This document shows, one piece after another, positions 1-64,000 of a DNA stretch of 64,000 bases. The stretch is from Mobula hypostoma. Its lineage: Eukaryota. Position numbers and translations under genes: made by a program. The stretch covers positions 170,192,001 through 170,256,000 of the forward strand of contig NC_086097.1 of assembly GCF_963921235.1 (NCBI RefSeq), in the 5' to 3' direction. Numbering within the stretch: position 1 is the first letter of the stretch; every line of letters begins with the position of its first letter. The notes under the pieces are model-generated. The model saw only the letters and a program-made list of their open reading frames with translations, made no database searches and had not been told where the DNA came from.

Positions 1-341
1 ATCAACACAGTGTAATCTTTAACAACGAGCTGATTGGAGGACCAACGGCCTTACTAACTTCAAAGAAATACAATGATGTTTATAAATTCACTAACCTGCT
101 TATTTTTTAACCCATTAGGTAAGCTGAAGATGTGGTCACTGAATAGTTAATTTAATGAAGTGGCAAATGATGAGACATGATTTCAAATTACACCCTCCTG
201 CTTGGGAATTTAAATTCAAGTAATTAAGTATATTTGGAATGAAAAACTAATTCAGTAGTGTTAGCTGTTTTCTCTTTCCACAGATGCTGCTTGACTGGCT
301 GAGATCATCCAGCATTTCTGTTTCAGTCTTAGTAACAGTGA

Positions 342-690
342 CCATGAAAACCATAAGGCCATAAAACCATAAAACATAGGAGCAGAATCAGGCCATTCAG
401 CCCATCGAGTCTGGTCTGTCATTTGATCATGGCTAATTTATTTTTCCTCTCAACACCATTCTCCTGCCTTTTGTCAGTAACCTTCGACACTCTTGTTAAT
501 CAAGAACATATCAACTTCTGCTTTAAATATACCCAATGACTTGACCTCCACAGCCATCTGTGGCAATGAATTCCACAGATTCACCACCATCTGGCTAAAG
601 TAACTTCTGTTCATTTCTGTTCTAAGGAGACATCCTTCTATCCTGAGGGTGTGTCCTCTGGTCCGAAACTCTCTGTCTATTGGAAACATC
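342..690 (-). mobile_element. CR1-clade LINE, 3' end fragment
   Basis: ORF 474-689 (RTRGHTLRIEG...FSQMVVNLWNSLP...FKAEVD) is the CR1 ORF2 C-terminus; short AACCATA-type repeat tail at ~340-376. Confidence 0.85.
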
Positions 691-699
691 CTTTCTATG

Positions 700-1000
700 G
701 ATGAGGACAGACTCTTTGTAATATTTACACCTCAGAACTTGAAGCTGTCAACACTCTTGACCTCAGCACCATTGGTGTAAACAGGAGCATGTGTAGCAAC
801 CCCCTTTCTGAGATCAATAACCAGCACTTTGACTTTGTTGAGATTGAGGAAAAGGTTGTTACCGTGATAACATGTCACTGAGCTCTCTATCTCCTTCCTG
901 TACCCCAACTCATCGTTATTTGAGATGCAGCCCACTGCAGTGGTATCATCTGCGAATTTGAAGATGGAGTTAGAGCAGTCATTAGTGTACAGGAAGTAGA
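700..1000 (-). mobile_element. Rex1/Babar-type LINE RT fragment
   Basis: ORF 732-1067 contains LYTNDC...KFADDTT...NNLFLNLNKVK...IDLRK...VDSFKF. Confidence 0.8.
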
Positions 1001-1639
1001 GCACAGGGCTGAGATTAAGGATAGGATGATGTGGGCTCAGGGCAAATGGGTTGCTAATGGCCAGCATGCCCGAGACTCTATAATGATTAGGGACGGACTA
1101 CAAAGTAACTCTCAAAAAGCAAATTGCTGCAGCAACTCAGCAGTACAGGCAATATCTATGGAAGGAAATGGATAGTTGGTGAATTGGTTTGAGACCTTTC
1201 ATCCGCATGCCATGAATGAAAAGCAAAACGAATCCAACCTCTCAGAATAAACCGATATCAATGCAAGCCGACATGGTAATTAAGATAGGAAAAATCTAAA
1301 ACACACAACATAGGATCCTTAGCTCCTAGGACAGAATGTAAAGGAGTAACTTGAGATGGATCAAGAGGGTTTGCATAAAATTAGTGGGTAAAAGATTAAA
1401 ATGCATAACAAATGTTAGACATCAGGTCTTTACAGCTCTCATTATTAAATCATGCATTTCTTTGCACTGTAGCCACTTCTTGAAGATAATGTGAATGCCA
1501 GTCCCTATCCTGTCCCCTAGTGATACCCTCTAAGTGGTTGTGGTCTACAGGGCAAGTCCAAATCCTACAGTGGTTAGTGTGCTGTATTGAGTGAAGGAAA
1601 GGACTGAAAAAAACTATTGCCGAATTATTGACATGCATA

Positions 1640-2140
1640 TAAAACACAACACAATGCAGGAATAGGCTCTTGGGCCCACCATGATGTTTCTGCCAACCGT
1701 GATGCCAGTCTGAACTAATTCCATCTTCCCATGCATGGTCTGTGTCCCTGCACTACCTGCCTCTTCATGTGACTGTCCAACTGCCTCTTAAATGTTGCTA
1801 TTGGATCTGCTTTCACCAGCACTTCTGCAGCTGTTCCCACTCCTGCCATTCTCTGTGTAGCAAGCTTGCCTCATATGTCTCCTTTAGACTTCTCTCTCTC
1901 ACCTCTCCCTCTCTTCCCTCTCACCTTAAAGCTATTTCCACTAGTATATGACTATGTACTCTATTTTTGGCTCTACCTCCAGAGAAAATAATCCAGGATT
2001 GGCCATCCTCTCTTTATAGCTAAAACTCTCTAATCCAGGCAACATCCTACTGACCCCCTTTGGTTCCCTTTTAAAGTCTCCATATCCTTCTTGTAATGTG
2101 GTGACCAAAATTACGCACAGTACTTCAAATGTAGACTAAC
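1640..2140 (-). mobile_element. Degenerate CR1 3' remnant
   Basis: Resembles the reverse complement of other CR1 3' ends in the window (e.g. GTGACCAAAATTACGCACAGTACTTCAAATGT, the LEYCVQFWSP-like segment). Confidence 0.6.
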
Positions 2141-2559
2141 CCCATAGTTTATGCCTCATGCATTTTTTAACACCTCATCTACTTGCACAATAGAGCAAAG
2201 GATCACACAATTGAGCACGTGGCACCCACATCCAGGACAGTGAAAAATACACATTCACACCCAAAGTGGCACATTTACAAATGCATACCAGAAAGCACTT
2301 GTGCACCATAACACACAGTGCAGTCACACGCATACAGTACATCCAAGTGCAGACTCCAGAACACACAACCTCATACACACACAGATCTGAACACAATTAC
2401 AAATGACAGAGTCATTACTTCCTTGACAGTCAGATTCCATTTGCATGATTTTAATCAATACCAAACACTTTACATGAGGGCTACATTGTTAGCAATTCTC
2501 CTTGAAGCAGTTTCCCAGATTTAATTTAATATGGTTAGTTTAATTACTTGGAAGTTGAA

Positions 2560-2860
2560 AAAAAACTTGCATTAACAAAGCACCTTTCAAGACGTCCTAC
2601 AGCACTTTTTACATTGAAGCACTTCTGACACAATATGATAGCTTACTAGTTAACTCCTCCAATCAGCAATGTAATGATGAACAGTTAATTTGCTTTATTT
2701 ATGAGCAAGTGATTTAAACTGCCCAGGGGACTGGAGTATACAGAGTACCAACAGTGAAAGAATGCTACTGAATTTTCTTGAATCCATTCAAGAGGTCAGC
2801 TTGGGACCTTAGTTTAATATCTTGCCCAAAAATGCAGCATCCTTTGCCTTGAACTGTTCA
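2560..2860 (-). mobile_element. Ancient Deu-domain SINE remnant
   Basis: Recalled similarity to the DeuSINE consensus (AACTTGCATT...CAGCAATGTAATGATGAACAG...TTTAATATC); highly diverged. Confidence 0.45.
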
Positions 2861-3479
2861 CACAGCTGTAGGTGTTACCGCCTGACGGGATGGGGCATTG
2901 TGGGTAAATTTAACTGAGACATGGAATCCTATGAAAGATATTCACGTTGTCCTCTCCAACTCTCCATCACCTTCTCTGCAATGAAAAGATCCACTTGTTT
3001 TCCCTCTTCCCCAGTTATGATGAAGTGTCCCAGATGTGAAACCTCAACTCTTATTTCTCTCTCCGTGGATGCTGCCTGACCTGCTGAGCTGTTCTGACAA
3101 TTTAGTTCAGATTTCTGGCATTTGTAGTTTTTTAAAAATTGTTATTCTCCGAGGAAGCTCATTATATCTTTCAGCTTCCAATCCTTCCCATTACAAATTA
3201 TTTCCACTGGATACTCAAGAGACTACAGATACTGGAATCTGGAGCAAATCTGATGGCAGAGAGGAAGAATTTATTCATAACATATTGAGTGTGGGTCCTC
3301 AGGCTCCTGTGCCTTCTGCTTGATTGAATAGTGAATAAGAGGAAGGTGAGAGTCCTGAATGAAGAATGCCACCACTTTTTGAAGATGTCCTTGTGCCCAT
3401 GATGGATCTGGCTGAGTCTACAGCCTCTTGCAAAGCCGTGAGTTTGATCTCCATACCAAGCCGTGATGCATTGATGGAG

Positions 3480-5026
3480 AGTTTGCTGAGACCTTCATCC
3501 TCTCGCTTCGGCAGTCTGAGGCACCCACCTGCTTCAAACAGGCTTCAATTATACCCATGCCTAAGAAGAACATGGTGACCAGCCTCAATGGCTATCATCC
3601 AGTAGCACTTACATCCACTGTGATGAAGTGTTTTGAGAGGTTGGTGATGAAAATATCAACTCCTGCCTGGGAAGTCACTAAGATCCACACCAATTTGCCT
3701 ACTGTCACAATAGGTCCACAGCAGATGCCAATTCACTGACTCTTCACTCAACTCTGGAACATCTGGACGACAAAGATGTATATATCAGGATGCTCTTTTT
3801 TGACTACAGCTCAGCATTCAATGCAATCATCCCCTCAAAACTAATCAATAAGCTTCTAGACCTTGCTCTCAAACATTTTTGTGCAATTGGATCCTCAATT
3901 TCCTCACTTGCAGACCCCACTTAGTTCGGACTGGTAACAACATCTCCTCCACAATCTCCATCAGCACAGGTTCACCATAAGGCTGTGTGCTTAGCCCCCT
4001 GCTCTACTTGCTTTATATCTATGACTGTGTGGTGAGGCACAGCACCAATGCCATATTTAAATTTGCTGATAACAGCACTGTTGTAGGCTAAATCAAAGGT
4101 GGTGATGAATCAGCATACAGAGGGAGATTTGAGATCTGGCTGACTGGTGCCATAACAACAATCTCGTACTCAATATCAGCAAGACCAAGGAGCTGATTAT
4201 TGACTTCAGGAGAAGGAAACCAGAGGTCCCCGAGCCGGTCCTTATTGAAGGATCAGAGGTGGAGAAGGTCAGCAAACTTTAAATTCCTCAGTGTTATTAT
4301 CTCGGAGGACCTGTCCTGCGTCCAGCAATTTGGAAGAACGCATGGTAGTGCCTCTATTTTCTTAGAAGTTTGTAAGTGACATCTAAAATTTTGAAAAACT
4401 TCTATAGATGTGTAGTGGAGAGTATACTGACTGGCTGCATCACAGCCTAGAATGGAAACACCAATGCCCTTGAACAGAAAATCCGACAAGAGGTAGTGGA
4501 TACTGTCCTGTCCATCGCAGTTAAAGACCTTGCCACTGCTGAGCACATCTCCAAGAAACGCTGTCACAGGAAAGTCGCATCCATCATCAGGGACCTCCAC
4601 CCAGGACTTCTCATTGCTGGCATTGAAGAAGATACAGGAGCCTCAGGACTCACCTCACCAGGCTCAGGAACAGTTACTACCCTCAATCACCAGGCTCTTC
4701 AACCAAAGGGGATAATTTTACTTAACATCACTTGCTCCATCCTTGAAGTGTTCCCACAACTACTGGATTTACTTCCAAGGACTCTTCATCACATGTTCTC
4801 AGTATTTATTGCTTCTTTATTTAGTATTATTTCTTTAATTTTGCATTTGCAGTTTGTTGTCTGATGCAGACTGGCTGAACGTTTAAGTTGGGAAGTCTTT
4901 CATTGATTCTGTTATGGTTGTTATTCTATAGATTTATTGAGTATGCTCATAAGAAAATGAATCTCAGGGTTATATAGGGTGACATATATGTACAAATTTT
5001 GTACTTGTATAATAAAATCTGCTTTG
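3480..5026 (+). mobile_element. Rex1/Babar LINE, 5'-truncated, nested in an older opposite-strand copy
   Basis: YHPVALTSTVMKCFERLV, DYSSAFN, GCVLSPLLY and KFAD motifs in broken frames; AATAAA near 5011. Flanks ~3240-3470 and ~5045-5385 read as one minus-strand Rex remnant. Confidence 0.85.
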
Positions 5027-8000
5027 TTTTTTTTTCTTGGATACAATCAGTCAGAATGCTCTTCACAGTACATCTATAGAAATTTGCTAGAGTCTTTGGT
5101 GACATACCATATCCCCTCAAACTCCTAACAAAGCAGAGCTGCTGGTGTGCTTTCTTCAGGATAGCATCAACGTATTGGGCCCAGGATCAATCTTCCTTGA
5201 TATTGACACCCAGAAAACTGAAGCTGCTCATCCTTTCCACCGCTGGTAAATCAGTGACAACCGGTGTGTGTTCTCACAACTTCCCCTTCCTGAATTCCAT
5301 AATCAATTCCTTGCTTTCGCTGATGTTAAGCTTGAAGCTGTTGTTGCGCCACCACTCAATCAGCTGATCTATCTCACTCCTGTCTACGTAGAATTAGTGT
5401 TCTTGATTTCTTTTATATAAACAGTTAATGTGTTTCTAAATTCTGTTGATCATCACAGCCAAATTGAAACAGACTTTGAAATAGAATCAGAATCATTGAC
5501 GGGCCTTTTGGTCCAACTTTCCATGCTATCTTATTGTCTACCTGAGATAGCCCCAGTTCCCTATGTTTGGTCCATATCCCAATCTTTCCTATCTATGCAC
5601 CTATCTAAATATCCTGTAAACACTATAAGTAGTTCAAAGGTTGAAAGGTACGTTTATTATCAAGGCATACAACTTGAAATTCTTCTTCACCAAGTAGACA
5701 TGAAATCAAGAAGGAAAAGAAAGGTAGCACGATCATCAACCCCCAAAATACTCCTCCCTGCACAAAAAAACAAACAGAACAGGTACCTCCAAATCTCCCC
5801 TCCCGTACTAATAAAACAGATATATCAACCCTACTTCCCTCCTCCCCACACAAAAAAACAGACAAAAAGGGACAGGTTCATTGACCCCCCCCATCCCTCC
5901 TCTACACAAATAAAAGGAGCAAAAATGGAACAGGCACATAAACCCCCAATTCTCTCCTCCCTGCACAAAAAAACGAACGATTGGGTGAAAAACACAGAAT
6001 ATAAAAATATCTACAGTCCAAGTCCACATCCAAAACACAGAAAACCTGGGCAACACTCTATGGGCCCAGGGGCCAGGTGCAGACTTTTCCCTCTCTGTAA
6101 CAGACTGATCTGACAGGTAACCGCCGCTCACCTTACTCGCCGCGATACTTCAATGTCCCTCATTGCTTTAATCAGCGAACAATGGAAGCTTCAAATGGTG
6201 AAATGGAGTTCAATAATGGCTTGTGCCCCTTCCTGCAGCATTCCTGCCATGAAGTGCATGCACACTGTCTCCATCCCCCAGAATCTTCTCAGAGACCGCA
6301 CAGCGCTGAAACACCCAAAAGATCTCTAAACTTCCGCATTTGCCTCGATGCTTCAATCTCCCTTGTTGCTTTAATCGGCAAACAATGGAGGATTTAATTG
6401 GTGAGATGAAGTCGAGCATCGGCTCGCAGCCTGCCCACGGTGAGGTTCATGCACACTACCTCTGCCTCTTTCTCTTTTTTCAATATTTTTATTGATATTA
6501 TGTAAATTACATGGACAAATACAAAATTCATAAGGATACAAATAAATAATACAAATTACATTACATTTAAATCACAGTAATATGATCACAGTATCCCATA
6601 TTCCAAAACAATCATGTATAAAATTGAATTATGAAATTAAATAGAATAAAATAATTGTATTTTATTAAGAAAATCATTTTATTAAAAATATTATAATAAT
6701 TATTATAATAATAATGGCTCAGATCCATAATTTAATAACAGTTCAAAGATTGTGAAAATAATTCAGAAAGGGTACCCATAACATTAGGAAGTCATGTTTA
6801 GAATCAGAAATAGAACAACGAATCTTCTCTAGATCAAGGCACAACATAACGTCAGATAGCCAATGAACATGAGTGGGCGGGGCAGCCTCCTTCCACTTGA
6901 GCAAGGTCACCCTCCTGGCCATAAGAGACATAAAGGCCAATACCCACAAATTAGATGGTTTCAATTTTGTAGTACTATCCTCAACAATACCAAACAAGGA
7001 TTGAGCTTAAAGCTGACATTGAAATGTACAGAAAAAGTCTGAAATACATCTTTCCAGAATTTTTCAAGGCTCCGACATGTCCAAAACATATGAATTAGTG
7101 TGGTCACTCCATTAGTACATCTATCACAGTAAGGGGAAATATCTGCGCAGAAACGGGAACGCTTATCTTTAGACATATGAACTCTATGTACCACTTCGAA
7201 TTGTAATAAAGAATGACGAGCTCATAATGATGAAGAATTAGTCAATTTAAAAATAATCTTCCAGCTCTCATCAGATATAAAAATCTGTAAATCCTTTTCC
7301 CAGTCTCCTTTAATTTTATCTAAAGAGGCCATTTTCAGTCCCAACAGTAGACCATAAATGTAAGATATTGAACTGTTATCAAAGGGTTTCAGATTAGAAA
7401 TTATATTATATTCTTATCTGGACTTCAGGAAATGTAAGTAATTGAGATCTTAAAAAATCTCTAATCTGTAAGTATTGAAAAAATTGAGTGTTGGAAAGGT
7501 TAAATTTCGTTGAAAGGTGCACAAAAGAAGAGAGATTCCCTCCATCAAACAAATCCTGAAATTGTTTAATACCCAATCTATCCCATTCTTTAAAAGATGA
7601 GTCAATTAGAGATGGTTTGAAAAAACAATTAGAAAATATGGGACTTGAGAGGGAGAATCTCAATAAACCAAAATGTTTTCTAAACTGTAACCAAATCCTC
7701 AATGTATATTTAACCACCACATTGTCAATTAGTTTATTTCAAGATAAAGGAAGCGAGGATCCAAGTAAATAAATAATGGAAAACTTTATAACAGATTTGA
7801 CTTCCAAATAAACCCATGTAGGGCAATTCTCATGGTTAATGTAATATACCCAGAACGTAGTATTACGTTTATTAACTGCCCAATAATATAACCTAAAATT
7901 GGGTAAGGCAAATCCTCCATTCTGTTTGGTTTTTTGAAGGTGAGCTTTATTTATACAGGTTTTTTATTCTTCCATATATAGGAAGAAAAAATTGAATCCA

Positions 8001-9548
8001 AAGAGTCAAAAAAACAGGCACAGCTTGAAAAAGGTATATAAATTTCAGTAAAATATCCATTTTAATAGAATTGATTCGGCCAATCAGTGATAAAGAGAGA
8101 GGCGACCAATTATAAAGTGCTTTTTTAACATAATTCAATAAACTTAAAAAATTATCCTTATATAAATCTTTATAATTCTTAGTCATTGTTACTCCTAAAT
8201 ACGTAAGTTGTTTTCTTAAAAATTTAAAAGGAAGGTTAATATCAGTTGGTATTAAATTGTTCAAAGGAAACACTTCACTCTTCTGTAAATTTAATTTATA
8301 TCCTGACAACTGACTAAAATTAGTAAACGAAACAGAAGTGGTAAGGAGGTTGTAACATTAGATATAAAAAGCAATAAGTCATCAGCACAGAGTGACACTT
8401 TATGAATAGTACCTCTCCTTAAAATACCAGTGATCTCTTTAGACTCTCGAAAAGCAATTGCTAAGTGTTCTAATACCAGATCAAAAAGCAGAGGACTCAA
8501 AGGGCAACCTTATCTAGTCCCACGTTGGCGTTTAAAGGGTTTAGAATTCTGAAAATTAGTAAGAACCCGAGCGGAGGGAGATAAATAAAGTAATTTAATC
8601 CAATGAATAAAATTAGGTCCAAAATTCAATTTTTCTAAGGATGTAAATAGAAAGTTCCATTCAACTCTGTCAAAAGCCTTCTCCGCATCCAAGGATATCA
8701 CACGTTCTGTATTTCCTTAGATGGAGAGTACATAACATTTAACAAACATTGTATATTAAAATGGGAATATTGATTTTTAATAAATCCTGTCTGATCATCT
8801 GAAACTATAGAAGATATAATATTTTCAAGTCTGTGAGCCAACACTTTAGATAAAATTTTAGTATCAAAATTGAGTAAAGAGATAGGTCTATACGAAGAAC
8901 ATTCAGTAAGGTTCTTATTCTTTTTGAGAATGAGCGAAATGGAAGCTTCGTAAAAAGACTGTGGTAGTCTTCCTAGCTTAAAGGAATCAGTAAGGGTAGA
9001 ACTTAAGTGTGGTATAAGCAAGGAGGAAAAAGCCTTATAGAACTCTCCAGAGAATCCATCGGGTCCTGGGGATTTCCCAGAATGCAATTCTCGAATAGCC
9101 TGAGCAATTTCCTCCGAGGAAACAGGTTGATCCAATTACCTACGATCATCTAACGAAAGATTAGGAATACTTAATTGATCTAAAAAATTATTCATTGCAA
9201 TATTATTATTAACAGAGTCAGAACGATACAATTTAGAATAAAATTCCCTAAAACTGTCATTATTTTCAAAGTGGTCAGTTGTCATGTCCCCATTAATTTT
9301 ACGTATTTCTTTAATTTGCTGCTTGGCTTCAATTGATTAGCCAGTAGCTTACCAGTTTTATCTCCATGAATATAAAATTGACTTCTATCTTTTAAAATTT
9401 GGCTTTCAATTGGATACGTTAAAAGAAGATCATATTTAGTTTTAGTTTCAGTACTGTACATCTCTTATATGTTTCAGGATCAGGTACAAAAGCATATTTA
9501 AGGTCCAGTTGTTTTAACTAATTGGCTAATTTATTTCTCTCTTTGTTA

Positions 9549-10196
9549 AGCAACACACATAAAAGTTGCTGGTGAATGCAGCAGGCCAGGCAGCATCTAT
9601 AGGAAGAGGTACAGATGACGTTTCGGGCCGAGACCCTTCATCAGGACTAACTGAAAGAAGAGCTAGTAAGAGATTTGAAAGTGGGAAGGGGAGGGGGAGA
9701 TCCAAAATGATAGGAGAAGATGGGGGGGTGGGGTGGAGGGATGGAGCCAAGAGCTGGACAGTTGATTGGCAAAAGGGATATGAGAGGATCATGGGACGGG
9801 AGGCCTAGGGAGAAAGAAAGGGGGGGGAGCCCAGAGGATGGGCAATAACGGATGGGGTACGAGGTGGAGGTGGGGCATTAATGGAAGTTAGAGAAGTCAA
9901 TGTTCATGCCATCAGGTTGGAGGCTACCCAGATGAAATATAAGGTGTTGTTCCTCCAACCTGCGTGGGGCTTCATCTTTACAGTAGAGGAGGCCGTGGAT
10001 AGACATATCAGAATGGGAATGGGACGTGGAATTAAAATGTGTGGCCACTGGGAGATTCTGCTTTCTCTGGCGGACAGAGCGTCGGTGTTCAGCGAAACGG
10101 TCTCCCATTCTGTGTTGGGTCTTGCCAATATATAGAAGGCTGCATCAGGGGCACCGGACGCAGTATATCACCCCAGCCGACTCACAGGTGAAGTGC
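9549..10196 (-). mobile_element. Penelope-like element (GIY-YIG C-terminus plus pseudo-LTR) inserted in L1 ORF2
   Basis: GDRFAEHRRSV...PVATHFNS...RRLEEQHLIFHLGSLQPDGMN; TSD CTTTGTTA at 9541-9548 and 10197-10204. Confidence 0.9.
9612..9648 (-). ncRNA. Minimal type I hammerhead ribozyme motif in Penelope pseudo-LTR
   Basis: Minus strand reads AGTC-CTGATGA-AGGGTCTCGGCCC-GAAAC-GTC-ATCTG: core boxes, stem II and GUC triplet are intact; stem I is mutated in this copy. Confidence 0.75.
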
Positions 10197-11616
10197 CTTT
10201 GTTAGCTTTTTAAATGATGTTTGCAGTATAAGAAATAATTTGACCCTGGATGTATGCTTTAAAAGTATCCTATATAATAAGGCTAGATGTCTCTTCAAAT
10301 GTATTTTCTTCAAAAAAAAGAGTGATTTGATTCTCCATAAATTTAAAAAATCCTCATTGGATAACAGAGTGAAATTAAATCGCCAAAATCTACTCATGGG
10401 GATAGGACCAGGAAGATTTAAAGATAGAAGTACAGGAGAGTGGTCAGAAATAGCAACCTCTTTATATTCGATCTTTCGAACTAATGGAATCATTTGACTA
10501 TCAATAAAAAAAATAGTCAATCCTGGTATAAGAACGATGAAGATGGGAGAAAAAAGAATACTCCCTTTCCATCAGATGGAGAAATCGACTATAATACATT
10601 TAGTTAGAAAGGATTGGGTAAACAAAGCTGATTTATTAAGTGTGGCTGGTTTAATAGATGAGCGATCTAATACTGGATCTAACCAGCAGTTAAAATCTCC
10701 TCCCATCACAAGAGAGTAAGTACACAAATTTGGCAAAATGAAAATAGACGTTCAGAAAATCCTGGATCATCTACATTGGGGCAAATACATTAGCAAAAAC
10801 AATCAATTTACTGTCTAAACTCCCTGATTCAATAACAAATTGACCATTGGGGTCCGAAACAACTTTATGCTGAATAAAGGAAACTGTATTATGGACAAAA
10901 ATCGAAACTCCACGTGATTTTGTGTTAAACGAAGAATGGAATTGCATACCCTTCCACCGAGTAAAAAAATGTAAGCTATCACAGCTGCATATGTACGTTT
11001 CTTATAAGAAAATAATGGGTGCTTTTAATTTTTTAATAAAAGAAAACACTTTTTGATGGGGTGATTCAGCCCTTTCGCATTCAAACTAAATAAGTTAATA
11101 TTTCGAACTATTTTAAATATCAATCAACATGTAATTGAATGATCTGGCCATAAGTTATGAAAACTAGAAAGCAAACCGCAAAGTAAGATATTCAAACAAA
11201 CAATCATATATTCAACCCAACACAGCTTCCAGAGAAAAATAGTCCCTACCCCCTCCCCCATCCAAAGCGAAAAATCTGACCAATAGACAGTCAGCAAGCT
11301 AAGAACTAAGTACCTGCCCCAAAAAATCCTGTTGATGGAAAAAACTCCAGTCCTGCAAGGTCATTATGTCCCTGCCAAGACACAACATAAAAAGAAAAGT
11401 AACTCAGCATTCGAAAATATGAAAGGATCAGTTTAAACAAATTCAGAGAAAGCTGTATTAAAATAAAGCCTCAAAAAGGGATAAAATAAAGAAGCATCAA
11501 AAAAATGTAACAAAAGACAATATTTGACTAGCCAAAACGTAAGCTTAATGAAACCTTATTTCAAATTCATATTAACAGAAGAAAAAAAACTTGATCAAAT
11601 AAGAAATATAACGGTT

Positions 11617-12402
11617 TTAGACTTTATCCTTCAGAAACTCTTTTGCATCTTCAACCGACTTTATTCTTTTTTGCAATCCATTCTTCAAAACAATACTCAG
11701 ACAGGCGGGGAACTGAAGGGATGGTTTGTATCCTTTGTTGTAAAATTCCGACATAACTTCTTTATATTTCATGCAATCAGCCATAACTTCAGGTGAATAA
11801 TCTTCCACAAATCTTATCTTGTAATTTCGGAAACCGATCATTCCTTGTTAATGGGTATGGCGAATTAAAAGGTCCTTAATACGAAAGTCATGAAGGGTTA
11901 GAATGACCAATCTGGGTTTTGCCGCTGAAGACAATGGCTTCAAACTTGGAGAGCGATAAACTCGATTGAGCTTCAGCTCAGAAGTGAAGAAAGCAGGGAA
12001 AAGCTGTTTCAGAAAGTTTGCAAAAAACTTCGTAGGGTCAGTGCCTTCAATTGATTCTTCAAGACCCAGAATTCGCAAGTTATTTCTCCTGTTTCTATTT
12101 TCAAGACTGATGATCCTTTTCAGCATTTTATCATTGGATAAAGATAACTCTTTGCAGAGTTTAATTGTATCCTCAACGTCCTCTTTAAGTGATATCAGCT
12201 TCGCAGTATTTTCCTGGATTCGGTTCTCATGCTCAGATAGAGTTTGTTGAATTGTATCCAATTTGCCATTAAGTCGTTGAAACTCCTCAGAAAATTCCGA
12301 TTTTTGCCGTTTATGGAAGTGACTGATTGAATCCAAAGAGACTGGGGATTCATCTTCTGTTTCCCTTTCTTTTGCAGACGCTTTGGTTCTTTTCCCACCC
12401 AT
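11617..12402 (-). pseudogene. L1 ORF1p (coiled coil plus RRM/CTD), one in-frame stop
   Basis: LENRNRRNNLRILGLEES...KPRLVIL...RFVEDYS...LQFPACL; stop at 11848-11850, with ORFs 11848-12402 and 11617-11841 in frame. Confidence 0.9.
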
Positions 12403-12969
12403 AGTAAAGCAGTATTAAAATATCACAATAAGGTTTCAAAAAAAAGACTGGTGGGAGACAGTTAAGTAAACAGGGTAGGAGCACTCAAAAAATGATGCTA
12501 CTCCATCAGCTGCCAACAGAGCTCTCCGCCTCTGCCTCTGGGAATTCTCTCAGAGACTGCAGGGTGCTAAAACACCCCAGTGATCTCCAGATAGCATACT
12601 ATGAGCTCCAGCAGTTCCAGAATCTCATCCAAGATGAAAAACAAATACAAAAGACAGAAAATAATTAGAATATATGGTTTGATGATCTATCCAGGAGATG
12701 TCAATCGAAGAAGGGTTGTATGCAGGCGTCATTTTGACCAGAAATAATTGTAGCCACCCAACCACTTACCCTGGCAGCTTATTCCATATACCCACCAACC
12801 CGTCTGTGATGAAGTTGCCTCTTAGCCCCCTTCTAGATATTTACCCTCTCACTTAAAACCAATACACCTAAATTTGGTTTCCTCTGTGCTGAGGGAAAGA
12901 CTATAACCATCCATTTTATCTACATCCTTCATGATATCCTTCATGTCCTACCCATTCCCCCTTATTCTA

Positions 12970-14945
12970 AGGGCAAGACGACACGACTGTGGCTAACATG
13001 AGAAGTCAAAGCCAACGTAAAAGCTAAAGAGAGGGTATATAATAGAAAAAAATCAGTGGGAAATTAGAGTGTTGGGAAGCTTTTAAAAACCAACAGAAGA
13101 GAACTAAAAAGTCATTAAGAGGAAAAGATAGAATATGAAGGTCAGTGAGCCAATAATATTAAAGAGAATACAAATGCTTCTTTAGATACATAAGTGTAAA
13201 GGAGAGGTGAGTGTAGATATTGGACCACTGGATAATGATGCTGAAGAGGTAGTAATGGGGGACAAGGAAATAGCAGACAAGTTGAATTAGTATTTTGCAT
13301 CCTTCTTCACTGTGGAAGGCACTAGCAACATGCTGGAAGTTTGTGAGAGTCAGGGGGCAGAATTGTGCTAAGTTGTCAGAGAGAAGGTTCTTGGGAAATT
13401 GAAAGGTCTGGAGGTAGATGAGTCACCTGGACCAAATGGTATATATTCCAGGGTTCTGAAAGAGGTGGCTGAAGAGATTGTGGAGGCATTAGCAATGATC
13501 TTTCAAGAAACAATTAAACCTGGCATGGTTTTGGAGGAATGAAAAGTTGCAAATGTCACTCCGCTCTTCAAGAAGGAAGAGAGGCAGAAGAAAGGAAATT
13601 ATAGGCTAGTTAGTCTGACTTCAGTGGTTGAGAAGATGCTAGAGTCGATTGTGAAGGATGAAATTTTGGGGTACATGGAGCCACATGATAAAATAATTGG
13701 TAATCAGCATGGTTTCCTCAAGGGAAAATATTGCCTGATAAATCTGGTGAAATTCTTTGAGGAAATAACAAGCCCAATAGACAAAGGAGAATCAATGGAT
13801 GTTGTGTACTTGGATTTTCAAAAGGACTTTGACAAGATGCCACACATAAGGCTGGCTAACAATTTAAGAGCCAATGTATTACAGGAAAGATCCTAGCGTG
13901 GATAAAGACCGGCTGATTGGCAGGGTGCAAAGTGGGAATAATGGGAGCCTTTTCTGGGTGGCTGGCGGTGACTATTGGTGCTCCACAGGGGTCTGTGTTG
14001 GGACTGCTTTTTTAATGTTATATGTCACTGACTTGGATTGATGGCTTTGTGGTTAAGTTTGTGGACAATACAAAGATAGGTGGAGGGACAGGATGTTTTG
14101 AAGAAGTAGAGAGGCTACAGAAGGACTTAGGCAGATTAGGACAATGGGAAAAGAAGTGGCAGATGGAATACCGTTTCCGAAAGTTATGGTCATCCACTTT
14201 GGCAGAAAAAATAAAAGTGTAGACTGTTTTCTAAACGGGGAGAAAATTCAAAAATCTGAGGTGCAAAGGGACTTGGGAATCCTTGTTCAGGATTCCCTAA
14301 AGGTTAATTTTCAGCTTGAGTCAGCGGTGAGGAAGGTAAATGCATTGTTAGCACTCATTTCAAGAACACTAGAATATAAATCAAAGATGTAATGTTAAAG
14401 CTTTATAAAAAGTACTGATGAGGCCTCACTTGGAGTATTGTGAGCAGTTTTGGGCCTCTCATCTAAGAAAGGATGTGCTGACATTGGAGAAGGTTTAAAG
14501 GAGGTTCATAAAATGATTCCAGGATTGAAAGACTTGTTGTGTGAAGAGTGTTTGATGGCTCTGGGGCTATACTCACTGTGATTCAGAAGAATGAGGGGTG
14601 GCCTCATTAAAACCCATTGGATGTTGAAAGGCCTTGATAGATTGGAAGTGGAGAGGATGTTTCCTGTGTTGGAGGAATCTAAGACCAGACAGCACAGTTT
14701 CAGTATAAAAGGATGTCCGTTTAGAATGGGTATGAGGAGGAATTTCTTTAGCCAGAGTGATAAATCTGTGGAATTCATTACCACAGTATACAGTATTTAA
14801 AACTGTGGTTGATAGATTCTTGATTAGTTAGGGCATGAAGGGATTAGGGCTGAAAGAGGAAAATGGATCAGCCAAGTTCAAATGTTGGCTCAGACACAAT
14901 TGACCAAATGGCCTAATTCTGCTCCTATATCTAATGGTCATATGT
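12970..14945 (+). mobile_element. CR1 LINE, 5'-truncated, degenerate
   Basis: NQHGFLKGK...DVVYLDFQKDFDK, KFVDNTKIGG, QRDLGILV, FFSQ; tail CTAATGGTCATATG. Confidence 0.9.
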
Positions 14946-15189
14946 TCTTTTAAATACTTACTTTCTCACTTCAAACCAATACTCCTAATTTTGGACTCCT
15001 GACTGCTGAGGGAAATAATGCAGCCATCGACCTTATCTATGTCTTTCATGATTCTATATACCTATATAAGGTCACCCCTCAGCCTACTTCGCTCCAGGAA
15101 AAAAAAAGCCCCAGCCTTCACTCTGAAGAGCTCACAGCATGTGTAAGTGCTAGAATTATATTCATTGATCATTCTACATTGCTAGACTA

Positions 15190-17083
15190 TATTGGGTGAT
15201 TGCTGGTGGACAGTGCCAATGCCTTTAAATTTCTGGGCTTAAGCATATTGGATGAGCTGCCCTGAGTCCCACACATTGATATAATCACTAGGAAGGTATA
15301 CCAGTGTCTAGACTTTTGTAGGTGGTTAAGGAGGTACAGCTTATCATCAACCTCTCCAACGAACTTGAACAGATGTACTGTTGAAAGTAGCCTGACTGCT
15401 GACATCATGGTCTGGTATGGGAATTTGGATGCTCAGGGATGTAAAAATCTGCAGAGAGTAGTGGACTCAACCGAATGAACCACAGGCATATCCACCCCAC
15501 CATTGTTAGTATCTACAGGAGGTGCTGCCTCAAGTAGGCAACAAATATCATCAAAGATACATCCAGGCCATGCCATCTTCTCACAGCTACCGCTGGGCAG
15601 GAGGTACAGAAGCCTGGAGTTCCATACTACCAGGTTCTAGAACAGCTACTTCACTTCAAATATTCAGTTCTTGAACCAATGGACACAATCCTAATCATTA
15701 GATCAGCTACACCATGAACATTTTGATCACAATGCACTAAATGGACTTGCTTTTCTTCTAATTGAATTCTTCCTTTTAAAAGTTGTGTGTAACTTATGTT
15801 TTTCTTCTGTATGCTGCTGTGAACCTTTGACAAGGTCCCACACGGAAGGTTAGTTAGGAAGGTTCAATCATTAGGTATTAATATCGAAGTAGTAAAATAG
15901 ATTCAGCAGTGGCTGGATGGGAGATGCCAGAGATTAGTGGTGGATAACTGTGTGTCAGATTGGAGGATGGTGTCTAGTGGTGTGCCTCAGGGATCTGTAC
16001 TGGGTCCAATGTTGTTTGTCATATATATCAATGATCTGGATGATGGAGTGGTAAATTGGATTAGTAGGTATACAGATGAAACTAAGATAGGTGGAGTTGT
16101 GGATAATGAAGTAGGTTTTCAAAGCTTGCAGAGAGATTTAGGCCAGTTAGAAGAGTGGGCTGAAAGATGGCAGATGGAGTTTAATGCTGATAAATGTGAG
16201 GTGCTACATTTTGGTAGGACTACTCAAAATAGGATATACATGGTAAATGGTAGGGCATTGAAGAATGCAGTAGAACAGAGAGATCTAGGAATAATGGTGC
16301 ATAGTTCCCTGAAGGTGGAATCTCATGTGGATAGGGTGGTGAAGAAAGCTTTTGGTATGCTGGCCTTTATAAATCAGAGCATTGAGTATAGGAGTTGGGA
16401 TGTAATGTTGAAATTGTACAAGGCATTGGTAAGGCCAAATTTGGAGTATTGTGTACAGTTCTGGTCACCGAATTATAGGAAAGATGTCAACAAAATTGAG
16501 AGAGTACAGAGGAGATTTACTAGAATGTTGCCTGGGTTTCATCTCCTAAGTTACAGAGAAAGGTTGAACAAGTCAGGTCTTTATTCTTTGGAGCATAGAA
16601 GGTTGAGGGGGGACCTGATAGAGGTATTTAAAATTATGAAGGGGATGGATAGCATTGACATGGATAGGCTTTTTCCATTGAGAGTGAGGGAGATTCAAAC
16701 AAGAGGACATGAGTTGAGAATTAAAAGGCAAAATTTTAGGGGTAACATGAGGGGGAACTTCTTTACTCAGGGAGTGGTAGCTGTGTGGAACGAGCTTCCA
16801 GCAGAAGTGGTTGAGGCAGGTTCGATGTTGTCATTTAAAGTTAAATTGGATAACTATAAGGACAGGAAAGGAATGGAGGGTTATGGGCTGAGTGCAGGTC
16901 GGTGGGACTAGGTGAAAGTAAGAGTTCGGCATGGAATAGAAGGGCCGAGGTGGCCTGTTTCTGTGCTGTAATTGTTATATGGTTATATGAGTCTACATGC
17001 CTGTGTTGGTGCTGCAAGGAAGTTTTTCATTGCGTTTGTGCATGCATGTACTTGTGCTTATGACAATAAACTTGACTTTGACT
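15190..17083 (+). mobile_element. Rex1/Babar 3' fragment split by CR1 (15190-15822 plus 16990-17083)
   Basis: FKFLG...YRCTVES-like segment; the 3' UTR resumes after the CR1 and ends AATAAACTTGACTTTGACT. Confidence 0.7.
15824..16988 (+). mobile_element. CR1 LINE, young, 5'-truncated
   Basis: 324-aa ORF 15937-16911: SGVPQGSVLGP, YTDETK (mutated YADD), LEYCVQFWSP, TRGH; tail GTTATATGGTTATATG. Confidence 0.95.
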
Positions 17084-17579
17084 TAGGGGCTGTGAAAGAC
17101 AATGATGGCAGTTGTAATATTCACATCAGTACAGACAGCAGAGAGCAAAACATCTGTGTCTTGGGATACAGAAATTCATAATAGTTTTATGTTGAGGAAC
17201 GAATGTCTTAGGTTGCACTTTATTGATCCAATTTCTGATGATGACACAGTGTAGGTGTGATATACAAACACTGATCACGTCACTGTATGCAATAATAACT
17301 TTCTGAAAATGGTTGGCATAATTGTGTGAGTCATACCTTACAGAGCTCAGTCCAATTTCCTGATGGGTGGGAGTTCAACCAGAAATTTGAGCAAATCTAT
17401 TAAAACATATCCAAAAGTGATTTGACGTGGGATTTATACATAAAATGTGTGCAATACATTCTGAATTTTCAGTGCTTGTAGTCACAATGTAGGTATAACT
17501 GCAATCCATTTATTTAAACATACATTATTCGGTTTATCTCTGGCTCAGATGACAGTAGTTCAAGTCCCATGGCATTTAG

Positions 17580-18050
17580 TTCAGAATCAGAACTAGGTTT
17601 ATTATCACTGGCATATGCTGTGAAGTTTGTTCTTTTGAGGCAGAGGAGCAATGCAAGACATAAGAATCCTATAAGCTACAAAAAAGTAAGTAAACAATGC
17701 AGAAGTAGAACAGTGAAGTAGTGCTCATGGGTTCATGGACCATTCAGAAATCTGAAGATCTGTCCTTAATGATGGATGCCAACATCTTGAATTACTACCT
17801 TTTGCAAATGTCCTTGATGGTTGGACATTTGTATCTGTGGTGGAGCTGGGTGAGTCTACAACTGCCTGCAGCCTTTTCTGATACTGTGCACATCTCCCTA
17901 CATCTGTAGAAATTTACTAGAGACTTTGCTGACATTACCAAATCTCCCCAAACTTCTAATGTATAGCCACTGTCACACCTTTTACATGGTTTTATCAATA
18001 CGTTAGGCACAGGATAAATCCCCTGAGATGTTGGCATCCTGGAACTTGAA
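17580..18050 (-). mobile_element. Rex1/Babar 3' remnant
   Basis: TCAGAATCAGAA..GGTTTATTATCACTG tail; KSLVNFYRC in ORF 17795-18076. Confidence 0.65.
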
Positions 18051-19127
18051 GCAGCAGCGCTGAGTGAGTGCTGCACAGCTGAATGTGTTGCTTGTCAGAT
18101 GAAATTATAAACTGAGGTTCTAGTGCCTTCACTGAAGGTCTTCTCCAACCTCTTAAACACAGATTGTATCACTAGGTAGAGGCAGATAGGAGTAAATGAG
18201 GTACTTGAAGAGTATAAGAAATGCAAGAGAACATTTAAGAAGGAAATCAGTAGGGCTAAAAGAAAATATGAGGTTGCTCTAGCAGACAAGGTGGAAGAGA
18301 AGCCTGAGGCCTTCTTCATATAGATTAGGAGCAAAAGGATAGTCGTCTGGAAGATCAGAGTGGTAATCTACGTGTCTAGCCAAAAAAGGTAGAGGCGATA
18401 ATAAATGGATTTTGCATCTGTATTTACTCAGGAGATGGACACAGAGTCTGTGGAAATGAGGCAAAGCAGCATCGAGGTCGTGGACCCCATACAGATTACA
18501 GAGGAGGAGGGCAGCCTTGAGGCAAATTAGGGTGGATAAATCCCTGGAGCCTGATAGTATGTTCCCTTGGACCCTATGGGAGGCACATGCAGAAGTTGCA
18601 GGGACCCTAGTAGAGATATTTAAAACATCCTGAACCATGGGTGAAGTGCTGGAGAAAGGCTCTAAGGAGACAGGAAATTACAGGCTGATGAGTGTGACGT
18701 CAGTATAGGAAAGTTATTGGAAGGTATTCTAAAGGACTGGATATATAAGTATTTGGATGGACAGGGACTGATTAGGGATAGTCAACATAGCTTTGTGCGT
18801 GGTAAGACGTGTCTAACCAATCTTATACAGTTTTTCGAGGAAGTTACCAGGAAAAGTGAATGAAGGCAAGGCAGTAGATATTGTCTACATGGACTTTAGC
18901 AAGGCCTTTGACAAGGTCCCGCATGGGACGTTGGTCAAGAAGATTCAATCGCTTGGCATTCAAAATGGGGTGGGGGACTTCTAGTAGCGCTCATGGAGTG
19001 AAGTCGCGTTCTTGACTCGCTCCATTACCTCTGAGTTTTTCTTCTTATGATCAGCTATATTTTAATTAACCATTAAGGCATCAACTTTTACAATACTTTG
19101 AAATAAATTGGGCTCTCCGATAATTGG

Positions 19128-19991
19128 ATGCGTTTAAGGTCTGCTATGTCTAAGAATGGAAAAAACAGGAAGGATGGTAAACCTCCGGTTAGACCGAAAG
19201 GTACTGATTTCCCTCTGACTGAACCACCGGTGACTTTGAAAGCTATATCGGAGCTAATTCAAAGGGAAATTTCAACCTCTGTTACGGAGCTGATTCGTGC
19301 GGAAATTTCAACTAGTTTCCAGAAAGTTGCCGATTCAATCGAGAAGATACAGATATCTATTACGGAACATCGGTCGGCTATATCTGATCTTCAAAAATCC
19401 ATGCAACAAAGTGAGCTCAAGATGGAGAAAATCGAAGAAACAATTAATGTAATGAAAAAGAAACTCGACTTTCTGACCTTTAAAAACTCTGACTTAGAAT
19501 CTAGAATGCGACGCCAGAATCTTCGAATGATTGGGGTGCGCGAAGCTGTTGAATTCGATAACCCTATGAAGTATTTTTCTCAACTTTTAAAAGATGCATT
19601 TCCTACTGTATTTCCTGACCAACCACCATTATTGGATCGTGTTCACAGAGTTCCATCATACTTGCCTAGGTCAGATAAACCTAGACATGTCATTTTACGT
19701 TTTCATTACTTTCAAGACAAGGAGAAACTGTTTCGATTCGTTCGATCTAAAGGTTTTATTGATTTTTTGGATCTTAAGTTCCGATTCGTGGAGGATTTCA
19801 GTAAACCAATCCGGGATCAACGGGTTCGTTACAGATCTGTGATGTCGGAACTCTACAAGATGGATTTAAGACCAGCGCTGCTTTACCCTGCACGTTTAAG
19901 GATTCGTACGCTGGATGGAGCCCTCCGTTTTTTTGAATCTCCATCGGATGCCCAGAGTTATCTGGATCAATTTTCACCTTCAACATCTTAA
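19128..19991 (+). CDS. L1 ORF1p, open reading frame intact (287 aa)
   Basis: Heptad coiled coil, then DLESRMRRQNLRMIGVRE, LDRVHRV, KPRHVILRF, FVEDFS, LLYPARLRI. The start could be the ATG at 19128 or 19146. Confidence 0.9.
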   Translation: MRLRSAMSKNGKNRKDGKPPVRPKGTDFPLTEPPVTLKAISELIQREISTSVTELIRAEISTSFQKVADSIEKIQISITEHRSAISDLQKSMQQSELKMEKIEETINVMKKKLDFLTFKNSDLESRMRRQNLRMIGVREAVEFDNPMKYFSQLLKDAFPTVFPDQPPLLDRVHRVPSYLPRSDKPRHVILRFHYFQDKEKLFRFVRSKGFIDFLDLKFRFVEDFSKPIRDQRVRYRSVMSELYKMDLRPALLYPARLRIRTLDGALRFFESPSDAQSYLDQFSPSTS

Positions 19992-20703
19992 TCGTAATAT
20001 TTTAACTATCTCCGTTGATCGGAGGCTGTGAATTTGTCGGTCTTAATTTTTTTTTGCCCTATTTGGGCAGAAAAGTTTATTTTTGATTACTTAATATGGT
20101 TGCTAAACTTTCTTTTTAACTGCGTCATTTCTTTCTTTTTCCCAGGGGATTCTGGGTGGTTACTTCCTTATTGTCATTTTACGTATTTCCTTTGTGGTCT
20201 TAAATTTTGTAGTTTTTTTAAAAATCTATTTTGTTTTGTAGGTTTTTATAACTAGTTTATGTTAATAATCTCATTTTTTTTGTTGTTTTGTTTACTCATG
20301 GGTCTGGGGTTTATTGCGGTTTTTTTTATATTTTCTGGCTTTTATTCTGTTATGTGTTTATTTTAATTGAGTTATCTTTTTTTATTCTTTTACTGTTTTA
20401 TAATCAGCTGATCTTTTTTATATTTACACTTTTTTTTAGGGAGCGTATACCGGAAGTCATGGGGGTAGTTTTAGTGCTTGCTTCTTTCGGGCTGGTCTGC
20501 GTTAGATTTAGCCTTGGGGTCATGGGGTGGGGGGTGGTGGGAGGGGCTTCACATTTTAGTTTCTTTCTTCTTGGACTATATACATTATTGAAGTATTGGT
20601 TGCGTTCTTCTTCCCGGTATCTCTTGTATGTTCTGTTCCCTTTCCGGGTTCGTGGGTCGAGCCTATCGTCAATTCTCCTTGTTGCGGGTTGACTTTAGGG
20701 TTT

Positions 20704-23700
20704 ATGGAGTCTATTATTAATTTTGTCTCCTGGAATACTAATGGTCTTAATCATCCTATTAAAAGGAAAAAAGTTTTTAAAGTGTTCCGGAGACTTAAAG
20801 CACAAATTTTATTTTTACAAGAGACCCATGTGCGGAGGGGGGACAGACTACGTTTTTTTAAATTCTGGAAGGGACAACAGTTTCATTCGAACTCCAATGC
20901 TAAGATTCGAGGCGTCTCTATTTTTATAGACTCCTCAGTTACTTTTATACAACATGATATTATTTCTGATCCGAATGGTAGATTTCTATTGGTTAGTGGT
21001 TTACTATTTAATAAAAAAGTAGTTTTGGTTAATGTTTATGCTCCTAATATGGACTGTCCGGAATTTTATAAATCATTATTTAATCAGTTTCCGAATTTGA
21101 ATGAGTTTTCATTGATCTGGGGCGGAGATCTTAATACCTGTTTGTCTCCAGCTTTGGACCGTTCGGCTCCTCTACGGACCTTACCTAATAAATCTGCAAC
21201 TTTGATTAATTCATTCCTTTCTGATTCTGGGTCGACGGACATTTGGCATTTTTTGCATCCTCAGGAAAAAGATTTTTCTTTTTTTTCACATGTTCATCAT
21301 TCCTATTCAAGAATTGATTATTTCTTTATTGATTCTCGTCTTATTTCCTCAGTGATTAAATGTGATTATGACTCTATAACCATTTCGGATCATGCTCCAC
21401 TTAAGCTTTCTATTAAAATTCTGGCCAATATACAAAATAATAGACAATGGCGTTTTAATTCGCTGTTGCTTCAGGACTCGGACTTTGTTAACCTTATGAA
21501 TGAACAGATTGATTTTTTTTTACAATTAACTATACAGAGGATATTTCTGTCAACATTCTTTGGGACACTTTTAAAGCTTATATTCGTGGTCAGATTATCT
21601 CGTATTCTGCTGTTTTGAGGAAGAAGCTGAAGCAGGAGGAGTTGGTAATTGTGGACAAGATTAAGGAAATCGATAAGAAATATGTTACAGCTCCCTCTGA
21701 GGAGTTATATAAACAAAGAACTGGACTTCAAATGGAACACAGTTTATTACTTTCGTCCTTGATTGTAAACCAATTAAAGAAAACAAGAAGTGAATTTTAT
21801 GTACACAGTGACAAAATTGGCAAACTGTTGGCTAATCAACTGAAGTCTAATTATGCTAAATCTCAAATTAATCAGATTTATAACCAAAATGATCGACTGA
21901 TACTTGATCATGTGGGGATTAATCAAACCTTCTGTGATTTTTATTCTTCCTTATATCAATCAGAGTCTCCTCGAGATTCTAAATATATGAATGATTTTTT
22001 AGATAATTTAGACTTCCCTGAGATTTCACAGGATATGTCTTCTATGTTAGATACTCCCATTACCATGGATGAGATTAAGAATGTTATTTTCTCTATGAAT
22101 TTGGGGAAAGCTCCTGGCCCTGATGGGTTTACCGTAGAATTTTATAAATGTTTTGCTCCTTCATTAATCCCTTGGCTCTGTACGGTTTTTGAGGCTTCAT
22201 TAAAACTTGGTAAACTTCCTGAATCTTTCAATAGAGCGTCAATTTCTCTAATATTAAAGAAGGATAAAGATCCTGCTCAATGTGCATCTTACAGACCAAT
22301 ATCTTTATTAAATGTTGATTCTAAAGTTTTTTCTAAGTTATTAGCAAATAGATTAGAAAAAGTACTTCCTTCTATTATTTCGGAAGACCAAATGGGTTTT
22401 ATTAAAGGTCGTTACTCTTTTTATAATATTCGCACACTGTTAAATATCGTTTATACTCCCTCACAAAATGTTCCTGAGTGTGTTATCTCTTTAGATGCTG
22501 AGAAAGCTTTTGATAGAGTAGAATGGCCTTATTTATTTAAGGTGCTTGAAATGTTTAATTTTAGCTCGAAATTTATATCCTGGATTAAACTGTTATATCA
22601 TTCTCCTGTGGCCTCGGTCCGTACTAACTCTTTAAGTTCACCTTTTTTCCCTCTTTTTCGAGCTACTCGACAAGGTTGTCCTCTTAGTCCCTTATTATTT
22701 GATATTGCATTAGAACCTCTTGCAATTGCCATTCGAGAATCTCCAAATATTACTGGGATAACTCGGGGCTTAAAGTCCCATAAAATATCACTCTATGCTG
22801 ATGATTTACTTTTATATATTTCTAATCCTCAAAAATCCATCCCAGCTGTTTTAGAGCTATTAGCACAATTTGGTCTTTTTTCAGGTTATAAATTAAATCT
22901 TAGTAAGAGTGAACTCTTTCCGAGTAATAAACAACTTCCCTTATATTATACATTTCCATTTAAATTGATTAATAATTATTTTTCATATCTTGGGATTAAA
23001 ATTACTTGTAAATACAAAGATTTATTTAAGACTAACCTTTTACCATTAATAGACCATATTATTCAACTTTCATCTAAATAGTTTCCTTTATATTTGACAT
23101 TGATTGGTCGTATTAATGCAGTTAAGATGTTTTTTTTGCCAAAATTTTTATATATATTTCAGGCATTACCAATCTTTGTTCCAAAATCTTTTTTTGACAA
23201 AGTTGACTCTAAAATTTCTTCATTTATTTGGCAGAATAAAAACCCGAGACTGGGTAAAATACATTTACAGAAAGCTAAGAGAGATGGAGGCTTAGCATTA
23301 CCTAACTTTAGATTTTATTATTGGGCAATTAATATTCGACATATGAAATTCTGGTTACTTGACCAGGATATACTATCCATTCCTAAATGGGTAGCATTGG
23401 AATTACAATCTGTTCAGGGTTTTACACTTGGCTCTATTTTAGGTTACTCTCTTCCTTTTGATTTGAAACGCCTTAAACAGGTGTCTAACCCGATAGTTAA
23501 ATATACCTTACGTATTTGGTTTCAATTCAGAAAATTTTTTGATCTTAATCAATTTGGGTTAGCGATTCCTATTTTAGGTAACATATTTTTTCCTCCCTCT
23601 TTTATGGATTGTGCTTTTCAAATTTGGAAGACTAAGGGTATTTCACGGTTTTCGGACTTATTTTTAGATGGTTCCCTTATGTCTTTTGAACAATTATCTA

Positions 23701-24480
23701 ATAAATATAACTTATCAAGAATACATTTTTTTTAGATATCTACAAGTTAGAAATTTCCTAAGTACTATACTTTCTTCCTTTCCAATGCTTCCTCCTACAT
23801 ACATTTTAGATACTATAATTAACCTTAATCCATGTCAGAAAGGTGCATCGGCTATGATTCATAATATTATTATGAAACTTAGGAAAGCTCCATTTGATAA
23901 GATTAGGGTAGATTGGGAACAGGAATTGGGGTTTACCATTTCCGTGGATGACTGGGGGCAGATTTTACAATTAGTCAATACTTCCTCTATCTGTGCTAAA
24001 CATTCCCTAATTCAATTTAAAGTTGTTCATAGAGCACATACGTCCAAGGATAAGTTAGCGCGCTTTTAATCTCATATTAATCCTTTTTGTGATAGATGTC
24101 CGGGGCAGATAGCCTCTTTAACTCATATGTTTTGGTCTTGCCCTACTTTGGAAACTTTTTGGAGAGACATTTTTAATGTTATCTCCAAGGTATTGAATAT
24201 AGATATCTCTCCTCACCCTATTACTGCTGTCTTTGGACTACCTAAAATTTCCAGTAATCTTTCCCCTTCAGCCCGTAGAATGATTGCATTTCTTACTTTA
24301 ATGGCAAAAAGATGTATCTTACAACATTGGAAAGAGCTTAATGCTCCAACTACCTTTTTTTGGTTTTCTTAGACGATATTATGCCTGAATTTGGAGAAAA
24401 TTAGAAGCAATCTTTATGACTCCTCATTTAAATTTGAACAGACTTGGAGATCTTTTATTCAATATTTTCATTTAATGTAA
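20704..24480 (+). pseudogene. L1 ORF2p (APE endonuclease, RT, CCHC) with few lesions
   Basis: SWNTNGL, LQETH, VYAPN, GGDLN, SRIDY, SDH; QGCPLSP, YADD; CDRC-x8-HMFWSC. Frameshifts at T-runs ~21520 and ~23730; stops at 23079, 24067 and 24370. Confidence 0.93.
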
Positions 24481-25120
24481 TATATACCCTTCTTGTTTTT
24501 TTTACTGTTTTTAATGGAGGTCGGGATTGAGGACGTGATTTTAAGTTTAACTCTGTTTGGTTTCAAGTTAGCCCATTGCTTTGCTTTGCTTTTAGTTAGT
24601 TGCACGGTGAGTTTTTTTTGGGGGGGGGGGGTTTCCTTTTCTCTATTGATATATATATAAAAATTAGTATACTATTATGTTACCTTGGTATGTTATGTTT
24701 AAATTACATTGTTTGTAGTATTTTTTTGTATTAATATCTTCTGTAATTTTATTATATTCTAACAGTGTATTAGTGTCTATATGGCTTACCTTTTTGTATA
24801 CTTATTCAATAAAAAGATTTAAAAAGAAACAAAATGAGGTAATAAATTGGATTAGACATTGGCTTCATAGAAGAAGCCAGAGGCTGGTTGTAAATGGTTG
24901 CCTCTCTGACTGGAGGCCTTTGACTAGTGGTGTGCCCTAAGGATTGGTTCTAGTTCTGTTGTTGATTGTCATCTATATCAACCATCTGAAAAATAATGTG
25001 GTTAACTGGATCAGCAAATTTGCGAATGACACCAAGATTGGGAGTGCAGAGGACATTGAGAAAGACTGTCAAAGTTTGCTGCAGGATTTGGACCAACTGG
25101 AAAAATGGGCTGAAAAATGG

Positions 25121-25188
25121 CAACACACTCAAAATGCTGAAGGAACTCAGCAGGCCAGGCAGCATCTATGGAAAAAAGTACAGTTGAC
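25121..25188 (-). mobile_element. Penelope pseudo-LTR 3' fragment within CR1
   Basis: CAACACACTCAAAATGCTGAAGGAACTCAGCAGGCCAGGCAGCATCTATGG...CAGTTGAC matches the termini of the other Penelope copies; it replaces part of CR1 ORF2. Confidence 0.8.
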
Positions 25189-25369
25189 CAACCAGGTAGG
25201 TCCTAAACGAAAATCGGTAGGGCATTGAGGAGTGCATTAGAAATGAGGGATCTGAGAATACAGATCCATAGTTCCAAAAAAAGTGGCATCTCAGCTAGAT
25301 AGGGTCATAAAGAAAACATTTGGCACATTGGCCTTCATAAATCAATGTATCGAGTATGGGAGTTGGGAT

Positions 25370-25586
25370 CAACAGGAATTCTGCAGATGCTGGAAATTCA
25401 AGCAACACACATCAAAGTTTCTGGTGAACGCAGCAGGCCAGGCAGCATCTCTAGAAAGAGGTGCAGTCGATGTTTCAGGCTGAGACCCTTCGTCAGACGA
25501 AGGGTCTCGGCCTGAAACGTCGACTGCACCTCTTCCTAGAGATGCTGCCTGGCCTGCTGCGTTCACCAGCAACTTTGATGTGTGTT
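25370..25586. mobile_element. Penelope inverted pseudo-LTR insertion (91-bp arms plus 34-nt tail)
   Basis: Arms 25404-25494 and 25496-25586; TSD TA(T/C)GGGAGTTGGGAT at 25355-25369 and 25586-25600. Confidence 0.9.
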
Positions 25587-27499
25587 ACGGGAGTTGGGAT
25601 GTTATGTTGAAATTGTATAAGACATTGCTGAGGTATAATTTGGAGTATTGTGTCCAGTTTTCATCACCTACCTGTAGAAAAGATGTAAATAAAATCGAAA
25701 AATGCAGAAGAAAATGACAAGGATGTTGCAGGACTTAAGGACCTGAGTTATAAGGAAGGGTTGAATAGGTTAGGACTTCATCCCTTAGAATATAGAAGAC
25801 TGAGGGGAGACTTGACACAAGTTTACAAAATTATGAGGGGTATAGATAGGGTATAAGTAGGCTTTTTCCACTGAGGTTGGGTGAGACTATAACTTGAGGT
25901 CATAGGTTAAGGGTGAAAGGTGAAATATTTAGGGGGAGGATGAAGGGTAACTTGTTTACTCAGAGTGTTATGAGAGTGTAATGAGCTGCCACCGTAAGTG
26001 GTGGATACAGAGTTGATTTCAACATTGATGAGAAATTTGGATAAGTGCATAGATGGTAGGGGTATAGAGGGCTATGGTCTGGGTGCAGGTCGATGGGATT
26101 GGGCAAATTAATGGTTCAGCATGGACTAGGAGCGCGGAAGGGTATGCTCCTGTGTTGTAGTGTTCTATGACTCTATGGCTCTATAACCTAACCATCTGGT
26201 ATAGAGGGGCCACTGCACAGGATTGGAAAAAGCTGAAGAAATTCAGCCAGCTTCATCATGGACATTATATACTGTGTATATATATTGCATCATATTGTAA
26301 TTTATAGATCTTAGTATTATGTTTTGCAATTTACTGCTGCCACGAAGCAACATATTTCATAACATATGCCAGTGACATTAAACCTAATTGTGATTGAGTC
26401 AGATTATCTCCTCCTCAACATATTGCTGTCTTTGGGATCTTGCTGTGTGGAACTTCAGAAGAAATTCATTAGCTGTGAATCATAATGGGAGAGGCTGCTA
26501 TGGAAATGCACATCTTTTCTTTAAACTTTCTTGCAAACATTGGGAAGACCTTTAGTGCTGTGAAATACAATGTACCTGCTGCATCCATTGCCAAGTTAAA
26601 CTGAAGCAACCAAACAGCAGATGGTAACCCAAGTGCAAATAATCAGTATGATGATTGTAAAATTATACTTTGAGTACTTCCATCCCAGAACCAGTTTCAA
26701 TCAAAGGTCAACATCATTTCTCTGAAACACGCTGTTTGTCCTTTCAGTCATCTGCAACTGCATTCTGAAACACCTCTTCTTATAATGACGTTTGATCATC
26801 TCCATGACAACCATTCATCAAACATGCAGGGTGCTGCATTCTTGATTGTCTCTATAGAGATAGCTTAGTTTCATATGAAGACCTTCTGGAAAGTTGGTGA
26901 AAAATGAAAGCAGGGCACATCTTCACATACTCCAGGCTGGTAAATTAATACCTGTTAAAATCTAAAAAATAAATTCCATATTTGAGGGTTGGCTTTGTAC
27001 CAAGCTGAGGTTAAGTAGTTCAAATTAATTGTATCTAATGTTTACAATGGCTTCATTCATCATGTTACAAAGTGCACGACAATGCAAATATCACAGGTAG
27101 TGATCTCTGTTTGAAGGGAATAAATCTTTGCTTCTTTGAAAAGGAGGCAAATAATCCTTTTGGGCTCTTGGGGACCAATTTCTTTGGCTTAGCCATGGAT
27201 TGCAAGGGCAGAGAAGTCCAAGGTGTATCAGACACCAGCTGGGCCATAAATGGAGTACTCTATCCAGTTCTCTTCATTGTGTTGTGGTTCTGGGTGCAGA
27301 AATATGTGAGTATGTTGCAGGGGCATCAGAGTTATAATTATAGAAGAGTATCTTAAAGTTGCAAACAAGGAGACTGAGTGGAGAGTTGATTGTGGAGTAC
27401 AGGCCAATGAGGTGACTAGAATGTACATTAATGTACATCAATGAGATGTACAGGAAGGACACGTTGCCCTCAGCAAAGATGTCACTACTCAGGAGTTGT

Positions 27500-28050
27500 G
27501 AATTAGGAAACTTGGTATATCATCAATGACCCTCGTCAATTTTTGCAGGTGCACAACAGGGAGTATTCTATCCACACCGTAGTTTGCCTAAGACATAAGT
27601 AATCACAGAGAGTTGTAAATGCAGCCTCAGTCTATTGTGAAACCAGTCTCATCTCCATGGACTCTGTCTACATCCCCACTGTATCTGGAACACATCCAAT
27701 GTAATCAAGGCTCTCTCACACCCTGATCATTTGCCCTTTTCTGCCCTTCCATTGTGCAGAAGATACAAAAGTTTGGGAACATGTATCGATTCTGTTACAA
27801 GACTCTTGAATGGAGCTTTTATATGACAAAGATAAACTCTTGATCTCTCAGTCTACCTTATCATGGCCCTTGCGCCTTCCTGTTTGCCTTCACTGAACTT
27901 TCTCTGTAACTGTAACACCATACTCTGCATTCTGGTTTTCTTGTGTATAACTTCAATGCACTTTTGTATGGAATGAACTGGCTGGATGGCATGCAACCAA
28001 AAGTTTTTAACTGTCACTGGGTACATGCAGCAATAATAAGCCAATTACCT
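27500..28050 (+). mobile_element. Rex1/Babar 3' remnant
   Basis: TLVNFCRCT-like segment; 3' end GCAATAATAAGCCAATTACC. Confidence 0.65.
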
Positions 28051-28079
28051 TTTCAAACTTAAGTGGTCAAAGATAGAGA

Positions 28080-28260
28080 GGAATCACAAGACACTGCCAA
28101 TGTTGGAATTTGAAGCAACATATGAACTGTCAGAAGAACCCAGGCAGCATTCCTGGAGCATAATGGACAGTCAATACTTTAGATCAACATCTTTCATCTA
28201 ACTGATAGTGAGAGGAGAGATAGCCAGTATAAGGAAATGAGGGGAAGGGGTGGAGATATA
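28080..28260 (-). mobile_element. Degenerate Penelope pseudo-LTR
   Basis: Similar to 38420-38600 (CTGCCAATGTTGGAA...CAGGCAGCAT...GGACAGTCAA). Confidence 0.55.
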
Positions 28261-28567
28261 GTTTTAATTCCAGAAGTCTCCTAGGCAGTTCTGGATGGTT
28301 GCGAGCCCAACTCCACATGTAGAAGGTAGGAGCAGGAATTCAAAATACAAAGAGCAGAGTACTTTCATTATCAAAGTATACTATATACAACCTTGAGGTT
28401 CAACTTCTTGCAGGTAGCCTCAAAACAAAGAAACACAATAGAATCCACAGAAGTCCCACACAACAAAGGCGGTCAATACCACGTGTGAAAAAATGAACAA
28501 ATCGTGCAAACAATAAAAAAGTAAACAAGTAATACATGGAACATAAACTGCAGAAGGTGAGTCGACT

Positions 28568-28650
28568 GCCACGGAGCCAGTTCGGTGCTGAGGCGTGTGC
28601 AGCCAGTCAAGATTCCTGCACTCTCCTCAGCACCGAACTGGCTCCGTAGC
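28568..28650. repeat. Inverted repeat / hairpin (35-bp stem, 13-nt loop)
   Basis: ACGGAGCCAGTTCGGTGCTGAGG (28571-28593) is the exact reverse complement of 28625-28647; it extends with 3 mismatches. Confidence 0.95.
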
Positions 28651-28792
28651 ATAGTGCTTAGTGCGATATTATTATAGCTTGGTGCATCGGAGTTTGGAGT
28701 TTAAACCTGGTGTCCACAGTAAGGAGTCTGTACATTCTCCCCATGGAATACGTGAATTTTGCCTGGGTGCTCTGGCTTCCTTCCACAGTTCT
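28646..28792 (+). mobile_element. tRNA-derived V-SINE-like fragment
   Basis: A-box-like GTAGCATAGTGC, B-box-like GAGTTTAAACC, then TAAGGAGTCTGTACATTCTCCCC...GGGTGCTCTGGCTTCCTTCCACA. Confidence 0.65.
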
Positions 28793-29199
28793 CGGGCCCA
28801 GGCTCCACCACTTCAATCCGACCTGAAATCTGCTCCAGCAGCGGCCGTTGCAGACGTACCTGCATTCTCGACACTCCAGTTCTCTGTCTCCTTCAGTTCA
28901 CTGCAAAAATACCAGTTTGTTCAGATGGTTCAAAAGCACAACTCCCAAAGGGAAATTACAGGTTGAAAACTGCAGTGATTATTGTCTTGAAATAGTAGAA
29001 TAGTTAGAAGTTTTGTTAGCTGCACGCAAAATGTTGACACATTTTGCTCGGACCATTTTGGGTAATTATCTCCTGCTCGTCTGTAAGATCGCGGCTGATC
29101 TGAACTTCCATCTTTCCACTTGTTTTCCATTGCCCTTGCTTCCACCTTTGATCCTCCATGAATATATTTAAGAGTGGTCTTGGAAACCATGTCCATAGC

Positions 29200-30460
29200 T
29201 CCCTGAAAGTGACTATATAAGGTGGTAAAGAAAGATTTATGGCATCTTGCTTTCATTTTTGGAGCATTGAGCTGTATAAAATTTGTCTGAAGCCATACTT
29301 GAGTATTATGTACAGTTCTGGTCACCTTTTATAGAAATCTTAAAAGTTTGTGAAGATTTGTCATGTCATTTAAAACTTCGACAAACTTCTATAGATGTTT
29401 GGTGGAGAGTATATTGCCTGGTAGGGAAACACCAATACCTTTGTATGGAAAAACCTCCAAAATGTAATGGATATGGCCCAGTCCCTCACAGGAAAAACCC
29501 TCTAGTTGTGTTCCAGTCTACGTAGTGTTTTCCAAAATTTGTCATTTCAGTTCTTCTCTTTCTTTGTAAATGTTGTAGATTATCATTATTATTTTTTTCT
29601 TTTTGTATTTGCATAGCTCTTTGTCTTTTGCACATCAGTTGTTTGTCTGTCCTGTCATTGGTCCTTCATTGATTCTATTGTTTTTCTTATATTTACAGTA
29701 AATGCCCACAAGGAAATGAATCTCATGGTTGTATACGGTGACATATATGTACTTTGATAATAAATTTACTTTGAACTTGGAAGCTTTATTTTGAACTTTG
29801 GAAGGATGTAGTGGTTTTTGTAGGGGCGCAGAATAGGTTGACCAGGTTGCTGCCTGGATTCGAGGGTATAAGCTATAAAGAGATGTTAGACAAACATGGA
29901 AACACCAATACCTTTGTATGGAAAAACCTCCAAAATGTAATGGATATGGCCTAGTCCCTCACAGGAAAAACCCTCTAGTTGTGTTCCAGTCTACGTAGTG
30001 TTTCCAAAATTTGTCATTTCAGTTCTTCTCTTTCCCCCGGGATATTTCCCCTGGGATCAATAAAGTATGAATGACTATGACTGTGACTATGATTGCTTTC
30101 CCTGGAACATTAGAGGCTGGGAGGAGACCTAATGGAAGTTTGTAAAATTAATTGACGGATATTTGGGATAGACAGTCAGACTTATTTTTGCCCTGGGTAC
30201 AAATTTCAAATATTAGAGGACATACTGTACATTTAAGGTGAGAAAGAAAATGTAAAGGACATTTGTAGAGCAAGTTTACATGAAGATTGGTAGATTCCTG
30301 GAATGGGTTGCCAGAGGTACTGATGGAAACAGATGTGATAGTGGCATTGAAGAGACTATTAGCCAGCTACATGAACATGTAGGGAATGGAAGGATATGAA
30401 TCTTGAGCAGGCAAAATAGATTCAGTTTAATTTGACATTGTGTTCAGCGCAAATTTTGTC
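29200..30460 (+). mobile_element. Degenerate CR1 interrupted by a Rex remnant (~29335-29800) and a chimeric insertion (29898-30092)
   Basis: LEYYVQFWSP at ~29300; CR1 resumes at GGAAGGATGT ~29800 and TTGCTTTCCCTGG ~30093. Confidence 0.7.
29898..30034 (+). repeat. Direct duplication of 29425-29562
   Basis: ~137 bp, differing by one substitution and one 1-bp indel. Confidence 0.95.
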
Positions 30461-30729
30461 CGTAGGAGAAATGGAAGGAGGAGGGGCTAATTTTTCTCAT
30501 TTTCCTTGTTCCACGCTCTCACCAGCCACTTAGGGAAGGTATTTCCATTCAGATTCTCCTTGAACATTTCACTTTTCACCCTAAACCTATGATCTCTAGT
30601 TCTTGTCTCACCCAGCCTGAGGGGGAACCCTATCTATACCCCTATCTATACCCCTCATAATTTGGTATACATCTTTAAGAACTTTCCTCATTCTGAACTA
30701 TGCTTAAAGTCATAACCTATTCAATTTTT

Positions 30730-31375
30730 GTGGACTTCAGGGAGGGTCAGATGAACCATACCCCTCTGCAAATACATGGCTCCTCCGTAGAAGGAGTTAA
30801 GTGCACCAAGTTCCTGGGAGTTCACATCATGGATGACGTCACCTGACCCCTTAATATCACCTCCCTGAACAAGAAGGCACAGCAGCGTCTCCACGTCCTA
30901 AGGAGATTGAGGCAAACAAGGCTTCAACCTCCACCCCCCCACCCATCTTAACTGCATCTTATAGGAGCATCATTGAGAGCATCCTGATAAGTTGCATCTC
31001 TGTCTGGTATGGGAGCGGGAGAGCATCTGACCAGAAATCCTTACAAAGGACTGAGAATGGCTGAGAGGATCTTAGGGGTCTAGGGGTCTCCTTACCATCC
31101 ATCTGTCAGGAGTGCTGCGTAAGCAGGGCCCTTAGTATTATGAAGGATCCTACCCGTCCATGTAGAATCCCTTTTGACATTTTACCATTAAGGTGGAGAC
31201 TCCGATGCATGAAAGCAAGAGTGGTTTGGATGGGAAACAGTTTCTTCCCTCAGGCCATTTGGCTTCTGAACTCCCTTCTGCATCACATTTGTAGAGTCAC
31301 TGGTTAATCTGTTCTGCACCCTACAATATTTAATTTATGCACTCAGGTTTGTTTATTTATGTGTAATTCAGCTAT
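30730..31375 (+). mobile_element. Rex1/Babar 3' fragment inside a minus-strand CR1 remnant
   Basis: VDFR...KFLGVHI...KKAQQRLHVLRRL...YRSIIESIL..CISVWYG. Confidence 0.8.
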
Positions 31376-32289
31376 AGAGATTGCCCCATTTGCCTCTGTT
31401 TGGTTCATATCCTTTAAACTACTTACCTCATGATCCTGCTTATCTTTTAAGCATTGTAATTGCACCCACTTTGACATCTTCTGCTAGCAGCTCGTTCCAT
31501 ATTTTTTCTTATATGAACTTTCCTGCCTCACTTTTAAAATCCTCCCAAACGCCAAATGTCCCTTTACCTGCAAACATCCTCTGCCAATCAACCCTCACAA
31601 GTTCCTGTCTAAAGCCTTCAAAACTTCCCTTGCCCTAATTTAGGGTTTTAATTTGTAGTTAAGTCCTATATTTTTCTATAACTACTTAAAACTTGACAGA
31701 AGTAGGGTCACAGATCCTCCCAATAATACTGTCACGTCCAGCTTCAGATCACTGTACATGGTGCTAGTATAGAAACAGTAAATACAACCATCAGTGTAGA
31801 CTTGGTGAGCTGAAGGGCCTGCTTCTGTGCTGTGTGATGATAACTTCTTATTCTTTACATGAGATTAAAAGATTACAAATAGTCATAGTCATACTTTCTT
31901 GATCCCTGGGGAAATTGGTTGTGGTTGAGAGTGCCTCTGTAGAGAGTGCACTGGGAGTTACAGAGGCAGCTCCTCCAAGAGGATGAGTTCCTCCAGCAAG
32001 ACCACCTTCCAACTCTTCATGAATTGTCTGCTTCTCTCCTTTCAACAGTTAGGCCCACTCCGAAGATCATCTTCCCTTACTATCGTTGGACCCCATTCAC
32101 TATGATCTCCAACAGTTCGCTGAATTCTCCAAATTCCATGGAATTAGAATCCCAATCCCAATGCAACTAGAGTCATACAGACGTGGAGACATGCAGCATG
32201 GAAACAGATTATTCAGTGCTCCCAGCCCAGCCAACTCTCAAAAACCCATTTACAGTAATCCCACACTGGACCCATTTTATTCTTTCCAC

Positions 32290-32735
32290 ATTCAGATGTA
32301 GCATGGAGAGCATTCTGACTGCTAATGTCACTGCCGGCTATGGCGGCTCCAATGCACAGGGTCAAAAAATGCTGCAGAGGGTTCATGGGCTCAAGCCCCC
32401 CTACCATCGAGGACATCCATTAAATATGGTGTGTCAAGAAGGGGGCATCCATCATTAAGGATCCAGGACATGCCCTCTTCTCACCACTACCATCAGGGAG
32501 GAGATACAGGAGCCTGAGAATACACATTCACTGTTTTAGGAACAGCTGCTTCTCCTCTGCCATCAGATTTCTCAACATTTCGTTAACTCATGATCACTAC
32601 CTCACTATTTTGCCCTCTTTTTGTGCTATTCATTTATTCTTTATATATTTTTTATTGTAGCAGTTATTTTTATGTATTGCTGCCACAAACAAACACATTT
32701 CTTGACATCTGTCAGTGATATAAACTTGCTTCTAA
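32290..32735 (+). mobile_element. Rex1/Babar 3' remnant
   Basis: RCSMESILTANVTAGYG; 3' UTR ending GTGATATAAACTTGCTTCT. Confidence 0.7.
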
Positions 32736-32755
32736 CTGAACTCCCCTCAGATACC

Positions 32756-33617
32756 CATAAAAATCCTGAAGGAGCTCAGCAGGCCAGGCAGCGTCTATGA
32801 AAAAAGTACAGTTGATGTTACTGGCTGAAACTCTTTGGCAGGACTGGAGAAAAAATGCTGAGGAGTAGATTTGAAAGGTGGGGGTAGAGCAGAGAGAAAT
32901 GCCAGGCGACAGGTGAAACTTGGAGGGAGAGGGATGAAGCAAAGAGCTAGGAAGCTGATTGGTGAAAGAGACAGAAGGCCATGGAAGAAAGAAAAAATGT
33001 TGGGGGGGGGTGGGATGGGCATCAGAGGGAGGTGATGGGCAGGCAATGAGATAACATGAGAGAGGGACAAGCGGATGGGAGATGGTGAAGGAGGGGAGGC
33101 ATTACTAGAAGTCTGAGAAATCAATGTTCATGCCATCAGGCTGGAGACTACCCAAATGGAATATAAGGTGCTGTTCCAACCTGTGGCCTTATCCCGACAG
33201 TGGAGGAGGCCTTGGATGGACATATCGGAATGGGAATAGGATGTGGAATTAAAATGGATGGCCACTAGGGGATGTCGCTTGTCCTGATGGATGGAGCGTA
33301 GATGCTTGGTGACACAGTCTCCCAATCTATGTTGGGTCTCACCGATACACTGGAGGCCACGCCAGGAGCACCAAACACAGTATATGACCCCAACAGACTC
33401 ACAGGTGAAGTGTTGCCTCACCTGGGAGGACTGTTTGGGTCCCTGAATGGTAGTGAGGGAGGAGGTGTAGAGGCAGGTTCTGCTTCCAAGGATAAATGCC
33501 AGGAGGGCCGAAACGTCTTCTGTACTTTTTTCCATAGATGCTGCCTAGCCTGCTGAGTTCCTCCAGTGCTTTGTGCGTGTTGCTTGGATTTCCAGCGTCC
33601 GCAGATTTTCTCTCGTT
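32756..33617 (-). mobile_element. Penelope-like element with inverted 5' pseudo-LTR and tail
   Basis: GIY-YIG (FTCESVGVIYCVWC...CIGETQHRLGD...HFNS); inverted terminal copy 33506-33617; 14-bp TSD TCCCCTCAGATACC at 32742-32755 and 33618-33631. Confidence 0.92.
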
Positions 33618-33689
33618 TCCCCTCAGATACCACTAACTTAACCACTTGGCAGGGAGTCAATTTACAATGGCTAATAACTTTATTAGCAG

Positions 33690-33870
33690 GACCGGTGTTG
33701 TAGAGGTGTTAGCACTGGACGAGTTGAATGTTCCAAGCCAGCTCCTTGCCTGCTTTCCATCCGTGCTGAGTTGAGCATCGAGCTAGCAACTCATCCTCAT
33801 AGAAAACAATCAAATGCTATGGAAATGGCAAAAAAATTGCTGCCTGGTGCACCACAAGGCATGAAAAAGA
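33690..33870 (+). mobile_element. tRNA-derived SINE-like remnant
   Basis: A/B-box-like head (TGTAGAGGTGTTAG...GTTCCAAGCC) followed by TTTCCATCCGTGCTG..TTGAGC..CGAGCTAGCAACTC. Confidence 0.45.
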
Positions 33871-34586
33871 AAAGGAATAAATTTATTAACATCACATTTA
33901 CCTCTATACTTCCCACTGTGCAGTATTAAATATCCAGTTTGCCCTAGAATTGGGATACTTTACATTCCTGCAACTAGGGATGTTCCCAAACTAATGCAAT
34001 CTCCTTTTGCATCATTGTACCATTGGTGCATGTGCTTATGTATAAGATATCAATAAACCATTTATTTTTATTTTATTTATTCATTTTTCAGGATGTGTGC
34101 ATCACTGGCAAATCGGCATTTACTGTGAATCATGAATTATCTCTGAATAAAGTGACTTGAAGGTCATTTAAGAGGCAACCAAGTTGCTGAGGATGGTTCA
34201 CAGCAAACATTCTATTGGACAGACTTGGCAGGTCATGCAGCGTTTGAGTGGGGAAATGAATTGTTGATGTTTTGGGTCAAAACCGAACCCTGATGCAGGG
34301 TTTCAAGCTGAAACATTGACAATCCTTGATAAAGTTACATTTGTGTACATTCACAGTGCAACTTCCACTGAATTATTAATATTCCTCCCCTTTTCCATCA
34401 GATTTCTGAACACTTCACAAATCCATGAACATTATCACATTATTCCTTTTTGTACACTATTTTTGCAATTTATTGTAATTTATTGTCTTTCCTTAAGGTT
34501 GTTATAGCTGGGGGTGGTAATAGGGATAAGTTCCCACCACCTATATAATGCTCCCAATGGTGTGAACCTCAAATACGTAACAAAAT

Positions 34587-34620
34587 TGGGGGCTTGTCTG
34601 GGATTTGAACTCGGTACCTC
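34587..34620 (-). other. Copy of the 3' 34 nt of mature tRNA-Pro including CCA (extended PBS), inverted relative to the adjacent LTR
   Basis: The plus strand TGGGGGCTTGTCTGGGATTTGAACTCGGTACCTC versus the tRNA-Pro complement TGGGGGCTCGTCCGGGATTTGAACCCGGGACCTC matches at 30/34. Confidence 0.85.
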
Positions 34621-36071
34621 GTAATGGGTTTAAAGAACCAGCAGAAATAGAACACACCTGGAGTCTGCTATTGCTGTTAACCAAAGCTATTTTATTAGTA
34701 ACTACATAATAATAATAATATAAAACCAGATCAATCAAACAGGTTAGCAGAACTTTTGCATATACAGGTGCATAAATATATAACCCAAACTTCTTCAAGC
34801 TTGGGGGGTAATTGGATACAGTCTTATGATGGTATGTAAGCAAAGTCAGTTCAGTTCATGATATTTAGTTGAGTAGAATTGAGGAGAGAGAGAGAGGTAT
34901 TTAGTTCTCCGGGTAAGCCGATGCTGTCAATCCACCATTGTCCTCCGAAAACCTTTAAAGTCACTGAATGAGGCCACAAGAAGGAGACTGTCTTCTGTGG
35001 TAAAGCTGTCAACCCAGGCAAGGGTTGGACACACTGATAACTTCTCACCGGTCACCCCTTTTCCACACTGTGAGAACTACTGATTGATTCTCCCGATTGA
35101 TCCTCCAAAACCCACCCTTCTGTGGGCACACAAAGCTCATCCAGTGTCCGAATCTGTGTGTGTGTCATTCCACACATGAAGTATCACTGACAGTGATCTT
35201 CAATGAATATCCTTTCAACACAAGTGGTACCACACCCGAATTCAACTATGGGACATCTCAAAGTGGTGACCATAAGATACTCCAACAGAATCCACATATG
35301 GATTATCACCAACAGAAGCTTATCACAAAGGTACCATCTTCAAGTGGTAAAACTACTAACCCAGGCAAGGATTATCACACACAGGTAGTTTCCATACAAG
35401 GTTACCCCAAACACACAACGTGATAGCCACTTATCCAGTTCCACGACATATGAATTAACTCCAACGGTGATTTGCCACAGGGGTGTCTTTCTTCAGTGAA
35501 CTACCACACCCAAACAAAGCATAAATACACACGTGGTATTCACAAAGGTTTTCACCTCACCAGAGAATCCACTCTTGTGGATTAACTAAGTGACAATCAC
35601 ACCTTCGTATTTGAATGGAACTCAAACTCACCCTTACGGGCTACTTAGGAGAGAGTCCAAACAGTGACCTCTTTGTTACTAGGTTTCTACTGTTTCAAAC
35701 CTCCCTCTCCCCTCTGCAAACTTCTTCTGGTTGCAGTACTTGTGACAGTCGTTTATCAATACTCTGGATTGATCTCAACTCACCCCTGTTGGGCTACTGA
35801 AAGTTTAAACCAGGACCTCACTCACTGGTGTCTTTCATTGATCGAATCCATCTTGACTCTGAGCATGTGTTTCTCTGTTTCTGTAACTGTCCTTGTAAAA
35901 AGTAAGCATGCTGCAGAGAAACCATAACATCAATTGTCCATCAAATAATTCCATCTGTCTCTCTCTCCCTCTCTCTGGTACAGCTCAAACAGTGTCCAAA
36001 TGTCTGTCTCATTGTCCAGATGTTTTAAAGTAACAGTCCACAGAAAATATGAACACTAGGGGTACATGACA
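34614..36071 (-). mobile_element. Long LTR (~1.45 kb) of a tRNA-Pro-primed LTR element
   Basis: 5' end TGTCATGTACCCC (36071). The 3' end AATAAAA...CAGACTCCA...ATTTCTGCTGGTT...ACCCATTACGAGGTAC is homologous to the U5 end of the LTR at 47627-48488. Confidence 0.8.
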
Positions 36072-36410
36072 GTTACCTTGGTCTTTTTTGGTACAGGAAC
36101 AATGGTGGATAACTTGAAGCAGGAGGGCACTCTACACTGGGAGAGGGAGAGATTAAAAATGTCTGCAAACACACCTGCCAGTTGTGCTGCGCACATCCAG
36201 AGTACTCGCTTTGGGATGCTATCTGGTCCCGCAGCCTTGCGACTGTCCACTCGTTGAAAACATCTGCATGCCTCAGCCTCAGAGATGACGAGGTTGCAGG
36301 TTGTAGCGGTGGATTTCCTCGGAGGCTCAGATTTAGTGACATCGAACCTAGCATAAAAGCGATTGAGCTCATCTTGGAGAGAGGCCGCGTCATGCGGAGC
36401 ATGCCGTGAA
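36072..36410 (-). mobile_element. Rex1/Babar internal fragment
   Basis: RKAAGPDSIP...QLAGVFADIFNLSL...VPSCFKLSTIVPVPKK. Confidence 0.88.
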
Positions 36411-37004
36411 TTTGCCCATAGAATTTGAATAACACTCTTACATGATTGAGGAAATGAATTCTGTAGATTGTTAATTAGGACTTGATTTACATATGGAAAT
36501 TATACCATTCAAAAAAATTAGCTCGTTTCCATCACAGATGATGATACGTCTTTTCTAATGTAACACAGCACATAATTGTAATGTTGAGGAATTGTTCATA
36601 AATGGGGCTAATTGGGGATAATTTGCATATACATTAGTTCTAATTAACATAATTCATTGCTACGTTAGCCCGAATAGTATGACAATTGCTGTATCCAAGC
36701 TTCGGTGGGAAGACTTCCATTTCTTTGCATCTAACGCTCCAGAATTATGGTGAATTTGTTCATAAATTTTCAAGCAGGAACAAAATTGCAACAATGGGCT
36801 TTAAGTCATAAACTGCAGTTAATTTAGTTGAAGAATGATACTGAAGCCTTCTTGACTGAATTCCTTCACAGCTTGCATATTCCTGATTTTGTTACTGAGG
36901 TAGACAGTAACCTAATTATTTCATCACAAAATAAATAACACTCAATTTCCAATAGGCCAGTCAGATTGTTCCCAGGAGTGGTAATGGATATAAATGGCCA
37001 CAAA

Positions 37005-38048
37005 TCACAAGGATGCGTGCTTAGCCCACTGCTCTACTTTCTCTAGATTCACGTCTGTGTGCCAGATGGAACCTATAAATTCACAACTATTGTTGGCACA
37101 ATCCCAGTTGGTGAATGAGGAAGCGTACAAGAGTGAGACAGATCAGCTGGTTGAGTGGTGTTGCAACAACTACCTTGAACTCTGCGTCAGTAAGACCAAG
37201 GAATTTATTGTGGGCTTCAAAAAGGGAGAACATGTCATGCCTGACTGAAGGAGTCAGCAGTGGAAAGAGTGAGCAGCTTCAATTTCCTGAGCTTCAACAT
37301 CTCAGAGGATCTATCCTGAGCCTAAAATATTAATGTATTCATGAAGGAAGCACACGGGCAGCTATACTTTATTACGAGCTTCAGAAGATCTGGTACGTCA
37401 CCAATGTACCGTGGAGAACATTCTGAGTGGTTGAATCACCACCTGGTATGTAGGCTCCAATCATGGGGCACCCTCACTATTTAGTCATTAGATAGACACT
37501 CTCTTGATATTACTGCCGTCAGGAAGGAGGTACAGGAGCCTAAAGGAGCACATTCAACATTTTAGGGAAAGCATCTTCCCTTTTGTCATTATTTTCCATT
37601 AATCCATAAATACTGAACCCATTAACCCATTAACACAGAACAGTCCAAGCCTATAAACACAGAACAGTCCGAGCCCATAAACACTGAACAGTCTGAGCCC
37701 ATAAACACTGAACAGTCCTAGCCCACAAATACTGAACCCATGAACCCATAAACGTTGAACAGTTTGAGCCCATAAACACAGAACAGTCCGAGCCCGTAAA
37801 CACTGAACAGTCCTAGCCCACAAATACTGAACCCATGAACCTATATACATTGAATAGTCTGAGCCCATAAACACTGAACAGTGTGAGCCCATAAACATGG
37901 CCTCACTATTTTGTTCACTTTTTGCAGTATTTATTTATTTTTATGTATTTCTTATTGTATTTAAAACAATTCTTTATATCTTTCACTGTACTGTTGCCAC
38001 AAAACAAGTTTCACAACATTTGTACATGATAATAAGCCTGATTCCTGA
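37005..38048 (+). mobile_element. Rex1/Babar 3' portion containing a minisatellite
   Basis: QGCVLSPLLY, LVEWCCNNYLELCVSKTKEFIVGFKK; tail AATAAGCCTGATTCCTGA. Confidence 0.8.
37603..37897 (+). repeat. 24-bp minisatellite (CCCATAAACACTGAACAGTCYGAG) with periodic 15+8-nt variants
   Basis: About nine full units and three variant blocks read directly. Confidence 0.95.
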
Positions 38049-38417
38049 AATCACATTAAAGCTATTTGTGGTTTTGTTTAACATTCTGCATTGACTCTAA
38101 ATTTTCAAGCAAACGTTGAATCCAGCATCAATTGAGAATGATATAAATTCGATGTTCAGTTTTCCGACTGGATTCCAATTTGAAGATTCTACCTCAGACT
38201 TTGGATGAACACTATATAAAACCACTGGCAAATTGATTTATTATAGTCAGATGTACCAGGGTACAGTGAAAAATTTTGTTTTTCATGCCGTTCATACAGA
38301 TTATTTCATCACATTAGTACACCAAGGTAGTACAAGGGAATTGGACCAACAGAATACAGAATAGTGTTAAATTTATGAAGTGCAGTGCAGGCAGACAATA
38401 AGATGCAGAGCCATGGG

Positions 38418-39850
38418 AAACAAGAGAAAATCTGCAGATACTGGAAATCCAATCAACACACACAAAATGTTGGAGGAATTCAGCATGCCAGGCAGCATCT
38501 ATGGAAAGAGTAAACAGTCAATGTTTTGGGCCAAGACCCTTTATCAGGACTGGAGAAAAAAAGATGAGAAGTCAGAGTAAGAAGGTGGGGGAGGGGAGGA
38601 AGGAACACAAGGTGATAGGTGAAACCGGGAATGGGAGGGGTGAAGTAAAGAGCTGAGAAGTTGATTGGTGAAAGAGATACATGGCGGGAGAAGGGGGAAT
38701 CTAAAAGGAGAGGAAAGAAGGCCATGAAAGAAAGAAAAGGGGGATGAGCACCAGGGGGAGGTGATGGGCAGGTGAGGAGATGAGGGAAATGGGAAGGGGG
38801 AGTGGTGAGGGGGGGCATTACTACAAGTTCAAGAAATCGCTGTTCATGCCATCAGGTTGGAGGCTGCTCAGATGGAATATAAGGTGTTGCTCCTCCACCC
38901 TGAGTGTGGCCTCATCACTACAGTAGAGGAGGCCATGGACTGACATGTCGGAATGGGAATGAGAAGCAGAATTAAAATGAGTGGCCACTTAGAGATCCCA
39001 CTTCTTCTGGTGGATGGAGCTAGGTGAAGTGGTCTCCCAACCTATGTCAGGTTCCACTGATATGCAGGAGGCCACAGTTCTGGTGTCCAGAAAGAAACAA
39101 TTAGCTTTGAGGCCTTCCTGGTGGAGGATGGAGGTGTCTTTGGACTGGATATTCATAGTGAAAGTGAGATGATGGGAATCAGGGAACTTGAAATCATTGA
39201 CAAGATTAAGAGCATGTGAAGTGTCACAGATGTAGGTAGGAAGGGACTGAACCATGGGAGATAAAACTGAGTCAAGGTATCAGCTATGAGTTCAGTGGCG
39301 CAGGAACAAGCTGAAAGAATGGGTCTACTTGGACAAGGTTTGTGGATCTTGGGTAGGAGGTAGAAATGGGAGGTGCGGGGTGAGGGAACTGTGAGATTGG
39401 TGGCAGTGGATGGGAGACCTCCAGAGTTAATAAAGTCAGTGATGGTGTGGGAGACAATGGCCTGGTGCTTCTTAGTGGGATACTGTTCCGGGGTAAGTAA
39501 GAGGAGGTGTGTGACAGTTATCACTGGGCTCCAGCAAGTTAGAAGTCAGCCTTTCAGATTACTACAGCACCTCTCCCCCCCCCCCCCCACACTTATCTCT
39601 GGGTTTGATGGTGAGGTTACAATTAGTGCGCAGAGAGTGGTGAGTAGTGCGTTTGGAAGGAGAACGGTTGGAATTGGAGAGAGGAGTGGTGAAGTCGAGA
39701 AGGTTGATGTCCACGTTGGTAGTTAGAAATGAAAAGATACAGAGCAGGTAGAAGACCAGAGCAGGGTGTCCAGGAAGAGGAGGAGGGTTGAAGATGGGAG
39801 AAGGCATCAGCAGTGAGGGGTGGAGATCCTTGCCAAAGAAGTAGGCACAG
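38418..39850 (-). mobile_element. Penelope-like element, internally deleted (RT fragment, GIY-YIG end, pseudo-LTR)
   Basis: LTIKPRDK.GG, PRTSHFYLLPKIHK..PSRPILSACSC, VQSLPTYICDT, FTMNIQS; decayed hammerhead motif at 38515-38552. Confidence 0.88.
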
Positions 39851-41068
39851 AGGCAGAGGCAGCAGAAGAAGAACTCAGTATCTTGGTCAGCGTCATGACA
39901 AGGTAGATTGTGAGGTCAAGAGTCTATCCTATCATACTATATGCAATAGTGGGATAGAAGCTGTCTTTAGGCCTGGTGATACGTGTTTTATTCTTTTGTA
40001 TTTTCTGCCTGATGAGAGAGGGGAAAAGAGAGAATATCGGAATGGGTAGTGTTATGTATCCACGGGGCAAAAGTAACAATAGAGTGGTACAATTAAACAT
40101 TTTTACTGAGTCACATTAGTAACGGTACATGCTGGATAACTTACAGTTGGAAGCAATGAAGAAAAGACAAACTACTCACAAATGGGGCCAAAAGAGAGAG
40201 TGACTCCCACATGTAAAAGACCCAATTGATTTACTATGTGATAGATCTGCTGCACGTACACACTTACCACAATCTTGTCATTGGTCTGATATGGTCCATT
40301 CCTCCCCCACCCCCCAGTTGAGAACCACAGAGGAAGAGAATAAGTGAAGTAAACGGAGAAAAATGATGAAATATCTATCCTGCTTGGTAGTGATCAACTG
40401 GCTCGTGCAACATTATGGACCTCCACAGGAAGGCAGCTTTCTTCTCTCTGCCCTTCTGGTTAGTTGATGTCAACGGCAGTGGACCGTGAATTGCCTCTTC
40501 TCTTGACGAAGCATCTATTGGTGCATTTGCTGGGACGCTGGCTTCATCAGCAGAGAATATTTCTGTAGCTTCCCTGCGTCCCCTGTTAAATAGATTACAT
40601 GGATCATCCAAATCTCACTTAGCAATTTGTCCAATTGTCAGCTCAAATTCTGCTAATTGTCTGTGACAAACCTGGATGACAACTGGTAGTGGGTTTTCTT
40701 CCTGCAATATGCGTGTGTAGACCTTGTCTCTGGCACCAAACAGTTGCGGTCTGGGGTGCATATTTTATTCTTGTTTTATTGGCTCTTGTTTTCCACAAGT
40801 TCTTTGTGTTTCACATCTGCTCTCTGTAGTCGGTCAAGTTCTTCAGCTTAAGGGCCGAGCAAATATGTCACTGGGCGGGCCTAGAGAAATCTTCATCTGG
40901 TGGTTCTCCTTAAACTCAAACTTTACTGCAGACCACAGTATTGACTCAAAGTATCAGCTTGGAAAACCAGCTGTTGCCTTTGTAATAGAGAATTCAAAGT
41001 TGGGCTTCCCAGTATAGTTGATGCATGAGAGCACCAATTGCTGCTTCTAATCCAATTTCTGTCCAATA

Positions 41069-42304
41069 AGAGGTTACTAGGAAAGTTGACAAGGGTAAAG
41101 TGATGGATGTTGTCTATATGGACTTCAGTAAGGCCTTTGTCAAGGTTCCACACGGAAGGTTAGTTAGGAAGGTTCAATCGTTGGGTATTAATTTTGAAAT
41201 AGTAAAATGGATTCAGCAGTGGCTGGATGGGAGACGCCAGAGAGTAGTAGCGGATAACTGTGTGTTAGATTGGAGGCCAGTGACTAGTGGTGTGCCTCAG
41301 GGATCTGTAGTGGGTCCAATGTTGTTTGTCATATATATTAATGATCTGGATGATGGAGTGGTAAATTGGATTAGTAAGTATGCAGATGATACTAAGACAG
41401 GTGGAGTTGTGGATAATGAAGTAGGTTTTCAAAGCTTGCAGAGAGATTTAGGCCAGTTAGAAGAGTGGGCTGAAAGATGGCAGATGAAGTTTAATGCTGA
41501 TAAGTGTGAGGTGCTACATTTTGGTAGGACTAATCAAAATAGGACTTACATGGTAAATGGTAGGGCATTGAAGAATGCAGTAGAACAGAGGGATCTAGGA
41601 ATAATGGTGCATAGTTCTCTGAAGGTGGAATCTCATGTGGATAGGGTGGTGAAGAAAGCTTTTGGTATGCTGGCCTTTATAAATCAGAGCATTGAGTATA
41701 GGAGTTGGGACGTAATGTTGAAATTGTACAAGGCATTGATAAGGCCAAATTTGGAGTTTTGTGTACAGTTCTGGTCACCGAATTATAGGAAAGATGTCAA
41801 CAAAATTGAGAGAGTACAGAGAAGATTTACTAGAATGTTACCTGGGTTTCATCTCCTAAATTACAGAGAAAGGTTGAACAAGTTGGGTCTTCATTCTTTG
41901 GAGTGTAGAAGGTTGAAGGGGTAATTGATAGAGGTGTTTAAAATTATGAAGGGGATTGATAGAGTTGACGTGGATAGGCTTTTTCCATTGAGAGTGGGGG
42001 AGATTCAAACAAGAGGACATGAGTTGAGAGTTAAAGGGCAAAAGTTTAGAGGTAACATGAGGGGGAACTTCTTTACTCAGAGAGTGGTAGCTGTGTGGAA
42101 TGAGCTTCCAGCAGAAGTGGTTGAGGCAGGTTCGATGTTGTCATTTAAAGTTAATTTGGATAGCTATATGGACAGGAAAGGAATGGAGGGTTATGGGCTG
42201 AGTTCAGGTCGGTGGGACTTTGTGACAGTAAGAATTCGGCATGGACTAGAAGGGCCGAGATGGCCTGTTTCCGTGCTGTAATTGTTATGTGTTTATATGG
42301 TTAT
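41069..42304 (+). mobile_element. CR1 LINE, young, 5'-truncated
   Basis: ORFs 41100-41924 and 41925-42281 (MDFSKAF, GVPQGS, YADDTK); tail TTATATGGTTATA. Confidence 0.95.
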
Positions 42305-44743
42305 ATTATTTTTCCAAATATCGAATGCAAAGCCCATTCTGTAAAAGGGCTGGATGGTTTGGGATTTGTCAAATGTGTGCAAGGTAGTTTTTTGGAGCAA
42401 TACATAGAGGTACCAACAGAGAAGGGGCAGTGTTGGATCTCCTGTTAGGGAATGAGATAGGGCAGGTGACGGAGGTATGTGTTGGGGAGCCTTTGCATCC
42501 AGTGATCACAATACCATTAGTTTCAGTGTAATTATGGAGAAGGATAGGACTGGACCTAGGATTGAGATTTTTGATTGGAGAAAGGCTAACATTGAGGAGA
42601 TGCAAAAGGATTTAGAAGAAGTGGATTGGGACAATTTGTTGTATGGGAAAGATGTAACAGAGAAATGGAGGTCATTTAAAGGTGAAATTTTGAGGGTTCA
42701 GAATCTTTATGTTCCTGTTAAATTGAAAGGAAAGGTTAAAAGTTTGAGAGAGCCATGGCTTTCGAGAGATATTGGAAACTTGGCTCGGAAGAAGAGAGGG
42801 ATCTTCAATCAATAAATATAGGCAGCTTGGAGTTAATGAAGTACTCGAGGAATATAAAGAATGTAAAAAGAATCTTAAGACAGAAATTAGAAAAGCTAAA
42901 AGAAAATACGAGGCTGCTTTGGCAAGTAAGGTGAAAATAAATCCAAAGGGTTTCTACAGTTATGTTAGTGAGGGATAAAATTGGTCCCTTGGAGAATCAG
43001 AGTGGATGGCTATGTGCGGAGCCAAAAGAGATGGGGGAGATTTTGAACAATTTCTTTTCTTCGGGATTCACTAAGGAGATGGATTTTGAATTGTATAAGG
43101 TAAAGGAAACAAGAAGGGTAGTTATGGAAAGTATGACAATTAAAGAAGAGGAAGTACTGGAGCTTTCAAGGAATATAAAAGTGGATAAGTCTCCGGGTCC
43201 AGACAAGATATTCCCTAGGACTTTGAGGGAAGTTAGTGTAGAAATAACAGGGGCTCTGACAGAAATACTTCAAATGTCATTAGAAACGGGGATGGTGCCA
43301 GAGGATTGGCGTATTGCTCATGTGGTTCCATTGTTTAAAAAGGGTTCTAAGAGTAAACCTGGCAATTATCGGCCTGTGAGTTTGACGTCAGTGGTGGGTA
43401 AATTGATGGAAAGTATTCTTAGAGATGGTATATATAATTATCTGGATAGACAGGGTCTGATTAGGAACAGTCAACATGGATTTGTGCGTGGAAGGTCATG
43501 TTTGACAAATCTTATTGAATTTTTTGATGAGGTTACTAAGAAAGTTGACGAGGGTAAAGCGGTGGATGTTGTCTATATGGACTTCAGCAAGGCCTTTGAC
43601 AAGTTTCCACGCAGAAGGTTTGTTAGGAAGGTTCAATCGTTAGGCATTAATATGGAAGTACTAAAATGGATTCAGCAGTGGCTAGATGGGAGAGGTCAGA
43701 GGGTAGTGGTGGATAACTGTGTGTTAGATTGGAGGACGGTGTGTAGCGGTGTGCCTCAGGGATCTGTACTGGGTCCAATGTTGTTTGTCATATATATTAA
43801 TGATCTGGATGATGGGGTGGTAAATTGGATTAGTAAGTATGCAGATGATACTAAGATAGGTGGTGTTGTGGATGATGTAGGTTTTCAAAGCTTGCAGAGA
43901 GATTTAGGACAGTTAGAAGAGTGGGCTGAAAGATGGCAGATGGAGTTTAATGCTGAAAAATATGAGGTGCTACATTTTGGTAGAACTAATCAATATAGGA
44001 CATACATGGTAAATGGTAGGGTATTGAAGAGGGATCTAGGAATAATGGTGCATAGTTCCCTGAAGGTGGAATCTCATGTGGATAGGATGGTGAAGAAAGC
44101 TTTTGGTATGCTGGCCTTTATTAATCAGAGCATTGAGTATAGGAGTTGGGATGTAATGTTGAAATTATATAAGGCATTGGTAAGGCCAAATTTGGAGTTT
44201 TGTGTACAGTTCTGGTCACTGAATTATAGGAAAGATGTCAATAAAATTGAGAGAGTACAGAGGAGGCTTACTAAAATGTTGCCTGGGTTTCATCTCCTAA
44301 GTTACAGAGAAAGGTTGAACAAGTTAGGTCTTTATTCTTTGGAGCGTAGAAGGTTGAGGGGGGACTTGATAGAGGTGTTCAAAATTATGAGGGGGATTGA
44401 TAGAGTTGACGTGGATAGGCTTTTTCCATTGAGAGTGGGGAAGATTCAAACAAGAGGACATGAGTTGAGAGTTAAAGGGCAAAAGTTTAGAGGTAACATG
44501 AGGGGGAACTTCTTTACTCAGAGAGTGGTAGCTGTGTGGAACGGGCTTCCAGCAGAAGTGGTTGAGGCAGGTACGATGTTGCCGTTTAAAGTTAAATTGG
44601 ATAGATATATGGACAGGAAAGGAATGGAGGGTTACGGGCTGAGTGCAGGTTGGTGGGACTAGGTGAGAGTAAGAGTTTGGCACGAACTAGAAGGGCCAAG
44701 ATGGCCTGTTTCCGTGCTGTAATTGTTATAGGGTTATATGGTT
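42305..44743 (+). mobile_element. CR1 LINE, young, truncated within the endonuclease region
   Basis: FPNI...SDHN; 566-aa ORF 42962-44662 with the RT domain (KSPGPD, NYRPVSLTS, YADD); tail GTTATAGGGTTATATGGTTA. Confidence 0.95.
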
Positions 44744-46029
44744 AATTAGGCCATTGGCCTCCCCTGACTACATGCATAGTTAAGTGAAACGGGTGCTCCT
44801 GGTAAACCTCTTCTGCTGTAAAGACGTCATGCATGCCAACACTATCTCCAATGTAGCTGCAGAATACTAAGTTCAGCAGTTGTAATTTTGGAATTAGGTA
44901 TAAGCTAATTCACTTAACAAGGTAATGCTGACTCTGCATCCAACTCAAGTTTCATGGGCTGGTTGTGCTCTATATGTGTAACCAAGTACGGTCGGTGGCT
45001 AATGTCATGGGTTTGGAAAATATGCTCACTTCTTCATTTCGGCTGACTACTTGGAGTTGAGGTTGAGTTACGTTGTTTTCTCATGGCAAGTTCTTAAGTG
45101 AAGCACACCTTCTTGAGGAGTCCTATCCTTAGACAGAACTGGCAGACTACTTTTTGATGCTTGCAGTTGGACCATAGGGTATAACTTTCGCCACAGCAAT
45201 GGCATCTCTGTGGAGACGGTAAGCTGTGCATCAACATCCGCTGGCAAACTGACATTTTCAGGAGGGGGTTGAAAATGCATAAGGCCTCTCTTGACTGCCT
45301 CTTGGTCTTGAACTGTGCGGGATGTTTTGTTCAAGGACAAATTGTACTTGTCAGACAGGAGTCTCACCTGTGTCCTCCCAACTTGGACTCCAACAATCAG
45401 AAGCATTCCTTCTTTGAACTCGCTCAGGGGAACACCTTTGTACTTCCATTCCTGCACCGCAAGGATCAGTCTGGTGAAGAAATTCATCTACGTTCTCATT
45501 GGGGTCTGCATAGCTGTGAGTACCTGAAGTGTGCTGTAAGGACATGGTCCTGCATCCCTCAAACATTGTTCAAAACCTCAAATGTTTCTGCCAGTTCAGA
45601 TTTGCTCTGTAGGTGCAGAGCATCGAAGTATTTCTACCTGAGCTCTCCCAAGTGCACATGGAGCAGCTTGAGTTTCATTGCTTCCTCCACTTTTTCCACT
45701 GGTTAAAATTGGTAGGAGTTCGATGTAGTTCAGGAAAGTTTTCCTCTGTTGCAGTTGGTTCCAGGAATCGGTTTTTACCATATTTGTGGCCCAGAATGGA
45801 TTAGGTGTTTGAAATAGAGAGGCCATTCATGTTTTGTTCCTTGTTGCCAAAAAAGTGCTGCATATCCGTGGGCAAGAACGACAACAGAGTAGTATGATTA
45901 AATGTTGTTACTGAGTCATGTTAGCAGCAGTACACACTGGGAAACTTAGTGTGGGAGCAGTGAACCGGGCCTGCCAAGACAAAAAACATATGCACTTAGA
46001 AGTTTTTAAACACAGAATGTGGCAGGAAA

Positions 46030-46360
46030 CTGGAACACATTGCTGGAGGAATTTAGAGGATCAGGGAACATCTGGGGAGGCAAGGAGAGTCAACATTTTA
46101 GTTTGGATCTCCAAGATAGGAAGTCTGTCATCCTTCCCCAGTCTAGCTATTGAACTAGCATCAGCACCACCTACACCTGTCTTTTCATTGGCTTCGTCGA
46201 ACTGTCCTTATTCCACACCTACTCCGGCAACACGCTTCTCTCTCACCTCTTTACACAGGCCTTCACCCCTCTACACCCTCAGTCCTGATGTAGGGTCTCA
46301 ACTTGAAACACTGTCCCTTTGCCTTCGCAGATATTGCTTGACACACTGATTTCTTCTGAC
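46030..46360. mobile_element. Degenerate Penelope pseudo-LTR pieces in inverted arrangement
   Basis: TGCTGGAGGAA...CATCTG at 46041; CAGTCCTGATGTAGGGTCTCAACTTGAAACA at 46280. Confidence 0.5.
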
Positions 46361-46899
46361 TGTTGGCTGCTTGGTTGTCCATTGTACAGCTTCAGATCCA
46401 TCTTTATGGGTTGTCACTTAACTACCTCCAGATCTGGAGAATAAATGTTACCATTGCTTGTGGATGGCCACACCTCATAAGCAAATAACTGACCTTAAGT
46501 TGATTTCTAGTTTTGGAAAAGAAAGTTGCAAGTTCCCATCACTCACTCCGGTATGGTATTGGTATTCATTTATTACTGTCGCATGTATTGAGGTACAGTG
46601 AAAAGCTTTTGTTTATTTCCATGCTATACATAAGTACATATCATGCCATAAATGTGTACATCAAAATGTGCTTCCCTAACCGAGAATCAAATCTGGGCCT
46701 ATCTGCTAACTTCACTCTTGATATTGCTGCCTCTAATGTTTGGAGTTCTGTTCTGCTCCTGGACAATCCAACGGGCAGTAATTGTTTTTCTCTGACACAG
46801 TTATTCTGCTTAATATCTTGAATGTGAATATATTGGTTCATATTTTATGGAAGTGGAAATTATTCAATGAAGGCAGTAAACTCCGAAAACCTTATAGTG

Positions 46900-47490
46900 A
46901 TACAGTCACAGAGTATGGAATCAGGCCCTTCTGCCTGTCTGATTTATACTGACTAAGGTGCTCATCCAGACTAACCCCATTTATCTGCTTTTGGTCCATA
47001 AAATTCTAACCCTTTTCAATCCACGTATTTGATTAAATGTGTTTTAAAGTTGCTTCTGTTCCTGTCTCATCCATTTCCTCTGGCAGCTCATTCTACAAAG
47101 ATACCACCCTTTTGTGTTAGACATTGTCCCTCAAGTTCTTATTAAATCATCCCCTTCTTACGTTAACCCAACACCATTTGGCTCTTGATTCCCCAAACTG
47201 GGGAGAAAAACTGAGTGCATTCACCTAATTTGATGATTTGATATACCTCTACATGATCACCTCTCAGTCTTCCACACTCTGAAGAATAAAGTTCTAGCCT
47301 GTCAGTCCCTCAAGTTGTGGCAGCACCCTTGTAAATCTTTTCTGCATTCTTTCCAGTTTATTATCATCTTTCCTATAGCAGGGTGACCAAATCTGAATGC
47401 AGTATTCCAAGTGCAGCCTTATCAGTGCCTTTGACAACTGTACCATGACCTCCCAACGATTATTTTCAATGTCCTGACTGATGATGCAAA
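46900..47490 (-). mobile_element. Degenerate CR1 3' remnant
   Basis: GGTGACCAAATCTGAATGCAGTATTCCAAGTG (LEYC.Q.WSP-like) and a 3' UTR. Confidence 0.7.
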
Positions 47491-47626
47491 GACTTTAATT
47501 TGTGAGCTATGCTAACTACAGAGGAGTGAGTAAACATCTTACCCTTGTGGACATCTGCCATTCTGACTGCCCTTCTTCACTGAGCACTGGCAGACTAGGG
47601 CTGACACTTTTTTTTATATTTTCTTG

Positions 47627-48488
47627 TGTGACAAGAATACACATAGATTAAGATGTTAGCTGTCCTGTGTGATCAGCAGTTGGTCTGCCACCTGTCTTCA
47701 GGAGAGAGAGAGATAAGGAAAACAATGGAGCAGCATTTGGAGATGTGTAATGAAGGGACAGGAGAGAGAGTAACAGAAGGAGGGAGCTGTCAAGAGCGGC
47801 TCCCCCTTTGAACCCTGAACTGTTTGAAGTGATGGACAGGAGATACCCCAGCAGGGGGATAAAAAGGGACAGTTTCGCTAAGGCAGCACACACACGACAC
47901 CCGAGGTAACAAGACCCTGGAAGCAGTGCGTCTCTCACAAGTCGGTGGGAATTACCGGGTCATAAACGCACAGGGTGGAAAGGCACGATCGGCGGGAACC
48001 TGGTGTGTGTCCACCCTTGCCTGGGTGCCAGGTTCACCGCAGGGAAACGATCGCATCTGGAAACGGAGGGGTCACGGTCGGTGACCTCAGATGACATCAC
48101 AAAGGACTCGCCCGAAAGCTGACTGCGGAGGTCTGTGTGGAAGCTGTGTTGAATATTCATTCATTTTGCTCTCTCTTCTCCCCCCCCACTGTCCATCGCC
48201 ACGGCAGCGATTACTGTGAACTGAACTGAACTAAATTGAACTGAACTTTGCGTCACTTTGAAACTGGTCATTTACCCCTAGACAACGATAGAGCTTGATT
48301 GATCCTGTTATCTTAATTCTGTGTACATGTGTGTTTATCATTGCTGAACTGTTGCATTTATTATCCTTTTGACTAGAGTACTGTGTTGCTTGTTTCTTTA
48401 ATAAAACTTTCTTAGTTCTAGTAATCCAGACTCCAACTGAGTGATCCATTTCTGCTGGTTTGGCAACCCAGTTACGGGGTACATAACA
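47627..48488 (+). mobile_element. Solo LTR (862 bp)
   Basis: TGTGAC...ATAACA termini, 4-bp TSD CTTG (47623-47626 and 48489-48492), TATA-like GATAAAA ~47858, AATAAA 48400-48405. Confidence 0.9.
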
Positions 48489-48489
48489 C

Positions 48490-48800
48490 TTGGAAGTCCA
48501 TTCAGCCCATTGAGTCTATGCCCATTCCACCACTTATTTCCTTGTAACCTACTCCATCAACTACTCCCAGAATCAACCACTCATCTTCCCCCTTGAGGCC
48601 ATTTACTATAGTCAGTTAACTTATCAACCCACATGTCTTTGGGATGTGGGAGGAGGTCAGAGCACTTGGCAAAAACCATACAGTTACAGGGAGAACGTGC
48701 AAACTCCACACAGACAGCACCTGGGCTGAAGATTGAACCCAGATCACTGGACCTCTGAGGGAGTAGCTCCAACAGCTCTGTCTCTGTGCTGCTCTAATCG
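48490..48800 (-). mobile_element. V-SINE-like element
   Basis: GTCTTTGGGATGTGGGAGGA...ACAGGGAGAACGTGCAAACTCCACACAGACAG...GATTGAACCC (V-domain plus B box on the minus strand). Confidence 0.8.
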
Positions 48801-49134
48801 TCTGTTCCACTTTGCCCTCCTGCTGTTTGTCTGATGCCAAGCCACCAGGAACTCACCCTGGCAGTGGTAACAACCCATGCATCACTCTAGCAAACTGCTG
48901 CAACGGGGCAGTGCATTGCAGCCTTTCGGCTTGAGAGGGGGAAAAAATGAGGGTAGGCACAAAGCTGTCAGTTTTATAACCAACACGGAACTGTGTAGAG
49001 TAGTGAATCTACTGTCAGGGTCAGTTATTGCATCCAGTTTTCTTGATGCAGCCGCATTTACATTGATGAGACCCAATGCAGATGGCGGGGGGGGGGGGGG
49101 TTCATCTCATCATGCAGCTTCGCTCTGTCTTCTA

Positions 49135-49757
49135 TAACAGCCAGGATCTCCTGGTGGCCACCCATTTTCATTCAATTTCCTCTTCCCATAGTGACACGTC
49201 TGTCCATGGCCTTTTCATGTGCCAGAGTAAGGCCATCCTCACGTTGGATGAGGAATACCTCATATTCCATCTGGGTTGTCTCTGACCTGATAGCATGAAC
49301 ATTGATTTCTGGAACTTCTGGAAATCACTCCCTTCTGTTTTTTGCTCCTCTACCCACCCCACTTCTTTCTTTTTTGTGCTTTTCCTATTCTCCATTCTGG
49401 TGGCCCTCTCACCCCTTCTCCTCACCTGCCCATCACCTCTCTCTGATTCCCCTCCTTCATCCTTCCCTTTCTTCCATGGTCCCTAGTCCTCTCCTATCAG
49501 ATTCCTTCTCTTTCATCCCTTTACTTCTTTGACTTATCACCTCTCAGTTTCTTACATCATCGCCTCGCCCAACCACCTTCCCCCTCACCTGGTCTCACTT
49601 ATCACATATCAGTTTGTACTCCTCTCTCACATTCTTATTTTGGCTTCTTTCTTCATTTCCAGTACTGATGAAGTTTCTCGGCCCGAAAGGTCAAGTGTTC
49701 ATTTCCCTCCATAGATGCTGCCTGACCTGCTGAGTTTCTCCAGTATTTTGTATGTAC
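49135..49757 (+). mobile_element. Penelope-like element 3' part
   Basis: DLLVATHFHS...LDEEYLIFHLG; pyrimidine tract; hammerhead-like CAGTACTGATGA...GCCCGAAAGGTC at 49660-49697. Confidence 0.85.
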
Positions 49758-49921
49758 AACTCAGAAGTGCTGAAAACAGTGAAGAGAGAAACGTTGTCAC
49801 ATTCAAATGGCTGACAGTGATGGATGTATTAACATATCAGTTGTACATCAGTAATAGCACTCTTCTTTTCAAAGGGGACAGTAGTGGGTTGGGTTTGGAG
49901 CGTAAAAGCCTAGAATGGCTC

Positions 49922-50360
49922 TAGTGCAGTACAGAGTGAGCATTGCCTTTCAGATGAGACCATAAGCTAAAGGCATCTCTCTTCTCTCAGAAGGATGCTG
50001 GAACTCCCATGCCTCTATTTTGAAGGTAGGTGTCGTGACCAGCATTTAACCTTCACTCACACAGCTATCAATCATAAACATGAGAAAGTCTGCAGATCCT
50101 GGAAATCCAAAGCAATGTACACAAAATGCTGGAAGAACTCAGCAGGTCAGGAAGCATCTATAGAAAATGAATAGCTAGTCGACATTTCAGGCTGAGACCC
50201 TTCTTCTGGATTGACAACTATTAGTTGTCAACATCGAGGGAGCTTGCTGTGTGCCTGTTGGCTGCTGGGTTTCCTCTATTACAACAGTGACTGCATTGCA
50301 TACAGCTTTCATTCGTTGCCAAGTTCAAAGGCATGTGGAAGGTGTTATAGCAACGTAAGA
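49922..50360 (+). mobile_element. Deu-domain SINE remnant interrupted by a Penelope pseudo-LTR fragment (50076-50213, minus)
   Basis: GTGCAGTACAGAG...CCTTTCAGATGAGAC...CCCATG; resumes at GGGAGCTTGCTGTGTGC...ATTACAACAGTGAC. Confidence 0.6.
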
Positions 50361-52089
50361 CAAAGATGGAGCAAACAGACCTGAGTTACAACTTGTCAAA
50401 GGTTGTGAGAAGTTATTTTGAGGAGGTTTAGTTATAATCATTTTTTTCTCTATCCCAGATCTGCAATATTGTTATTAATGTTCTGTATCTCCTATTTTCT
50501 AATCTGAACATAAGGGTAACTTTGCTCTATTTAAAAGTGTCAGATCTTACGTGGAATTGATAAGAACTTGACAGACTAATTGGTCTCCTTCCATGCGGTA
50601 ACCATTTGTGATTATAAAAGATATAATGCTGCAAATAAAAAAAAGATATTCATTACTTTAAATCAAGCTTGTAAGGTCAAGGGAAATTGCCTTAAATGCG
50701 TCCAATTGTGCATTGCATATTTATCATTTTGTCTAACTCATATATTCTATGTTCCTGCCATCCAGCTCAATCAGATACATGGCTCTGGTGAATGAAGTTA
50801 TATCATGGTTCAGAAAGTGCACTGTATAGCCTCAGCAGAACTAGGTGTTATCTTTGTACTGAGAAAGGTCAGTCAGAGACCATCGAGCAGAACAAATGTG
50901 TCAACCTGTTGCAGCGTTGCTGCTGATTCAGTCAGCAGTTCAGCAAGATGAAACACACGTATCAAGTATTGAACACCAGAAAATACCGAACTGGAAGCGA
51001 GCACTCATGGTGTTCCGCTGTGTCTGTGTGGTTTGTGCTCATGGATGTATTCTCCACATGAGCATGTGTAAGGCTTGTATGGATTTGCATTAACTGACTG
51101 TTATGCAGGTATCCATGTGAATGCTTTGTGTCTTCTGACTATATCAGTAAGGATGCAACACTTTATTCTTCTTTCAGTTATTGTTTTCCCTTGTACTAAC
51201 TCAGTACACTGATGTGATGAAATGATCTGAATGAAAAACAAAGTTTTTCACTATACCTCAGTACGTGTGACAATAATACACAAATGTACCAATTTACTAT
51301 GTGTTTATGCATGCATATATGTATATACATACATATATATAATGTGCATATGAACACGTGCTGTTTGTTGTGTGTGCTGTGTGTGCACATGTTTTTTATA
51401 GAGCTGCATCATGGTATCCAAGCTCTTAGGCTTATGAAGGCAAGCATATACCAAGTGCCTCATTTACCATCCTATCACCTGTGTTGCCACTTTCAGCAAA
51501 CTATGGTTGCGCCCCAAGTTCTCTCTGTGCATCAACACCCATGCCACTTACTCCAAGTGTCCTGCTGGAATTTAACTTTCCAAAGTGCATTACCTCACAC
51601 TTGTCTGGATGAAATTCTGCCTAACTTTCCAGCTGATCTATGTACTATTGTATCCTAGGAAGACCTTATTCACCATCGCGGGGTTTTTCTGCTGAACTGT
51701 ACTTCACCCGATGTACGAGAATTTGAAACATCACTTCCAAATGGCTTTGTCAACACCTCCTTGTAGACCTCTGAGCTACATTGTCTCTCCACCTCTGCCT
51801 TTAGATGCCTCCCAAGTTTGGAGACATTGCTTCATTGGATCTGCCTGATAACTAGACACCCTAGTTGTACGGAGCCTGAGAAAGGTGGGCTTCTCGTTGA
51901 GGAGTCCAGTGGCTATTAGCAAGGGGCTAATGAGCTGCCTTTCCAGAGAAGCCCAGTAAAAAGAGGTTTCACATTAATAAGAACAATTCAAGTAATTAAG
52001 GCAAAAATCAGCAGGAATGCCTGAATGAAACTGTAATAACTTCATGGGGAAAGTGCCGAGGTTGTTTGTCATGGGTTTCGTTACAGGGC

Positions 52090-52880
52090 TTGGTTAATAA
52101 GTTTGCTGATGACACTTGTGGGCTGCCCCATCACCCTTGGATGTTTTGGTTGTTAACATGCTTCGATCTGAAGTCCGGATCTGAAGATAGGTGGTACAGA
52201 GGACAATGAAAAAAGTTATTAAAAATTACAGAGGGATCTTGATCAGCTGGGTAAGGGGGCTGAGGAATGGTAAATGGAGTTTATTTGGATTAGTGTGATG
52301 CTTTACACATTGAATTTCAAACCACAGTGAATGTTGGAGCCCTGGTGAGTATTGTAGAACAGGGAGTACAACTACATGTCTACTGAAAGTGATTCGCAGG
52401 TGGGCAGGGTTGTGAAGAAGGCTTTTGGGCTTTATAAGTCAGGGATCTTTTCTAAAGTTTGGGAGATTATGATGTAGTTGTACAGGATGCTGGTGAGGCT
52501 GCACTAAGTATTGTGTTCGGTTTTGGTCACATTGCCATATGAAAGATGCTATTCAACTGGAAAGATGGCAGAAAATGTCTTCAAGGATGCTGCCAAGCCC
52601 CGAGGGACTGAAATATAGGGAAAGGAGGAGCAACATTTTTACACAAAGTTTATAGAAACATATTTTCTACTATGTGGAATGAGCTGCCAAAGGAAGTGAT
52701 TAAGTAGATATGGTATCAAATTTTAAAAGACAGTTGGACAGGTAAATGGATTGAAGATGTTTAGAAGGATATGGGCCAAGCACAGGCAATTGGGATTAGC
52801 TCTGGGGTATCTCGGCCGACATGGACCAGTTGTGCTGAAGGGCCTGTTTCCCTCCATGTTTCCATAACCCTATGACCCTG
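52090..52880 (+). mobile_element. Degenerate CR1 3' portion
   Basis: KFADDT at ~52098, QRDLDQLG, GAAGGGCCTGTTTCC 3' UTR. Confidence 0.75.
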
Positions 52881-54109
52881 AGTGGAGGATAGTCATGCAA
52901 ATCAAATGCATAAATTTAAAGCTGTGTAGGCATTAGACTCGATTAACATGAGGGAATTCTGCTGTTCATGCTCCTCCACAAACGTGTCAACTTATGCAGT
53001 GAGGAAAGTAAGAAAGCACCATTACAAAAGGGAGTGAGGTCAGAGGCTTCCATGCCACCCGTACTACATGCATATTGCCCGATGCCTACCTGCTGGTAAT
53101 GCACTAGTCTGGTAACTAAGTGAAATCAAGGTAATGTACTTATTACTAATAACCAGACACTGTATTTAGCTGGAAAATTGCATTAGCATTAGTGGAGACT
53201 TGGTGTGGATCATTCGCTTTTGGAGAACATTGCAGAAGGAGTACGTTGTTAACTTTGTATCTGTGCACCTCTGAATGAATGATCCAGTTAGCCCGAATAC
53301 CCCACACTTTCCACTCACCTTTGCCAATTCTCTCCTCCTTTAATTATTTACTCAGTTTCTTTCTGAGCACTTCTAAATCTGCTTCCTTTGCCCTTTCCAG
53401 ACCACAGGTTGATGGGCTGAGAAATTCTCTTCATCTCTCTTTCCACTGACTCAACTGAAACAGGAATGGAATAATTTTTGTCTCACACAATATGTGGTTA
53501 CTACAGAGCAGAAGGTGCATTATTGGACATTGAATATGTATGCTGTTGAATTGAGATCACTGTGCAGAAAATTTGCATTAAGGGTGAAATTGAACTTGCT
53601 GAGCAAAATCCGAGGTTGAACCGCTGCCACTTATTTGGAAAGGAAGCAGGACTAGTGGGTACACCTAGTAGGATGTCTTTACAGAGCTTTGGAGGTTGCT
53701 GTTCCTCCCAGTATTATTGGCACATATAGGGAAAAGAAAAAGTGGTATTAATGTAGGGCTAGTATGACTGAATGGTTGGCATGGACAGTGGGCTGAAGGG
53801 CCTGTAGTTTGACTCTCTGACACAAAGACCTTTAGGATACCTATTCCAGATGAGCATAGAACAGTACAGTAGAGTACTGGGCCTTCAGTCCGTGAAGTGC
53901 TGAGCTTTAACCTGCTCCATGACAAATCTAACTCTTCCCTCCTACGTAGGCCGCAACCTTCAGTTTCTTTCACTTATATGTTTAAGAGTCTCTTAAATGC
54001 CTTTAGTGCATCAGCCTCTACCACCATCCGTTCTCGAAAAAGTGCCTTCATCAATGATTCTTTTTTTGGATTGAGCATCCAAGTGTGTCCCATCTGAGTT
54101 TAGCCAATG

Positions 54110-54468
54110 CCTCACCACCATCAAAGATCCTTATCACCCAGGTCATGATCTTTCATCACTGCTGCCATCAGGTAGAGGGTACAGGTGCCTCAGAACTTGC
54201 ACCACCAGGTTCAAGAACAGTTACTACCCCTCAACCATCCTGAACAAAAGGGATGACTATACTCATTTAAATACTCTGTATCTTGTTATTTATTGCTATT
54301 ATTTATTATCTGCATTTGCACAGTTTGTTTAAAGTTTACAGATCCTGCTTACAGTTACTGTCCTATAGATTCGCTAAGTATGCCCGCAGAAAAAGAATCT
54401 CAACGTTGAACGTGGTAACATATATACTGTGTACTCTGATAATAAATTTTACTGTGAACTTTGAACCT
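54110..54468 (+). mobile_element. Rex1/Babar 3' end
   Basis: IKDPYHPGHDLSSLLPSGRGYRCLRT.TTRFKNSYYP; tail AATAAATTTACTGTGAACTTTGAAC. Confidence 0.85.
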
Positions 54469-54739
54469 TAGGATACTCAGGCAACCACACTGACCTACTG
54501 AACAAACTACTCCCCAGCAAAGCGGAGTCCATCACTCTTGTTTAACTCTGTCAGTGACAGTGAACTGAATTCAATCAGCATGATACATGGATGTTGCCTT
54601 GAAGCTCAGCTTGGATTTGAATACAAAACTGTTTAGTCTGTTGGTTACTCACCCAGGGCTTATGCACAAACAGGAGATGTGGGGTAGGGAACAGGATAGG
54701 GCTAGATGAGGATAATCTCCTGGGTGTCACTGCCGTTCA

Positions 54740-54815
54740 GTGTGGGTGTGTGTGTGTGTTTGTAAAAGTGTAGGTGTGTGTAGAAATGTGTGTGTGTGTA
54801 CAAGTGTTATGTGTA
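54740..54815. repeat. Imperfect (TG)n microsatellite
   Basis: Read directly. Confidence 0.8.
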
Positions 54816-54831
54816 GATGGTGACATGCTGG

Positions 54832-55423
54832 TGTAATACCCTGGTTCATATTTTTTGCTGTTATGCTGTTCTGTATTTCATTTTGTGCTGTTCTGTGTGA
54901 GCTGCTTGCTTTCCACTTATGTTTGGGTTACTGTTGAAGATAAGAGTTAGGAGAATTGTGTGCCATCCAATTAGGATGGTCGGATTAAGGACAGGGTTTT
55001 CAGGTGAGGGACACTATGGTTGGGCCTGGGGCTATTGTTAAAGAGAGAAGATGCCGGAGAGAAGAGGTCATCGGATTCGACCTGGAGTGGGGCCAAATGT
55101 TGACGAAGCCCGGGGTGATCGATGGAAGATGGGCAATGGGGGATCTGTGAGCTCCAGCTTGTGTGCACATTAGACTGTTTCATTAAAACGGGCTCTTTTT
55201 GTTTTTTCTTTACTAGCTCTTTAGTCAAATTAAGAATTATAAAGCTAAATCCTTTAATTGTATGCAGTGTACTGTCTGTCATTTCATGGCACTCACTTGT
55301 AACAGGATAACAAATTACCCAGCATCCACACAAACAGGGTTTTGGGGTGGGCTCGCGCCTCGTTTGGCGGGGCCAGAGATTGTCTTTCCTAGACTTACGC
55401 AGCCAAGGAAACCAGAGTGTTTA
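54832..55423 (+). mobile_element. Probable solo LTR
   Basis: Starts TGTAATACCCTGGTT and ends AACCAGAGTGTTTA (imperfect terminal inverted repeat); ATTAAA at ~55182; no clear TSD. Confidence 0.55.
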
Positions 55424-55519
55424 ATTTGTCTCTAAGTGAGTGGAGAGTCTATGCATGATGGAACTTATGTATATGTGGGGTGAATGTATATTTCTGTGTG
55501 TGTTTCTTTCCCGTGGTCA

Positions 55520-56130
55520 TTACCAGTTGCCTGTCTGACCCCTAACTATAGAGTCACCTATTACTGCCACCTTCTTCCTTTCCCTACCCTTCTGAGCCAC
55601 AGGGCCAGACTCTGTGCCTGTTGCTTCCCCTAGGTAGGTCATCCCTCCCCAGCAGTACTCAAACAGGAGTACTTATTGTTAAGGGGGACAGCCACAGGGG
55701 TGCTCTCCAGTATCTGACTCTTGCCCTTCCCTCTCCTGACTGTTACCCACTTATCTGTCTCCCGAGGCCCTGGTTTGACTACCTGCCTATAGTTCCTCTC
55801 TGTCACCTCCTCACTCCCCCTGACCAGGCGAAGGTCACTGTGCTGCATCTCCAGTTCCCTAACCCGGACCCGGTCCGTAAGGAGCTGCAGCTCGATGCAC
55901 CTGGAGTAGATATGGCTGTCCGGGAGGCTGGGAGTCTCCCGAACTTCCCACATCTGACAACCAGTACAGAACACTGGCCTCACAGACATACTTCCTGCTT
56001 CTATTCCTCACAGGTAACTTGCCTTGCCTCGACCCAATATCGCTGAAGCCTGAATAAGCCAAAGCCCTACCACTCTGCCTCTGATCGCTCCGTCGATGAC
56101 CGCTCTGCTAGCCAGTGTTTTCCTTTTATG
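55520..56130 (-). mobile_element. CR1 5' end: 5' UTR and ORF1 N-terminus
   Basis: ORF 55639-55989 MSVRPVFCTGCQMWEV...SRCIELQLL...WVTVRRG...VPLNNKYSCL (zinc finger/leucine zipper type of CR1 ORF1). Confidence 0.85.
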
Positions 56131-56271
56131 CCTTTTATCATGAGGGATTCCACATATTCTGCTTCCATCAGAGAGGAGGCTACGTAGCATTCACACCAGG
56201 AGCACCAGGAGCACCAGACTCAAAAACAGTTACTTTCCTCAAACAGAAAAGCTGATCAACACCTCCACCCA

Positions 56272-58588
56272 CTAACTCCCATATCCATAAGATACCTACC
56301 TAGCTCCTTCTTGAAAGCATCCAGAAAATTGGCCTCCACTGCCTTCTGAGGCAGCGCATTCCACACCTCCACTACTCTCTGGGAGAAGAAGTTCCTCCTC
56401 AACTCTGTCCTAAATGACCTACCCCTTATTCTTAAACCATGCCCTCTGGTACTGGACTCTCCCAGCATCTGGAACATATTTCCTCCCTCTATCTTGTCCA
56501 ATCCCTTAATAATCTTATATGTCTCAATCAGATCCCCCCTCAATCTCCTTAATTCCAGCATGTACAAGCCCAGTCTCTCTAACCTCTCTGCGTAAGACAG
56601 TCCGGACATCTCAGAAATTAACCTAGTGAACCCACGCTGCAACTCCTCTACAGCCAGGATGTCCTTCCTTAACCCTGGAGACCAAAACTGCACACAATAC
56701 TCCAGGTGTGGTCTCACCAGGGCCCTGTACAAATGCAAAAGGATTTCCTTGCTCTTGTACTCAATTCCCTTTGTAATAAAAGCCAACATTCCATTAGCCT
56801 TCTTCACTGCCTGCTGCACTTGCTCATTCACCTTCAGAGACTGATGAACAAGTACTCCTAGATCTCTTTGTATTTCTCCCTTACCTAACTCCACACTGTT
56901 CAGATAATAATCTGCCTTCCTGTTCTTGCTCCCAAAGTGAATAACCTCACACTTATTCACATTAAACGCCATCTGCCAAGTTTCTGCCCACTCACCCAGC
57001 CTATCCAAGTCACCTTGAATTCTCCTAACATCCTCATCACATGTCACACTGCCACCCAGCTTAGTATCATCAGCAAACTTGCTGATGTTATTTACAATGC
57101 CTTCCTCTAAATCATTGACGTAAATCGTAAACAGCTGTGGTCCCAATACCGAGCCCTGTGGCACCCCACTAGTCACCACTTGCCATTCTGAGAAACACCC
57201 ATTCACTGTTACCCTTTGCTTTCTATCTGCCAACCAGTTTTCTATCCATGTCAATATCCTCCCCCCAATGCCATGAGCTCTGATTTTACCCACCAATCTC
57301 CTATGTGGTACCTTATTAAATGCCTTCTGAAAGTCAAGGTACACCACATCCACTGGATCTCCCGCGTCTATCTTCCTGGTTACATCCTCGAAAAACTCCA
57401 ATAGATTAGTCAAGCATGATTTGCCCTTGGTAAATCCATGCTGGCTCGGCCCAATCCTATCACTGCTATCAAGATATGCCGCTATTTCATCTTTAGCATC
57501 TTCCCCACTACTGATGTTAGGCTAACAGGGCAATAGTTCTCTGTTTTCTCCCTCCCTCCTTTCTTAAAAAGTGGGATAACATTAGCCATTCGCCAATCCT
57601 CAGGAACTGATCCTGAATCTAAGGAACATTGGAAAATGATCACCAATGCATCTGCAATTTGCAGAGCCACCTCCTTTAGTACCCTAGGATGCAGACCATC
57701 TGGACCTGGGGATTTGTTAACCTTCAGTCCCATCATTCTACTCATCACGGTTTCCTTCCTAATGTCAATCTGTTTCAGTTCCTCTGTTACCCTATGCCCT
57801 TGGCCCATCCATACATCTGGGAGATTGCTTGTGTCTTCCCTAGTGAAGACAGATCCAAAGTACTTATTAAATTCGTCTGCCATTTCTCTGTTTCCCATAA
57901 CAATTTCTCCCAATTCATTCTTCAAGGGCCCAACATTGTTCTTAACTATCTTCCTTCTCTTCACATACCTAAAAAAACTTTTGCTATCCTCCTTTATATT
58001 CCTAGCTAGCTTGTGTTCATACCTCATTTTTTCTCCCCGTATTGCCTTTTTAGTTAAGTTCTGTTGCTCCTTAAAAATTTCCCAATCATCCGTCTTCCCA
58101 CTCACCTTAGGTCTGTTATACTTATTTTTTAATGCTATGCTATCTCTGACTTCCTTTGTCAACCAATGTGGCCACTTTCCCCCCTTTGAATCCTTTCTTC
58201 TCCGGGGGATGAACTGATTTTGCACCTTGTGCATTATTCCCAAGAATACCTGCCATTGCTGTTCCACTGTCTTTTCTGCTAGGATATCCGACCAGTCAAC
58301 TTTGGCCAGCTCCTCTTTGTTCAACAGCAATACTGATACTTCTGATCTGCCCTTATCCCGCTCAACTTGCAGATAAAAACTTATCATATTATGGTCACTA
58401 CCTCCTAATGGCTCCTTTACTTCAAGATCACTTATCAAATCCCGTTCATTGCACAACACTAAATCCAGAATAGCCTTATCCCTGGTCGGCTCTCGTACAA
58501 GCTGCTCCAAAAATGCATCCTGTAGGCACTCTACAAACTCCCTATCCTGGGGTCCAGTACCAACCTGATTTTCCCAGTTCACCTGCAT
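56272..58588 (-). mobile_element. CR1 ORF2 segment, young, truncated at both ends
   Basis: ORFs 57482-58699 (LDLVL, SDHN, KSPGPDG) and 56256-57413 (DFQKAF, GVPQGS, FADDTK); fused at ~56272 to a plus-strand Rex 3' fragment (56140-56272). Confidence 0.93.
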
Positions 58589-58784
58589 GCTTCTTATAAT
58601 CTTACACACATTTAAATCCTGATACACTTGACCCAACAATACTGCTGGAACAACTTTATGGAAGGATTGTAGTGGTTCATAGAGGCACTTTGCCACCACT
58701 TAAGGGGCAATTAAAGATGGGCAGTTAGAACTGGCAAATGCTTTACATTTGGAGAGACTGAGACTATGTAATGAGGGGACAGCT

Positions 58785-59671
58785 TTGAAAGGCTTTCAAA
58801 GCTTGCAGAGGGATTTGGACCAGCTGGAAAAATGGGCTGAAAAATGGCAGATGGAGTTTAATACAGACAAGTGTGAGGTATTGCACTTTGGAAGGACAAG
58901 CCAAGGTAGAACCTACAGGGTAAATGGTAAGGCACCGAGGAGTGCAGTAGAACAGAGGGATCTGGGAATACAGATACAGAATTCTCTAAAAGTGGCATCA
59001 CAGGTAGATAGGGTCGTAAAGAGAGCTTTTGCTACATTGGCCTTTATTAATCAAAGTATTGAGTATAAGAGCTGGAATGTTATGGTGAGGTTGTATAAGG
59101 CATTGGTGAGGCCGAATCTGGAGTATTGTGTTCAGTTTTGGTCACCAAATTACAGGAAGGATATAAATAAGGTTGAAAGAGTGCAGAGAAGGTTTACAAG
59201 GATGTTGCCGGGACTTGAGAAACTCAGTTACAGAGAAAGGTTGAATAGGTTAGGACTTCATTCCCTGGAGCGTAGAAGAATGAGGGGAGATTTGATAGAG
59301 ATATATAAAATTATGATGGGTATAGATAGAATGAATGCAAGCAGGCTTTTTCCACTGAGGCAAGGGGAGAAAGAAACCAGAGGACATGGGTTAAGGGTGA
59401 GGGGGGAAAAGTTTAAAGGGAACATTAGGGGGGGCTTCTTCACACAGAGAGTGGTGGGAGTATGGAATGAGCTGCCAGACGAGGTGGTAAATGCGGGTTC
59501 ATTTTTAACATTTAAGAATAAATTGGACAGATACATGGATGGGAGGTGTATGGAGGGATATGGTCCGTGTGCAGGTCAGTGAGACTAGGCAGAAAATGGT
59601 CCGGCACAGCCAAGAAGGGCCAAAGGGCCTGTTTCTGTGCTGTAGTTTTTCTATGGTTTCTATAGTTTCTA
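58785..59671 (+). mobile_element. CR1 LINE 3' portion, young
   Basis: Open frame GFQSLQRDL...TRGH...GYG; tail TTTCTATGGTTTCTATAGTTTCTA. Confidence 0.93.
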
Positions 59672-60324
59672 CGGATATGGGGCCCTGTATTGGACTTTCT
59701 CACGGGGTGAGGACTGAAGCTTTTTGGTGCGGTGCACCTCTGCTGTATATGTTTACTTTTGCCTTTATATTTTTCTCCCTTTTGCTGCTCAATATTTAGT
59801 TAGATTTTGAAAATAAAAAAAATAAAAAAAATATTTAAAAAATGGGCAGTTAAAGATGTTGCTTTTCAAGGACATCTGCATCTCTTAAATGGCCAGTGAG
59901 AAATTTAAACCCATTAAGTGTCAAGGGTGGAGCAGGTACCAGGCAGGGATGATATGGCCTGGGAGAATGAGTGAGCTGGATATTTGTACCCTGTGCATCC
60001 CCAACATCAAGCAAAACCCATTTGCAACAAGTGCAGAGAAGTTTGTATGTAGTTCAAAACAAGTCATAGAGTCATACAGCATGGAAACAGGTCCTTTGGC
60101 TCAACTGATCCATGCCGACCAACTAGTCCTGTTTACTTGCCTTTAGCCCTTAACCCTTTAACCCTTTCCAATCCATATATCTGTCTAAATACATTTTAAA
60201 TATCACTCATATATCTCCCTCAACCACGTCCTCTGACAGCTCATTCTATAGACTTACCACCATCTGGGTGGGAAAAATTACCCGTCAGTTTCCTAATAAA
60301 TCTCTCCCCTCTCAACTTAAGCCT

Positions 60325-61390
60325 ACACCTTGCATGTTCACATCTACCCTCACCCCATCCTCCCACCACTTCACCAGGGATAGGATTCTTCTAGTACTCA
60401 CTACCACTCCACAAACCTCTGCATCCAGAACACTATTCTCCATAACTTCAGCCATCTCCAATGGGATCCCACCATCAAGTGCATCTTTCCCTACCCCCCC
60501 GCCCCCCCACTTTCCGCTTTCTGCAGGGATCTCTCCCTAGTCCATTTGTCCCTCCCCATTAAACTCTGTCCTGGCACTTATCTTTGCAAGCCGAACCAAT
60601 GTTACATCTGCCCCTACACCTTCTTCCTCACTACCATTCAGAGCCCTAAACAGTTCTTCCAGGTGGGTCATATACTGTATCCTGTCTTTCTGGTGTGGCC
60701 TCCTGCATATCGGTGAGACCTGACATAGATTAGGAGACCACTTCACCGGCACCTGTGTTTGGTATGCCAGAGAAGGTGGGATCTCCCAGTGACACCCGTA
60801 TTAATTCTACTTCCAATTCCCATTCCAAAATATCAGTCTATGGCCTCCTCTACTGCTGTGATAATTCCATACTGAGGTTGAAGGAGTAACACCTTATATA
60901 CTGTGTGGGTAGCCTCCAACCTGATGGTATGAACATCGATTTCTTGAACTTCCAGTAATGGGCCACCTCACTCCCTGGTTCTCCTTGACCATTCCCCATT
61001 CCAGTTTCCCTTTCTTACCTTATCTCCTTACCTGCCCATCACCTCCCTCTGCTCTTCACCCTTCCCTTTCTTCCATAGCCTTCTGTCCTCTCCCATCAGA
61101 TTTCCCCTTCAGCCCTTTATCTTTTTCACCAATTGACTTCCCAGCTTTTTACTTCACCCCTCCCCCACTCCCAGTTTCATCTATCACGTACTACCTTGTC
61201 TTTCTTCCTCTCCACCCCCCACCTTCTTACTTTAACTTCTCGTTTCTTTTCCCAGTTCTGATGAATGGTCTCAGCCCAAAATGTCGACTGTTTACTCTTT
61301 TCCTTAGATGCTGCATAGCCTGCTGAGTTCCTCCAGCATCTTGTGTGTGCTGTTTAGATTTCCAGCATTCATCTGCAGGTTTTCTCTGCT
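60325..61390 (+). mobile_element. Penelope-like element 3' part inside a minus-strand CR1 remnant (~60065-60320 and ~62730-63000)
   Basis: VIYCI..CGLLHIGET..RLGDHF...LGSLQPDGMN-like; hammerhead-like CAGTTCTGATGA...CCCAAAATGTCGACTG at 61253-61290. Confidence 0.85.
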
Positions 61391-61391
61391 T

Positions 61392-62725
61392 AGTGATGAG
61401 ATTACGGCATACCTGGAGGCACATGACAAGGTAGGCCAAAGCCAGCATGGTTTCCTGAAAGGAAAATCCTGCCTGACAAACCTACAGCAATATTTTGAGG
61501 AAATTACAAGCAGGGTAGACAAAGGAGATGTAGTAGATGTGGTGTACTTGGATTTTCAGAAGGCCTTTGACAAGGTGCCACACATGAGGTTGCTTAACAA
61601 GATAAGAGCCCATGGAATTACAGGGGAGTTACTCGCATGGGTGGAGCATTGGCTGATCGGCAGAAAACAGAGAGTGGGAATAAAGGGATCCTATTCTGGC
61701 TGGCTGCCAGTTACCAGTGGGGTTCCACAGGAGTTGGTGTTGGAACTGCTGCTTTTCACAATATATGTCAATGATTTGGACTATGGGATTAACAGATTTG
61801 TGGCTAAATTTGCCAATGATACAAAGATAGGTGGAGGAGCAGGTAGTGTTGAGGAAACAGACAGCCTGCAGAGAGTCTTAGATAATTAAGAGGAATGGGC
61901 AAAGAAGTGGCAAATGAAATACAATGTTGGAAAGTATATCGTCATGCACTTTGGGGGAAGAAATAAACAGGCAGACCATTATTTAGATGGGGAGAGAATT
62001 CAAACTGCAGAGATGCAAAGGGACTTGGGAGTCCTTGTGCAGGATACCCTAAAGGTTAACCTCCAGACTGAGTTGGTGGTGAAGAAGGCAAATGAAACGT
62101 TGTCATTCATTTCTAGAAGTATAGAATATAAGAGCAAGGATGTGATGTTGAGGCCTAGAAGACAGTTAGGAGACCACACTTGGAGTATTGTGTGCAGTTT
62201 TGGGCTCCTTATTTTAGAAAAGATATACTGACATTGGAGAGGGATCAGAGAAGATTCACAAGGCTGATTCCAGGAATGAAAGGATTACCATATGAGGAAC
62301 GTCTGGTAGCTCTTGGGCTGTACTGTCTGGAGTTCAGGAGAATGAGGGGGGATCACATAGAAACATTCCAAATGTTAAAAGGCCTGAACAGATTAGATAT
62401 GGCAAAGTTATTTCCCATGGTAGGGGAGTCTAGAACAAGAGAATTGAAGGACATCCATCTAGAACAGAGATGCGGAGAAATTACTTTAGTCAGAGGGTGG
62501 TAAATCTGTGGAATTTGTTGCCATGAATGGCTGTGGAGGCCAAGTCATTGGGTGCATTTAAGGCTGAGATAGATAGGTTCTTGATTAGCTAGGGCATGAA
62601 AGGGTATGGGGAGAAGGCAGGGAATGGGGATGACTGGAAGAATTGGATCAGCCCATGATTGAATGGTGGAGCAGACTCGATGGGCCGAATGGCCTACTTC
62701 TACTCCTATATCTTATGGTCTTGTG
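61392..62725 (+). mobile_element. CR1 LINE, 5'-truncated
   Basis: SQHGFLKGKSCLTN, DFQKAFDKVPH, KFANDTK, EYCVQFWAP; tail TCTTATGGTCTTGTG. Confidence 0.93.
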
Positions 62726-63269
62726 ATTAAACCTGTACCCCTTGGTTCTTGATTTCCAAATCCTGAGCGAAAGTTTGTATGCATTAACCCCAGCTATGCT
62801 CCTTGTGAGTTTCTACATCTGCACAAGATTCTTTTTTCTCCCACACTCCAATGAGAAAAGTCCTAATCTATTTTACCTAACTCCATAACAGTCCTGGCAA
62901 TATCCTGATAAATCTCCTCTACACTTTTTCTAGCTTCATGGCATATATCCTATAAAATAGTGACCAAAACCAAATCCAATCTTCTAAATGCAGCCTCATC
63001 AGATCTTTGTAGCTAAACCTACTCTAAGATACAGTTAATGCCAATATTTAATAAGCCAGAATTGCACTATACTTGACCAAAATTTCCATCCGTGCTAAGA
63101 TTTGTCTTCTTTATTTAAAGAGATCTCACAAATTACTGGCTTGAACCTCCGTTAAACATTATTGGAGCCTGCAGATCATTTAGCCATAAGATACAAAGGA
63201 GTAGCAGCCTTAAAACAGCAGTTATTACTCTCAACCAGTATTGCATTGATGATTGTTTTTACTTGGTGA

Positions 63270-63530
63270 TACAGTGCAGGATAGGCCCTTTGAGCCGCGC
63301 TGCCCAGCAACCCACCAATTTAACCCTTGCCTAGTTACAGGACAGTTTACAATAACCAGTTATCCTATTAAAAGGTACGTCTTTGGACTGTGGGAGGAAA
63401 GCAGGGCACCTGGTGGAAACCCATGTAAACACAGGAAGAACGTACAAACTTTCTTACAGAGGGCGCTGGAATTCAACTCCGAACTCCAACGCCCCATGTT
63501 GTAGTAGAGTTGCGCTAACCACTGTGCTAC
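63270..63530 (-). mobile_element. V-SINE-like element
   Basis: GTCTTTGGACTGTGGGAGGAAA...GAAGAACGTACAAACT...GGAATTCAACTCC...CTAACCACTGTGCTAC (A and B boxes on the minus strand). Confidence 0.8.
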
Positions 63531-64000
63531 TGGTTTTGAACAATAAAGATTTGTGGTTGCTAGTGATTGTGGCTTTTTTTTTGCTATAGATCTGCTATTT
63601 TGGAAGATTTTCACCGTGTCCTGAGTTTGCACATTTTCCTGCCGTGAATGAATAGGGTGTTTATTGCTAAGAGATTGAGATTGGAAATCAAATTTCTCGT
63701 TAAAAGAAAAAAGTTTGAAAGCATGAAGGTTATAAGCTTCATATAAATGTTTAGGGTGATGTCTTCCCTGTTGTCAATGGGATTAAAAGGTCAAACACAC
63801 AAGTGATTACATTTTAAATTTGATCTGAATATTTATGAAGAACCCTGAGCTGTACAGGCAAATGGACAACAAACTTACATCATAATGCATGGTGCTACAC
63901 AACATAGGCGACAAATGGGTGACATCAGCAATGCATTAATGAAACATTTAACCTGCTGCTTGTGCTGATCTGAAATGCATTGAATTTTGTAAAAAAATTA

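What the first reader, a model, noticed from the sequence alone, without database searches (positions are those of the whole stretch)
34574..34640. LTR end fused to tRNA-Pro 3' half plus the first cDNA bases: apparent fossil reverse-transcription intermediate
Seen: on the minus strand the LTR U5 runs ...ACCCATTAC-GAGGTAC. Instead of finishing GTAACA plus PBS, it continues CGAGTTCAAATCCCAGACAAGCCCCCA (sense tRNA-Pro T-arm, acceptor stem and CCA). It then reads ATTTTGTTACGTA, the complement of the missing LTR tip. The tRNA match is 34 nt (30/34); the last 7 nt are shared with U5. Established: a PBS is normally 18 nt because RT stops at m1A58, and CCA is added post-transcriptionally. Inference: RT read through the primer, and a template switch at the microhomology GAGGT(A/C)C between U5 and tRNA inverted the segment. 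The missing TSD and unmatched flanks suggest non-integrase insertion or a later deletion.
Basis: partly seen in the sequence, partly recalled or inferred. Interest (0 to 1): 0.75.

Follow-up and report, generated by a model that had tools for sequence, protein, structure and literature searches.

The report
Fossil of tRNA primer read-through
A dead jumping gene's end repeat is fused to a DNA copy of the back half of a proline tRNA and a flipped piece of its own tip, and about 27 similar fusions lie elsewhere in the same genome; they are likely fossils of copying errors in which the enzyme ran too far into its tRNA primer, and some appear to record chemical marks the tRNA carried long ago.

Summary
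Real, but not unique. The letters are as described (30/34 to the genome's tRNA-Pro plus CCA) and short-read contigs bridge both junctions. The LTR belongs to a Gypsy family with integrase before RT (Gmr1-like). Correction: ordinary members already match the tRNA over 23 of 24 nt, so this copy adds only 10 nt, 7 shared with U5; alone it is modest evidence. The genome supplies the rest: about 27 independent tRNA-Pro read-through copies in several LTR families, reaching up to the tRNA's 5' end. Five of 10 from this family carry an inverted element copy right at the tRNA piece, as here. Three read the anticodon GGG, which no gene hit has (inosine-34 signature), and 5 of 26 end at position 38, next to G37. 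Best reading: plus-strand synthesis overran the tRNA stop, could not transfer, folded back onto U5 and was inserted; one arm and host DNA were lost. Precedent: MMLV circle and HIV provirus with a copied tRNA; nine paper searches found no germline catalogue. The scan's notes on two other genomes hold similar ideas (untested). Dead by-product, new variant of a known error.

The parts
34614..36071 (-). LTR (1458 bp) of a Gmr1-like Gypsy family; starts at TG, lacks the last 6 nt of U5
   Evidence: BLAST to genomic copies; nearest copies 88-92% identical without gaps; domain order of relatives
34614..34620 (.). 7 nt shared by U5 and tRNA-Pro positions 43-49 (junction microhomology, imperfect to both parents)
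34611..34613 (+). 3 nt that only the tRNA explains (positions 52-50, 2 of 3 match)
34605..34610 (+). T opposite A58 plus TGAAC (positions 57-53): primer over-extension sequence, native to the family; T at this place is rare in native copies (4 of 43) and present in 6 of 6 extended copies
34587..34604 (+). [quoted passage not shown]
34574..34586 (+). Short arm: U5 tip (7-9 nt) and AAAT linker, in the family's native order before the PBS
34489..34575 (+). Left flank: first 87 nt of a multi-copy repeat, cut at the junction with 2 nt (TA) shared with the tip
36072..36389 (-). Right flank: piece of a multi-copy LINE-like repeat cut at the LTR start; its continuation is not in the window
   Evidence: LINE label recalled, not tested

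Best explanation
The locus is an LTR joined to the 3' 34 nt of tRNA-Pro with CCA and to an inverted copy of its own tip, and it is likely the remnant of a failed reverse transcript in which RT overran the stop on its tRNA primer, the stranded end likely folded back onto U5, and one arm was likely lost at or after insertion. Steps: (1) tRNA-Pro primes this family (shown: PBS in 54 junctions). (2) Plus-strand strong-stop synthesis copied past A58 and past the family's 24-nt match (shown for sister copies, inferred here from few bases). (3) The over-long 3' end could not complete the second strand transfer (established for HIV-1; inferred here). (4) It primed on U5 at a 5-6 of 7 nt match and copied the LTR back to its TG start, giving an inverted duplication around the tRNA piece (architecture shown in 5 of 10 family copies; the fold-back itself inferred). 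(5) The product entered the germ line; one arm was cut to 7-9 nt and host DNA was deleted, either by host repair of a hairpin end during one-ended integration or by later collapse of the palindrome (inferred; the two are not separated). It has no predicted function.
For: Junctions bridged by contigs with 0 differences. 28 of 45 hits of the tRNA 3'-half pattern end in CCA or one change from it; the other 17 are genes or gene-like copies without CCA. With two more, and dropping two doubtful rows (L137, L141) and one duplicate (L131), about 27 independent copies remain. [quoted passage not shown] Inverted element copy directly at the tRNA piece: window, L031, L155, L158, L138 (5 of 10 family copies), also L125 and L159. 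T opposite A58 in 6 of 6 extended versus 4 of 43 native copies (Fisher p 1.5e-5; 7e-5 without the window). Anticodon GGG in 3 of 10 clear copies, AGG in 0 of 10, while 12 of 23 genomic hits are AGG and the only GGG hit is L138 itself. 5 of 26 ends at position 38. No TSD here, against 4 of 10 exact 4-bp duplications at other LTR copies.
Against: At this locus only 3 nt plus the T at 58 are tRNA-specific, and one of the three mismatches. The junction 7-mer needs one extra change under a simple switch (the same 7-mer occurs as a U5 variant in 1 of 93 rows, some of them noise). The short arm is too short to show that both arms came from one molecule. The pile at position 38 is p 2e-4 for that position alone but p 0.05 for any position under a constant drop-off, and ends were assigned by hand. 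L129 may read AGG with a 1-nt gap. In L031, L125, L155 and L159 the join lies at or just past the LTR tip, not at the window's microhomology. L138 and L155 have opposite polarity to their main element, so which strand was made first is not settled.
Confidence: 0.72

Rival explanations
1. Read-through happened, the copy was inserted un-inverted (as L036), and the 40-nt segment flipped later in the chromosome between the two 7-nt inverted matches, followed by a deletion at the far end.
For: Un-inverted read-through copies exist (L036, L129, L149). The 7-nt inverted match is present.
Against: A clean flip would leave the reciprocal bases at the far end; they are absent and the flank is a truncated repeat, so a second event is needed. 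Sister copies show inversions with joins that lack this match.
Confidence: 0.1
2. No read-through at this locus: a native 5' LTR end with its 24-nt primer match was flipped or re-joined with 3 filler bases, and the tRNA likeness of the last 10 nt is chance plus U5.
For: 24 of the 34 nt are native and 7 more are U5; one of the remaining three mismatches the tRNA.
Against: T at 58 is in only 4 of 43 native copies; the break falls exactly where native leader and tRNA part; 2 of 3 filler bases and the A in the 7-mer are tRNA-type; no native flip of this kind was seen among the 43 native junctions, of which flanks were read for those in the first 30 rows.
Confidence: 0.08
3. [quoted passage not shown]
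For: In L031, L125, L155 and L159 the join is at or within a few bases past the LTR tip, where a linear cDNA ends. L138 reads 5' LTR, internal region, polypurine tract, then tRNA sense and inverted LTR. Colicelli and Goff's model keeps the primer attached (as cited in PMC12220202).
Against: The window's join lies 6 nt inside U5 at a microhomology. L037 jumps from tRNA into pol in sense, a strand-transfer error by RT.
Confidence: 0.08
4. Assembly artefact or chance likeness.
For: The supporting runs may be the assembled sample, and are contigs, not raw reads.
Against: Both junctions bridged with 0 differences; the piece is 12% diverged from tRNA like the LTR from its kin (8-12%), which a sequencing chimera would not be; reversed-pattern control 0 hits.
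Confidence: 0.02

Closest known systems
MMLV circular DNA with tRNA-Gly between the LTRs (Colicelli and Goff 1986, seen only as cited in PMC12220202) and HIV-1 MN provirus with a CCA-ended tRNA-Gly copy at the 3' LTR (PMC12220202, abstract and passages)
   Same: A DNA copy of a mature, CCA-ended tRNA joined to the U5 end, with deletions nearby.
   Different: There single clones in culture with a non-cognate tRNA and no inverted LTR; here the cognate primer, germ line, about 27 copies in several families, often with an inverted element copy.
Over-extended plus-strand strong-stop DNA of HIV-1, stops at m1A58, Psi55, m5U54 and position 37 (PMC8599865 discussion and passages; PMC13191261 passages; PMC11251516 passages for tRNA-Pro m1A58)
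   Same: Copying past A58; a further stop next to position 37; products past 54 cannot complete strand transfer.
   Different: Those papers model such products as not integrated; here they are fixed in a chromosome. The position-37 base would be m1G in tRNA-Pro (PMC13191261 states it for C-starting codons and E. coli tRNA-Pro; not measured in this animal).
Primer over-extension sequence of lentiviruses and spumaviruses (PMC13191261 passage; PMC8599865 Fig. 6 legend and text)
   Same: Native complementarity continues past the 18-nt PBS to about position 54/53.
   Different: Here in a Gypsy family, with the base opposite A58 taking all four letters (31 A, 6 C, 4 T, 2 G of 43).
Gmr1-clade Ty3/gypsy elements (PMC8220671 passage: integrase upstream of RT)
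   Same: Relatives L160/L161 have integrase, then RT, then RNase H, with Gypsy-type Pfam domains.
   Different: No tree was built; the window holds only the LTR.
Aberrant retroviral integrations with host deletions (PMC5041404, abstract); Ty1 cDNA intermediates captured at breaks (PMC11372161, passages)
   Same: One precise end, no TSD, rearranged host flank; replication intermediates entering chromosomes.
   Different: What I read of them does not describe tRNA copies or fold-back LTRs.
Tailless tRNA retropseudogenes (PMC5322556, listing only) and Helenus TRIMs (PMC10886601, passages)
   Same: tRNA-derived DNA made by or lying in retroelements.
   Different: Helenus carries a tRNA-like promoter inside its LTRs that is unrelated to its PBS; here the tRNA piece is the 3' half with CCA, continuous with the PBS, and not amplified as a family.

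Membership tests
Gmr1-like Ty3/gypsy LTR element | LTR with TG...CA ends and 4-5 bp TSD in normal copies | tested here: met
   4 of 10 exact 4-bp TSD, 2 of 10 with 3 of 4; the window itself has none
Gmr1-like Ty3/gypsy LTR element | Integrase upstream of RT and RNase H | tested here: met
   L160: Integrase_H2C2 (25.1 bits, just under cut-off), RVT_1, RT_RNaseH_2 in that order; L161: Integrase_H2C2 and rve over cut-off after gag-position ORFs. Their LTRs are about 70-80% like the window's
Gmr1-like Ty3/gypsy LTR element | RT groups with Gmr1 in a tree | not tested
   no reference sequences fetched
Over-extended plus-strand strong-stop product | tRNA complement continuous with the PBS beyond the native match | tested here: met
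   10 nt at 8 of 10 in the window; up to about 50 nt in sister copies
Over-extended plus-strand strong-stop product | Template is mature tRNA (CCA, editing, no intron) | tested here: inconclusive
   Window: CCA is part of any PBS and the piece stops before the anticodon. Class: GGG anticodon in 3 of 10 copies, none among gene hits
Over-extended plus-strand strong-stop product | PBS follows a 3' LTR (preceded by the polypurine tract) | tested here: inconclusive
   Window keeps only 7-9 nt of that arm; met in L138 and L158
Normal integrase-made provirus or solo LTR | Both ends intact, TSD, matching flanks | tested here: not met
tRNA gene or tRNA-derived SINE/TRIM family | Whole cloverleaf or promoter boxes; many copies with the same junction | tested here: not met
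   ARAGORN 0 genes in window; junction single-copy
Shared insertion in a related species | Junction or empty site in another species | tested here: inconclusive
   Organism B contigs match the flank (7 differences, 1 gap in 267) and an LTR part (2 in 147) but none listed bridges the junction

The most novel reading that the evidence does not exclude
Animal genomes hold a fossil tRNA-sequencing record: LTR-element reverse transcripts that overran their primer were integrated in the germ line at a measurable rate (6 of 54 PBS junctions of this pattern), often as fold-back palindromes, and preserve ancient modification marks (I34 read as G, stops beside m1G37, four-letter variation opposite m1A58). 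They would let one read past germ-line tRNA modification and RT stop behaviour from sequence alone, and would be a source of tRNA-LTR chimeras.
Probability: 0.5. Interest if true: 0.65.

Novelty: new variant of a known kind. Interest (0 to 1): 0.46.

Why it matters
The single locus is dead DNA. The class matters more: current models say products copied past tRNA position 54 cannot finish strand transfer or integrate, yet here they were fixed in a germ line many times. If the GGG anticodons and the ends at position 38 hold up across primers and species, these fossils give an in vivo, dated read-out of where a retrotransposon RT stops on modified tRNA, and show a route by which tRNA halves become fused to LTRs.

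Tried and rejected
ARAGORN on the window: no tRNA gene. Rfam tRNA search of the genome gave 60 unnamed rows and was not used. Search for the continuation of either flank repeat in the window: none; neighbouring DNA outside the window was not searched. Organism B runs X5, X6, X7, X9 (one sample): no listed contig bridges the junction at 93% likeness; a hole proves nothing. Idea that the L031 second tip is the start of a second LTR (circle junction): rejected, it is the U5 tip in reverse. Idea that the junction was amplified as a family: rejected. RT hits in L161 (5163-7514) look like inserted LINE pieces and were not used for domain order. Automatic inverted-repeat test missed arms under about 20 nt, so arms were judged by homology to intact relatives. 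The native tally of 45 is biased towards T at 58 by the query; the counts given come. Ends at 38 could also come from the 3' exon of intron-bearing tRNA-Pro genes, which begins there; not excluded. Nine paper searches found no genomic catalogue of such copies; most subscription papers, including Colicelli and Goff 1986, are outside the library, and no supplements were read.

Full report
Observation. Read on the + strand the region is: a repeat cut short (34489-34575), the U5 tip of an LTR (34574-34582), AAAT, an 18-nt tRNA-Pro PBS (34587-34604), 16 more bases that follow the tRNA, and then a 1458-bp LTR in the opposite direction (34614-36071) that lacks its last 6 nt. Against a tRNA-Pro gene of this genome plus CCA the match is 30 of 34. 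Contigs from runs X1 and X3, one sample that may be the assembled one, cross both junctions with no difference (34501-34609, 34581-34666, 34581-34698). The window lies at G000:C1:170192001-170256000 of a 3.48-Gb genome.

The element. The LTR end had 2990 first-look candidates, 40 scored. The nearest copies are 88-92% identical without gaps, about as far as the tRNA piece is from tRNA (4 of 34). Two-LTR relatives with the same PBS (L160, L161; LTRs about 70-80% like the window's) carry integrase before RT and RNase H, the order described for Gmr1-type Gypsy elements (PMC8220671, passage); no tree was made. Other LTR copies have 4-bp target duplications (4 of 10 exact, 2 of 10 with one change); the window has none. 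Both flanks are multi-copy repeats cut at the junctions, and neither continuation is in the window, so host DNA was lost or rearranged.

A pattern that left the 12 bases after the PBS free found 54 junctions: 43 native, 6 extended along the tRNA, 5 other. Native copies do not carry the whole match, so the refuting case is not met. But they carry more than 18 nt: after one variable base (31 A, 6 C, 4 T, 2 G) they match positions 57-53. This is the counterpart of the primer over-extension sequence of lentiviruses (PMC13191261 and PMC8599865). The window's own extension is thus 10 nt at 8 of 10, seven of them shared with U5. What is tRNA-specific is three bases (two match), the T opposite A58 (6 of 6 extended, 4 of 43 native; Fisher p 1.5e-5), and a break exactly where leader and tRNA part. 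The shared 7-mer is a mix that a single crossover does not give unless the parent LTR had a rare variant (1 of 93 rows, some noise) or a mismatch was repaired. The locus alone is therefore likely, not certain.

The class. A pattern for the tRNA 3' half with CCA gave 45 hits, 0 in the reversed control. Seventeen are genes or gene-like copies without CCA; 28 end in CCA or one change from it, nearly all followed by a short linker and a TG-starting LTR-like tip read in reverse. I drop L141 (diverged) and L137 (no LTR tip), count L130/L131 once, and add L031 and L186: about 27 independent copies, a lower bound. Ten have this family's LTR before the PBS; the rest belong to other tips. [quoted passage not shown] Five of the ten (window, L031, L138, L155, L158) have an inverted copy of the element directly at the tRNA piece, with arms from 7-9 nt to over 1 kb; L125 and L159 show the same in other families. 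L155 reads 5' LTR, PBS, leader, a deletion, U5 tip, PBS, tRNA, inverted LTR; L138 has the opposite polarity, and its inverted LTR is 89-95% like its own 5' LTR. The window's exact junction is single-copy.

Signs of a mature, modified template. Ten copies pass the anticodon clearly: 5 TGG, 2 CGG-type, 3 GGG, 0 AGG; L130/131 may add a GGG and L129 may be an AGG with a gap. Of 23 genomic hits over the anticodon arm 12 are AGG and the only GGG is L138 itself (intron-bearing genes are not caught, and those seen read AGG, CGG or TGG). That inosine-34 is copied as G is recalled; a reference title in PMC11251516 names inosine in eukaryotic tRNA-Pro. Five of 26 hand-assigned ends fall at position 38 and eight at 37-39 (this set kept L137); p is 2e-4 for that position under a flat model but 0.05 for any position under constant drop-off. 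A block at m1G37 fits; so does a 3' exon of intron-bearing tRNA-Pro, which starts at 38. The window's piece ends before the anticodon and shows neither mark.

Mechanism. Best reading (0.72): RT overran A58 and the native 24-nt match; the 3' end could not pair for the second transfer (PMC8599865 discussion); it primed on U5 at the partial match and copied the LTR back to its TG start; the hairpin or palindrome was inserted, and one arm plus host DNA was lost, by repair at a one-ended integration (PMC5041404, abstract, for host deletions) or later. Rivals: a later flip in the chromosome (0.10), a native end flipped with filler (0.08), end-joining of a still attached tRNA without fold-back priming (0.08), artefact (0.02). 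Organism B shares the flank and an LTR part but no listed contig bridges the junction, so age and empty site stay open.

Known and new. A copied CCA-ended tRNA at an LTR end is known from an MMLV circle and an HIV provirus (PMC12220202, abstract and passages), and over-extension products with stops at 58, 55, 54 and 37 are known from HIV-1. Nine searches of the open library showed no genomic catalogue of germ-line copies with inverted arms or modification marks; subscription papers were not searched. Two earlier scan notes on other genomes voice similar ideas (untested); the notes for this genome concerned self-priming elements. Verdict: real, dead, a new variant of a known error; interest 0.46, carried by the class rather than by this copy.

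Noticed in passing
54 PBS junctions, (L039-L068 and 24 unfetched rows): Native copies match tRNA-Pro to position 53, and the base opposite A58 takes all four letters (31 A, 6 C, 4 T, 2 G of 43) while its neighbours are nearly fixed: likely repeated misreading of m1A58 passed on through strand transfer.
   Followed up: partly
L037 (G000:C50:25726655 +): LTR, PBS, 3 more tRNA bases, then a direct jump to the end of pol, polypurine tract and 3' LTR: looks like a second-strand transfer to the wrong place that deleted almost the whole inside.
   Followed up: partly
L123 and L134 (G000:C5): The tRNA complement turns at position 39 into the tRNA's own sense anticodon loop, a turn inside the anticodon stem, in two copies of another LTR family.
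   Followed up: no
L186 (G000:C12:186020910 -): tRNA copy that skips from positions 51-53 to 35-37 (GGG to GGG) and runs on towards the 5' end.
   Followed up: no
L159 (G000:C52:20349289 +): About 100-nt insert of three 17-nt LTR-tip units around a tRNA half, flanked by a 4-bp duplication inside a LINE-like repeat.
   Followed up: partly
L109-L122 (C64, C66, C80, C90, C116): Intron-containing tRNA-Pro genes (about 17-20 nt intron after position 37), which ARAGORN in bacterial mode names as other tRNAs.
   Followed up: no
window 25395-25595: Inverted repeat with 100-nt arms, 92% complementary, 1 nt apart.
   Followed up: no
window 37626-37897: 24-nt tandem array, 11.4 copies.
   Followed up: no
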